IMG/VR virus record: IMGVR_UViG_3300029060_000171 | Span: 1-12,610 of that record | Source of the DNA: a virus | Lineage: Duplodnaviria; Heunggongvirae; Uroviricota; Caudoviricetes | Strand: one strand, 5' to 3' | Length of the DNA stretch: 12,610 nucleotides | Notes under the pieces: generated by a model | What the model was told of the DNA's origin: nothing | Databases searched by the model: none | The model's input: the letters and a program-made list of their open reading frames with translations, nothing else | In this document: positions 1 to 12,610 of the stretch, piece after piece | Position numbering within the stretch: the first letter of the stretch is position 1 | Layout of the letters: each line of letters starts with the position of its first letter | Program-made: the position numbers and the translations under genes

Positions 1-327
1 CTTCAGAGAACCCGTAATTATTCCCGGTAGTTTTCCTCTGTAGGTTATCAACACATCCTGCGCCTCTAAAATTACGGGGCGCTTTTCCGGCGACTGCTCA
101 TCCCCTTCACATAACCCGGCAGCAACATCCAGGAAGACCTGTCTGATGCTCCTTCTGGCTGCTGCCTCATAAAACTCCAGCGCGGCACCTTCAACACGGT
201 CCAGCGAGATGTCCAGGTCAAAAATTTCACCGTCAAAGCGTTTTTTGTCCCGTAACGCTAAAGTTACCGTAACTTTATTCTCAAAATTGCGGATCCCTTT
301 CACAATCAGTTCATAGTTTTGAGTCAT
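1..327 (-). CDS. uncharacterized phage lysis-cassette protein, C-terminus truncated by window edge (109 codons visible; N-term MTQNYELIVKGIRNFENK)
   Basis: ATG at 327..325 on minus strand with GGGGAGAG Shine-Dalgarno about 7 nt upstream. Frame stays open to position 1. Starts 5 bp after the holin stop. N-terminus is not hydrophobic, so this is not a SAR endolysin. It occupies the holin-to-endolysin slot where DUF1327/YdfR-type genes sit in Qin-type cassettes; that family assignment is from memory and unverified. Confidence 0.55.
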   Translation of the reverse strand, partial: MTQNYELIVKGIRNFENKVTVTLALRDKKRFDGEIFDLDISLDRVEGAALEFYEAAARRSIRQVFLDVAAGLCEGDEQSPEKRPVILEAQDVLITYRGKLPGIITGSLK

Positions 328-331
328 TGAA

Positions 332-547
332 TTACTCTCCCCGTGCAGCCTTACGACGGTCCTCTCTGATTTTGAAATACAGGTTAGTCAGATATGTCAG
401 CAGCCCAAACAGCAGACTCCCCAGCACGCCTATTGCCGCCCACTGAGACGGGGAAACCCTGTCCAGCAACTGCAGGAACCAGTAGCCCGTTCCCACCGCT
501 GACGTGGTGTATGACACACCTGTTGTGATTTTTTCCATCTGGTACAT
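332..547 (-). CDS. S: class II holin, phage 21 S21-type pinholin (71 aa; 68-aa form from internal Met-4)
   Basis: Translation [71 protein letters not shown] is near-identical over most of its length to the phage 21 pinholin as I recall it ([22 protein letters not shown]...[22 protein letters not shown]). Two in-frame Met codons three codons apart (M1, M4) match the antiholin/holin dual-start design. GGGAG Shine-Dalgarno upstream of M1. Confidence 0.85.
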
Positions 548-622
548 ACCCCGTCTCCCGCAATCCGGAAGCTCACAACAACAAGTGGGGCATCAGCTCA
601 CACCGACACCCCCTGCGCATGG

Positions 623-868
623 TTACATCATCATTTCGCTGTCAGGTGTGGGTTCACCGCCATCTGAAGCACTCCCGTCACCCGCGATACCTTCCGGCTC
701 CAGAACCGCTGGTACGCCCAGCAGCTCATCCAGAATGGCATCCACTTCTGCATCAAGACGCGCCTCAAGGTTCTGGCGGAGTTTCTGTTTCAGTGCGCTC
801 AGGACTTCTTCAGAGCGCAGGACTTCCTTCACTGCCTCAGCAGTGACCAGGGATGTGATTTCTGACAT
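623..868 (-). CDS. small acidic helical protein of unknown function (81 aa, MSEITSLVTAEAVKEVLRSEEVLSALKQ...)
   Basis: The six-frame track gives 623..1042, but the first ATG with a plausible context is at 868..866; the longer form has no start signal. Highly acidic C-terminal tail. Sits between the esterase and the holin. Start and reality both uncertain. Confidence 0.4.
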   Translation of the reverse strand: MSEITSLVTAEAVKEVLRSEEVLSALKQKLRQNLEARLDAEVDAILDELLGVPAVLEPEGIAGDGSASDGGEPTPDSEMMM

Positions 869-905
869 GGGATTTTCTCGTTGAAAGGTGTTGTCAAGAA
901 AGTGA

Positions 906-1088
906 CTACGGAATGAGCGGATCTTCGGGTTTGCTTCCGGCTGACTGACTGGCGCTGATTCTCTCAGCGGCCCTTTTATCAATCTGCCTGCGCCAGAAAT
1001 CGCGCACTGCCCTGTACCCACCCGAAAGAAGATACATAACACAGACTGCCGTACAGAAGTACAGCATCACCTGATGAATAAATGTCAT
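906..1088 (-). CDS. small putative membrane protein (60 aa, single N-terminal hydrophobic helix then basic tail)
   Basis: ATG at 1088..1086. N-terminal stretch IHQVMLYFCTAVCVMYLL is transmembrane-like. No strong Shine-Dalgarno, so low confidence. Confidence 0.3.
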   Translation of the reverse strand: MTFIHQVMLYFCTAVCVMYLLSGGYRAVRDFWRRQIDKRAAERISASQSAGSKPEDPLIP

Positions 1089-1185
1089 AATTTCTTACCG
1101 TTATGGTTGACAATGAGAACTGTTTTCATTTAAAAAACCGATATACGAAAGCATCTTTTCTTTACATTCTCCATTGGGATTACCT

Positions 1186-1223
1186 CCGCCAGCTTCCATT
1201 CCTGCCGCTGGCGGCCTTTTTTT
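1186..1223 (+). terminator. strong plus-strand intrinsic terminator: 8-bp GC stem CCGCCAGC/GCTGGCGG (1186..1193 / 1207..1214) followed by CC and T7
   Basis: Perfect inverted repeat followed by a T7 run at 1217..1223 on the plus strand. It directly abuts the stop codon (1225..1227) of the minus-strand esterase gene. On the minus strand the hairpin has no U-tract, so it is effective only against plus-strand (antisense) transcription. Confidence 0.5.
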
Positions 1224-1224
1224 A

Positions 1225-3186
1225 TCATGCCGCGGCATCCGCGTTGTTCACTTCCACCTTCACACTGTCAATCAGCAGCGTATATGTCGCCGCCTTTGAT
1301 ATGCCTGTCAGTTGCAGTTTGTCCGCCGCCCCTGATGCCGGAGATTTCACCAGTGTGAACGGCGTCCCCCGTTTCTCATCCAGTACCGGCGTCACCTGAA
1401 TGCTGTTGTTTCCGGCAAACTCAAAAGCCAGTGTGTGCCATCCGTTATCAAAGACCCCGAACGTATCCAGCTTCGCATTCGGCTTCTTGTGGTGCATCGC
1501 GTTCAGGTTCGTCGCATCCGTCTGCAGGAAGAAGGACATCAGCATGTCGTTGCCTTCCTCTGCCAGCGTCACTCCCTCCGGCAGGGACGACAACTGCCAG
1601 TAAATGCCCAGGGCAAACTGATTCGGCACCAGTGAACCCGGCAACTTAAACCGTACGCTCACACGTCCTCCTTTCTTCAGCAACTCTGCCCCCTGCCCGG
1701 CTGCATCATGCTCCAGAAACCAGATGTGGTTTTCCGGTTTATTCAGTTGCAGGGCCTTACCTCCCGTAGCCCCCGCATCACTGACCACCGCTTCAGCAAT
1801 GTTTTTGTTAACATTGTCTCCGCTCGCCGGTTTGTGATAATAGCGCCAGCCCTGTGATGCCAGGTCTTCGCCGGACGCCAGCAGACTCATCAGGGTTCGG
1901 TTACTGACCGGACCTTCCGGCTCTCTCTCCGTACCTTCACCGGAAGGTCCGGTGGGCTTCACCGTATCAGGCTGTTTTCCGGTAATGAATTCAGCGGTTC
2001 TCCCGGCATGCACAAGAATCGCCGTTGCCAGACGGTCGGAAATAATCCCACGACGTGCCCATGATCCAAAATGCGTTTTACGGTCAGCCGTCGTCCAGGT
2101 TTTGGCGTCCGTTCGACCACCGGCTCCGTAATACCCAATATCCGCAACATCCGGATCTTCTGACGGCTCGTTGGTACCCACATTTCGCCCGTTTTCATCC
2201 GTCATAAACGGCACAAAGAAGATTTTTTTTGCGGATTTCGTCTTATATGCACCATACACCGCATCGTATTGCGAAGAATAAGTCTGCTTCCAGTAGTAGG
2301 TCGTGTCGCCACAAATCCAGGGAACTGATGACGGAGAGCCCCCGAGACACTGACCTCCGAATTCCGACAGGTCAGAACGATATTTTTCCACCATGGAATC
2401 AAACAGCCCCGGCTGAGTGGCGTATGCACCCTGTTTCAAATCAAACTCGCCCTGCATCCAGACCACTGCAAGCAGAATATTTTTAGGGTTGGCCTTCAGT
2501 GCGGCCTGAGTACGGGTAAGCAGGTCCTTGTACAGTGGCTTATCTACACCCCAGCGTGCCGAGGTCTCGCTTGCGCCGGTGGATTCGCTGAAGGTACCTT
2601 CATCGCCCGCCAAAAATGCAGAACCACCACGGCAGCACGGAACCAGAAGAATACCGGCATTCGCCGGAATAAACGGCAACAATTTCTTCGCGATATGTAA
2701 TCCCTGCCCCACGCATCCATACTGAGCTGCGCTGGCTTTCGGGTGTGAAAACTTACTCAAATCCTGAACATCATGCAGGCAGTGGTCCGCAGGAATAATG
2801 TCATTGTAGTTACAGGACGCACCACCCGGCGTGACAGTGCTGCGACGCGCCAGCTGTTTAATACGCGGGTCCGGACGGTCATATGTCTCCGGCAGCGGAA
2901 GCCCTTCACCATACGCCATACCGTTTGACTGCCCGGCCAGGGCAACAACAAAGTAATACTCCGGGTTGCTGGTAGTGCTGATAACTGCGCCTTCTCCATC
3001 CGACGACTTCACCACCACAGGTGTGGTGACATCACCTTCCGCCGTAATGGCCTGCATCAGGGTATAAGGCGTGATGGCCACCGGACTGCCAAATGGCTGC
3101 CACCCCTCCTTCAGTTTTTGTGTCAGTCGTTTCGCAAGGTCTGACGGCGATGCCGCCCTGACCACGTCATAGTGTTTAAATGCCAT
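1225..3186 (-). CDS. nanS-p: prophage NanS-p-type sialate O-acetylesterase (9-O-acetyl-N-acetylneuraminate esterase): N-terminal DUF1737-like region, central SGNH/sialate-esterase-like domain, C-terminal lectin-like region; 653 aa
   Basis: ATG at 3186 with GGGAGGA Shine-Dalgarno 4 nt upstream. Size and layout match the 640-660-aa esterases found downstream of the tRNA/stx position in EHEC lambdoid prophages. Family call is by recall of that architecture, not by alignment. Confidence 0.75.
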   Translation of the reverse strand: MAFKHYDVVRAASPSDLAKRLTQKLKEGWQPFGSPVAITPYTLMQAITAEGDVTTPVVVKSSDGEGAVISTTSNPEYYFVVALAGQSNGMAYGEGLPLPETYDRPDPRIKQLARRSTVTPGGASCNYNDIIPADHCLHDVQDLSKFSHPKASAAQYGCVGQGLHIAKKLLPFIPANAGILLVPCCRGGSAFLAGDEGTFSESTGASETSARWGVDKPLYKDLLTRTQAALKANPKNILLAVVWMQGEFDLKQGAYATQPGLFDSMVEKYRSDLSEFGGQCLGGSPSSVPWICGDTTYYWKQTYSSQYDAVYGAYKTKSAKKIFFVPFMTDENGRNVGTNEPSEDPDVADIGYYGAGGRTDAKTWTTADRKTHFGSWARRGIISDRLATAILVHAGRTAEFITGKQPDTVKPTGPSGEGTEREPEGPVSNRTLMSLLASGEDLASQGWRYYHKPASGDNVNKNIAEAVVSDAGATGGKALQLNKPENHIWFLEHDAAGQGAELLKKGGRVSVRFKLPGSLVPNQFALGIYWQLSSLPEGVTLAEEGNDMLMSFFLQTDATNLNAMHHKKPNAKLDTFGVFDNGWHTLAFEFAGNNSIQVTPVLDEKRGTPFTLVKSPASGAADKLQLTGISKAATYTLLIDSVKVEVNNADAAA

Positions 3187-3368
3187 GAATCCTCCCGGCC
3201 GGGATAATATTGTGAGTAAAATAAGGAGCGGGCTGAAGTCCGGAAGTTACAGGACAATGGCAGAAGAGAGACGACAGCCCGCAATTCGAAAAAGACCGCG
3301 CAGTTGCGCAGCCTTATGAATTCTGGTTAAAATCCATTCGATTATAAAAATGTATATCTCATGCTGTT

Positions 3369-3425
3369 GCCCGAACCCACTCGGGCTTTTTTTTGCCCAC
3401 AAGAAAGCCCCTCCGGAGAGGGGCT
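3369..3425. terminator. pair of opposed hairpins: plus-strand terminator GCCCGA-ACCCAC-TCGGGC + T8 (3369..3394), and an 8-bp perfect hairpin AGCCCCTC-CGGA-GAGGGGCT (3406..3425) that on the minus strand is followed by UUCUUGU
   Basis: Both inverted repeats were read directly. The first is a textbook plus-strand terminator. The second is a possible weaker minus-strand terminator. Located in the tRNA-to-esterase intergenic region. Confidence 0.45.
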
Positions 3426-3639
3426 AAAGCCGCGTATCTGTATCATCATGCACATGATGCCGGGTGCCTCCCGGTGAGTTCAGTATCAGCACCTGAACCC
3501 GCACAGAAAGGATAAGGGGCGGTGACAAAACACCAGTTGCTGATTGCCCCTCCGCACAGGGGGATTCACCATGCCAGTTTCTTTTAACAAACTCCCCGCA
3601 AAACAGACAACTGTCAACCGTCTGAATTGTGAGACATTT

Positions 3640-3667
3640 AAAAAAAAGCCCGCAAAAGCGAGCCGGG
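3640..3667 (-). terminator. intrinsic terminator immediately downstream of the tRNA trio (minus strand: stem GCUCGC/GCGGGC, loop UUUU, then U8)
   Basis: The plus strand reads A8-GCCCGC-AAAA-GCGAGC; on the minus strand that is a 6-bp stem (one G-U pair) plus an 8-U tract, 12 nt after the 3' end of the last tRNA. Confidence 0.55.
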
Positions 3668-3678
3668 AAAAATAAGTC

Positions 3679-3755
3679 TGGCGCGTTGTACTGGATTCGA
3701 ACCAGTGACCGATTGCTTAGAAGGCAATTGCTCTGTCCGGCTGAGCTAATAACGC
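3679..3755 (-). tRNA. tRNA-Arg (anticodon UCU), CCA encoded
   Basis: Reverse complement folds as a cloverleaf: acceptor GCGTTAT/ACAACGC (one mismatch), D-arm GCTC..GAGC, anticodon stem ATTGC/GCAAT with loop CTTCTAA, T-arm ACTGG-TTCGAAT-CCAGT, then G-CCA. Matches the argO/argN-type rare-codon tRNAs carried next to Q in Stx-like phages. Confidence 0.8.
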
Positions 3756-3768
3756 AGGGTACAGATAA

Positions 3769-3845
3769 TGGACCGCCTTCGGGGACTCGAACCCCGCGCA
3801 ACCAGCTTCGAAGGCTGGCGCTCTTTCCTGATGAGCTAATGGCGG
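3769..3845 (-). tRNA. tRNA-Arg (anticodon UCG), CCA encoded
   Basis: Cloverleaf with anticodon stem CCAGC/GCTGG and loop CTTCGAA, T-arm CGGGG-TTCGAGT-CCCCG, acceptor CCGCCAT/AAGGCGG (one mismatch; unusual C1). The fold was read by hand, so the anticodon call is less certain than for the flanking tRNAs. Confidence 0.65.
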
Positions 3846-3852
3846 TATGTGA

Positions 3853-3928
3853 TGGTGGCCCTTGCTGGATTTGAACCAGCGACCTGGCGATTATGAGTCG
3901 CTCGCTCTCACCACTGAGCTAAAGGGCC
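3853..3928 (-). tRNA. tRNA with CAU anticodon, most likely tRNA-Ile2 (lysidine type, ileX/ileZ-like) rather than tRNA-Met
   Basis: Sequence GGCCCTTTAGCTCAGTGGTGAGAGCGAGCGACTCATAATCGCCAGGTCGCTGGTTCAAATCCAGCAAGGGCCACCA differs at only a handful of positions from E. coli tRNA-Ile2 (ileX) as I recall it. Anticodon loop CTCATAA. Confidence 0.8.
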
Positions 3929-3956
3929 GAGCCAAAAAATAATAATCAGATGAAAA

Positions 3957-4670
3957 TCAATAATCAAGCCCTTGCCTGGATACATATCTGTCTGGCGGGA
4001 AGCCATAATAGCGGTGAAATACAGAAATAAAGTAGGACCTGCTTGAATAACCGCATTTTTCTGCTATAGCCTGTCCATATCCATGCCGGGAACATAACAT
4101 ATTTACAGCAACACGCATCCGCTCTTCCAGCAACAAGCGACTGAACATGCCCCCTTCATTTTTCAGTTTTGTCTTTAACAAACTCTCACTCATATGCAAC
4201 TGTAGAGCAATCGCACCAAGCGTCCAGCTTGCTGATATATCTGTCTGAATTATCGCCCTGACTTTGGCACTTATGCTGGATAAACATCCACTTAAAAACA
4301 ATGACATCCGTTCATCTGTTTCAAACAGAGACAGGCAGGCCATCATAAGAAACATATCCGTGGCCTCTCCGGAAAATCCCTGGCTGGTAATTAAAGCCGC
4401 AGCCAACGCAGGATTGTTGGGTTCCAGCAACAGGTAAAGCGGAATGTCAGTCAGACGAGTCCTCGTCAGCTTATGCTGACTTTCCAGATATTGACTTACG
4501 ACGGATTCGCTTATATCGACAATTTTAACTTTGCCATAATGCATAAGGAAAAGCTCCCTGATGCATTTGGTGGCCAGAACAACTGAGCCTGGCTTAAGTG
4601 ACAACGTATCCTTTTCAAGAAAAATATTAATTGGGGAGCAAACCATGATAACTGAACAGACAACAGCCAT
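3957..4670 (-). CDS. AraC/XylS-family transcriptional regulator (237 aa), prophage cargo
   Basis: C-terminal 100 aa carries the two-HTH AraC signature (WTLGAIALQLHMSESLLKTKLK...YGQAIAEKCGYSSRSYFISVFHRYYGFPP). AT-rich codon usage. A perfect TATAAT (minus strand, at 4706..4711) lies about 35 nt upstream of the ATG. Could belong to the prophage-encoded AraC-like regulators reported in EHEC (Psr/PatE type), but I cannot confirm identity. Confidence 0.8.
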   Translation of the reverse strand: MAVVCSVIMVCSPINIFLEKDTLSLKPGSVVLATKCIRELFLMHYGKVKIVDISESVVSQYLESQHKLTRTRLTDIPLYLLLEPNNPALAAALITSQGFSGEATDMFLMMACLSLFETDERMSLFLSGCLSSISAKVRAIIQTDISASWTLGAIALQLHMSESLLKTKLKNEGGMFSRLLLEERMRVAVNMLCSRHGYGQAIAEKCGYSSRSYFISVFHRYYGFPPDRYVSRQGLDY

Positions 4671-4790
4671 TATAATTTTACTTTCATTAGCAATTGGTTA
4701 GCTCAATTATAGCCCCAAAAGGTAAATTATCATCAACACATAAGCAAAGGACTGACAGGTGTCGCCCCCCCACCAGCCGCCCATTCACCA

Positions 4791-4818
4791 CAAATAAAAA
4801 GCCTTCAGGACTGAAGGC
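4791..4818 (-). terminator. intrinsic terminator overlapping the stop codon of the 65-aa ORF (stem GCCTTCA/TGAAGGC followed on the minus strand by UUUUUAUUUG)
   Basis: Perfect 7-8-bp inverted repeat at 4801..4818, with an A-run on the plus strand at 4791..4800 (a U-run on the minus strand). Confidence 0.5.
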
Positions 4819-5002
4819 GTCTGTAACAACCGCACTGATAGTCTGCCAGACCCGCCATAACAAGCTGGGTCAGTATTAACTGGCAGCGTTCGCGTGAAAG
4901 GTAAGTATTCTGCGCAATCTCCCCGACTGTCGCCGGTTCGGTAACGCTTAATTCATCAAACACAACTCTGGCGGTTTCTGTCATATCCTGCTGTTTCAGC
5001 AT
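4805..5002 (-). CDS. small HTH/winged-helix-like protein of unknown function (65 aa)
   Basis: ATG at 5002 with GGAAAGGG about 9 nt upstream. Segment VGEIAQNTYLSRERCQLILTQLVMAGL looks like an HTH recognition helix. Ends in its own terminator. Confidence 0.45.
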   Translation of the reverse strand: MLKQQDMTETARVVFDELSVTEPATVGEIAQNTYLSRERCQLILTQLVMAGLADYQCGCYRRLQS

Positions 5003-5122
5003 GTCTTTTTACCCTTTCCGGTTAACGTGACATACCAATAACTCTTGTCTAAAAAGCCAGCAAGATAAAAAGCCAGTATTCACGACCACCAGCGTGTTTA
5101 CTGTACTGCACCAAGTTTACAG

Positions 5123-5150
5123 GTACAAAAAACCCGCTCAGTGGCGGGTT
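5123..5150 (-). terminator. intrinsic terminator about 130 nt downstream of the 205-aa gene (minus strand: AACCCGC-CACUGA-GCGGGUU then UUUUGU)
   Basis: 7-bp stem read directly at 5131..5150; U-rich tract on the minus strand. Confidence 0.55.
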
Positions 5151-5280
5151 TAAGTTGTGTGGCGAAGTAACCACTCTTAACACACTAATAGCATTTTTGT
5201 TATAACACAAGTAACTCATTCAGTATTTTTAGAATCTTGACTTTCTTAAGCACGGCGAACTCTGAATACCAAACATAAAA

Positions 5281-5898
5281 TCAATTATCTTCCAGGCCGG
5301 ATGCTATCAACGAAAGCCTCTCAAAAAACGCTGTAGCAGCCTTGTCCAAAGTTGAATAAGTACTGTATTCTCCGTGTTCGGGACCAACCACTACCCATGG
5401 TCGTCTTTTTGGGATTCGGGACTTCTCAGAAATCACTGTTCCAGATATACCAATATCAATTGTTACACCTGTTATTATTTTCTCTTCATCTCTTTCCCTG
5501 AACTCAATTGCCATAAATGCCGTTTTTTTTCGTTTCCCGTTTTTAAAAAAATCAAATAAAGCAAAGCGATGCTCATTAAAATCAACACCCCATCGTCCTT
5601 CAGGATAAAGGGCATGAAAGTTGTCATTTACGCTCTGCATCGTCTCATAAGCTTTAACTTCTAAATCTCCATAGTGCATAGATACCGCGCAGGAGTCACT
5701 GGGTAACTGTATTTTCCCAAGATTGAAAACCTTTACTGCTCCAGAACTATGGCATCTTGCCCGCAATTTATCCCCATTTATACTAATCGGAGAAATATTC
5801 CTTAATGTTCCGGGCTGGCTCCCTCCTAAGTAAACGACTGTTAAAGATTGCTTATTTTCAATTGCATCAACTAATACATGCTCTACATTTTTATCCAT
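5281..5898 (-). CDS. hypothetical protein, 205 aa, no recognisable family; AT-rich orphan cargo gene immediately downstream of Q
   Basis: The track ORF 5281..5925 starts at an ATG with no Shine-Dalgarno (it is preceded by CCUCC). The in-frame ATG at 5898..5896 has a GGGAGG Shine-Dalgarno 5 nt upstream, so MDKNVEHVLVDAIENK... is the likely start. Flanked by a 5' hairpin and a 3' terminator. Confidence 0.7.
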   Translation of the reverse strand: MDKNVEHVLVDAIENKQSLTVVYLGGSQPGTLRNISPISINGDKLRARCHSSGAVKVFNLGKIQLPSDSCAVSMHYGDLEVKAYETMQSVNDNFHALYPEGRWGVDFNEHRFALFDFFKNGKRKKTAFMAIEFRERDEEKIITGVTIDIGISGTVISEKSRIPKRRPWVVVGPEHGEYSTYSTLDKAATAFFERLSLIASGLEDN

Positions 5899-5900
5899 AA

Positions 5901-5935
5901 TAACCTCCCAATGAACAGGTATCATCAGGAGGTTA
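5901..5935 (-). promoter_or_regulatory. Shine-Dalgarno-sequestering hairpin in the 5' leader of the 205-aa gene (mRNA: UAACCUCC - 19-nt loop - GGAGGUUA - UU - AUG)
   Basis: Perfect 8-bp complementarity between 5928..5935 and 5901..5908. The downstream arm is the Shine-Dalgarno itself, and the start codon begins 2 nt after the stem. Confidence 0.5.
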
Positions 5936-5973
5936 TAATAAAATATGATTATTTACTTTGATTGAATTTATTA

Positions 5974-6345
5974 CTATATGTAACAATCAATTTCTAAAGA
6001 TACCCCCAACATTGCCAGACAACCGTCAATAAACCCTTCAGCTTTCTGCAGTCTGATAACAACCTGATTAAGTGATATCCCCAGTTTTACCCCCAACACC
6101 CGTAATGTAACCCCATACACATAATACATTTCCAGTAATTCGTATTGATACGGTTCCTTTTTCTTAAGAACTGTCATCGCAGAGCTAATGATCAGGCCAT
6201 CGTCATCGCTACATTGCGGGCGGGATTTTACTTTCGAAGGAATTAATCCCTTAAAACCTGCAGCAACAGATGACCATTCCACATCCTCGTGATTATTTGC
6301 CACCCATGCCCCCCAACGTTCAAGAACCATTTGAATATCACGCAT
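5974..6345 (-). CDS. Q: late-gene antiterminator Q, QuuD/phage-82 type (about 123 aa)
   Basis: N-terminus MRDIQMVLERWGAWVANNHEDVEWSSVAAGFKGL matches my recollection of DLP12 QuuD / Q82-family proteins; the C-terminus is sigma-region-4-like. ATG at 6345 with GGAGAAA Shine-Dalgarno; the track ORF extends to a TTG at 6360. Confidence 0.75.
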   Translation of the reverse strand: MRDIQMVLERWGAWVANNHEDVEWSSVAAGFKGLIPSKVKSRPQCSDDDGLIISSAMTVLKKKEPYQYELLEMYYVYGVTLRVLGVKLGISLNQVVIRLQKAEGFIDGCLAMLGVSLEIDCYI

Positions 6346-6362
6346 CAACTTTCTCCACAAAA

Positions 6363-7358
6363 TCAGGCCAGCACGCCTATTGCCAGCGCACGATCGATAA
6401 AACGAAATATCAGCTCCAGCTGGGAGCCATACTTCTCTTCAAATGCCACGGTATCCGCATGCAGCTCGTCGTGATGCTTTCTGCACAAAGGCAGCACGAA
6501 GAGGTCATGCGCTTTTGTACCCATTCCCCCCTGACCGTGGCCTATCAGGTGGTGGGGATCATCAGCAGGCTTTCCACAACATGCACACGGCTGCGTCTTA
6601 ACCCAGCGCGTGTACTTTTCATTAACCCAGCGGCGACGTTTGGGGCGTAACATAAAAGACTCCGGCGACTCCGGATCCACTTTCAGCGCCAGCACCTTTT
6701 TCGCTTTATCCTGGATGATGCTGGTGGCAGGAACCGAAGGCACAAGGTCACTTTCCCGGGTGACAGACGGCACAACAGGCTTCGGTAATCTCAGTGCCTT
6801 ACGGGCTGCACTTTCCGGTAAGGCATCCGCCAGGTCATTACGAATCAGCCACCAGCACAGTTCCGGCATTGTCACAACGTGACTGTCATCAAAACCGAGA
6901 TCCCGACGCACAACAGACAACACCCAGCGGGCACAGTTATCCGTTGCCATTGATTCCAGCCGTTCCGTGAACTGATCGCGCAGCTGGTTATCGCAGTGCC
7001 AGCACAGACGGATTGCACCCGGAGCGTGTCGCATTGTGGTCATGTTCTCGCTGTGCCATCCGGAATGAGGCCACTGGCAGCCTTTTTCACGAAGTAACCA
7101 GCTTTCAAGACATTCCACGCCACCAGCACGACGGATCACTGCCTCATGGCGGAACACGGCCCGAACGGCAGGATCATCCGCCAGCGGTTGTGATGCCGCC
7201 GGAACGGCACCACTGGCGAAAGATGAATAACGCTCCGGCTCAGGCTCCAGCAGGACACGCCCCTGCATAAACAGGGGCATCAGCTCTGAACCTGGCCTGA
7301 ACAATACGATCCCCATACGCGGGGCAATTTCAGGGGTCAGTAGTGCTCTCACAGTCAC
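6363..7358 (-). CDS. DUF968-like (YdfU-like) nin-region protein with C-terminal Cys/His-rich HNH-like motif (331 aa)
   Basis: C-terminus CACCGKPADDPHHLIGHGQGGMGTKAHDLFVLPLCRKHHDELH. Position just upstream of Q matches ydfU in Qin-type prophages. Start is a GTG directly after the KilA-N stop; exact start uncertain. Confidence 0.65.
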   Translation of the reverse strand: MTVRALLTPEIAPRMGIVLFRPGSELMPLFMQGRVLLEPEPERYSSFASGAVPAASQPLADDPAVRAVFRHEAVIRRAGGVECLESWLLREKGCQWPHSGWHSENMTTMRHAPGAIRLCWHCDNQLRDQFTERLESMATDNCARWVLSVVRRDLGFDDSHVVTMPELCWWLIRNDLADALPESAARKALRLPKPVVPSVTRESDLVPSVPATSIIQDKAKKVLALKVDPESPESFMLRPKRRRWVNEKYTRWVKTQPCACCGKPADDPHHLIGHGQGGMGTKAHDLFVLPLCRKHHDELHADTVAFEEKYGSQLELIFRFIDRALAIGVLA

Positions 7359-7359
7359 C

Positions 7360-8175
7360 TCAATGAACGGTATCGAGCAGCTTTAACAGCTCAGGAAATC
7401 GGGATTCGAAGAAATGCGGCTGCGTCTCGCGCGGATTTGCAGGACTGGTGATGTTCTTGCCGAACATGCAGCCTTTCGCGGTCAGCGACCAGAATTTTTT
7501 GATGTTGTTAATCGCGGTACGGCTGTATCGTTCGCGTTGTTCAACGATCCCCAGCTTCGCCATCTGGTGATATGCCTGATTAGCCGTCAGGCGGATACCA
7601 TACTGCTTCAGCAGTGCACTCAGCGACAGCGTAGGGCGGCTTGAACCATCTGGCGCATCAGCAGGTGCATCAATGGCATAGATCGGCATAAGTTCAGGAA
7701 GACCAGCTACCTTTGATAATTTCTGGTATGCACCAAGTTTCGAGGAGTTTGACAGATTTAGAGTCTTTGCTGCTGATTCAAGCAGAATGACCCCGGATTT
7801 AATTTTGTCGGATGTGGTTTCTTCTGGTGATGAATTATGAAGCGCATCAAAAGTACGTATCACTTTTAAGCTGAATGCCGGGCTGATCCACATTGCATAT
7901 GCATAGACCAGCTCTTTACAGACATACGTCCCACCATTGCGCCCCTGAATGGTGATGACAGGAATACTACGGGAATCTCCCGTAGTTTCTTCTTCCAATA
8001 ATTCCACAAGAGCCTTCGTTTCAGGACGACGCATAAACTCGTGAACTTCCAGCGAACGGGAGGAGCGATTCTCACCAGCGGCAAGAAGAGCAGCTTTCTG
8101 AAGGTCGTTAAGACAGTAGTTAGATTCGAAGTACTGGCGCACAGAAACGCCATCAATTACAAGCAACTGATTCAT
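7360..8175 (-). CDS. KilA-N domain protein (antirepressor/Roi-like), about 271 aa
   Basis: N-terminal 100 aa end in the KilA-N signature GGTYVCKELVYAYAMWISPAFSLKVI. ATG at 8175 with GGAGAAA Shine-Dalgarno (the track start at 8187 is a GTG). A 150-bp upstream intergenic region contains a LexA box. Confidence 0.7.
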   Translation of the reverse strand: MNQLLVIDGVSVRQYFESNYCLNDLQKAALLAAGENRSSRSLEVHEFMRRPETKALVELLEEETTGDSRSIPVITIQGRNGGTYVCKELVYAYAMWISPAFSLKVIRTFDALHNSSPEETTSDKIKSGVILLESAAKTLNLSNSSKLGAYQKLSKVAGLPELMPIYAIDAPADAPDGSSRPTLSLSALLKQYGIRLTANQAYHQMAKLGIVEQRERYSRTAINNIKKFWSLTAKGCMFGKNITSPANPRETQPHFFESRFPELLKLLDTVH

Positions 8176-8272
8176 TGGTTTCTCCACAAATTTTTATCCA
8201 CGAGCGGGACTGCACTCCCTTTTCGTTGATGCAGGATGAACTTACTGCGATTTTTAATAGTTATCAAGGATA

Positions 8273-8292
8273 CACTGTTCATAAATACAGTA
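8273..8292. promoter_or_regulatory. SOS box (LexA operator) CACTGTTCATAAATACAGTA in the RusA/KilA-N intergenic region
   Basis: Perfect CTGT-N8-ACAG core with AT-rich spacer and flanking A/TA, matching the E. coli LexA consensus TACTGTATATATATACAGTA. Followed on the minus strand by TTGATA - 17 nt - TAAGTT, a possible promoter. About 100 nt upstream of the KilA-N start. Confidence 0.5.
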
Positions 8293-8337
8293 TCTTTAAC
8301 GAGGTAATACCCAAATTTAGGGTGTTGCTCAATTCCG

Positions 8338-8733
8338 TTACCGAGTTGCTAATTTGCAACTCGCTTTTTCGTACTTACTGATAGTGATCTCGACCTTCCC
8401 CTCCGGGATAACCGGTCCCCACTCCACCAGCATTCTTTTCACCTGACTGTCGTCTTCCCACACACCCGCGTGGGTCAGGGCGTCAAACAGCGCCTTGTTA
8501 TAGTTGTCCAGATCGCGGATCCGGTTATCCGGAGGAAACAACACGATCTCCACTGAAGCAGGTGCCGACGTTGGTTTCGGCAGACGACGTAACTGCTCAA
8601 CTATTGCTGCACACGCCGCGCTCTGGAATTTTCGCCCCGCCGCGCTTATCAGGCTCTTACCAGCAAACGCCCCTTTGTTGGGGTGTCGCCAGTACGTGTT
8701 CACGCTGGGCGGAAAAGGCAGTATTAGCTTCAT
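8338..8733 (-). CDS. rusA: RusA-family Holliday junction resolvase (131 aa)
   Basis: N-terminus LPFPPSVNTYWRH and central RDLDNYNKALFDALTHAGVWEDDSQV match the RusA signature (PWPPS.N.YYRH ... RDLDN..KA.FDALTKAGFW.DD.QV). ATGA overlap with the upstream gene. Confidence 0.85.
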   Translation of the reverse strand: MKLILPFPPSVNTYWRHPNKGAFAGKSLISAAGRKFQSAACAAIVEQLRRLPKPTSAPASVEIVLFPPDNRIRDLDNYNKALFDALTHAGVWEDDSQVKRMLVEWGPVIPEGKVEITISKYEKASCKLATR

Positions 8734-9056
8734 ACTTTCAGGCCCCTCTCATGTAACCAGTGGGTTGCACGCAGCCTTGCGTTTTCCTCACCGGCAAGCA
8801 GTGCGCGGATAATCCCGACCGCCTCGCTGTCGTCGTCCTTCATCGCAGTATGAAGCGTTATCCCCCGGGCCACGCCACGCTTTATCGTGATGACGCCTTT
8901 TTTCTCCAGTGCGCGAAGATGCTCCACCGCTGCATTCACCGAACGGTATCCCAGCATGGTTGCCACCTCCTGATTGGTTGGCGGGAAGCCACGTTCTTTC
9001 TGATAAGAAATCAGCATATCCAGCACCTGCTGCTGGCATTGAGTTAACGTCGTCAT
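8730..9056 (-). CDS. LexA N-terminal DNA-binding-domain-only protein (108 aa; no S24 peptidase domain)
   Basis: LTQCQQQVLDMLISYQKERGFPPTNQEVATMLGYRSVNAAVEHLRALEKKGVITIKRGVARGITL parallels LexA residues about 1-70 ([55 protein letters not shown]). The protein ends 40 aa later with no Ala-Gly cleavage / Ser-Lys catalytic region. Confidence 0.7.
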   Translation of the reverse strand: MTTLTQCQQQVLDMLISYQKERGFPPTNQEVATMLGYRSVNAAVEHLRALEKKGVITIKRGVARGITLHTAMKDDDSEAVGIIRALLAGEENARLRATHWLHERGLKV

Positions 9057-9706
9057 GCCGCCATCTCCCTGACCAGTTTTTCCGCCTGCTGGCGAACCTG
9101 CGCCAGAAACGCCTCACCACATGCCTCAAGTTCATCGCGCCCTATGTAGCTGATTGCCGGTCCCTTCCAGGTCTTGTCGAAAACAGCAATAGCACCAGCG
9201 AAGAAAGCACCTGTTGGCACCTGCTTTTCGTCTTTCGGGATAAACCAGGCAGGCAGTTCAAAACCAATACGCCCGCGAATAAAAGCAATATGATCTGCAT
9301 CTTCCGGCCACCACACTTCGCTGGTGGCAGCTTTGATCAGGAAAACATAGCGCCCGCCTTTATCACGCATGGCACTGGCATGCTTCATGATGTAACGCAT
9401 GCCTGTGATGTATTGCCCCTCATGCTGACTGGCGCGGCTGTACGGGGGATTACCAAAGGCAGCACCTTTAAGCTCCGCAAGACGTTCAGACCAGTCATGC
9501 GCCAGCGCGTTGTCTTCCGCAGTGTAATAAGCGGCACATTTGGCGTTATCACCATCAGTGAACAGATCCAGAACAAACGGGCCAAACAGGGTGTTAATTC
9601 CCCAGAAAATGTTGTCCGGCGTGCGCCACTGATCGCCCACTTCCTTCAGTTCATGGGCTGGTTTGTTCCGCAGCTCCACCAGCGCCTGGCAATATTTATT
9701 ACTCAT
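9053..9706 (-). CDS. phage-type DNA N6-adenine methyltransferase (Dam family), 217 aa
   Basis: Motif GNPPYS (the NPPY/DPPY catalytic motif) in a protein of the size and position typical of lambdoid nin-region Dam methylases. ATG at 9706 with GGGGG Shine-Dalgarno (the track start at 9739 is a GTG). Confidence 0.85.
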   Translation of the reverse strand: MSNKYCQALVELRNKPAHELKEVGDQWRTPDNIFWGINTLFGPFVLDLFTDGDNAKCAAYYTAEDNALAHDWSERLAELKGAAFGNPPYSRASQHEGQYITGMRYIMKHASAMRDKGGRYVFLIKAATSEVWWPEDADHIAFIRGRIGFELPAWFIPKDEKQVPTGAFFAGAIAVFDKTWKGPAISYIGRDELEACGEAFLAQVRQQAEKLVREMAA

Positions 9707-10200
9707 TAAGCCCCCACGTAATTCCCTGACAGATACCACTCTTCACCCGATGCAGCGCGCTTGCTGCTTTTCCGTAAGCACCGCTCACGATGCGCCAGAA
9801 AATTGTTTCGTTCTGGCTGGGAGTGGCTTTCACGGAATGCCTCCATCCACACCGTTGCAGCTCGACGGAATAAGCCCCTGGACTCCAGTTCTTCCGCCTG
9901 GCGAGTCAGGCACAAAATCACCTGCGGGTCGTTAGTGCCGACACAGAAATTGCGCACAGGTCTGGTTTCACGAACTGGTTGTGGTTCCGGCTCCTGTGCT
10001 CTCTCAGTCAGGCGCGGGAAATGTCTGCGTGTATCTCCTTCACAACGGTGAGCCACACGCCCACTCTGACGTAACTTGCTTGCTGACTGCAGAACGCGCT
10101 GCCGTGAGTAACCTGCAAAAGCATCCGCAATGTCTCCGGAAGTACACCCCGGATGGGCTTCAATGAATTTCTGAACTTCATTCAAAAGACTCATGATCAC
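9706..10200 (-). CDS. PerC-family-like protein (YfdN-like), 164 aa: N-terminal HTH-like region plus C-terminal PerC-like motif
   Basis: C-terminal AEELESRGLFRRAATVWMEAF...ERNNFLAHRERC resembles the PerC/Pch motif (LE..GLWRRAA..W ... RR..C) as I recall it. Same size and Dam-adjacent position as yfdN in CPS-53. Assignment unverified. Confidence 0.55.
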   Translation of the reverse strand: MIMSLLNEVQKFIEAHPGCTSGDIADAFAGYSRQRVLQSASKLRQSGRVAHRCEGDTRRHFPRLTERAQEPEPQPVRETRPVRNFCVGTNDPQVILCLTRQAEELESRGLFRRAATVWMEAFRESHSQPERNNFLAHRERCLRKSSKRAASGEEWYLSGNYVGA

Positions 10201-11015
10201 CCCCTGAATCCTGCCGGGATCTGGCTGTAGTCCACGTTGTCGTAACTGGCTTTGAAGTACGGGTCCTCGCGTCTGGCTGCAGATACCGCAGGAACTTCCC
10301 AGGATTCTTCGAAATGACGATCCGGACCAAAGAACGTGACAGCCTGTTTCACAAATTGTGTGCCGCTGTTACCCATCGCAGATACCCAGCCCGCGTAGCG
10401 TTTCACACCTTCCAGCATGGTTTCGGGTTTTACCCCCTCATTCAAACGGGCTTTCCAGGCTTTGAAGGCTGCAGATTTTGAATTGCCACCAGCACGTTTT
10501 GGATAGGCCAGCCATGCCTGCTCAAACTCCGGAGAGTATTCCGGTCGGTTTGAACGAACTCGCACAGACTCATCAGCAGATGCACCAACAGCTATTGGTT
10601 CATTGACTGGTTCTTTGACTGGTTCAAAAGAGTGACTGGTTCTGGGTGAATCTCCTGCACTACCCCCTGGTGCAACTCCTGCACTACCTGGTGAATTTGC
10701 TGCACCAGATAGTGAATTATTTGCACTACCCCCTAGTGAATCTCCTGCACCATCAAGATGAAGGAGATAGATATTACTTGAGTTACCTTTTTCACCTTTC
10801 CGGGTGACTTTTTTTACCAGCCCGGACTCACAAAGGGCCGCAATATGATTCATCACAGAACGTTTGCTAATCTCGCACTGGTCAGCAATATGCTGGTAGC
10901 TGGGCCAGCACTCACCCTGATCGCTGGCATTATCAGCCAGCTTAATCAGAACCAGTTTTCGCAATGGATTTCCCACTCGAATTTTCATCGCTTTAACCAT
11001 CAACTCCATACTCAT
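10197..11015 (-). CDS. replication initiator / replisome organizer (lambda O-like: N-terminal HTH domain, low-complexity linker encoded by iterons, conserved C-terminal domain), 272 aa
   Basis: N-terminal LRKLVLIKLADNASDQGECWPSYQHIADQCEISKRSVMNHIAALCESGLV is replisome-organizer HTH-like. C-terminal PEFEQAWLAYPKRAGGNSKSAAFKAWKARL is like the conserved phage replication-protein C-terminus. The central Gly/Ser/Ala/Pro linker is encoded by direct repeats. GGAGGTG Shine-Dalgarno. Confidence 0.75.
   Translation of the reverse strand: MSMELMVKAMKIRVGNPLRKLVLIKLADNASDQGECWPSYQHIADQCEISKRSVMNHIAALCESGLVKKVTRKGEKGNSSNIYLLHLDGAGDSLGGSANNSLSGAANSPGSAGVAPGGSAGDSPRTSHSFEPVKEPVNEPIAVGASADESVRVRSNRPEYSPEFEQAWLAYPKRAGGNSKSAAFKAWKARLNEGVKPETMLEGVKRYAGWVSAMGNSGTQFVKQAVTFFGPDRHFEESWEVPAVSAARREDPYFKASYDNVDYSQIPAGFRG
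10603..10757. repeat. putative origin of replication: five 21-25-bp iterons with internal dyad GTGAA/GTGCA-N5-TGCAC (10646..10757) plus three TGACTGGTTC repeats (10603..10642), all inside the O-like gene
   Basis: Direct repeats read from the sequence: GTGAATCTCCTGCACTACCCCCTG / GTGCAACTCCTGCACTACCTG / GTGAATTTGCTGCACCAGATA / GTGAATTATTTGCACTACCCCCTA / GTGAATCTCCTGCACCATCAA. AT-rich stretches flank the array. Analogous to ori-lambda iterons within O. Confidence 0.6.
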
Positions 11016-11236
11016 GCAGCACCTCCGAGATGCTTCATGTTTTTTCCGGAGCGAAAGGCTATAAGCGGCATACTGACGCGGTAATTACGGCCCAGCGGTT
11101 CACAAATCACCTTCTGACATTCACGGTCAACCAGGCTAACACGTAGAACATGCCCTGCAGGCGTGGTGTACCACTGACCCGGACGAGGACAACGGAAAGT
11201 ATGATTGGTAAACCGTTTGAAAATATTCCGGATCAT
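11012..11236 (-). CDS. small Cys-containing protein of unknown function (74 aa)
   Basis: ATG overlaps the Rha stop (ATGA) and is preceded by AGGGGG Shine-Dalgarno. Its stop overlaps the O-like start. A diverged homolog is encoded upstream at 11779..12105 (shared MIRNIFK.FTN and PG..YT..A). Confidence 0.45.
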   Translation of the reverse strand: MIRNIFKRFTNHTFRCPRPGQWYTTPAGHVLRVSLVDRECQKVICEPLGRNYRVSMPLIAFRSGKNMKHLGGAA

Positions 11237-12105
11237 TTACGCCCCCTTACCTCTGAAGGGTTCAGCGACAAATTTATGAGACTGGCCAGTAGCGCCGCGT
11301 CGTTGATGCGGTCATACAGACTTACAGCCAGCGGGGATTCGGCTTTTGCCAACATGGGATAAAGCTGCTGCAGCCAGACCTTGTGGATTACCGACAGGTG
11401 GGAGTAAAGCACGCTGGCGTTATCTGCGGCATCGCTCAGCGTGGATGGCTTTGAAAGCAGTTTTTCCATCTGGTTAAAGGCATTGATGTATGCCTCTTTG
11501 AACCGGGCAGCACGTTTACCCGTGAAACCCATAGCAAGAAACGCAAAGCCGTCGCGGGTTATTTGATAGCAAGGTAGTTTGCGGCCTGTGCAATCGGTGT
11601 AATCACTCACCGAAAAATTGCGGGCAGTGAATGATGCAGAGCATTCAAGCGTGCGGATCTTTTTCAGTACATCGTCATGACGTTTGGAGAAGAAGTTGGC
11701 AACAGCCAGGGATGAAGTAACAGCCTGACCATCAACGATGGCAATTTCAGGTTGAGTGAGGGTTGGGATCGTAGCCATGATGGCAGCCTCTTTGGTGATT
11801 TTTAATAACTCACCACCAAGGCTTTCCACGACCTTATTGGTGGTGAGACGTACAGGGGTGGAAATACCGGTCACCAAAGAACCCGGCCCAACCGAAGTTG
11901 GCCCTGCACGCCCCACCATAATTTGGGCGTAACGATGCTCATGACACGAAAAAACCGCATGAGCGCGGTTGTGCTCTATATTGAATTTCGGGTTTCCACG
12001 CCCGGCACCCGCTTTATAAGGTGCCTGAACAGTGTAACGTCCCGGAATTGCAGAATCAATATGCTGGTGGCGATTGGTAAACAGTTTGAAAATATTCCGG
12101 ATCAT
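11233..12105 (-). CDS. rha: Rha-family phage regulatory protein. The Rha domain is 11233..11778 (181 aa, own AAAGAGG Shine-Dalgarno and ATG at 11778); the ORF continues in frame upstream to an ATG at 12105, adding 109 aa homologous to the 74-aa small ORF.
   Basis: TSSLAVANFFSKRHDDVLKKIRTLE ... GRKLPCYQITRDGFAFLAMGFTGKRAARFKEAYINAFNQME is the Phage_pRha signature. Whether the product is a 290-aa fusion or two proteins cannot be decided from sequence. Confidence 0.7.
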   Translation of the reverse strand: MIRNIFKLFTNRHQHIDSAIPGRYTVQAPYKAGAGRGNPKFNIEHNRAHAVFSCHEHRYAQIMVGRAGPTSVGPGSLVTGISTPVRLTTNKVVESLGGELLKITKEAAIMATIPTLTQPEIAIVDGQAVTSSLAVANFFSKRHDDVLKKIRTLECSASFTARNFSVSDYTDCTGRKLPCYQITRDGFAFLAMGFTGKRAARFKEAYINAFNQMEKLLSKPSTLSDAADNASVLYSHLSVIHKVWLQQLYPMLAKAESPLAVSLYDRINDAALLASLINLSLNPSEVRGRK

Positions 12106-12610
12106 TTACGCCCCCTTACCTCTGAAGGATTCAGCGACAAATTTATGAGGCAGGCCAGCGCCGAAGCATCATTAATATAGTCATACAAGCTAACAGCCAG
12201 CGGAGATTCGGCTTTTGCCAACATAGGATAAAGCTGCTGCAGCCAGACCTGATGAATTGATGAAATGTAGGAATAGAGAACGCTGGCGTTATGTGCAACG
12301 TCGCTCGGTACAGCGGGCTTTGAAAGCTGTTTCTCCATCTGGTTAAAGGCATTGATGTATGCCTCTTTGAACCGGGCAGCACGTTTCCCCGTGAAGCCCA
12401 TGGCAAGAAACGCAAAACCGTCGCGGGTGATTTGGTAACAAGGGAGTTTGCGGCCTGATGCGTCGGTGTATTCACTTAACACAAAATTGTGTTCAGTAAA
12501 TTCAGCGGAACATTCGAGGTTTCTAATTCTATCTAAAACCCGCTCATGCCGTTTAGTAAAGTAATTAGCTACTGCAAGAGATGTGGTGACAACGCGACCA
12601 TTGATAATCG
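12073..12610 (-). repeat. second copy of a tandem paralogous duplication of about 868 bp (first copy about 11205..11778): Rha gene 3' portion plus the start of the following small ORF
   Basis: The two copies align throughout with frequent substitutions. They include identical runs such as CTGGTTAAAGGCATTGATGTATGCCTCTTTGAACCGGGCAGCACGTTT and the junction GTTTGAAAATATTCCGGATCATTTACGCCCCCTTACCTCTGAAGG. Confidence 0.7.
12102..12610 (-). CDS. rha: Rha-family phage regulatory protein, paralog 2, N-terminus outside window
   Basis: Frame is open from the window edge; translation ...TTSLAVANYFTKRHERVLDRIRNLECSAEFTEHNFVLSEYTDASGRKLPCYQITRDGFAFLAMGFTGKRAARFKEAYINAFNQMEK... is a diverged paralog of the first Rha protein. 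The track start at 12482 is a GTG inside the real ORF. Confidence 0.7.
   Translation of the reverse strand, partial: IINGRVVTTSLAVANYFTKRHERVLDRIRNLECSAEFTEHNFVLSEYTDASGRKLPCYQITRDGFAFLAMGFTGKRAARFKEAYINAFNQMEKQLSKPAVPSDVAHNASVLYSYISSIHQVWLQQLYPMLAKAESPLAVSLYDYINDASALACLINLSLNPSEVRGRK

Follow-up and report, generated by a model that had tools for sequence, protein, structure and literature searches.

A convergent small-RNA gene pair with a fourth anti-sRNA allele beside an empty cargo slot in a lambdoid prophage

Results

Genes and borders of the interval

The DNA analyzed, referred to here as the window, was a stretch of 12,610 nt from the IMG/VR virus record IMGVR_UViG_3300029060_000171. 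It represents a lambdoid prophage in reverse orientation. The late genes are on the minus strand, and the order is Q, a tRNA trio, a terminator, a pair of small-RNA (sRNA) genes, nanS-p and the lysis genes. The interval between the tRNA trio and nanS-p spans positions 3187-3678 (492 bp).

The left border of the interval was formed by three tRNA genes on the minus strand (3679..3928), which were identified by ARAGORN and by Rfam tRNA matches as Met-CAT (ileZ type/Ile2; 3853-3928), Arg-TCG (3769-3845) and Arg-TCT (3679-3755). The trio was of the ileZ-argN-argO type, as the initial annotation of this DNA had named it, and its homologues in Sakai are annotated as ileZ2, argN2 and argO2. The terminator scan placed an intrinsic terminator of the tRNA operon at 3639..3664 on the minus strand (GGCTCGC-TTTT-GCGGGCT followed by T8; scan match 3664-3647). 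At the other border was a minus-strand ORF of 653 aa (1225..3186), which was assigned to nanS-p because it contained the Pfam domains DUF1737, SASA esterase and DUF6645. From the ORF list and conservation, its start codon was placed at 3186-3184 and its Shine-Dalgarno sequence (GGGAGGA) at 3196-3190.

The interval itself had been said to hold no credible ORF in about 490 bp, and this was borne out. Only short ORFs of 40-53 aa were found, plus a 125-aa TTG ORF that spanned two of the tRNA genes, and related loci contained indels that were not multiples of three. The RefSeq (PGAP) records inspected had no feature annotated over the sRNA cassette.

The late-operon leader contained a minus-strand gene (3957-4670) for a 237-aa AraC-family HTH protein (PF00165, PF12833), situated between Q and the tRNA trio. 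We take this protein to resemble the prophage-borne AraC-like regulators of EHEC, and its gene is possibly further cargo. Towards the early or immunity end, Rfam matched a C4 antisense RNA (RF01695, 83.6 bits, 11836-11923, minus strand) and, adjoining it, isrK (RF01394, 61.6 bits, 11948-12024, minus strand). The stretch 11836-12024 resembles a regulatory RNA locus of the P1/P7-c4-like or IsrK-like kind. In related prophages, PasA and PasC are located between the genes for the sialate esterase and the holin, according to a 2026 preprint on these sRNAs; the matching stretch in the window is at about 900-1225 on the minus strand, downstream of nanS-p.

Identification of a convergent sRNA gene pair

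Rfam was scanned at the gathering threshold, with cut-offs of 47 bits for STnc100, 63 bits for AsxR and 56 bits for AgvB. On the minus strand, STnc100 (RF02076) matched 3603..3395 with 130.6 bits over model positions 1-206, which is the full length. On the plus strand, AsxR (RF02703) matched 3339..3391 with 63.0 bits, exactly at the cut-off. The AgvB model (RF02702) gave 43.4 bits on the same short RNA, below its cut-off. The sub-threshold matches of 16-23 bits (Leu_leader, OmrA-B, ncS025 and others) represented merely terminator-like hairpins. The 3' ends of the two genes abutted at 3394/3395 with no overlap.

The same pair of families was found in the equivalent place in prophage Sp5 of O157 Sakai (STnc100, 207.7 bits; AsxR, 88.1 bits). 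The initial annotation had proposed an alignment to stx-flanking sequence: the 486-bp spacer from stx2B to nanS-p in Sp5 aligned to the interval at 86% identity.

Convergent Hfq-bound sRNAs between a moron CDS and a conserved downstream ORF have been described in eight Sakai prophages, and the Sp5 pair in that study is AsxR plus EcOnc27 (Tree et al. 2014, PMC4104026). EcOnc27 is the same as sRNA103 and corresponds to the Rfam STnc100 match. Such pairs were named "dyads" in a 2021 review. The interval is this known convergent pair of Hfq-type sRNA genes of lambdoid prophages, located between the cargo slot and nanS-p. The dyad architecture is already published, and the finding is in that respect ordinary. 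A suspected link to regulatory sRNAs of EHEC prophages could be given names: the AsxR/AgvB/EcOnc03 anti-sRNAs on one strand, and STnc100 (EcOnc27, sRNA103) on the other.

The cargo slot

The interval had been regarded as an empty toxin slot. The slot was indeed empty, but it was not the 490 bp, as Sp5 keeps the same module between stx2B and nanS-p. In Sp5, stx2AB is inserted upstream of the module, directly after the tRNA terminator. The Sp5 terminator (GGCTCGCTTTTGCGGGCC-T5) lies after argO and before stx2A, and homology with the window resumes about 40 nt past the stx2B stop codon, at TCACAATTCAG. In the window, the T8 run of the tRNA terminator led straight into AAATGTCTCACAATTCAG. The cargo site is thus unoccupied, and the alignment with Sp5 placed the moron (cargo) insertion junction at 3636..3640. 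No stx-like sequence was found anywhere in the window (best tblastn E-value 0.85), and the arrangement of a Stx-converting prophage, with stxAB between the tRNA trio and the dyad, was not seen.

The distance from the tRNA genes to the anti-sRNA reflected the content of the slot. It was 292 nt in the window (empty slot). With stx2AB in the slot it rose to 1617 nt, and with cargo for a protein with a TerB domain (PF05099) or a lipoprotein with a TolA_C domain (PF06519) it was about 970-1640 nt. The conserved block lay 167-177 nt from the start of nanS-p in nearly all loci listed, and 171 nt from it in the window. The alternative morons seen in the slot were Stx2, Stx1, a 143-aa TerB-domain protein and a 142-aa TolA_C-domain lipoprotein. 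Examples among the IMG/VR loci (L003-L121) are L042, L013 and L008 for the TerB-like cargo, and L024 and L061 for the TolA_C-like cargo.

The late-strand RNA of the STnc100 family

The gene matched by RF02076 (3395..3603, minus strand) is a relative of EcOnc27, sRNA103 and PasD. In the conservation profile it consisted of a conserved multi-helix core (about 3574-3450), an allele-variable central loop (3536-3503) and an allele-variable single-stranded stretch before the terminator (3452-3426). The perfect 8-bp hairpin at 3406-3425, which had been reported as adjacent to the plus-strand terminator, was scored as a minus-strand terminator. It is followed by UUUCUU and forms the end of the STnc100-like RNA.

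RNAalifold with 52 distinct sequences of this region recovered the Rfam architecture. Compensatory pairs were found in the closing helix (GC/AU/GU), in the GGGUUCAG/CUGAACUC hairpin (GC to AU in 15 vs 34 sequences, also AU/GC/UA) and in the terminator (CG to UA). The single window sequence folded no better than its shuffles (z = -1.55). By every criterion that could be tested, the RNA is a member of the STnc100 family. Its score was lower than that of the Sp5 copy (130.6 vs 207.7 bits) because the loop and the pre-terminator region are allele-specific. In EDL933, STnc100 copies are transcribed, and one has been verified by Northern blotting. The published phenotypes (increase of fimZ and espA, OMV cargo and HUS-associated SNPs) concern the stx2-linked STnc100 allele.

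A candidate promoter for this RNA consisted of TTGTCT (3610-3605), an 18-nt spacer and TGtTAAAAG (3589-3581) on the minus strand. The block TTTGTTAAAA was invariant across 68 modules, and the layout TTGnnn-N18-TAAAA(A/G) recurred even beside unrelated upstream sequence. This promoter (3581..3610) would set +1 near G3574, where the closing helix begins, and the RNA would then be about 178 nt long. On Northern blots, family members ran at 177-247 nt (Tree et al. 2014, PMC4104026), and the Sp5 sizes of 235 and 247 nt would put the 5' end near 3630. The 5' end may lie at about 3574 or at about 3630, and the sequence fixes neither the end nor the promoter.

Two hexamers on the minus strand had been emphasized as promoter elements. 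TATAAT was present at 3341-3346 as reported, and TTGACA was present with an offset of 2 nt (3612-3617 rather than 3614-3619). The promoter reading was not supported. Neither hexamer had a partner at promoter spacing. TTGACA occurred 5 times in the window versus 8.0 expected, which puts lone hexamers at chance level. TATAAT was rejected as the nanS-p promoter: it lacked a -35, it lay in the allele-variable part of the anti-sRNA, and 3 of its 6 positions matched in about 34% of the modules. TTGACA was not supported as the -35 of the STnc100-like RNA: the -10 at 17-nt spacing would be GAGTTT, which is poor, the hexamer was about 60% conserved, and it lay in a predicted hairpin loop. The predicted 7-bp hairpin that holds it (CAGACGG...UUGUCUG; 3603-3623, minus strand) lies in the 5' extension of the STnc100-like region. 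This hairpin would fit a stretch that is transcribed, not a promoter.

Pairing of the two dyad partners with each other was also considered. The window pair gave -11.7 kcal/mol (p about 0.05 vs shuffles). It was rejected from the comparison across alleles, in which cognate pairs (mean -8.1) were no better than all combinations (mean -9.2).

The plus-strand anti-sRNA

The gene on the opposite strand (3339..3394, plus strand; 53-56 nt) was delimited by the AsxR match. It contained an allele-specific 16-nt 5' region, CGAUUAUAAAAAUGUA (3339-3354), a conserved region (3355-3368), and a terminator with its stem at 3369-3386 and a U8 run at 3387-3394. The initial annotation had recognized this terminator, with which the AsxR-like RNA ends. 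Because it faces against the late operon, it had been taken to suggest either a small plus-strand transcript or insulation of the late genes from convergent transcription. The first of these agrees with the transcript of the AsxR/AgvB/EcOnc03 class that is predicted here.

The promoter comprised a -35 TTGCGC (3304-3309), an 18-nt spacer and a -10 TAAAAT (3328-3333), with +1 at C3339. The +1 was placed there because the transcription start site has been mapped in Sakai. The promoter region (3336-3297) was nearly invariant in all four 5' alleles described below, and promoter activity is predicted for the window. The 5' end CGAU matched the published sequences of AsxR and AgvB, whose 5' ends were mapped by RACE (Tree et al. 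2014, PMC4104026). The 3' 40 nt were identical to the 3' part of EcOnc03. The fold was modestly better than those of shuffles (z = -1.98).

The short members of this family are 51-60 nt long, with a conserved 3' part of about 42 nt and a variable 5' part of 14-18 nt (PMC4104026). AgvB is 60 nt, AsxR 54 nt and EcOnc03 51-56 nt. CRAC and Northern blotting were used to test these homologous anti-sRNAs for expression, for Hfq binding and for destabilization in the absence of Hfq (Tree et al. 2014, PMC4104026). The window RNA had the size and the conserved 3' part with terminator of this family. Its allele-specific 5' region of 16 nt fell within the range of 14-18 nt. Its position was also that of the family: antisense to the late operon, convergent, and between the moron site and the downstream ORF. 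The covariance score reached the threshold of the AsxR model exactly, and did not reach that of the AgvB model. On these sequence features, the short RNA is assigned to the prophage anti-sRNA family. With the AsxR score at the cut-off, slight further divergence would make annotation pipelines miss it.

A fourth 5' allele

When IMG/VR was scanned for exact-pattern matches to the short RNA's conserved 3' part, at least 119 loci were obtained. For allele classing, the IMG/VR loci listed were combined with the window, its homologue in FDAARGOS_144, and Sakai Sp5. Four discrete 5' classes were found among the matches listed: the AgvB type (58), the window type (26), the EcOnc03 type (21) and the AsxR type (16). 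One locus was too truncated to be classed. No intermediates between the 5' alleles were seen among the matches listed. The 18-nt 5' end of the window type was identical in all 26 of its loci among these matches. The partner sRNA beside the window allele was mosaic, with at least two different variable regions.

The alleles track the cargo. Among the matches listed, the AsxR allele adjoined stx2 in 16 of 16 loci, and the EcOnc03 allele adjoined stx1 or an empty slot; none of the 26 loci of the window allele adjoined stx. From its sequence, we regard the window 5' type as a fourth allele that is distinct from the named AgvB, AsxR and EcOnc03.

Of 5426 complete E. coli genomes, 175 carried the window allele in full length; strains with this allele include FDAARGOS_144 (NZ_CP014111.1, around 1,555,000) and VR50. 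In the O157:H7 genomes among the matches listed, only the shared 3' 40 nt were matched, at 100% identity. This probably explains why the allele did not receive a name in the Sakai study.

Search for a target

AgvB mimics the targets of GcvB, and AsxR destabilizes FnrS, which raises the expression of chuS. The published pairing between AsxR and FnrS stands without proof by compensatory mutations because the S1 mutants were unstable.

The plus-strand RNA could be a functional AsxR, which would pair with the terminator loop of FnrS, destabilize FnrS and de-repress the haem oxygenase gene chuS. AsxR was the best Rfam match of the short RNA, nt 1-7 and 9-12 of the 5' region were the same as in AsxR, and the cofold binding energy to FnrS was equal for both alleles (-5.9 kcal/mol). 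On the other hand, 4 of the 16 positions in the variable region differed, with 2 more in the linker. In the register that pairs nt 1-12 of AsxR with the FnrS terminator loop, the window allele formed one pair fewer. Its best local duplex with this terminator reached -5.0 kcal/mol, compared with -8.4 for AsxR, and was not better than shuffles (p = 0.22); FnrS was rejected as the target. The discreteness of the alleles and their opposite linkage to stx among the matches listed also spoke against it. A strict test for AsxR, that is, an identical 5' seed and a position 3' of stx2AB, found neither in the window. We consider it unlikely that the window RNA acts as AsxR.

A panel of 20 core Hfq sRNAs from K-12 was used for cofolding. 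AgvB-GcvB, which served as a control, ranked first (-16.2). The window allele gave no outlier among the 20 sRNAs, and the best was RprA (-8.2 kcal/mol, z = -1.4). This negative is weak, because the panel recovered AgvB-GcvB and missed the AsxR-FnrS control.

Terminators, leader hairpins and conservation

The terminator scan covered 2900-4300 and was compared with shuffles. It found 5 terminator-like sites versus 1.5 +/- 1.5 in the shuffles.

Conservation was profiled as identity relative to the window over 68 distinct related modules. Identity of 0.9-1.0 was seen in the anti-sRNA promoter region (3336-3297), in the anti-sRNA 3' part and in both terminators. The variable parts were the anti-sRNA 5' end (3354-3339), the STnc100 loop (3536-3503) and the pre-terminator stretch (3452-3426). 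The initial annotation had made its proposal depend in part on conservation of the hairpins in related prophages. Both were kept across the 68 distinct modules, and in their stem columns the identity to the window was 0.8-1.0.

Two conserved hairpins in the nanS-p leader were absent from the initial list. The first is a third late-strand terminator-like hairpin (3289..3313, minus strand; stem 3313-3294), GGCUGCGC-AACU-GCGCGGUC followed by U5. It was paired in 25 of 25 distinct sequences in the RNAalifold consensus, and no covariation was seen among them because the sequence was almost invariant. It overlapped the anti-sRNA -35 on the opposite strand, and weak sub-threshold Rfam matches of the terminator type also fell on it. 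The second is a long hairpin (3229..3281, minus strand) with the stem 3281-3269/3241-3229, followed by the U-rich UCCUUAUUUU. This one showed compensatory changes, CG to UA and AU to GC, among 25 distinct sequences.

The overlap with the -35 bears on a possible action of the short RNA in cis, in which convergent transcription or perfect antisense pairing over 3339-3394 would reduce the read-through that reaches nanS-p and the lysis genes. Any late transcript running through this stretch would be the full complement of the short RNA, the -35 of the short RNA has sequence in common with the late-strand terminator hairpin, and the 2021 review gives the reason for the dyad arrangement as unclear. 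Against this, the characterized homologues act in trans from plasmids, and a role in cis leaves the discrete 5' alleles, kept identical, unexplained. A cis role could be compatible with action in trans; as the explanation of the short RNA we find it improbable.

The four late-strand terminator-like hairpins within 490 bp might also suggest that the hairpins do no more than insulate or terminate the late and tRNA operons, and that the sRNA genes are inactive relics in a non-EHEC prophage. This is very improbable. The short RNA has an intact and near-invariant promoter, start-site context and terminator. A relic should decay, but the allele was identical in the 26 viral loci among the matches listed and full length in the 175 complete genomes. 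Moreover, the plus-strand terminator has only the sRNA as a plus-strand gene to terminate.

That the interval encodes a small protein is hardly credible, in spite of the 40-53-aa ORFs on both strands and the ribosome footprints on some EDL933 copies of STnc100, as no ORF was preserved in the related modules, protein coding was ruled out by frame-breaking indels (e.g. 7, 12 and 17 nt in the variable blocks), and the conserved blocks coincided with RNA helices that carry compensatory changes.

Discussion

The best explanation of the interval is very probably a convergent sRNA dyad, in which the short RNA would be a sponge with a fourth 5' allele, beside an empty cargo slot. An STnc100/EcOnc27 sRNA on the late strand and an AsxR/AgvB/EcOnc03-type sRNA on the opposite strand form a conserved dyad, with the slot unfilled. 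The late strand would encode a structured RNA of the STnc100/EcOnc27 family, roughly 180-240 nt long, that ends at the 3425-3406 hairpin. The opposite strand would encode an sRNA of 53-56 nt, expressed from its own conserved promoter and ending at the GCCCGAACCCACUCGGGC-U8 terminator.

By analogy with the characterized homologues, both RNAs would be produced in the lysogen and bind Hfq, and the short RNA would be a sponge. The 16 nt at its 5' end, which are specific to the allele, would pair with and inactivate an sRNA of the core genome, so that host regulation is reprogrammed from the lysogen, and its constant 3' part would supply the terminator. It is possible, and we propose it tentatively, that the window-type RNA is a functionally distinct fourth anti-sRNA that sponges a core sRNA other than GcvB or FnrS.

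In lambdoid phages, polymerase modified by Q overrides terminators. In the lysogen, nanS-p and the lysis genes are probably silenced by the four hairpins on the late strand, which are the terminators of the tRNA operon and of the STnc100-like RNA and the two hairpins of the nanS-p leader; only Q-modified polymerase would read through them. The dyad together with the two extra leader hairpins may be a Q-dependent insulator cassette, which is compatible with the sponge function proposed for the short RNA.

The apparently empty spacer after the prophage tRNA genes is a conserved cassette of two sRNA genes, neither junk nor the scar of a toxin. This mostly settles a question of annotation. What is new is that stx-negative prophages, mostly from human-derived strains, carry a fourth allele of the anti-sRNA; new as well are the linkage of allele and cargo and the leader hairpins. 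The sponge mechanism has so far been studied only in EHEC, and a new target, if true, would broaden it. If the fourth allele does sponge a new core sRNA, sponge regulation by prophages would extend from EHEC to extraintestinal and commensal E. coli.

The order of elements at the locus, that is, Q, tRNA trio, terminator, cargo, dyad, nanS-p and lysis genes, is the same as at the moron site downstream of PR'/Q in other lambdoid and Stx phages, except that the cargo position is unoccupied in the window. The late-strand RNA has in common with STnc100/EcOnc27/sRNA103 the core helices, the terminator, the site upstream of the sialate esterase gene and the convergent anti-sRNA. It differs from the Sp5 copy in the central loop and the single-stranded region before the terminator, which are allele-specific.

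AsxR (EcOnc02, RF02703), from the Stx2 phage Sp5, is placed and oriented in the same way with respect to nanS-p and to its STnc100-like partner. The two RNAs share the promoter with its -10 TAAAAT, the start CGAUUAU at +1, the terminator and a length of about 55 nt. The window RNA differs from AsxR in the substitutions in the 5' region (4 of 16 positions) and in the linker (2 more), in having no stx2 beside it and in its weaker predicted pairing with FnrS. EcOnc03 (Sp9) and AgvB (EcOnc01, RF02702; cryptic O157 prophages) belong to the same family, but their 5' regions are unrelated to that of the window RNA and 5-7 nt longer. AgvB, which acts by target mimicry of GcvB, provides the mechanistic model for this RNA, although the window allele lacks the CACAACA mimic of GcvB targets that AgvB carries.

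Follow-up and report, generated by a model that had tools for sequence, protein, structure and literature searches.

The DNA analysed here (the window, a stretch of 12,610 nt from a caudovirus record) carries a gene for an AraC/XylS-family regulator between the phage antiterminator gene Q and a group of tRNA genes. This raises the question of what the regulator is, whether it has taken the position in which Stx phages carry their toxin genes and whether the small ORF beside it is its partner. We hold with considerable confidence that it is an allele of PsrB, a YdeO-like AraC-family activator that lambdoid prophages carry as cargo of their late region, that it would be expressed both from its own promoter and by Q-dependent read-through, and that the 65-aa ORF is a generic gene outside the Psr mechanism. 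All sequence features named in the original prediction were recovered in place, and it is the interpretation of some of them that changes.

The AraC-family gene and its identity

The psrB-type gene occupies 3957..4670 on the minus strand and encodes the 237-aa AraC/XylS regulator that had been predicted. The ORF is intact, so the gene is not a pseudogene fragment, and both Pfam domains score above their cut-offs (HTH_AraC: 50.3 bits, E 2.4e-13, cut-off 26.6; HTH_18: 39.8 bits, E 5.8e-10, cut-off 33.6). The protein was assigned to phrog_1450 and, among solved structures, the GadX DNA-binding domain and Rns come nearest to it. The closest curated profile is NCBIfam YdeO (NF007407), which aligns residues 1-229 with 1-230 of its 253 positions (E 4e-31); the alignment extends over the full length and contradicts the short N-terminal domain proposed at first. 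With 108.5 bits the match stays below the curated equivalog cut-off of 348, and the GadX profile covers the C-terminal, DNA-binding half (E 1.2e-24) at 87 bits compared to a cut-off of 500. Judged by these profiles the protein is a phage-carried, YdeO-like paralogue and neither YdeO nor GadX. A start at Met43, which gives the 195-aa form of the Sakai annotation, has the better Shine-Dalgarno sequence (GGGAG). However, residues 1-42 are kept down to homologues of 38% identity and Met43 is not, and we therefore favour the 237-aa start and regard the Sakai annotation as too short. PADLOC gave no defence-system match above noise for this gene or for the 65-aa ORF.

The regulator had been placed in the Psr/PatE class of prophage AraC regulators with host targets, and an alignment against those proteins had been proposed as a check. 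We observed 234/237 identical residues (98.7%) for Sakai ECs_2191, 90.7% identity for PsrA (ECs_1087) and 37% identity across a full-length alignment for the likely PatE. High identity to PsrA and PsrB and a C-terminal AraC-type double helix-turn-helix DNA-binding domain, the marks of the Psr family, are both found in the 237-aa protein. The substitutions relative to the O157 protein ECs_2191 are A103V, H196Y and I202V; these exchanges are conservative, and PsrA likewise has His at position 196.

According to PMC13502914 psrA is ECs_1087 (ecs1087). ECs_2191 is the same protein as EDL933 WP_000301797.1 (1,905,274-1,905,987) and was assigned as PsrB by elimination, by its 91% identity to ECs_1087 and by its position in EDL933. 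The 91% agrees with the 90% identity published for PsrB and PsrA (PMC10877973). Among the O157:H7 genomes listed there were at most two psr-type gene copies per genome, and mostly two. Two reviews put psrA at z1789 in OI-50 / CP-933N (PMC10877973, PMC8565820). We detected no AraC gene in the RefSeq Sakai Sp6 and EDL933 CP-933N regions, nor in Sp10 and CP-933R; since Sp6 and CP-933N are without the gene, the nomenclature of the psr loci in the literature is not fully consistent. From the sequence comparison the gene is almost certainly an allele of PsrB, the studied prophage regulator of E. coli O157:H7. Given the identities to PsrB and PsrA and the YdeO profile as the closest one, the Psr class had been guessed correctly and the element is already known: it is a further copy of a characterised regulator.

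Gene order, terminators and position of the cassette

On the minus strand we found the expected order of Q, a 205-aa gene, the 65-aa ORF, the AraC gene and three tRNA genes. Q (5974..6360) is of the PF06530 type (Pfam Phage_antitermQ, E 1.5e-47); in the RefSeq annotation of S88 it starts at 6345 and comprises 123 aa. The 205-aa gene (5281..5898, minus strand; phrog_8498) encodes a WYL-domain protein, and its ATG at 5898 is preceded at a distance of 6 nt by the Shine-Dalgarno sequence GGGAGG. In a structural superposition the N-terminal ~70 residues of its product match the CapW and BrxR WYL domains at 1.3-1.4 Å. The gene is absent from locus L016 and from Sp4 and Sp11 of Sakai, and represents an insertion after Q and ahead of the late terminator, outside the Psr cassette.

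Between 3300 and 6500 we counted 13 terminator-like sites compared to 3.2 ± 1.7 in shuffled sequences. Two intrinsic terminators had been described as the ends of the 65-aa ORF and of the 205-aa gene. Both are present and the first was correctly attributed: it lies at 4791..4818 (minus strand), overlaps the stop codon of the 65-aa ORF and consists of a 7-bp stem (4801-4818) and a U-tract, the stem being followed by UUUUUAUUU (-11.2 kcal/mol). It is kept in 7/7 aligned copies, where the Stx2k-phage copy shows a different loop with the stem retained. The second, at 5123..5150 (minus strand; AAACCCGC/GCGGGUUU followed by Us, -13.8 kcal/mol, z = -2.4), was missed by the pattern scan. It does not end the 205-aa gene, whose stop codon (5281) lies 130 nt upstream, and it opens a conserved post-Q block. 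Conservation starts near 5183; in L016 the block comes right after Q, in Sp4 and Stx2a_1447 after other cargo. As it directly follows Q elsewhere and as the post-Q terminator of Sakai Sp10 has a near-identical hairpin, we assign 5123..5150 as the late terminator (tR'-like).

The sRNA HnrS (Sp9, Sp10, Sp12) was considered as an identity for the block at 5183-5123 and rejected; outside the tRNA region only the terminator hairpin matches Sp10, and no Rfam family was found on the same strand of the block. The late terminator and the 65-aa ORF are separated by a conserved leader of 94 nt (5015..5108, minus strand), which also occurs after Q in SfV, L012 and L017 and, without the cassette, in Sakai Sp6 / EDL933 CP-933N. 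A hairpin within the leader (5072-5093, -7.4 kcal/mol, z -0.9) is not significant. A 56-aa ORF at 5049-5219 has no Pfam or PHROGs family match and was treated as non-coding because it overlaps the terminator and the leader.

The three phage tRNA genes (3679..3928, minus strand; CAU ileZ-type, Arg-UCG and Arg-UCU, detected by ARAGORN and Rfam tRNA) begin 28 nt past the AraC stop codon, and no terminator was found between this stop codon and the first tRNA. The first intrinsic terminator downstream of the AraC gene follows the third tRNA (3647..3664, minus strand; -11.5 kcal/mol, z -2.85). A promoter-like sequence, TTGATT-17-TATTAT, is located at 3967-3939.

The cassette had been thought to occupy the position equivalent to stx. 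We took the stx slot as the interval bounded by the phage tRNA genes and the nanS-p esterase gene, and the AraC gene lies outside it, upstream of the tRNAs. In phiSTEC1575-Stx2k and Stx2a_1447 (loci L003 and L019) the stx genes are downstream of the tRNAs, which speaks against an equivalent position. As phiSTEC1575-Stx2k has this same cassette before the tRNAs and stx2k after them, the cassette occurs together with stx and not in its place. The order in Sp4 is Q, a cargo gene, the small ORF, PsrA, ileZ-argN-argO and the esterase gene, and in Sp11 it is Q, the small ORF, ECs_2191 and the tRNAs. In Sp10, which is closely related to Sp11 and has the same Q type, exactly the 1185 bp of the cassette are missing from the interval between late terminator and tRNAs, and the psr cassette is thus dispensable cargo.

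Expression and function of the regulator

The perfect TATAAT reported upstream of the AraC gene is present at 4706-4711 on the minus strand. It forms the -10 element of a predicted sigma-70 promoter-like site (4706..4733, minus strand) with ATGATA as the -35 element and a spacer of 16 nt, which matches 10/12 consensus positions in the pattern scan. The region shows no excess of promoter-like sites (6 compared to 6.1 expected), so the match is weak if taken alone. The TATAAT is kept in PsrA, PsrB and the Stx2k-phage copies and reads TATACT in variants of 77% identity. For the 65-aa ORF the pattern scan found no promoter-like site. The separate transcription units that had been proposed are thus borne out in part: they fit the AraC gene, which has an upstream terminator and its own promoter-like site.

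The region was also correctly described as AT-rich: the GC content is 0.33-0.47 over 3900-6150 compared to 0.51-0.56 on both sides. Compared with a phage moron, a cargo gene that sits among phage genes and is transcribed independently, the AraC gene has a conserved predicted promoter and a conserved upstream terminator, no terminator directly after it, a GC content of about 0.44 compared to 0.51-0.56 in the flanks, and a clean presence/absence difference of 1185 bp between Sp11 and Sp10.

From this anatomy we infer that the gene, which is flanked by the terminator at 4801-4818 on its upstream side and by the phage tRNA genes on the other, would be expressed in two ways. In the lysogen its own sigma-70-like promoter (4706-4733) would drive psrB independently of Q, and because of this promoter psrB could be made without Q. 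During lytic growth the Q-modified polymerase from the late promoter would pass 5123-5150 and 4801-4818 and would also transcribe psrB.

PsrA and PsrB bind the gadE and hdeA promoters, raise GadE and YhiF, increase glutamate-dependent acid resistance and, in strains with the LEE island, indirectly repress type III secretion (PMC10877973, PMC8565820). By analogy the psrB product here would activate gadE, yhiF and hdeA and raise acid resistance. [quoted passage not shown] The AraC gene here belongs to the late region of a lambdoid prophage, and a PerC-domain gene at 9706-10200 of the same prophage, within the window, matches the association with Pch regulators. No complete genome matched the whole window at more than ~97%, and those nearest to it come from ExPEC-type strains without the LEE, for example S88. 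This is a PsrB-type allele in a prophage with its closest relatives in strains to which only the acid-resistance branch is applicable, and in a LEE-less host this branch is likely, again by analogy, to be the relevant Psr output.

It is rather unlikely that the gene is silent or decaying cargo in its present host, either H-NS-silenced or never expressed, and confers no phenotype. The AT-rich region (GC about 0.40-0.45), the change of psrA expression with a counter-silencing sRNA (PMC13502914) and a promoter that is a pattern match only would all fit such silence, whereas the ORF is intact, the exact 237-aa protein occurs on at least 1000 contigs, the N- and C-terminal regions are conserved in the family and deletion and complementation phenotypes have been published for both PsrA and PsrB (PMC10877973).

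The 65-aa gene and comparison with known systems

The 65-aa HTH-like ORF of the original prediction is a real gene (4805..5002, minus strand; phrog_331, a family with no annotated function) and a homologue of SfV orf47. Its AlphaFold2 model (pLDDT 90.5) is a winged helix with three helices and a beta-hairpin, and dN/dS values of about 0.05-0.28 against six other copies indicate purifying selection. Foldseek returned generic winged-helix domains only and there was no NCBIfam match. TrmB (PF01978), the name that RefSeq gives to some copies, reached 17.8 bits compared to a gathering score of 25.6.

The small ORF had also been regarded as a partner of the AraC gene. It lies upstream of that gene in every Psr-type locus examined (window, S88, 96_1414B, Sp4, Sp11, the Stx2k phage and L015-L017), and Sp11 has, and Sp10 lacks, both genes together as a single block of 1185 bp. 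It nevertheless appears distinctly improbable that the two form a functional regulatory module in which the small protein is a co-regulator of Psr or its anti-activator. In 5426 complete E. coli genomes, the 65-aa ORF was found in 2398 (4409 places) and the AraC gene in 830 (1444 places), roughly a threefold excess of places for the small ORF, and the majority of the 57 phage records that contain it are without an AraC gene. In SfV, mEp460 and the Stx2a phages it is followed by a DNA methylase gene with no AraC gene, and the pair is split in L012 and L013 by a methylase gene, either alone or together with a TolA-like gene. Furthermore, 39%-identical AraC homologues in lambda-like phages have no small-ORF neighbour, the Sakai Sp4 copy, which adjoins the studied psrA, has a frameshift after residue 49, and a conserved terminator separates the two genes. 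By this distribution the 65-aa ORF is a common phage gene and no Psr-specific partner.

The phrog_331 protein is acidic. In many lambdoid phages, among them those with Stx2a, Stx2c and Stx2d, its gene is conserved as the first one past the late terminator. The gene is thus generic for this position, lies outside the Psr mechanism and is probably late and Q-dependent. The protein could be a so far unrecognised late-operon regulator, which might set the expression of the variable downstream cargo (DNA methylase, Psr) or might modulate read-through at the terminator overlapping its own stop codon. Separately, psrB may share a transcript with the rare-codon tRNAs, by which its own AUA and AGR codons are read. 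We give this reading a small chance.

It is highly improbable that the AraC-like protein acts chiefly on the phage itself, for instance on its late genes, the timing of lysis or the tRNA genes, and not on host genes: its gene does lie in the late operon directly before the tRNAs with no terminator between, and 39%-identical homologues occupy the Q-to-holin interval of viable lambda-like phages, but the host targets gadE, yhiF and hdeA have been published for proteins of 98.7% and 90.7% identity (PMC10877973, PMC8565820), the cassette is dispensable between Sp10 and Sp11 of one Q type, and several carrier prophages are defective, with the lysis genes of SS17 fused to a truncated capsid gene.

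The comparison of Sp11 with Sp10 delimits the cassette, which measures 1185 bp in Sp11 and runs from the leader through the small ORF, its terminator and the promoter to psr. SfV orf47 is 92% identical to the 65-aa protein and, like its gene, lies about 110-120 nt past a post-Q terminator behind the same 90-nt leader. The next gene in SfV, mEp460 and the Stx2 phages encodes an N6/N4 DNA methylase, whereas in the window it encodes the AraC regulator.

PsrB itself (Z2104 / ECs_2191; prophage Sp11 / OI-57) has the same length as the protein described here and differs from it at three residues. The two loci also share the upstream small ORF, the terminator, the promoter-like site and the position directly before the phage tRNAs. 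However, the carrier Sp11 has a Q of the DUF1133 type and two tRNAs, whereas the prophage in the window has a Q of the PF06530 type, three tRNAs and an extra WYL gene after Q that is absent from Sp11. The PsrA locus in Sakai Sp4 resembles the window in its gene order, with one cargo gene between Q and the conserved block, and in its tRNA trio and downstream esterase. Its Q belongs to the same Pfam family and is 58.7% identical. The cargo after Q is a CAAX protease in Sp4 and a WYL protein in the window, and in Sp4 the small ORF is frameshifted and psrA is annotated in the 195-aa form.

PatE (Z0321, OI-8), which we take to be EDL933 WP_000246059.1, is likewise a prophage-borne AraC-like protein and an activator of acid-resistance genes. 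It resides in a different kind of prophage remnant, outside the Q-to-tRNA slot, and is only 37% identical. YdeO and GadX, finally, are chromosomal AraC-family activators of the GAD acid-resistance regulon, and according to the literature this target regulon is common to them and the Psr proteins (PMC10877973).

Layout of the late region and identity of the AraC-family gene

The genes concerned are all encoded on the minus strand, and together they make up the late-regulatory region of a lambdoid prophage. From the Q antiterminator gene (5974-6360; Pfam PF06530, E 1.5e-47) the region runs through a 205-aa gene (5281-5898), a strong hairpin terminator (5123-5150), a 65-aa ORF (4805-5002), a second terminator (4801-4818), a 237-aa AraC-family gene (3957-4670), three tRNA genes (3679-3928) and a terminator (3647-3664) to a nanS-p-type sialate esterase gene (1225-3186) and a holin gene (332-547). 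The AraC gene and the 65-aa ORF were both found as the original prediction had described them, and both AraC-type helix-turn-helix Pfam domains scored above threshold. The expected AT-richness was also seen: GC content drops to 0.33-0.47 across 3900-6150 compared to 0.51-0.56 in the flanks. The stretch 3600-6400 occurs at 98.8-99.9% identity in E. coli S88 and ∼27 further complete genomes; for the whole window there was no complete-genome match above ∼97%. At the far end of the window two adjacent ORFs of Rha/Ash-type regulators (11233-12105 and 12102-12482, minus strand) are almost identical in their C-terminal halves, which makes them a partial duplication in tandem, and the S88 annotation lists one of the two as a truncated pseudogene.

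The AraC-family element is already known, its product being near-identical to an experimentally studied protein. The discoverers' laboratory assigned psrA to ecs1087 in prophage Sp4 of strain Sakai in a 2026 paper (PMC13502914). Gene order in Sp4 matches that of the window (Q, one cargo gene, small ORF, ECs_1087, ileZ-argN-argO, esterase), and with the upstream start ECs_1087 is 90.7% identical to the window protein. O157:H7 strains typically carry two copies of the AraC gene. The second copy, ECs_2191 in Sp11, is the same protein as WP_000301797.1 at 1.905 Mb in EDL933 and shares 234 of 237 residues with the window protein. ECs_1087 and ECs_2191 share 91% identity, in line with the 90% published for PsrB and PsrA (PMC10877973). 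On this basis we regard ECs_2191 as PsrB and the gene in the window as an allele of it. With the likely PatE, an AraC-family protein from the OI-8 region of EDL933, the window protein shares only 37% identity. The proposed alignment against PsrA, PsrB and PatE thus upholds the assignment to the Psr class. The best curated profile was YdeO, aligned over the full length (E 4e-31, far under the equivalog cut-off), followed by GadX for the DNA-binding half; the nearest solved structures were the GadX DNA-binding domain and Rns. For psrA (z1789), two reviews give a location in OI-50/CP-933N (PMC10877973, PMC8565820). We found no AraC-family gene from Q to the esterase gene in either Sp6 of the RefSeq Sakai genome or CP-933N of EDL933, and the published psr locus-tag nomenclature looks inconsistent.

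In the Sakai annotation ECs_1087 and ECs_2191 have 195 aa each and start at Met43. Across an alignment reaching down to 38% identity, 9 of residues 1-42 never vary, and four of the more divergent homologues have another residue in place of Met43, which makes the 237-aa form the real one. Of the 5426 complete E. coli genomes searched, 830 carry the gene (595 of them at 99% identity or more). It is not the pseudogene fragment that had been considered as a possible refutation, the exact protein occurring on at least 1000 contigs.

Terminators and the 205-aa gene

Both predicted terminators are present as good structures with a hairpin and a U-tract, at −11.2 kcal/mol for 4801-4818 and −13.8 kcal/mol for 5123-5150. 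Across 3300-6500 we counted 13 terminator-like sites compared to 3.2 ± 1.7 in shuffled sequences, an approximately fourfold enrichment. Homology between contexts starts at ∼5183 for Sp4, Stx2a_1447 and L016, at 5150 for the Stx2k phage and mEp460 and at 5108 for SfV, L012 and L017. In L016, a comparison locus with the Q type of the window, the conserved block begins 38 bp past the Q stop codon, and the 205-aa gene with its flanks is thus a ∼790-bp insertion in the window. The hairpin at 5123-5150, AACCCGCCACUGAGCGGGUUUUUU, is almost identical to the post-Q terminator of Sakai Sp10 (L006, ∼25640-25665), and the preceding sequence differs. The tRNAs of Sp10 come straight after this terminator, and Sp11 compared to Sp10 has a clean 1185-bp block between the post-Q terminator and the tRNAs, comprising a leader, the small ORF, a terminator, a promoter and psrB. 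Sp10 is also among the three prophages from which the 66-nt sRNA HnrS was reported. Stx phages have a constitutive pR'-to-tR' arrangement (PMC7547250), and by analogy 5123-5150 is probably the late terminator tR'; a pattern search did not find pR'.

The 205-aa protein belongs to phrog_8498 (PHROGs function: unknown). Superposition at 1.3-1.4 Å places its N-terminal ∼70 residues on the WYL domains of CapW and BrxR, which sense ssDNA, and DriD was matched by the same region. The protein has no helix-turn-helix domain, and its C-terminal half is beta-rich (model pLDDT 74.5). Being inserted downstream of Q and ahead of the late terminator, the gene could be transcribed in lysogens from the constitutive late promoter. 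At 5895-5942 (minus strand), AUAACCUCC pairs with GGAGGUUAU in a hairpin of high stability (−23 kcal/mol, z = −5.25; no equally stable structure in 200 shuffles). This hairpin buries the Shine-Dalgarno sequence of the 205-aa gene, which suggests that its translation is controlled.

The 65-aa ORF and the position relative to stx

With dN/dS values of 0.05-0.28 against six other copies, the 65-aa ORF is a real gene. The AlphaFold2 model is a compact winged helix (pLDDT 90.5), similar only to generic winged-helix domains such as the N-termini of IclR and MarR and methyltransferase dimerisation domains. The protein is net acidic by our own count, falls under the Pfam TrmB threshold and belongs to phrog_331 (PHROGs function: unknown). 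When 1.8 billion representative proteins were searched with a profile of it, just ∼100 clusters came up; apart from three, these are short stand-alone proteins no longer than 145 aa. The ORF occurs at 4409 places in 2398 of the 5426 genomes and in 57 phage records, including Stx2a, Stx2c and Stx2d phages, phiP27, SfV (orf47), cdtI and mEp460. It had been proposed as a partner of the regulator, which is not borne out. An N6/N4 DNA methylase directly follows the small ORF in SfV, mEp460 and Stx2a_1447, whose annotations were examined, and the copy beside psrA in Sakai Sp4 (ECs_1086, L008 28343-28582, annotated as 79 aa) is frameshifted after residue 49. At L012 and L013, whose AraC genes are more diverged (63% and 59% identity), the small ORF and the AraC gene are separated by a methylase, and lambda-like phages with a 39% AraC homologue are without the small ORF. 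A pattern scan found no promoter-like site upstream of it. The ORF is best read as a generic first late gene past the terminator.

The region had also been described as the stx-equivalent position, which is wrong. Stx2a_1447 has, in this order, Q, two reverse-strand genes, the small ORF, a DNA methylase, ileZ-argN-argO and stx2AB; the corresponding series of phiSTEC1575-Stx2k is Q, small ORFs, the 65-aa ORF, the AraC gene (91.6% identical), three tRNAs and stx2k. The place of stx is therefore past the tRNAs, and a phage can carry it alongside the Psr cassette. The stx-equivalent interval of the window is 3187-3678, from the last tRNA to the esterase gene. It contains a strong Rfam match to the sRNA STnc100 (3395-3603, minus strand; 130.6 bits, gathering score 47) and, at 3339-3391 on the plus strand, a match to the anti-sRNA AsxR whose 63 bits are exactly the gathering score; the same element matched AgvB below threshold. 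The AsxR-matching element ends in a terminator (3369-3386).

Expression and proposed function

The TATAAT predicted upstream of the AraC gene is present at 4706-4711 with ATGATA 16 nt upstream. Promoter-like matches in the region are no commoner than in shuffled sequence, so by itself this one proves little. The PsrA, PsrB and Stx2k-phage copies retain the −10 element, which reads TATACT in 77%-identical variants. Judging from this anatomy, the conserved upstream terminator and the promoter-like site would give Q-independent expression of the AraC gene in the lysogen, and during lytic growth Q-modified polymerase would read through into it. The 28 nt from the AraC stop codon to the first tRNA contain no terminator, and part of a second promoter-like site (TTGATT-17-TATTAT, 3967-3939) falls within the end of the gene. 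AUA accounts for 5 of its 15 Ile codons and AGR for 6 of its 13 Arg codons; these are the codons decoded by the adjoining ileZ-type and Arg-UCU tRNAs.

The same prophage encodes a 164-aa Pch/PerC-type regulator in its early-right operon (9706-10200, minus strand; C-terminal PerC domain, Pfam E 2.5e-8), in agreement with the reported co-occurrence of psr and pch. The closest complete genomes are ∼5-Mb human isolates, e.g. S88, and Psr homologues have been noted in neonatal-meningitis E. coli (PMC10877973). PsrA and PsrB raise GadE and YhiF, and the promoters of gadE and hdeA (−132 to −45 in the latter) are bound by PsrB; acid resistance goes up, and in LEE-positive strains type III secretion is indirectly repressed (PMC10877973, PMC8565820). 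For S88-like hosts the acid-resistance branch alone would apply. The YdeO/GadX-like sequence of the window protein fits this published mechanism of PsrA and PsrB.

Follow-up and report, generated by a model that had tools for sequence, protein, structure and literature searches.

The question raised by this locus is what kind of protein is encoded by the small gene that directly follows the Q antiterminator gene of an E. coli lambdoid prophage, from which transcript this gene is read, and how its translation is controlled. The window, that is, the whole stretch of 12,610 nt that was analysed, belongs to such a prophage. Along its minus strand lie, in this order, a DUF968 gene, the Q antiterminator gene, the gene under study (called here the WYL gene, after its N-terminal domain), a conserved leader with a terminator, a 65-aa winged-helix gene, an AraC/YdeO-like regulator, tRNA-Met, two tRNA-Arg genes, sRNA genes, a NanS-type esterase, and a holin. 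The earlier note on this DNA had described a 205-aa minus-strand ORF directly downstream of Q, and its presence was confirmed by the ORF list, by a RefSeq CDS, and by a Q gene of the PF06530 type ending 75 nt upstream on the same strand. The identical 618-nt CDS is found in E. coli S88 (WP_000360285.1), and its product is named either "hypothetical protein" or "WYL domain-containing protein", depending on the RefSeq record. An in-frame ATG located upstream, at 5925, would extend the product to 214 aa; it has no Shine-Dalgarno (SD) sequence and lies inside a hairpin stem. The features on which the argument depends are as follows.

5974–6345, minus strand: Q antiterminator gene, PF06530 type (Pfam E 1.5e-47)
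5900–5936, minus strand: anti-SD hairpin predicted by folding and kept in allele 2 and in the variants of allele 1, with the 5' arm at 5936–5922 (AUAACCUCCUGAUGA), the loop at 5921–5915 (7 nt), and the 3' arm at 5914–5900 (UCAUUGGGAGGUUAU)
5904–5909, minus strand: SD sequence GGGAGG, 5 nt before the ATG and wholly within the 3' arm
5281–5898, minus strand: CDS of the WYL gene, 618 nt, 205 aa (MDKNVEHV...), with the ATG at 5898 and the TGA at 5281–5283
5704–5898, minus strand: WYL domain (Sm-like SH3 β-barrel) with the YxGGSxPGxxR motif, codons 1–65
5284–5646, minus strand: family-specific α-β-α domain with the motifs FKNGK and RPW, codons 85–205
5199–5207, minus strand: candidate extended -10 element of PR', TGTTATAAC (TGnTATAAC), proposed from alignments
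5127–5181, minus strand: conserved leader (GTTAAGAGTGGTTAC...) and intrinsic terminator, with the stem at 5150–5131 and the T-run to 5127; probable PR' leader and tR'

The GC content of the WYL gene is 38–41%, that of the upstream DUF968 gene 53–59%, of Q 34–43%, and of the downstream genes 40–47%. The gene had been considered markedly more AT-rich than its flanks, which is true with respect to the DUF968 gene but not with respect to Q and the downstream genes, since these are AT-rich too. The gene does occupy, as had been stated, the cargo slot known from Stx phages: in E. coli O113:H21 FWSEC0010, one of the two alleles distinguished below, allele 2, has Q on one side and stx2a on the other. 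The terminator that had been ascribed to the gene itself was not found at its 3' end: the next terminator (5150–5127) lies approximately 130 nt downstream and is part of a leader/terminator module common to many lambdoid phages devoid of the WYL gene. On the upstream side, a consensus promoter scan revealed no good sigma-70 promoter within the 75 nt separating Q from the WYL gene. Of the two marks of a moron, a promoter and a terminator belonging to the gene, the upstream side offers only a -10-like TATTAT/TATAAT at 5940–5935, and the terminator downstream is part of a module that also occurs without the gene. A functional coupling of the WYL gene to the downstream 65-aa wHTH gene was also considered and rejected, as the latter is present in more than 3000 E. 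coli records, nearly all of them without the WYL gene.

The protein is not the orphan, matching no family, for which it had been taken. It matches phrog_8498 over its full length (E 2.9e-126, positions 1–205 of 205), it is named a WYL protein in RefSeq, and a search with a profile built from five homologues recovered 954 representatives of 50%-identity clusters at E ≤ 1e-3, including 191 at E ≤ 1e-30. Almost all of these representatives are stand-alone proteins of 187–226 aa; the fused homologues (P0068, P0090, and others) are uninformative, with a zinc ribbon in one protein only. The orphan-like look of the protein is explained by the word-indexed search, which recovered only nine homologues. 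An alignment-based genome scan found only seven loci, and a viral scan mostly identical E. coli copies. Searches of Pfam, NCBIfam, and PADLOC assigned the protein to no functional family beyond weak WYL matches. In PADLOC-DB 2.0 these were limited to two generic cas-associated WYL domain models (E 1.4e-3 and 6.6e-3), and apart from them no described or candidate defence protein was matched. A Foldseek search of the BFVD viral structures gave no match at E ≤ 1e-3. In the literature searched, no paper cites the accessions of the WYL gene, nor did the searches return a phage-encoded HTH-less WYL protein or a phage-encoded WYL counter-defence protein. With the accessions uncited and only weak generic matches in PADLOC, the view that the function is so far undescribed holds good. 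What is known already is the domain-level annotation; what is uncharacterised is the architecture of the family, a WYL domain without an HTH joined to a private C-terminal domain.

The faint WYL/SH3-like pattern that had been suspected at the N terminus turned out to be genuine. The profile and structure searches proposed in the earlier note identified a WYL barrel, with the five-stranded Sm-like/SH3 fold, closest to that of Caulobacter DriD, within a family that is itself uncharacterised. The match of this protein to Pfam WYL (PF13280) scores 16.5 bits (E 0.0085; gathering cut-off 21.8), and 35 of 96 homologues match the same model at E ≤ 0.01, the best at 4.8e-8. A profile of the 96 sequences matches DriD at E 9e-5, with YhGGSqpGavReIaP aligned against YEGGSTPGRTREVTP. 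In DriD, Tyr168, Ser172, and Arg178 form hydrogen bonds with the backbone phosphates of ssDNA, and the substitution Y168A or the double substitution R176A-R178A abolishes activation (PMC9186387). These three residues are aligned with Y23, S27, and R33 of the protein studied here; among the 96 homologues Y23 and R33 are invariant, S27 is nearly invariant, and K56 is invariant as well. The classical W-Y-L triplet is replaced by LRARC, which leaves room for a ligand other than ssDNA; in DriD, too, the triplet is degenerate (NYL). Neither Pfam nor NCBIfam revealed an HTH, and there is no room for one, as the WYL match starts at about residue 8 of 205. On the strength of the retained contact residues, the WYL domain probably binds single-stranded nucleic acid.

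The C-terminal domain is separated from the barrel by a linker (residues 66–84) predicted with low confidence. Residues 85–205 are predicted to fold into a helix, five strands, and a helix, with a low-confidence insertion at approximately 134–167, and the residues conserved in this part are W103, K119, G121, P167, A187, and F191. A profile of the C-terminal domain alone recovered only proteins of the same two-domain architecture, and a PDB search with this profile gave nothing better than 1YLX, a structural-genomics protein, at E 0.22. Pfam scans of 33 members revealed no shared family for this domain; a marginal match to a YutD-like Pfam family was noted in one of the 96 members. Of the residues that are invariant or nearly so among the 96 homologues, taken over the whole protein, none is an Asp, Glu, His, or Cys; all belong to the types Y, G, S, R, P, A, K, F, and W. 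The suggestion of a toxin-like enzyme is therefore unlikely to be correct. As no residue of a catalytic type is conserved, we infer that the protein is non-enzymatic and would act as a binder.

Among proteins of known function, the best match in both sequence and structure is the C-terminal module of DriD from Caulobacter crescentus (PDB 7TZV, 7U02, 8TP8). The two share the WYL barrel and the YxGGSxPGxxR motif with its ssDNA-phosphate contacts, and the DriD construct is of a similar size, about 200 aa. However, DriD is a transcription activator with an N-terminal wHTH, a three-helix bundle, and a WCX dimerisation domain, and the C-terminal domain described here fails to superpose on the latter (71–96 residues align). 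More generally, the Class A WYL factors (DriD, CapW, BrxR, and PafBC) have the wHTH-WYL-WCX layout, while the wHTH is absent here. CapW and BrxR are DNA-binding repressors of CBASS and BREX, respectively, that control the adjoining operon, whereas this family has neither a DNA-binding domain nor a constant neighbour. Two further WYL proteins, the Cas13d accessory protein WYL1, which has a ribbon-helix-helix domain, and the helicase PIF1, lack the C-terminal domain found here.

Approximately fifteen gene contexts outside E. coli were inspected, and no constant neighbour gene was found among them. In two marine prophages the gene is located in the immunity region, in one (L014) immediately behind the first gene in the operon that diverges from cro and in the other (L020) between two divergent operons. 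Elsewhere it lies beside a Rha gene, after the tail genes (L017), adjoins terminase, capsid, or integrase genes (L080–L082), or is found beside Mu-like/IS21 transposition genes. Two cultured phages carry a copy. In two chromosomal islands the neighbours match the PADLOC models dGTPase, Old/GajA-like, PDC-S06, PDC-S31, and PDC-S73; in such a defence-island setting, a role in defence, in regulation, or in counter-defence would be equally plausible. Taken together, the contexts are those of an accessory function that is mobile, consists of one gene, and is linked to phage–host conflict.

Within E. coli the gene is present in 74 of 5426 complete genomes (72 at a coverage of at least 80%), as allele 1 in 52 of them and as allele 2 in 22. 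The alleles are 77% identical in the nucleotide sequence of the CDS and 71% identical in amino acids, and allele 2 occupies the same slot behind a Q that is 85% identical. The 3' half of Q, encoding its DNA-binding part, is likewise present in 74 genomes at a coverage of at least 80% and is split 52 + 22, the comparison being one of totals and not of individual genomes. Between the alleles, dN/dS equals 0.23 for the WYL gene and 0.10 for Q, values indicative of a protein that is constrained by purifying selection and evolves faster than Q. The dS values of the WYL gene (0.81) and Q (0.80) are practically the same, and those of the DUF968 gene (0.12) and the downstream 65-aa gene (0.15–0.22) are low, so that Q, the WYL gene, and the DNA as far as the terminator form one old co-diverged block flanked by recently exchanged DNA.

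The SD sequence had been reported as fully paired with an upstream partner, with the AUG 2 nt past the stem, and folding confirmed this arrangement. The dimensions given then, an 8-bp stem and a 19-nt loop, have to be corrected: the hairpin has a stem of 15 bp, two of them G-U, a loop of 7 nt, and a folding energy of about -20 kcal/mol. The stretch of the 5' arm that pairs with the SD reads ACCUCCU, as does the core of the 3' end of 16S rRNA. The isolated hairpin was calculated in silico at -25.0, -20.0, and -17.8 kcal/mol at 25, 37, and 42 °C, respectively. In a 96-nt context the energy is -23.3 kcal/mol (z = -3.2), a value equalled by one of 200 shuffled sequences. The predicted pairing probability of the SD is 0.999 at 37 °C, and more than 98% of it is paired in silico between 25 and 60 °C, so thermosensor-like control, one of the mechanisms suggested earlier, is unlikely: a stem of -20 kcal/mol stays closed at 42–60 °C in silico. 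As in other SD-sequestering operators, such as riboswitch platforms and RNA thermometers, an anti-SD-like 5' arm pairs with the SD ahead of the AUG; unlike in RNA thermometers, the stem is far more stable, and opening at about 30–42 °C is not seen in silico. The search of Rfam with the gene together with the upstream hairpin and Q junction (5281–5973) returned no family at E ≤ 1, and no aptamer or alternative fold was detected by it in this interval.

The hairpin is kept in the leader of allele 2, with a loop that differs from that of allele 1 at two positions. In the stem, four one-sided changes between allele 1 and allele 2 are compatible with pairing (U-G to U-A, G-U to G-C, C-G to U-G, and A-U to G-U), and one pair is broken (A-U to A-G). 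Viral-contig copies of allele 1 add three hairpin variants: one with G-U changed to G-C, one with an added 16th pair, and one with a broken C-G pair and a weakened SD. In the alignment of these hairpins, which comprises only six distinct sequences, a number at which the shuffle control is uninformative, 93.8% of the cells are paired, four pairs show one-sided compatible changes, none is changed on both sides, and three, one of them the optional 16th pair, include unpaired cells in some rows. The hairpin is thus conserved and tolerated, and the covariation is no proof of the structure; as no double-sided compensatory change is seen, the conservation could partly reflect recent common ancestry. 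A comparable hairpin was sought upstream of 13 distant homologues and was not found, which makes it a trait of the E. coli lineage and not of the family.

The position of the gene relative to the late promoter was approached by comparing, as had been recommended, the segment downstream of Q across lambdoid prophages, which proved to be a variable cargo slot. The slot, extending from Q to the conserved leader, is empty in one relative (L002), holds a 148-aa gene on the opposite strand, with a terminator of its own, in two others (L003 and L004), and contains other small genes in Ayreon and the Stx2c phages. Q followed by PR' and then by tR' is the textbook order, and it is seen in the relative with the empty slot, where about 46 nt separate the Q stop codon from the leader and canonical terminator. 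Phages carrying other Q types share this leader/terminator module, which in phage Ayreon bears a terminator annotation; leaders of the StxS type are not present here. The candidate extended -10 element at 5207–5199 is part of a 17-nt island, TTGTGTTATAACAAAAA, in which the two alleles do not differ, against an identity of only about 50–60% in the surrounding flank; phages with other Q types have a different sequence at this position. The promoter scan omitted this candidate because it has no good -35. By these comparisons PR', the leader, and tR' probably lie at about 5207–5127, downstream of the WYL gene, which would place the gene between Q and PR'. An opposite-strand gene, like that of the two relatives mentioned, is easily accommodated between Q and PR' and is awkward inside a late operon. 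With PR' placed downstream, the WYL gene would be reached by delayed-early read-through from Q and not from PR'; its transcription from the late promoter, as assumed in the earlier note, is probably wrong. The matching counts of Q and the WYL gene would then be explicable without any functional coupling, since the phage would not survive any crossover that separated Q from its cognate site, and a gene trapped between the two would hitch-hike with the Q allele.

The working model put together from these data is one that we consider about as likely to be right as wrong: a non-enzymatic accessory phage protein that binds ssDNA or RNA in the course of conflict, encoded by a Q read-through gene silenced by a hairpin. 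The product would be a two-domain protein of temperate phages, in which an HTH-less WYL sensor is joined to an α/β C-terminal domain found only in this family. The WYL pocket, probably aided by the basic C-terminal domain, would bind ssDNA or RNA, the single strands in question being those that arise in phage replication or DNA damage, and the protein would act by binding, sensing, or sequestering them, not by catalysis, in phage–host or phage–phage conflict. Its gene would be transcribed by early-operon read-through across Q, with PR' lying past it. On this RNA the hairpin would hold translation very low, and appreciable synthesis would need the removal or bypass of the 5' arm, for example by a transcription start site inside it. 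We infer that the most likely role of such a hairpin-locked WYL protein is that of a defence-associated sensor or modulator.

Several other readings of the locus have to be weighed against this model. In one of them, which we regard as rather improbable, the WYL protein without an HTH would be produced along with Q in lytic growth, as a sponge that soaks up the ssDNA alarm and blunts the induction of BREX, CBASS, and similar systems. Its target would be the ssDNA signal used by host WYL repressors (BrxR and CapW) or by other sensors. Such a function agrees with the location of the gene directly after Q on the same strand with no good promoter between them, with the retention of the ssDNA-contact residues in the absence of an output HTH, with the lack of conserved catalytic residues, and with the predominance of phage genomes among the contexts; moreover, ssDNA is reported to be the ligand that derepresses CapW and BrxR (PMC11662680; PMC13622015). 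Yet a sponge has to be abundant, and the SD of this one is locked in a hairpin of -20 kcal/mol. Homologues also reside in chromosomal defence islands and by prophage repressor regions, the site of lysogen-expressed genes, and the literature searches yielded no phage-encoded counter-defence protein of the WYL type. The hairpin itself invites a different explanation, to which only a modest share of probability can be given, namely that it serves chiefly in transcription, closing the early operon after Q as an insulator or a weak intrinsic terminator, and that the burial of the SD is a by-product. Indeed, the hairpin stands exactly at the Q–cargo junction, where the two relatives with the 148-aa gene have a clear terminator hairpin, and the annotation of Ayreon places a terminator about 95 nt beyond the end of Q. 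The CCUCC/GGAGG stem core is followed by UUAUUAUG, with five U in 8 nt. However, this U-tract is interrupted, its first bases lie within the stem, the U residues after the GGAGG core belonging to the extended stem, and the hairpin was not listed by the terminator scan. Nor would chance placement explain a 5' arm in which the anti-SD heptamer of 16S rRNA, ACCUCCU, pairs exactly with the SD. The two roles, termination and SD burial, are mutually compatible.

The reading originally proposed for the gene, an effector of the late operon or of lysogenic conversion, perhaps a toxin, expressed from PR' and translated in a thermosensor-like or Q-transcript-dependent manner, seems to us very improbable. 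It draws on the location between Q and the tRNA/toxin slot, also in the Stx2a prophage, on the sequestered SD, and on a -10-like TATTAT at 5940–5935, which might serve as a promoter immediately ahead of the gene; of about 50 copies in viral contigs, 12 have a perfect TATAAT at this place, and allele 2 has TACAGT. Against it stand the sole canonical Q-proximal leader and terminator, which are downstream of the gene, the opposite-strand genes that fill the same slot in relatives, the absence of in silico melting of the hairpin at 42–60 °C, the lack of conserved catalytic-type residues, and database searches that gave no match to a toxin or TA family and, in PADLOC, only the weak generic WYL models. 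The same -10-like element gives rise to a further variant, in which translation is gated by the promoter. Here the Q read-through RNA would be silent, and a weak start from the element, speculatively near 5928 and thus inside the 5' arm, would expose the SD; in an RNA starting at this point the AGG core of the SD is mostly unpaired in silico. The protein, with its ssDNA-binding WYL pocket, basic C-terminal domain, and no enzymatic effector, would be made only in lysogens as an HTH-less WYL immunity sensor or sponge. We judge this variant unlikely, and the preferred reading remains that of the hairpin-silenced read-through gene encoding a single-strand binder.

As the gene is already annotated at the domain level, the value of this analysis lies in a testable hypothesis rather than in a discovery. 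To our knowledge, the well-studied WYL proteins are all transcription factors or accessories to an enzyme; a widespread phage-borne family that keeps the ssDNA pocket without a DNA-binding output, and adds a C-terminal domain of its own, suggests another use, or an interception, of the ssDNA alarm in phage–host conflict. The hairpin of -20 kcal/mol, with its anti-SD arm, offers a clean model of how a prophage may keep an accessory gene nearly untranslated. The location of allele 2 between Q and stx2a makes these questions relevant to Shiga-toxin phages. If the late promoter does lie downstream of the gene, the interval from Q to PR' is itself a cargo slot, and its contents would be locked to the specificity of Q by the need to keep Q together with its cognate site.

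The two E. coli alleles of the WYL gene (5281-5898, minus strand), which encodes a 205-aa protein with an N-terminal WYL domain, are 71% identical at the amino acid level, and the window carries allele 1. In a comparison of loci L023 and L024, between-allele dS was 0.80 for Q (5974-6345) and 0.81 for the WYL gene, and 0.12-0.22 for the flanking genes. Among 5426 complete E. coli genomes, the 3' half of the Q allele found in the window and the WYL gene are each present in 74, both split 52+22.

The hairpin that buries the Shine-Dalgarno sequence of the WYL gene (5900-5936, minus strand; 15-bp stem) also holds, on the opposite strand, a promoter-like site detected by a promoter scan:

5912-5939, plus strand, promoter-like TGAACA-N16-TATAAT, 10/12 matches

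Transcripts from this candidate promoter would run into the 3' end of Q in antisense orientation, an arrangement that recalls paQ of lambda. On the minus strand lies TATTAT at 5935-5940. Of about 50 copies of allele 1 in viral contigs, 12 (L030, L034-L036 and others) have A instead of T at 5937, which makes this element a perfect TATAAT and extends the hairpin stem to 16 bp. In another IMG/VR contig, L043, the sequence diverges exactly within the Shine-Dalgarno, at the equivalent of window position ~5906, into GGTGATGCTGCCAACTTACTGATTTAGTGTATGATG, which resembles an IS1 end; if it is one, an insertion would have knocked out the ribosome-binding site of the WYL gene in L043.

A winged-helix gene, an AraC-family regulator gene, a tRNA cluster and small-RNA matches lie downstream of the WYL gene:

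4805-5002, winged-helix gene, 65 aa, phrog_331 match
3957-4670, AraC-family regulator, 237 aa, best NCBIfam match YdeO (4e-31, far under the cut-off), phrog_1450 match
3679-3928, minus strand, tRNA genes Met (CAT), Arg (TCG) and Arg (TCT)
3395-3603, minus strand, STnc100 small RNA, Rfam match of 130.6 bits
3339-3393, plus strand, AsxR/AgvB anti-sRNAs, Rfam matches of 63 and 43 bits

The region with the 65-aa gene (4700-5183) is matched by more than 3000 E. coli records, from almost all of which the WYL gene is absent. The tRNA trio is of the type usual in Stx phages; its first member is labelled Met in the RefSeq annotation of E. coli S88 and Ile in that of related prophages. The STnc100 and AsxR/AgvB matches (3339-3603) lie immediately downstream of this cluster, in a prophage without stx.

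Further features were recorded in the early region and around the Rha-family genes:

8730-9056, early region, LexA-family protein, 108 aa
9706-10200, early region, PerC-family regulator
11012-12482, Rha-family genes in tandem, C-terminal halves almost identical

By its length, the LexA-family protein appears too short for the LexA cleavage/peptidase domain. A short N-terminal motif, MIRNIFK(R/L)FTN, is repeated at 11236 and 12105 in the tandem Rha region, and one Rha-family copy is annotated by RefSeq as a pseudogene in S88.

Allele 2 of the WYL gene, also found in O104:H21 strains, is located in E. coli O113:H21 FWSEC0010 (L024) between Q and stx2a, in the order Q, WYL gene, 65-aa gene, DNA methyltransferase, tRNAs and stx2AB. 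With this location, the WYL gene belongs to the so-called "pR' region" of some Stx2a phages.

Follow-up and report, generated by a model that had tools for sequence, protein, structure and literature searches.

Gene context of the rusA-kilA-N gap

The window, which is the whole 12.6-kb stretch of DNA analysed here, is the early-right arm of a lambdoid prophage, and all of its genes lie on the minus strand, an orientation that the original prediction did not give. Read from right to left, the window begins with genes for Rha/Ash regulators, which are accompanied by C4/isrK-type antisense RNAs, and continues with genes for an O-like protein, PerC, Dam, a 108-aa protein that comprises a LexA DNA-binding domain only, and RusA. 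A gap of 150 nt (8188-8337) then separates rusA from kilA-N, which is followed by genes for a DUF968/HNH protein and the antiterminator Q, and past Q lie genes for a WYL protein and an AraC-like protein, three tRNAs and a gene for a nanS-type esterase (Table 1). Pfam searches agreed with the earlier naming of KilA-N, DUF968 and Q as the neighbours downstream of the gap, and upstream of it they identified RusA, the LexA_DNA_bind-only protein, Dam, PerC and the O-like protein. The region is of the nin type. As had been proposed, the gap is truly intergenic and runs from the rusA stop codon to kilA-N, for which the ORF listing gives a GTG at 8187 as the start; the GGAG and ATG assigned to kilA-N in Table 1 are kept in 12 homologues. 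A 36-codon ORF that begins inside the LexA box described below and shares an ATGA overlap with kilA-N is without a ribosome-binding site and was judged from sequence alone to be spurious. No convincing minus-strand terminator was found between kilA-N, DUF968 and Q, which suggests that transcription entering kilA-N would probably include DUF968 and Q as well.

Table 1. Genes and sequence elements at and around the rusA-kilA-N gap, in window coordinates
Feature	Position	Strand	Details
Truncated phage LexA	8730..9056	-	108 aa; LexA DNA-binding domain only, no S24 protease domain
rusA	8338..8733	-	stop codon 8338-8340
Mosaic segment	7933..8361	-	~430 nt; replaces the short rusA/kilA-N junction; gap plus divergent first ~80 kilA-N codons
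Folded element	8297..8369	+	outer stem 8297-8340; hairpin 8303-8329 with three G-U pairs
Folded element, 3' part	8342-8363; 8365-8369	+	terminator-like hairpin; T-run
Candidate promoter P1	8267..8296	-	-35 AAGATA 8296-8291; 18-nt spacer holding the LexA box; -10 TATCCT 8272-8267; 7/12
LexA (SOS) box	8273..8292	+ and -	+ reads CACTGTTCATAAATACAGTA; - (coding) reads TACTGTATTTATGAACAGTG, 8292 to 8273
Weak promoters over the box		+	GATACA 8269-8274, 16-nt spacer, TATCTT 8291-8296; or TTATCA-19-TACAGT
Candidate promoter P2	8239..8267	-	promoter of the original prediction; -35 TTGATA 8267-8262; 17-nt spacer; -10 TAAGTT 8244-8239
Leader hairpin	8196..8230	-	inner stem GGGA/TCCC (8219-8206); GTGCAG loop; outer ACGA/TCGT
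kilA-N ribosome-binding site and start	8173..8185	-	Shine-Dalgarno GGAG 8185-8182; ATG 8175-8173
kilA-N	7360..8175	-	271 aa; KilA-N domain at residues 10-114; C-terminal part without known domain
DUF968/HNH-like gene and Q gene	5974..7358	-	6363-7358 and 5974-6360; directly 3' of kilA-N

The gap belongs to an allele of mosaic origin. In the commoner arrangement, which is carried by Stx2a_1447/WGPS2, SfII, SfV, mEp460 and many Stx2c phages, rusA and kilA-N lie 19 nt apart and there is no box. In the window, the last ~10 codons of rusA (8340-8369) derive from within the kilA-N coding sequence, of which they form a 30-nt relic; this indicates illegitimate recombination. Across phages (searched in distant mode), plasmids, E. 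coli genomes and viral contigs, the gap is known only as copies that are at least 87.5% identical. Of 5426 complete E. coli genomes, 186 carry such a copy, among them O104:H4 C227-11, O111:H8 strains, O157:H7 FRIK944 and the NMEC strain S88, and so do the phages SfIV (Shigella serotype-converting), VIT_AJPSC and PhiR49_1 and about 100 viral contigs; the plasmid search returned no copy. In the Stx2h-converting prophage of STEC299, the box and promoter precede kilA-N, DUF968 and Q just as they do in the window. Natural variants of the gap differ by as many as nine substitutions and by an 11-nt deletion, all of which lie outside the box, and the CTGT/ACAG core is unchanged in the 186 E. coli genomes and in every phage copy examined, with position 20 being either G or A. 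Because the gap is near-identical everywhere, direct phylogenetic footprinting is impossible, and with so little divergence the constancy of the core is weakly informative. Within viral contigs, the 19-mer of the box occurs in five unrelated contexts, three of which are in coding sequence and two of which resemble other SOS boxes.

The LexA box and its neighbouring candidate promoters

The original prediction placed within the gap a perfect CTGT-N8-ACAG core with an AT-rich spacer, and we found this core intact as CTGT ATTTATGA ACAG, in which 7 of the 8 spacer positions are A or T. It is the only core of this form in the window. The number of such cores expected by chance, which had been put at about 0.2 per window, was recomputed as 0.20, and at least one core was present in 31 of 200 shuffles of the window, so that the bare core is weak evidence for an operator. 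When compared to TACTGTATATATATACAGTA, the 20-mer shows four mismatches, and the window contains no site with three or fewer. Using a LexA weight matrix that was built from a set of E. coli operators not drawn from a database, the box scored 21.35 bits, which places the full 20-mer in the range of those operators (11.9-27.2 bits, median 20.1) and upholds its description as an SOS box on this matrix; the second-best site in the window scored 14.7 bits. The HI-like value of the box is 5.3-7.8, and the training operators span 0.8-10. When the whole window was shuffled 300 times with dinucleotides preserved, no shuffle attained 21.35 bits (mean maximum 9.07, sd 2.5), and because these shuffles amount to ~3.8 Mb of null sequence, the scanning of many windows fails to account for the score. 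Taken together, these scores suggest that 8273-8292 is very probably a genuine LexA operator. The box ends 98 nt before the kilA-N ATG, which matches the predicted distance of about 100 nt, and lies between the replication genes and Q. Within the searchable literature, we found no paper that mentions the box site or links LexA with KilA-N genes.

LexA usually represses from sites that lie over the -35 and -10 elements, and a site centred near -50 is atypical. The promoter TTGATA-17-TAAGTT that had been proposed next to the box (P2) exists on the minus strand but is weak, with a match of only 8/12, and a consensus promoter scan of 7900-8800 at a threshold of 9/12 reported none. With the predicted start near 8232, the centre of the box falls at about -50.5, upstream of the -35 element. 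The claim that the box sits beside a promoter before kilA-N stands to the extent that the box adjoins a promoter-like element, but the box lies outside the -35/-10 zone of P2. In an alignment of six homologous leaders (the window, L238, L237, L236, Kluyvera L005 and Raoultella L007), the TG of the P2 -35 element and T1, A2 and T6 of its -10 element are invariant and the spacer is divergent, which lends support to P2 being a genuine promoter that starts near 8232. The counterparts of P2 in L005 and L007 read TTGAAT-17-TAATGT and TTGAAG-17-TAATCT, respectively, and in L007 a CTG-N10-CAG is retained, again 5 nt from the -35 element. A second candidate, P1, holds the box within its spacer, is weaker than P2 and is not conserved in L007. 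On the plus strand, the box spans -30 to -11 of a weak promoter.

LexA-like sites and a leader hairpin upstream of kilA-N homologues

The comparison covered 80 loci that encode kilA-N homologues in other species, together with 35 viral loci of divergent sequence. A strict search for CTGT-N8-ACAG within 350 nt upstream of the 80 homologues found no site, which first suggested that the box in the window is an isolated chance site, and a weight-matrix scan reversed this view. Sites of at least 12 bits are present within the 200 nt upstream of 13 of 79 non-redundant homologues, which belong to other genera, whereas shuffling led to an expectation of 0.19, with a maximum of one site per set among 100 shuffled sets. 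Control regions of equal size had such sites in 1/79 cases when placed within the gene and in 1/75 when placed farther upstream. A matrix-free definition of the site, CTG-N10-CAG with a spacer of at least 7/10 A/T, which is independent of the training operators, detected 5/79 versus 0.55 expected (0/200 shuffles; controls 0/79 and 1/75). The bare CTG-N10-CAG was not enriched, with 9/79 versus 3.6 expected and controls of 5/79 and 7/75. LexA-like boxes before kilA-N thus occur among the homologues well above chance expectation, and this recurrence of LexA-like boxes before the KilA-N family in many Enterobacterales is new within the searchable literature.

Several of these boxes overlap promoters on the gene strand. 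In Erwinia L027, the box lies over the -10 element of TTGCCA-17-TATATT, and in L258 and L259 it lies over the -35 element of GTTACA-17-TATAGT and GTTACA-17-TATATT, respectively, with the L259 box scoring 21.6 bits. A similar promoter-overlapping box is found in L241. The upstream regions of these loci (L027, L258/L259 and L241) are unrelated in sequence to the gap of the window, and the occurrence of boxes over good promoters in unrelated upstream sequences suggests that SOS control of the kilA-N family seems to have been gained repeatedly. Among the closest divergent alleles, L005, L236 and L237 have no box and L238 has lost one half-site, which indicates that the box is dispensable and SOS control facultative.

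The kilA-N leader also features a hairpin 20-45 nt upstream of the kilA-N start, in which the loop reads GTGCAG. Of 98 distinct regions upstream of kilA-N, 38 contain a hairpin whose loop includes TGCAG and whose stem has at least 4 bp; among them are the short-junction alleles, in which the end of rusA forms the hairpin. The stems differ across loci and include GGGC/GCCC, GGCGG/CCGCC, GTCGG/CCGAC, AGCGT/ACGCT, TCAT/ATGA and GCCCGC/GCGGGC. Covariation was evaluated in an alignment anchored on TGCAG occurrences alone, with pairing ignored, in which a G or a T precedes TGCAG in all but two of the 40 aligned cases. The five flanking pairs are paired in 67.5% of instances versus 42.3% in shuffles (0/500), and the covariation score is 0.596 versus 0.213 in shuffles, with every slid register scoring lower. 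This covariation of the stem spans genera, and some leaders contain two TGCAG hairpins ~36 nt apart. The folding energy of the leader hairpin is unremarkable (z = -0.7), and Rfam 15 gave no match in the gap at E <= 1 and none in nine related loci. We take the KTGCAG hairpin to be an undescribed cis-element of the kilA-N leader, which probably acts at the RNA level. Two further occurrences of the motif were set aside. A second KTGCAG hairpin in DUF968 (6477-6490) is formed in only 5 of 20 distinct sequences, and the motif there corresponds to the Cys-Arg codons of a PLCRK motif, which suggests that it is probably codon-driven. The GTGCAG in the C4-like RNA lies in a paired stem, so that the loop is not shared and the match is a coincidence.

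A candidate damage-responsive promoter, its alternatives and known systems

Based on these findings, we favour a reading in which the box places an internal promoter for kilA-N, and probably for DUF968 and Q too, under the control of host LexA, and we assign this reading a probability of roughly 0.55. In an undamaged lysogen, host LexA would occupy the box and would either occlude the A/T-rich zone just upstream of the P2 -35 element or fill the spacer of P1. Interference with an A/T-rich upstream-element zone of P2 is atypical for LexA and is our own suggestion for how repression could arise from this position. DNA damage would lead to LexA cleavage and would thereby permit transcription of kilA-N without pR or antitermination, and the KTGCAG hairpin of the leader may then act on the transcript as a second level of control. 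The proposed damage-responsive promoter within the pR operon gains from the Gifsy precedent (PMC3121763) and from a box of operator grade, and the location of that box upstream of the -35 element counts against it.

The accompanying proposal, that an SOS-controlled antirepressor provides an alternative route to induction, found no support. Searches of Pfam, PADLOC, NCBIfam and PDB sequences found no ANT/KilAC, Tum-like or other antirepressor signature in the KilA-N protein, in which the KilA-N domain is the only domain recognised and which PHROGs labels 'transcriptional regulator'. Repressors were read from relatives, as the immunity region lies outside the window. A prophage of E. coli S88, which is 97% identical over the window, encodes a CI-type repressor with a Peptidase_S24 self-cleavage domain (6e-19), and the SfIV repressor gp37 is annotated as UmuD-like. 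The self-cleavage domain in the CI of the relative suggests that an antirepressor is unnecessary for SOS induction there, and, together with the absence of an antirepressor domain from the KilA-N protein, it led us to reject the antirepressor reading.

The box could instead be without regulatory consequence, either as a relic that came in with the mosaic segment from a donor phage, in which it overlapped a promoter, or as a chance match, with kilA-N expressed only by read-through from pR. Such an origin would fit the atypical position of the box, the weakness of the local promoters, and the signs of illegitimate recombination seen in the kilA-N relic in rusA. It would also fit the commoner Stx2a-type allele, which works with a 19-nt junction and no box, and the close alleles that lack the box or degrade it. 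However, a match this good is expected less than once per several Mb, its recurrence in independent lineages points to selection for SOS control, and its core is intact in the 186 E. coli genomes and the phage copies examined while the flanks are variable, so we consider a box without function to be unlikely. Another possibility, which we regard as quite improbable, is that the box serves chiefly as an operator for the phage's own truncated LexA, which is encoded in the early operon two genes upstream and which would re-close the promoter after host LexA is lost or activate it from upstream of the -35 element. This 108-aa protein keeps S39, N41, A42 and E45, which we take to be base-contacting residues of LexA, and E44 is V. 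It matches the LexA DNA-binding domain over its full length (Pfam 2.9e-19) and aligns residue for residue with positions 2-70 of E. coli LexA (PDB 1lea, E = 6e-16), and against TIGR00498 lexA it scores 70 bits, below the cut-off of 111, over model positions 1-91 only. The lack of a protease domain implies that it would be non-cleavable. In addition to this domain match with its retained contact residues, a role for the protein would be in line with the lexA-like/rusA/kilA-N order, which is common across genera, with Edwardsiella L024, in which an 18.9-bit box precedes kilA-N and a lexA-like gene lies immediately downstream, and with the box centre near -50, which fits an activator better than a repressor. 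GIL01 offers a precedent, as its gp6 is a truncated LexA and activates a promoter that LexA represses (PMC6182141). In contrast, the distribution over 115 loci shows no co-occurrence of gene and box: the gene is found without a box in Stx2a_1447, L005, L008, L010, L236 and L237, and the box is found without such a flanking gene in L012, L027, L241 and L258-L260, which led us to discard a tie between the two. Furthermore, the DNA specificity of the protein is deduced from alignment alone.

The strand opposite the genes offers a further explanation, in which the box governs a small RNA of ~70 nt (about 8298/8303 to 8369) that consists of two hairpins and an intrinsic terminator and that would be antisense to the 3' end of rusA and to the read-through mRNA entering kilA-N. 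The plus strand of 8293-8372 folds strongly, at -27.3 kcal/mol (z = -5.19, 0/200 shuffles), which ranks approximately 16th-19th of 5012 scanned segments by folding after GC correction; only four loci fold better, and these include the known C4 RNA and the region downstream of Q. The terminator-like hairpin is accompanied by a T-run on the plus strand only, the three G-U pairs strengthen the first hairpin on the plus strand relative to the minus strand (-27.3 vs -20.7), and pairing is kept on the plus strand only in two of the three informative natural variants. The box would also occupy a canonical LexA position, at -30 to -11 of the plus-strand promoter. Yet the plus-strand promoters match at 7-8/12 with poor spacing, and AZ187 alters the essential last T of TATCTT. 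The terminator palindrome is the kilA-N coding relic and the T-run is the complement of rusA codons, and one natural variant favours minus-strand pairing. In 7900-8800, moreover, each of the four hits that resemble a terminator falls on the plus strand, which suggests a bias of composition. The element is without an Rfam match and its homologues are confined to the monomorphic allele, and the recurrent boxes of other lineages accompany promoters on the gene strand. Weighing these points, we find it doubtful, and indeed improbable, that the box acts on an antisense RNA.

If the host-LexA-controlled promoter is functional, an SOS-responsive promoter would lie inside the early-right operon, upstream of Q, and DNA damage could act on kilA-N, and perhaps also on Q and the late genes, with neither cleavage of the repressor nor antitermination of the N type being required. 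Such a promoter would be relevant to the triggering of late prophage genes and of toxin release by antibiotics. The recurrent LexA-like boxes would also provide the first regulatory handle on the very common kilA-N/DUF968 pair, and the position just upstream of Q in widespread and in toxin-converting prophages adds interest. A bolder extension, which we consider very improbable, is that the box is shared by the cleavable host LexA and the non-cleavable phage LexA and, together with the KTGCAG hairpin, forms a damage-gated route to kilA-N, DUF968 and Q that is independent of N and pR. Were the operator shared in this way, LexA cleavage alone could prime the expression of late genes and Shiga toxin, for example in the STEC299 Stx2h prophage, and the phage copy of LexA would later reset or boost the promoter, which would represent a Gram-negative counterpart of the LexA/gp6 pair of GIL01.

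SOS control of this kind is already known from other prophages. [quoted passage not shown] The window resembles these prophages in that a LexA box and a candidate promoter of its own lie in the stretch from the replication genes to Q of a lambdoid prophage, with palindromes upstream. Expression from the Gifsy promoter depends on the SOS response and not on the immunity region, and the same would apply here. The two differ in several respects. Downstream of the Gifsy box are genes for a DinI homologue and for small antirepressors, whereas the box of the window precedes genes for a 271-aa KilA-N protein, DUF968 and Q. The Gifsy repressors are uncleaved, whereas the repressor of the closest relative of the window has an S24 domain. 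In contrast to Gifsy, the two palindromes before the box here are without a U-tract on the gene strand, with a T-run on the opposite strand instead, and the box here lies upstream of the -35 element.

Tum of phage 186 and AntC of N15 are demonstrated antirepressors of non-cleavable repressors. The box of the window is like theirs in that a LexA site lies at a phage gene outside the immunity region, and their genes are repressed by host LexA (PMC3121763). Unlike Tum and AntC, to which it has no sequence or domain similarity, the KilA-N protein belongs to a setting in which no antirepressor is needed. The recA promoter illustrates the layout of a SOS promoter in which the operator fills the spacer between the -35 and -10 elements. 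The window shares with recA an operator of the form CTGT-N8-ACAG, and the weak P1 has the box-in-spacer layout. Unlike the canonical SOS promoters of E. coli, P2 has its box centred near -50, and both P1 and P2 are far from consensus. The P3 promoter of GIL01 is repressed by host LexA with gp7 and activated by gp6, which is a truncated homologue of LexA (Fornelos et al., 2018; PMC6182141). Like GIL01, the prophage of the window encodes a protein that consists of a LexA DNA-binding domain alone, and in both a LexA-type site is found at or beside the -35 element of a promoter, a candidate one here, that leads toward late functions. The two systems diverge in that GIL01, a tectivirus of Bacillus, has tandem boxes and the co-repressor gp7, whereas the gene and box described here do not co-occur among relatives.

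Folded elements beside the predicted LexA operator

The + strand, which is the non-coding strand for the genes here, carries a folded element (folding energy -27.3 kcal/mol, z = -5.19) that begins directly at the predicted LexA operator in the gap between rusA and kilA-N. This arrangement could represent an SOS-controlled antisense small RNA, a possibility for which the promoter evidence on that strand is weak. At the 3' end of rusA lies a perfect palindrome, CGAGTTGC-N6-GCAACTCG (8340-8369), a 30-nt remnant derived from the interior of the kilA-N reading frame. The kilA-N source of this palindrome encodes SELQICNS in genes of the Stx2a_1447 type, the commoner allele that lacks the box and has rusA and kilA-N 19 nt apart, and the palindrome is also retained within the kilA-N genes of comparison loci L002, L005, L006, L010 and L029.

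Coordinates and strands of features located in the window
Feature	Position	Strand	Remarks
nanS-type esterase	1225-3186		follows region 3339-3928
AsxR/AgvB-type anti-sRNA	3339-3391	+	
STnc100	3395-3603	-	
Three tRNAs	within 3339-3928		
AraC-like gene	3957-4670		precedes region 3339-3928
WYL gene	5281-5925		precedes region 3339-3928
KTGCAG-loop hairpin CTTT-GTGCAG-AAAG	6477-6490	-	within DUF968, at PLCRK motif
Very stable RNA structure	7200-7330	-	start of DUF968 gene
Leader hairpin	8196-8230 (core 8206-8219)	-	conserved KTGCAG loop, covarying stems
Folded element	8297-8369	+	two hairpins and a terminator-like hairpin with T-run
LexA DNA-binding-domain-only phage protein	8730-9056	-	108 aa
C4/isrK and Ash/Rha region	11836-12024 and 11233-12482	-	

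The leader hairpin is positioned such that kilA-N starts 20-45 nt downstream, and a search of Rfam returned no match to it. Among 98 distinct regions upstream of kilA-N homologues, 38 contain a hairpin with a TGCAG loop and a stem of at least 4 bp, some of them in two copies approximately 36 nt apart, and such hairpins are present even in kilA-N alleles without the promoter or the gap. The KTGCAG-loop hairpin within DUF968 showed three stem variants among relatives and is formed by only 5 of 20 distinct sequences, and is therefore probably a by-product of the Cys-Arg codons.

LexA-type boxes elsewhere and the phage LexA-like protein

The 19-mer TACTGTATTTATGAACAGT from the operator is identical in two unrelated viral contigs, L146 (~95-140) and L110 (~9572-9590). 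The L146 contig has a tandem pair of overlapping LexA-type boxes, the 19-mer being one of the pair, with an ATG 10 nt downstream of the 19-mer. Both sites probably mark independent SOS-controlled phage genes. Near-consensus LexA boxes were also observed in L061 (Izhakiella; TACTGTATATGCATACAGTA, -1407 relative to kilA-N) and L079 (Marinomonas; TGCTGTATATTTATACAGTA, +1823); the kilA-N genes of these loci are distant homologues, and the boxes lie elsewhere in the gene neighbourhood.

The phage LexA-like protein shares ~48% identity with residues 2-70 of E. coli LexA and lacks the protease domain, and the recognition-helix residues of LexA are retained. The order lexA-like, rusA, kilA-N is kept across several genera; the Edwardsiella locus L024 differs in that kilA-N comes first, followed by the lexA-like gene.

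Other structured loci and resemblance to known phages

The structure at the start of DUF968 (-57.3 kcal/mol over 131 nt, z = -3.78) ranks first in the window by GC-corrected folding energy. A C4 antisense RNA, scoring 83.6 bits, and isrK, scoring 61.6 bits, are located within or ahead of the Ash/Rha regulator gene, and the C-terminal region of Rha is partly duplicated upstream (12102-12482). The C4/isrK/Ash/Rha region is a P1 immI-like module of the c4/ant type within a lambdoid early operon. Because region 3339-3928 corresponds to the slot occupied by stx genes in Stx phages, the window looks like a stx-less relative of those phages.

Follow-up and report, generated by a model that had tools for sequence, protein, structure and literature searches.

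The window—the whole 12,610-nucleotide stretch of DNA analysed here—probably carries an immunity/antirepressor cassette of the P1 c4, P4 CI, and Gifsy-1 IsrK type, which lies within a long open reading frame (ORF) shared with the gene Rha2 and has been duplicated in tandem. Since the RNA cassette is embedded in the frame of Rha2, the locus can be regarded as an eta/kil-like nested gene with Rha as its cargo. The duplicated unit would consist of a putative promoter, an IsrK RNA, a C4 RNA, Rha, and the first 34 nt of the next ORF. The switch appears to be of a kind known from other phages; what is described here are Rha-linked tandem arrays of modules that seem to be orthogonal to one another.

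Gene Order and Tandem Duplication

All genes between 10197 and 12610 are encoded on the minus strand (Table 1). Rha1 and Rha2 both exceed the Pfam cut-off for Phage_pRha (PF09669; 29.9 bits), share 80% amino acid identity over 168 aa, and lie 869 bp apart, which confirms the two tandem paralogs proposed in the initial annotation; Rha2 additionally matches PHROGs 821 and 518 as well as Ant-type PHROGs. The stop codon of Rha1 (TGA, 12104-12102) overlaps the ATG of the long ORF (12105-12103) in an ATGA motif (12105-12102) located behind AAGGGGG, and the stop codon of Rha2 likewise overlaps the ATG of the 74-aa ORF, as had been noted for both Rha genes. The 290-codon frame is indeed open from 12105 to 11233 and in frame with Rha2, which keeps its own ATG at 11778 and a Shine-Dalgarno (SD) sequence, GAGG (11790-11787). 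Coupling of the 74-aa ORF to the O-like gene also holds, the stop codon of the former overlapping the ATG of the latter, so that the O-like gene constitutes the next link, directly downstream, in a translationally coupled chain.

Table 1. Positions of genes, RNA elements, and pairing sites of the cassette within the window
Feature	Position	Strand	Basis and remarks
Rha1 (upstream paralog)	12102..12610	-	Pfam Phage_pRha, 108.7 bits; 5′ end outside the window
Duplicated 5′ end of the 74-aa ORF (ATGATCCGGAATATTTTCAAACTGTTTACCAATC)	12072..12105	-	Pairwise DNA alignment of the copies; repeat
Eta-like long ORF (290 codons)	11233..12105	-	ORF list; 109-codon leader, then Rha2 in frame
Promoter-like hexamers TTGATT (12059-12054) and TACACT (12036-12031), 17-nt spacer	12031..12059	-	Read from the sequence
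IsrK-type sRNA (equivalent of the P4 seqA region)	11948..12024	-	Rfam RF01394, 61.6 bits
IsrK intrinsic terminator, hairpin AACCGCGCTCATGCGGTT followed by a T run	11949..11970	-	Terminator scan
C4/CI-type antisense RNA	11836..11923	-	Rfam RF01695, 83.6 bits, full length (1-87)
ATG at the C4 5′ end, homologous to the first start of Gifsy-1 orf45	11917..11919	-	Gifsy-1 sequence and Rfam coordinates
Downstream C4 target region (seqC equivalent)	11788..11829	-	Pairing runs; family-wide loop-target covariation
Rha2 (short nested gene, 181 aa)	11233..11778	-	Pfam Phage_pRha, 107 bits
74-aa ORF	11012..11236	-	ATGA overlaps with Rha2 (at its start) and with the O-like gene (at its stop)
O-like replication initiator	10197..11015	-	Pfam HTH_36/DnaD_N; PHROG 270, replication initiation protein

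The duplication is visible as a direct repeat (11203-11502 and 12072-12371) with 85% identity and a spacing of 869, the junction of which falls between 12072 and 12071. DNA homology between the 109-aa segment preceding Rha2 and the 74-aa ORF ends at TTTACCAATC, at window position 12072; because the junction lies inside that ORF, the two share only 34 nt, and their likeness at the protein level is limited to MIRNIFK.FTN. Beyond the junction, the 109-aa segment is homologous to sequence upstream of single-copy Rha genes and to the control regions of P4 and Gifsy-1. Thirteen complete E. coli genomes, S88 and MS7163 among them, contain the junction sequence with 100% identity across 160 nt; the tandem duplication is therefore real, and the assembly artefact that had been considered as an explanation is ruled out by these 13 genomes. 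The same two-module layout is present in S88.

These boundaries bear on the initial reading of the 109-aa segment as a diverged, stop-less homolog of the 74-aa protein, according to which the locus encodes a fusion of Rha to a cII-like small protein. The common start MIRNIFK.FTN and the shared ATGA/SD context are what such a fusion would predict, yet the homology breaks off after 34 nt exactly at a recombination junction, the remainder is related to Rha upstream regions and to phage control regions and carries RNA genes, and the 74-aa ORF itself lacks a match to any regulatory family, all of which leaves this reading with hardly any credibility. The 74-aa ORF corresponds to phrog_1153 over its full length (E = 4e-45), a family with unannotated function, and returned zero Pfam matches even at E = 10. 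The cII-like role suggested for it is thus not borne out, neither a cII nor an HTH match being found in Pfam up to E = 10, with phrog_1153 as the only hit. A DUF4222 protein of S88 matches phrog_1153 weakly, and the annotation of the 74-aa ORF in relatives is hypothetical protein.

RNA Elements Inside the Leader

The leader of the long ORF contains several elements that the initial annotation had overlooked: a promoter-like site, an IsrK with its terminator, and a C4 with its targets. The promoter-like site is situated inside the long ORF, 7 nt upstream of the IsrK start. Its hexamers are kept in 35 relatives and align with TTGACA/TATATT of Gifsy-1 PisrK, although a consensus promoter scan did not call this internal site (8/12, under threshold). 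The Rfam scores in Table 1 compare with gathering scores of 50 for RF01394 (IsrK) and 45 for RF01695 (C4). The terminator scan reported a hairpin of 7 pairs at 11970..11953, 4 of them G-C, followed by TTTTCG. At the 5′ end of C4, the start motif ATGGTGGGG aligns with AUG1 of Gifsy-1 at 34210; this ATG (11919-11917) is in frame with that of Rha2, located 47 codons further downstream.

The predicted fold of 12024..11770 has a free energy of -105.9 kcal/mol (z = -5.46). C4 itself folds into two hairpins and a long stem that closes them; among 103 distinct relatives its pairs are canonical at 97.9%—shifted controls give 33-45%—with compensatory changes in 11 of the 27 pairs. The IsrK-C4 pair precedes both Rha genes of S88 as well as the single Rha of O157:H7 F3113.

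The loops of C4, a′ (TCTTTGGTGA, 11880-11871) and b′ (TTTCCAC, 11864-11858), find partners on either side. Downstream, a′ pairs over 11 nt, including one G-U, with a2 (TCACCAAAGAG, 11798-11788), which overlaps the Rha2 SD, so that the duplex spans it. Loop b′ is complementary over 7 nt both to b2 (GTGGAAA, 11829-11823) and to b1 within IsrK (GTGGAAA, 11999-11993). The a1 site of IsrK (TCAATATAGAGC, 11984-11973), by contrast, is non-cognate: its longest run with the a′ of its own C4 is 5 nt, which leaves the window with three of the four canonical contacts. Instead, a1 matches the a′ loop of module 2 of a related locus, L044, over 12 nt. Across the family, complementarity of at least 7 nt links b′ to its own downstream site in 98% of loci and to its own upstream site in 97%, compared with 8-9% for non-self pairings; the corresponding values for a′ are 73% and 67%, compared with 7-9%.

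Openness and Coding Constraint of the Long Frame

When the 327-nt segment ahead of Rha2 is shuffled with its dinucleotides preserved, frame 0 lacks stops in 2.5% of the shuffles and any frame does so in 7.6%; taken by itself, the open segment is unusual but not extraordinary. In 19 distinct Rha-linked leaders (138 or 141 nt), polymorphic stop sites number 0 in frame 0 and 10 in each of the other frames, counts that ignore phylogeny. All 19 leaders are in frame with Rha, and their length varies by steps of 3 nt only. Upstream of C4 the depletion of stops, likewise counted without phylogenetic correction, is weak (3 sites in frame 0 versus 17 and 9), and conserved motifs account for many stops of the other two frames in that part. 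Of 27 distinct junction types, 22 have the start of the long ORF, an ATG, 150 nt or more ahead of C4; ATGA coupling of such starts to the preceding ORF recurs in many independent junction types. Conversely, the frame is broken in some relatives (module 3 of L044, L054, L067, and the L056 group), and in C4 loci without Rha it is usually closed; openness is therefore not a general property of the RNA family.

Column variability at the first, second, and third codon positions was compared between three regions: the leader has 0.55/0.59/0.57, the IsrK region 0.62/0.63/0.66, and Rha 0.51/0.41/1.08. No codon periodicity was found for the frame-0 leader peptide, unlike for Rha, and the leader shows no amino-acid-level constraint. 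A role of the 109-aa segment at the protein level, as envisaged initially, is not sustained by a peptide of this kind.

Two alternatives have to be weighed against these data. According to the first, the region is a purely non-coding leader made up of IsrK, C4, and targets, in which the long frame is never translated but stays open because of common descent and G+C-rich stems, the upstream extension of Rha being just a product of annotation pipelines. The missing codon periodicity, compensatory stem changes that produce radical amino acid changes, the recovery of an equally long open frame in a fortieth of shuffles, its closure in most non-Rha and a few Rha loci, and the intrinsic terminator within the ORF are all in keeping with such a leader. 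However, the 19 distinct Rha-linked leaders place 0 polymorphic stops in frame 0 against 20 elsewhere and shift in length only by multiples of 3 nt, and independent junction types have kept a start ahead of the promoter, in many cases with ATGA coupling. Moreover, Gifsy-1 orf45, which overlaps C4, is translated (PMC4825925), and P4 Eta is described as translated too (PMC10111431). A leader that is never translated thus appears unlikely, if still the most serious competitor of the nested cassette.

The second alternative is a true two-domain protein, in which Ash folds as the N-terminal domain of a regulator, Ash-Rha, and the Rfam matches have arisen incidentally. In addition to Phage_pRha, the long ORF matches Pfam Phage_ASH (52.6 bits at aa 24-120), and the long form is also modelled by PHROG 821, annotated by PGAP as Rha proteins of 383 aa, and listed among the Rha/Ash-domain proteins of Stx phages (PMC8951638). 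Yet the sequence varies without third-position excess, the supposed domain displays a covarying fold with covarying loop-target pairs and contains a terminator and a promoter-like site, and the equivalent region of Gifsy-1 stops before an unrelated ORF6N protein, which makes a genuine two-domain regulator very improbable.

The nested cassette, in contrast, preserves part of what had been proposed for the locus. That it may give both a long and a short product agrees with the P4 eta/kil parallel and with most Rha-linked relatives, whereas a functional fusion does not follow. Relatives had been expected to reveal, by a stop or frameshift ahead of Rha, whether the segment is mere spacer. This test does not suit the locus: the frame is uninterrupted in most relatives, although what the segment mainly contains is RNA control elements.

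Proposed Mechanism

We infer every mechanistic step for the prophage by homology from P4, Gifsy-1, and P1. Transcripts starting at the internal promoter would yield the short IsrK, and read-through of its terminator would yield a leader giving rise to C4. Pairing of C4 with a2 and b2 would block translation of Rha2, and because of this block premature termination would be favored ahead of Rha2, the 74-aa ORF, and the replication genes. IsrK could relieve the block by pairing with the C4 region via b1/b′, after which ribosomes may initiate at either of two AUGs, the orf45-type one (11919) or that of Rha2 (11778). On transcripts derived from upstream, the whole 290-codon frame would be translated by coupling at the Rha1 stop, and translation of the full frame would melt the RNA structures, so that C4 would no longer affect expression. 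The long protein would arise incidentally from this translation and would not serve as a two-domain protein in its own right.

Module Arrays and Significance

The tandem, mutually orthogonal modules suggest a modular route to diversify immunity specificity. Over its N-terminal half, Rha1 is similar to the Rha encoded in L044 module 2. Given this likeness and the fact that a1 of module 2 in the window is cognate to a C4 of the L044 module 2 type, the module-2 IsrK may, at least in part, have a target other than its own C4, either the C4 of module 1 or one encoded by a co-resident prophage. If true, induction and replication would come under an RNA control that is hierarchical or reaches across prophages. 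It is a speculative and rather improbable extension that IsrK-C4-Rha modules, arrayed in tandem as pairs or triplets, act as orthogonal RNA-gated antirepressor switches which can be rewired by recombination.

Of 5426 complete E. coli genomes, 1273 (about a quarter) contain matches to the control region, searched with a query including short Rha flanks. Current annotation displays only long "Rha family" proteins or pseudogenes over the two RNA genes and the nested switch. Being placed directly upstream of the replication initiator, the cassette is a candidate gate on the expression of antirepressor and replication genes; in pathogenic E. coli, it may in this way influence the induction of lambdoid prophages.

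Comparison with Known Systems

A close parallel is offered by the satellite phage P4, whose eta and kil are nested genes according to PMC10111431, which summarizes their logic after Forti 1999. The P4 ORF at 8767..8168 is open over 199 codons, starts with an ATGA on the stop codon of ORF88, is in frame with kil, and spans isrK-like and C4 matches. As in the window, the long ORF is ATGA-coupled to an upstream gene; downstream of an internal promoter (PLE in P4, a promoter-like site in the window) come a seqA/IsrK element, which has a T-run hairpin, and a C4/CI RNA; and targets cover the SD of the short gene nested in frame. Rha2 and P4 kil have the same initiation region, GAGGCTGCCATCATGGCTAC, and Phage_ASH is matched by the long ORF of the window as well as by Eta, which covers the whole profile (82.4 bits). 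Despite this relatedness, several differences exist. The nested gene encodes a 181-aa Rha-family regulator in the window but the 65-aa Kil in P4; the window element is a lambdoid prophage with the cassette just upstream of an O-like replication gene; about 80 extra nt separate seqA and CI in P4; and in the window the unit is tandemly duplicated and a1 of IsrK is non-cognate.

The isrK-orf45-anrP locus of Gifsy-1 (Hershko-Shalev et al. 2016, PMC4825925) likewise features an IsrK with a terminator and its own promoter (in the window, a promoter-like site), a C4-like RNA (STnc1160) overlapped by a leader ORF starting at ATGGTGGGG, b1/b′ pairing, and an antirepressor-type gene downstream. Its pairs G28-C162 and G31-C159, validated by compensatory mutations (PMC4825925), map to b1 and b′, and translation of orf45 takes place and is coupled to that of the antirepressor gene anrP (PMC4825925). 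Since the UGA of orf45 overlaps the AUG of anrP, coupling in Gifsy-1 is by re-initiation, whereas the window frame runs into Rha2 without a stop. Furthermore, AnrP carries an ORF6N domain where the window gene is Rha, and the Gifsy-1 locus adjoins Q, while the window cassette adjoins replication genes.

The c4 RNAs of P1/P7 immI belong to the same Rfam family, RF01695, as the C4 of the window. In P1, c4 has the two loops a′ and b′, with a1/b1 upstream and a2/b2 over the downstream ribosome-binding site; in the window b1 but not a1 is cognate. P1 c4 controls an antirepressor-type gene (icd-ant), a separate small gene, icd, being located between c4 and ant.

Similar constellations have been recorded under other names. 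CI/seqA homologs were noted inside Bro genes of PICIs (PMC10111431). The 383-aa Rha proteins of PGAP and PHROG 821 represent the same ORFs as the long form in the window, and so do the Rha/Ash-domain proteins listed in Eru-type Stx phages (PMC8951638). In the Stx-phage literature, Ash is a protein domain with no assigned function, whereas the present analysis breaks it down into IsrK, C4, and their targets. What is reported for the Rha/Ash proteins of Shiga-toxin phages as an "Ash domain of unknown function" (PMC8951638) is accounted for as the IsrK/C4 control region.

Organization of the Rha locus

As the initial annotation held, the two Rha genes are tandem paralogs: the proteins are 80% identical, and the corresponding DNA direct repeat (11203-11502/12072-12371) shows 85% identity at a spacing of 869. 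Thirteen complete E. coli genomes contain the duplication junction at 100% identity across a 160-nt stretch; among them is S88, which has the same layout of two modules (IsrK, C4, and Rha) as the window. The duplication is therefore real, and an assembly artefact, a possibility raised at the outset, is ruled out by these genomes. Also confirmed are the ATGA overlaps at both Rha stops and the open frame into Rha2, which is free of stops for 290 codons and within which Rha2 keeps its own Shine-Dalgarno (SD) sequence and ATG. In dinucleotide-preserving shuffles, frame 0 of the 327-nt segment remains without a stop in 2.5% of cases. The proposal that this 109-aa segment is a homolog of the 74-aa ORF did not hold, since DNA homology between the copies enters the small ORF for 34 nt only and ends at TTTACCAATC, position 12072.

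Features of the Rha locus, of the remaining window, and of the Gifsy-1 cassette
Feature	Position	Strand	Remarks
Rha1	beyond window edge; TGA 12104-12102	minus	
290-codon frame	ATG 12105-12103 to 11233	minus	start behind AAGGGGG; ATGA overlap with Rha1 stop
Promoter-like hexamers	TTGATT 12059-12054; TACACT 12036-12031	minus	17-nt spacing; 7 nt upstream of IsrK start
c4-a1b1	12037..11985	minus	weak Rfam match, 22.8 bits (gathering score 46.7)
isrK	12024..11948	minus	Rfam, 61.6 bits (gathering score 50)
IsrK terminator	11970..11949	minus	hairpin and T run, called by terminator scan
C4 antisense RNA	11923..11836	minus	Rfam, 83.6 bits (gathering score 45)
Rha2	ATG 11778	minus	behind GAGG; same frame as 290-codon ORF
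74-aa ORF	11236..11012	minus	ATG overlaps Rha2 stop
O-like replication gene	11015..10197	minus	ATG overlapped by 74-aa ORF stop
PerC-family regulator, 164 aa	9706-10200	minus	early operon shared with Rha locus
Second Bro-network gene, KilA-N domain, 275 aa	7360-8187	minus	early operon shared with Rha locus
Q gene	5974-6360		
214-aa ORF	5281-5925	minus	beside Q; no Pfam match
AraC-family regulator, 237 aa	3957-4670	minus	between Q and tRNA genes
tRNA genes Arg-tct, Arg-tcg, Met	3679-3928	minus	
STnc100	3395-3603	minus	130.6 bits
AsxR/AgvB-type anti-sRNA	3339-3393	plus	63 bits, exactly the gathering score
SASA/DUF1737 esterase	1225-3186		
P21-type holin	332-547		
Gifsy-1 isrK	34316..34240		Rfam
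Gifsy-1 C4	34214..34131		Rfam

RNA genes within the leader

The segment between the long-frame start and Rha2, here called the leader, harbors an isrK and C4 pair, which is also found ahead of the single Rha of O157:H7 F3113 and of both S88 Rha genes. The promoter-like hexamers are kept in 35 relatives and align with TTGACA/TATATT of Gifsy-1. A consensus promoter scan made no call for them at threshold (score 8/12), and their assignment as a promoter-like site rests on conservation and the Gifsy-1 alignment. The region 12024..11770 (255 nt) has a predicted fold of -105.9 kcal/mol (z = -5.46), in which the C4 structure is recovered and the SD and AUG of Rha2 are predicted to lie within a hairpin.

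Two pattern scans of public collections yielded 134 unique loci with 103 distinct C4 cores, distributed over Enterobacterales and Pseudomonas. On the Rfam structure, these cores form 97.9% canonical pairs, with compensatory changes in 11 of the 27 pairs; shifted controls reach 33-45%. Both single-stranded C4 loops, a′ and b′, covary with their targets, which lie upstream in IsrK (a1/b1) and downstream in the SD region of the following gene (a2/b2). Pairing of at least 7 nt is seen for b′ with its own downstream site in 98% and its own upstream site in 97% (non-self 8-9%), and for a′ in 73% and 67%, respectively (non-self 7-9%). In the window, a′ (TCTTTGGTGA, 11880-11871) forms an 11-nt pairing with TCACCAAAGAG (11798-11788) that covers the Rha2 SD, and b′ (TTTCCAC, 11864-11858) is complementary to GTGGAAA at 11829-11823 and, within IsrK, at 11999-11993. 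The CI RNA of phage P4 and the c4 RNA of P1 follow the same loop/target design.

Maintenance of the long frame

An open frame laid over RNA genes might be spurious, and the Pfam family Phage_ASH a spurious family. This initial view was dropped as the sole reading because of a depletion of stop sites, conserved ATGA-coupled starts, and the precedent of P4 Eta. Stop sites were counted in 19 distinct Rha-linked leaders, taken from the ATG at the C4 5′ end to the Rha ATG; all 19 measure 138 or 141 nt and are thus in frame. Polymorphic stop sites number 0 in frame 0 and 10 in each of the other frames, a distribution with a probability of (2/3)^20 = 3e-4 if sites are independent. The difference is less marked in the part upstream of C4 (3 sites in frame 0 vs 17 and 9). 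Of 27 distinct junction types, 22 have a frame-0 ORF whose ATG precedes C4 by 150 nt or more and lies just ahead of the -35 hexamer; many of these ATGs are coupled by ATGA to the ORF before them, be it ymfL, an earlier Rha, or a different gene. The frame is kept at each of four distinct junctions (MIRNIFKLFTNR/HQHIDS, MIRN/QHIDS, MIR/YLNIDS, and MIVLQNIDS). It is interrupted in a small number of Rha loci (module 3 of the viral record L044, IMGVR_UViG_2534682157_000011, and the C4 relatives L054 and L067) as well as in the L056 group. Among C4 loci without Rha, most have a closed frame, frequently through a TGA at +9 or a TAA at +24 in a GNRA loop. Column variability at codon positions 1, 2, and 3 lacks a third-position excess in the leader from C4 to Rha (0.55, 0.59, 0.57) and the IsrK region (0.62, 0.63, 0.66); the Rha values are 0.51, 0.41, and 1.08. 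We read this pattern as meaning that translating the leader matters as an act, not through the peptide sequence.

Module arrays and a chimeric cassette

In the single-module relatives mEp460 and O157:H7 F3113, ymfL is followed by a single cassette whose annotation is a 383-aa Rha protein. Two modules are present in the window and in S88, and three in L044. Module 1 of S88 comes after a DUF4222 gene that has its stop codon inside the -35 hexamer. Across seven distinct arrays, modules always differ in a′, and they are orthogonal since each a′ best matches its own a1 and a2. The three tandem modules of L044 (3700-6650) have three different a′ specificities; Yersinia pekkanenii (L139) carries two C4 copies 180 nt apart, at 1839 and 2019. 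In RefSeq, the second S88 Rha (L108 3568-4422) is a pseudogene 'missing N-terminus' and a single-copy gene (L001 2187-3338) a 383-aa Rha protein. No IsrK/C4 features are annotated at either locus; both reach Rfam gathering scores.

Module 2 of the window is a chimera. With the a′ loop of its own C4, the IsrK a1 site of this module (TCAATATAGAGC, 11984-11973) has a run of just 5 nt; with the a′ loop found in L044 module 2, the pairing extends to 12 nt, including two G-U pairs. The Rha of that L044 module is similar to Rha1 in the N-terminal half of the latter. A search of viral contigs for the exact chimeric IsrK/C4 sequence had 0 matches, and its best match among complete E. coli genomes is 98.1%. 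The module-1 RNA genes, located beyond the window, were not recovered with 911-nt and 1599-nt queries, which matched only single-module loci in two pieces.

Other features of the window

A match to phrog_1153, whose function is not known, covers the whole 74-aa ORF (E = 4e-45), and Pfam gave no match; nothing supports the cII-like role suggested for it in the initial annotation. The S88 DUF4222 protein matches the same family weakly (E = 0.0023). Direct repeats in the O-like gene (10596-10750), comprising three copies of a GTGAAT.TCCTGCACTACC-like unit and two of TGGTTC(A/T)TTGAC, encode a GGSANNSL/GAANSPGS low-complexity stretch. They may be iterons of an origin that, as in lambda, is inside the initiator gene. 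Downstream of Q, the anti-sRNA, STnc100, and tRNA genes form a layout typical of the late region of EHEC lambdoid prophages, followed by the esterase and holin genes; no stx gene was seen in the window.

Known systems and proposed mechanism

The P4 ORF 8767..8168 (199 open codons) starts by ATGA on the ORF88 stop, and covers an isrK-like match (8692..8615) and a C4 match (8507..8420). A 65-codon gene shares its frame and has exactly the same initiation region as Rha2, GAGGCTGCCATCATGGCTAC. The P4 ORF, in the Eta/immunity region, matches the whole Phage_ASH profile (PF10554) with 82.4 bits, and the window leader matches it with 52.6 bits. In the summary of Forti et al. 1999 given in PMC10111431, a constitutive promoter lies within eta, CI/seqA interactions bring about termination of the eta transcript, which is processed into CI RNA, and Kil is the truncated in-frame form. 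In P4, part of the CI 5′ end occurs a second time (ATTATGGTGTGGTGTGTGG, ~8570-8590), ~80 nt upstream of CI itself, and this copy aligns with the C4 start position of the lambdoid and Gifsy-1 cassettes. Unrelated proteins following C4 (Rha, P4 Kil, and ~150-aa proteins) share the N-terminus MAT(I/T)PT at many loci, e.g., L117, L126, L151, and L178, their first codons being part of the conserved control cassette (GAGGCTGCCATCATGGCTAC). PF10554 serves as the epsilon profile in a survey of P4-like satellites (bioRxiv 10.1101/2021.03.30.437493). Since PF10554 matches the Eta ORF and P4 epsilon (7888-8175) matches PF25738 instead, what the survey picks up with this marker is probably the immunity region with its CI RNA. 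CI/seqA homologs within PICI 'Bro' genes were noted earlier (PMC10111431), and Rha/Ash-domain proteins are on record in the Stx-phage literature, where the function of Ash is given as unknown (PMC8951638).

Published work on Gifsy-1 (PMC4825925) shows a promoter and a terminator for IsrK, which acts in trans on the long transcript, as well as translation of orf45 and its coupling to anrP, an antirepressor gene; orf45 is conserved at the nucleotide but not the amino-acid level. The pairs that this study validated by compensatory mutations, G28-C162 and G31-C159, fall in b1 and b′. The first AUG of orf45 (transcript nt 107) is ATGGTGGGG at the C4 5′ end, and its homolog in the window is ATG 11919. 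Whereas orf45 ends in a stop that overlaps the anrP AUG, the window frame continues into Rha2.

The anatomy of the locus, read by analogy with P4, Gifsy-1, and P1, suggests the following dynamics. Transcripts from the putative internal promoter would yield IsrK and, by read-through, the leader as the source of C4. Through a2/b2, C4 would mask the Rha2 SD and favor premature termination before Rha2, the 74-aa ORF, and the O-like gene, a block that IsrK may oppose through b1/b′. After relief, initiation at 11919 would produce a 228-aa extended Rha, and initiation at 11778 the 181-aa form. On transcripts of upstream origin, the whole 290-codon frame may be translated by coupling at the Rha1 stop, which would render expression insensitive to C4.

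The architecture of the locus is that of P4 eta/kil with its CI RNA, and it also matches Gifsy-1 isrK-orf45-anrP and P1 c4-ant. Particular to the present case are Rha as the cargo, an orf45-type leader fused in frame without a terminal stop, the position of the cassette directly before the replication genes of a lambdoid prophage, and tandem orthogonal modules together with a chimeric IsrK/C4 pair.

Follow-up and report, generated by a model that had tools for sequence, protein, structure and literature searches.

The window, a 12,610-nt stretch of viral DNA (Caudoviricetes, IMG/VR record IMGVR_UViG_3300029060_000171), carries a minus-strand gene for a 272-residue replication initiator. Inside this gene lie an array of iterons and a phased repeat element (Table 1). 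The protein consists of an N-terminal winged helix, a disordered linker encoded by the putative origin, and a C-terminal helical module. Its sole Pfam assignment is HTH_36 (residues 17-67, 44.1 bits against a cut-off of 25), and phrog_270, "replication initiation protein", matches nearly its whole length (residues 3-271, E = 1.4e-88). In the AlphaFold2 model the winged helix (residues 1-87) is confidently predicted, residues 94-157, which are encoded by the iterons and the GAACC element, are disordered (pLDDT 30-46), and the C-terminal module forms three helices (residues 162-214, pLDDT 58-77). At the DNA level the initiator gene shares 98-99% identity with the replication genes of the SfV, mEp460, cdtI, 1720a-02 and Stx2c phages. 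Counterparts of the gene are annotated as replication protein in SfV, mEp460, cdtI and ST64B.

Table 1. Coordinates of the features in the window, with the basis or the presumed role of each.
Feature	Positions	Strand	Basis or role
Replication initiator gene, 272 aa	10197-11015	minus	ORF list and translation
Coding region of the N-terminal winged-helix DNA-binding domain, aa 1-87	10755-11015	minus	presumed iteron-binding module
Coding region of the C-terminal module, aa ~158-272	10200-10544	minus	presumed recruiter of the host replisome (DnaB/DnaC)
Iteron array, five 19-bp imperfect palindromes	10644-10752		TRF and repeat finder
Phased GAACC(AGTCA) element, adjoins last iteron	10597-10645		candidate unwinding/loading core
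Least stable (A+T-rich) segment, N-domain side of array	10750-10800		alternative candidate for first unwinding

The preliminary description had called the gene O-like. This holds for its architecture but not for homology: Pfam returns HTH_36 only and not Phage_rep_O, and judging from domain content the initiator resembles lambda O in layout alone. P22 gp18 was considered as a characterised relative and rejected, being a lambda-O-type Phage_rep_O protein with a BLASTP E of 2.4 against the 272-residue protein. The C-terminal module has no sequence match in Pfam or PDB and no characterised homologue was found for it; its PHROG matches are to the C-terminal parts of the "DnaD-like helicase loader" and "primosomal protein" families. 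The DnaD_N match of the initiator is sub-threshold, and no DnaB_2/DnaD C-terminal domain was detected in it. The same C-terminal module is also fused to unrelated N-domains, in the Stx1_699 "O" protein and in phage Tritos. Behind the Stx1_699 "O" gene lie DnaC-like and DnaB-like genes, and the module adjoins DnaC/DnaB genes in other phages. That it recruits a helicase is a conjecture.

Downstream of the initiator lie PerC-like, Dam, LexA-like and RusA genes and no P-like partner gene, and the annotation of mEp460, a near-identical phage with a complete genome, lists no helicase, loader or primase. Of 5426 complete E. coli genomes, 925 carry the replication module, which is also that of Stx2c-converting, cdtI, SfV and ST64B phages. 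Genome annotations label the protein only a "helix-turn-helix domain-containing protein" and mark no origin. The initiator gene is also found on "plasmid" records of 33-53 kb, which look like circular phage genomes and not like minimal replicons.

Five direct repeats of the form GTGAA/GTGCA-N5-TGCAC had been reported earlier, and the array was recovered both by TRF and by a repeat finder. The 15-bp cores (GTGMA-N5-TGCAC) are on the plus strand at 10646-10660, 10670-10684, 10691-10705, 10712-10726 and 10736-10750, with centre-to-centre spacings of 24, 21, 21 and 24 bp. Four of them are GTGAA...TGCAC and one is GTGCA...TGCAC. These five plus-strand matches compare with 0.03 expected, a count reached by none of 200 shuffles of the 12.6-kb window, and the motif is absent elsewhere in the window. 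The same holds for the viable phage mEp460, whose complete genome (44.5 kb) has iteron sites only inside the initiator gene. The dyad symmetry that had been claimed is also present. In gene sense each iteron is a 19-bp imperfect palindrome including its flanks, T-R-GTGCA-N5-TKCAC-Y-A, and the sense-strand consensus of 43 distinct iterons of this class is TRGTGCA-NNANN-TKCACYA.

Three exact copies of TGACTGGTTC lie beside the array as described earlier, on the plus strand at 10604-10613, 10616-10625 and 10633-10642, and are joined by a fourth, degenerate copy (GGTTC, 10597-10601, plus strand). Along the minus-strand gene the iterons come first and the GAACCAGTCA repeats follow; on the gene-sense strand the element reads CCCAGAACCAGTCACTCTTTTGAACCAGTCAAAGAACCAGTCAATGAACC. 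The TGACTGGTTC repeats are part of an element of ~37 bp, CCAGAACCAGTCACTCTTTTGAACCAGTCAAWGAACC, that always abuts the last iteron. In the window and its homologues alike, the last iteron starts at a fixed distance, 20 nt upstream of ACCAGTCAC, after which come at least two phased GAACC(AGTCA) copies. The sense strand of the window runs ...GTGCAGGAGATTCAC CC AGAACCAGTCAC TCTTTT GAACCAGTCAAA GAACCAGTCAAT GAACC. The iterons and the TGACTGGTTC repeats together encode residues ~88-142 (GAGDSLGGSANNSLSGAANSPGSAGVAPGGSAGDSPRTSHSFEPVKEPVNEP), inside the disordered linker, in agreement with the earlier placement of the repeats in the linker-coding part of the gene.

The architecture of the array is conserved in other phages. 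Every homologue examined has 3-6 dyad repeats directly after the winged helix, and across ~144 distinct homologous arrays these are kept at a spacing of 21-24 bp. The iteron sequence changes by lineage while the architecture stays: at least 12 half-site classes were identified, each matched to a variant of the recognition helix in the N-terminal winged helix (SKRSVMNH with GTGCA, CSKSAVRNH with TGCCA, DRSTVRKH with TAGGC and GRSTVKxH with GGGCA). This covariation is confounded, as helix and iterons are physically adjacent and co-inherited. Copy-number variants with 4, 5, 7 and 8 iterons encode proteins of 250, 272, 294 and 302 aa, respectively; cdtI has 8.

The element beside the iterons is more constant. 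Its combination with iterons, as laid out in the window, is repeated in at least 120 viral contigs. Among 80 genome loci gathered by the N-domain only, 75 possess the phased GAACC element; these belong to many gamma-proteobacterial genera, with prophages ranging from Escherichia to Pseudomonas and Shewanella. The element is common to at least 12 iteron specificities and precedes nine unrelated C-terminal modules. Where residues are identical, the codon is identical too in 196 of 206 cases (95%) within the element, against 467 of 1161 (40%) in the N-domain. The information at codon positions 1, 2 and 3 is 1.49, 1.56 and 1.48 bits in the element and 1.43, 1.59 and 0.51 bits in the N-domain. The element is thus constrained at synonymous sites. 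Within the window gene the 10-mer TGACTGGTTC is translated both as R-T-S-H and as E-P-V, and prophages of Shewanella and Aliivibrio read it in further frames. By these comparisons no part of the locus is more conserved than the TGACTGGTTC repeats, which are not a lineage-specific detail. No earlier description of this invariant DNA element beside the iterons was found, and it is reported here as new.

It is quite possible, if not quite probable, that the ~37-bp GAACCAGTCA element is a sequence-specific core common to a superfamily of gamma-proteobacterial phage origins. It would then be the site of DNA opening or helicase loading, and the dyad iterons would supply only lineage specificity. Its recognition would fall either to a universal host factor or to the conserved portion of the HTH_36 initiator, which might, for instance, bind it as a monomer or in single-stranded form. 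If so, selection on DNA would account for the strong conservation of the peptide motif "RTSHSFEPVNEP / EPxxEP", which would have no function as a protein motif.

The position of the element suggests another account of it. It lies exactly between the lineage-specific iterons and nine unrelated C-terminal clusters, and sequence identity drops abruptly on either side. It could therefore be no origin machinery but a recombination joint, at which lambdoid phages swap the N- and C-modules of their initiators by homologous recombination and whose identity is upheld by frequent exchange. Boundary sequences of this kind between lambdoid modules were proposed earlier in the modular theory of phage evolution. 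For this element such a role is nevertheless quite unlikely. One 10-mer recurs within it in 2-4 phased copies, and this word is kept while copy number and spacing vary. The N-domains of the Pseudomonas phages Riah and PotUPM1 are only 34-38% identical; these phages have lost the exact word but still show the phased GAACC motif. The element also travels with the HTH_36 N-domain family and is absent from initiators that share the C-module only, and at 37 bp it is short for homologous exchange to be efficient.

Theta replication of this lambdoid prophage, which is of the SfV/mEp460/cdtI/Stx2c type, probably starts from an origin at positions 10597-10800, inside the prophage's own initiator gene. 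The lambda-style in-gene origin proposed in the preliminary description is supported by the comparison with homologous arrays. Initiator binding, oligomerisation, unwinding, helicase recruitment and origin activity are proposed here by analogy with ori-lambda and O (lambda model: PMC7466680; bioRxiv 10.1101/2025.04.02.646746). The 272-residue protein would use its N-terminal winged helix to bind, as dimers, the five 19-bp iterons with their dyad symmetry, and, as the iteron spacing is about two helical turns, the dimers would be placed on one face of the DNA. The bound dimers would build an O-some-like nucleoprotein complex, and the resulting strain would open an adjacent segment. This would most likely be the invariant, moderately A+T-rich GAACCAGTCA element abutting the last iteron, or alternatively the A+T-rich flank across the array (10750-10800). 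The C-terminal module would then recruit host DnaB-DnaC, since the phage encodes no helicase, loader or primase.

The duplex-stability profile is ambiguous as to the unwinding site in the window. The element is moderately unstable (rank ~1600-2700 of 12570, or ~13-21%; G+C ~41-46%), and the least stable flank is on the opposite side of the array from it. There, at 10750-10800, the 40-bp nearest-neighbour windows rank ~283-328 of 12570 for instability and GC is 0.40-0.43 against ~0.5 around. This segment encodes the conserved wing GEKGNSSNIYLLHLD, and its A+T richness may in part be a by-product of coding. The usual 40-bp A+T-rich tract is only weakly developed in the element of the window. On the family average the element is the lowest-GC stretch after the iterons (0.41), and GC3, which is 0.5-0.7 in the flanks, is 0.22-0.40 over iterons and element. 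Two Pseudomonas phage loci were examined, and in both the element is among the 2-2.5% least stable 40-bp windows. No DnaA boxes are present in the putative origin, the nearest DnaA-like boxes (at most one mismatch) being at 8194 and 11382, and no promoter or GATC cluster was found in the origin region. The region contains one antisense terminator-like hairpin, which is at chance level. A known RNA was rejected for the region, as Rfam gave only a miRNA match far below threshold, caused by the palindromes.

The weak A+T-rich tract of the window and the absence of host-factor sites such as DnaA boxes would also suit repeats that are true initiator sites but serve control only, by titration, handcuffing, a transcription roadblock of their own gene or exclusion of related phages, while the DNA opens elsewhere in the phage genome. 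Iterons of plasmids do have control roles (PMC4980987, PMC5397158). Such a division of labour is very unlikely here. The sites in mEp460 form one cluster only, which leaves no second iteron set to act as the "real" origin. The strict junction of last iteron and element has the look of a functional unit made of two parts, comparable to ori-lambda, in which the iterons nearest the A+T tract are enough for unwinding (PMC7466680). The drop in GC behind the iterons, seen across the family, also fits an unwinding element.

The homologous arrays also separate selection on DNA from selection on peptide. Adjacent spacings are 21 bp in 118 cases, 22 bp in 37, 23 bp in 41, 24 bp in 130 and 18 bp in one. 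Of these 327 spacings, 78 (24%) are 22 or 23 bp and hence not multiples of three, so that one DNA repeat is translated in different frames within one ORF. Iteron copies in differing frames occur at loci L025, L032, L039 and L089, and the same DNA word encodes unrelated peptides (PSEKSA and MVKDLH at L032; VTESH and GDRESH at D79). The spacing distribution fits helical phasing and not codon phasing. Conserved DNA positions cross codon boundaries: G and S codons share GT, D, N and V share a third-position T, and L and P share a first-position C. In the class found in the window the half-sites are invariant and the 5-bp spacer is variable. The repeats are under selection as DNA and not as peptide. 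Repeats conserved in homologues solely as peptide had been named in the preliminary description as the finding that would contradict it; the conservation found is at the DNA level, in the 22/23-bp spacings and in constrained third positions. The proposal that the repeats are only a low-complexity Gly/Ser/Ala/Pro linker born of replication slippage, kept, if at all, for linker length or flexibility and functionless as DNA, would suit the disordered linker that they encode, the 66-nt steps in which repeat number changes (as from slippage or unequal crossing-over) and the single frame shared by all five copies of the window, but it is extremely improbable and essentially refuted by these observations and by the dyad symmetry of each unit, for which a peptide repeat gives no reason.

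In the literature on iterons and origins of SfV and related phages and on Eru replication modules nothing on this initiator family was found, experiments included, though an earlier description is possible. If the in-gene origin reading is true, it would pinpoint the origin in a large class of prophages of medical relevance and supply a rule for finding further origins: dyad repeats at 21-24 bp that end 20 nt before ACCAGTCAC. The initiator/iteron pairs of matched specificity, at least 12 of them on one constant core, would form a natural series for work on the evolution of origin specificity and for the construction of orthogonal replicons. What passes for a "conserved protein motif" would here clearly be a DNA element that is read through. 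The mechanistic question that the reading raises is how a phage that has only one replication protein, and lacks a helicase loader, captures host DnaB.

Origins inside the initiator gene are also known in Gram-positive systems, among the DnaD-type replisome organisers and phage initiators such as SPP1 G38P and lactococcal phage Rep. The location within the initiator gene is shared with these; the hosts here are gamma-proteobacteria. To our knowledge, a conserved GAACCAGTCA element has not been described for such in-gene origins. Iteron plasmids (pPS10, F, R6K, RK2) similarly have ~20-bp initiator-binding repeats beside an unwinding element with short repeats, and winged-helix initiators. Their Rep proteins bind specific single-stranded DNA of the unwinding element (PMC4081077, PMC4980987). 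However, plasmid iterons lie outside the rep gene and are direct repeats bound by monomers, whereas those described here are intragenic dyads. DnaA boxes are usual in plasmid origins and absent here, and the two winged-helix domains of Rep_3-type initiators have no counterpart in the Pfam results, which include no Rep_3 match. In P22, as in the present layout, the origin lies in the initiator gene: a rep_origin is annotated in gene 18, where direct repeats precede an A-rich tract. Nevertheless, gp18 is a Phage_rep_O protein whose gene is followed by the phage's own DnaB-type helicase gene 12, and P22 is without the GAACCAGTCA element.

The closest parallel in layout is with ori-lambda, as found in lambda and in the Stx phages 933W and P27. 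In both cases the origin, putative here, occupies the central part of the initiator gene, where it codes for the linker between domains, and tandem dyad iterons of ~19 bp precede, in the order of transcription, a stretch of lower GC (here on the family average). Specificity for the origin resides in the N-terminal domain and helicase recruitment in the C-terminal domain, roles that are presumed here. Iteron number differs between relatives and alters protein length (PMC7466680); the 4 and 6 iterons of the lambda and Stx O genes (PMC7466680) are paralleled by the copy-number variants reported above. The differences lie in the parts. The N-domain here is HTH_36 and not Phage_rep_O, with no detectable similarity to the lambda-type P22 protein, and the iteron sequence is unrelated to that of lambda, as had been noted from the start. 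In place of a P-like partner there are PerC-like and Dam genes. Finally, where ori-lambda has a plain A+T tract, the putative origin here has the invariant, sequence-specific and phased GAACCAGTCA element.

The repeat array that the preliminary description had placed at 10603-10757 was confirmed: five iterons and three exact copies of the 10-mer TGACTGGTTC occupy the region 10596-10757. The plus-strand motif GTGMA-N5-TGCAC was observed five times against 0.03 expected, a count reached in 0 of 200 shuffles, and the motif scan found no copy outside the array in the 12.6-kb window. Tandem Repeats Finder, the kind of search proposed at the outset, and a repeat finder both recovered this array, at periods of 21 and 24 bp. 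Both kinds of repeat lie inside the minus-strand initiator ORF (10197-11015) and encode residues about 88-142 (GAGDSLGGSANNSLSGAANSPGSAGVAPGGSAGDSPRTSHSFEPVKEPVNEP); in the gene direction the five iterons are followed by the gene-sense 10-mers, named GAACCAGTCA. Among 43 distinct repeats of the window's class pooled from related loci, the unit is an imperfect palindrome of 19 bp (TRGTGCA-NNANN-TKCACYA) whose half-sites do not vary, whereas its 5-bp spacer does.

Features of the origin locus and its surroundings (window positions unless a homologous locus is named)
Feature	Position	Strand	Remark
Iteron motif GTGMA-N5-TGCAC	10646, 10670, 10691, 10712, 10736	plus	
TGACTGGTTC, exact copies	10604, 10616, 10633	plus	
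Terminator-like hairpin, then T run (TCACCTTTCCGGGTGA CTTTTTTTAC)	10792-10816	plus	antisense to initiator gene
Rha-family regulator gene	11233-12105	minus	Ash N-domain + Rha domain
Rha-family paralogue	12102-12608	minus	adjacent to Ash+Rha gene; runs off window end
Esterase-like protein, 653 aa	1225-3186	minus	DUF1737/SASA/DUF6645
AraC-family regulator	3957-4670	minus	
Q antiterminator	5974-6360	minus	
DnaA-box-like 9-mers	45, 2540, 5768, 5891, 6351, 7884, 8180, 8194, 11382		
C-module fusion, Stx1_699 'O'	L218 1997-2905		unrelated N-domain, no GAACCAGTCA element
C-module fusion, phage Tritos	L219 1769-2839		unrelated N-domain, no GAACCAGTCA element; own different repeats in gene

The initiator begins with an HTH_36 winged helix (Pfam, 44.1 bits against a cut-off of 25) and aligns along its whole length with PHROG 270, 'replication initiation protein' (E = 1.4e-88). 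In an AlphaFold2 model run on a 34-sequence alignment, residues 1-87 form a confident winged helix (pLDDT 78-91), residues 94-157 are disordered (30-46) and residues 162-214 form three helices (58-77). The disordered stretch is exactly the repeat-encoded part, in agreement with the earlier claim that the repeats lie where the gene encodes a linker. At the DNA level the gene shares 98-99% identity with the replication genes of SfV (orf39), mEp460, cdtI, 1720a-02 and many Stx2c/Stx2a phages, and the protein is 88% identical to ST64B sb42. The gene stands in a typical lambdoid neighbourhood of early and late genes: upstream are Rha/Ash regulators and a small gene of PHROG 1153, downstream PerC-like, Dam, LexA-like, RusA, KilA-N, DUF968/HNH, Q, AraC-like regulator and SASA-type esterase genes. 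The esterase-like, AraC and Q genes form a late-regulatory region of the kind found in Stx-type lambdoid prophages; the window itself showed no stx gene. The initiator makes up the entire replication module: genes for a helicase, loader or primase were found neither in the window (stretch noted: 9053-12608) nor in the annotation of the complete genome of plaque-forming mEp460 (L220). Partner genes do occur in relatives that share this initiator type (DnaC-like and DnaB-like in AsXd-1, a primase-helicase in F451/Min27, a helicase in ZF40). In other phage initiators the window's C-module (…EYSPEFEQAW..YPKRAGGNSKSAAFKAWKAR…TFFGPDRHFE…) is joined to unrelated N-domains.

The TGACTGGTTC repeats are the most conserved part of the locus. 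On the gene-sense strand the element reads CCC AGA ACC AGT CAC TCT TTT GAA CCA GTC AAA GAA CCA GTC AAT GAA CC. Across seven lineages whose N-domains are only 50-70% identical, identical codons stand at identical residues in 196 of 206 cases in the element versus 467 of 1161 in the N-domain. Information at the three codon positions is 1.49/1.56/1.48 bits in the element versus 1.43/1.59/0.51 in the N-domain core, where even residues at least 90% conserved reach only 0.63 bits at the third position; the sample was gathered through the N-domain protein alone and is therefore unbiased for the element. The 10-mer is translated in two frames in the window gene (R-T-S-H, then E-P-V-K and E-P-V-N). In Shewanella prophages a spacer 2 nt shorter yields PEPVT in place of RTSH, and in Aliivibrio three copies are translated RTSH, RTSQ and EPV. 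The conserved peptide 'RTSHSFEPVNEP / EPxxEP' is thus best explained by translation of DNA that is itself constrained.

Of the 80 species-level loci, 75 contain the element; their genera include Enterobacter, Pseudomonas, Proteus, Rahnella, Xenorhabdus, Providencia, Aeromonas, Shewanella, Aliivibrio, Marinomonas, Vreelandella and Microbulbifer. The last iteron always starts 20 nt ahead of ACCAGTCAC, whatever the half-site class. Nine mutually unrelated C-terminal clusters stand behind the element, while initiators that share only the C-module with the window (Stx1_699 'O', Tritos) lack it; the element therefore belongs with the HTH_36 N-domain family. Its position exactly at the module boundary keeps alive the alternative that the element alone is a recombination joint between modules. 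However, the element consists of phased internal repeats, goes with the N-domain family and keeps its motif in distant relatives: the Pseudomonas phages Riah and PotUPM1 retain AGAACC copies phased at 11-12 bp, and within these loci the element ranks among the 2-2.5% least stable 40-bp windows. Phasing, persistence and N-domain linkage speak more for a DNA site with a protein- or unwinding-related role than for a joint. In prophages of Pseudomonas bharatica (L156) and Erwinia tracheiphila (L191), frameshifts at or before the element shorten the initiator ORFs to 399 and 354 nt, with iterons and element still intact, which suggests decaying prophages.

Three to six tandem dyad repeats follow directly after the winged helix in every homologue fetched (Aeromonas AsXd-1; Vibrio D67, D68, D79 and other Vibrio phages; Stx2a_F451/Min27; Klebsiella RothD; Pectobacterium ZF40; mEp013; Pseudomonas Riah and PotUPM1), with differing half-sites such as GTGAC/GTCAC, GGGCA/TGCCC, TGCCA/TGGCA and CTGTGC/GCACAG. 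That the iterons act in regulation only, and replication starts at another site, is a less likely possibility, disfavoured because the cluster is unique and the composite layout conserved. Half-site class tracks the recognition helix (SKRSVMNH/GTGCA, CSKSAVRNH/TGCCA, DRSTVRKH/TAGGC, GRSTVKxH/GGGCA), as for cognate sites, with physical linkage weakening the independence of this evidence. Copy number is polymorphic, with 4, 5, 7 and 8 iterons among near-identical genes. The cdtI gene (L001 6001-6885) has eight, its three extra units adding 66 nt as a 24+21+21 block, and protein length classes of 250, 272, 294 and 302 aa occur in E. coli and Shigella (P0001-P0042).

The possibility that the repeats are conserved as peptide only, named at the outset as the refuting case, was checked, and five lines of evidence, among them the homologue arrays and the helix correspondence given above, point to their selection as DNA. 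Conserved repeat nucleotides in the window disregard codon boundaries: Gly/Ser codons share GT, Asp/Asn/Val share third-position T, Leu/Pro share first-position C, and Ala is always GCA. At least 120 loci from a viral contig scan and 80 from a one-genome-per-species scan gave 144 distinct arrays, with adjacent spacings of 21 bp (118), 22 (37), 23 (41), 24 (130) and 18 (1), about two helical turns in every case. Because 24% of these are not multiples of three, a single DNA word yields unrelated peptides inside one ORF (in L032, cctaGTGAAAAATCTGCAC as PSEKSA and tatgGTGAAAGATTTGCAC as MVKDLH; in D79, VTESH and GDRESH). GC3 is 0.22-0.40 over the repeats and the next 45 nt versus 0.5-0.7 in flanking coding sequence. 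The frame and spacing data all but rule out that the repeats arose purely as a peptide linker.

The best-supported reading of the locus is a lambda-style in-gene origin. In lambda the origin lies mid-O, with O-binding iterons followed by an A+T-rich tract, and the iteron-bound O (the O-some) destabilises the tract and recruits helicase (PMC7466680; bioRxiv 10.1101/2025.04.02.646746). Here sequence constraint and fold were computed, and we infer binding, oligomerisation, unwinding and recruitment as follows. The 272-aa protein would bind the five dyads as dimers, via its winged helix, the roughly two-turn spacing would set these dimers on one DNA face, the complex would open a neighbouring segment, and the C-module would bring in host DnaB-DnaC. 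We favour the GAACCAGTCA element as the candidate opening or loading site, since the GC minimum across the family and the fixed junction point lie there. By duplex stability in the window, the least stable flank, 10750-10800 on the opposite side of the array, ranks about 300 of 12570 and the element about 1600-2700; the first-opening site is therefore either of two candidates. The terminator-like hairpin lies within the A+T-rich flank, and such hairpins occur at chance level (1 found versus 1.2 expected). In the whole mEp460 genome no iterons or 10-mers were found outside this locus, which argues against a second, 'real' origin there. A window scan for TTATCCACA (at most 1 mismatch) found no DnaA boxes in the origin; nine such 9-mers occur in the window versus 2.9 expected (0 of 200 shuffles reach 9), two of them close together (8180-8202) near the KilA-N gene start.

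A search of 5426 complete E. coli genomes found the origin segment (10560-10830) in 925 of them (17%). Its sole annotation there is as a portion of a 'helix-turn-helix domain-containing protein' (H161-H171), with no origin feature among the matches listed. Several 33-53-kb records filed as plasmids carry the initiator, among them NZ_CP148393.1 (44.6 kb), CP077666.1 (38.9 kb) and NZ_CP118695.1 (41.5 kb), and have the appearance of circular phage genomes or of phage-plasmids. Further examples of such phage-like plasmid records are the many from Arsenophonus, in which the N-domain is a related one.

In-gene iteron origins are textbook knowledge. A literature search found no description of an HTH_36-family origin or of the GAACCAGTCA element, an earlier mention being possible. 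Two points are new and directly testable: the invariant core common to at least 12 specificities across gamma-proteobacterial prophages, and the fact that 17% of complete E. coli genomes carry it unannotated. Compared with iteron plasmids, the sites are intragenic dyads, without DnaA boxes or a Rep_3 fold. Of the initial 'O-like'/ori-lambda comparison the lambda-style layout stands: the locus would work like ori-lambda, but the initiator lies outside the lambda O family (HTH_36, not Phage_rep_O, in Pfam) and shows no similarity to P22 gp18. A P-like partner gene is lacking and an A+T tract of the lambda kind is weak in the window. The copy-number variation mirrors that of the lambda and Stx O genes, which have 4 versus 6 iterons, with O longer by 13 residues (PMC7466680).
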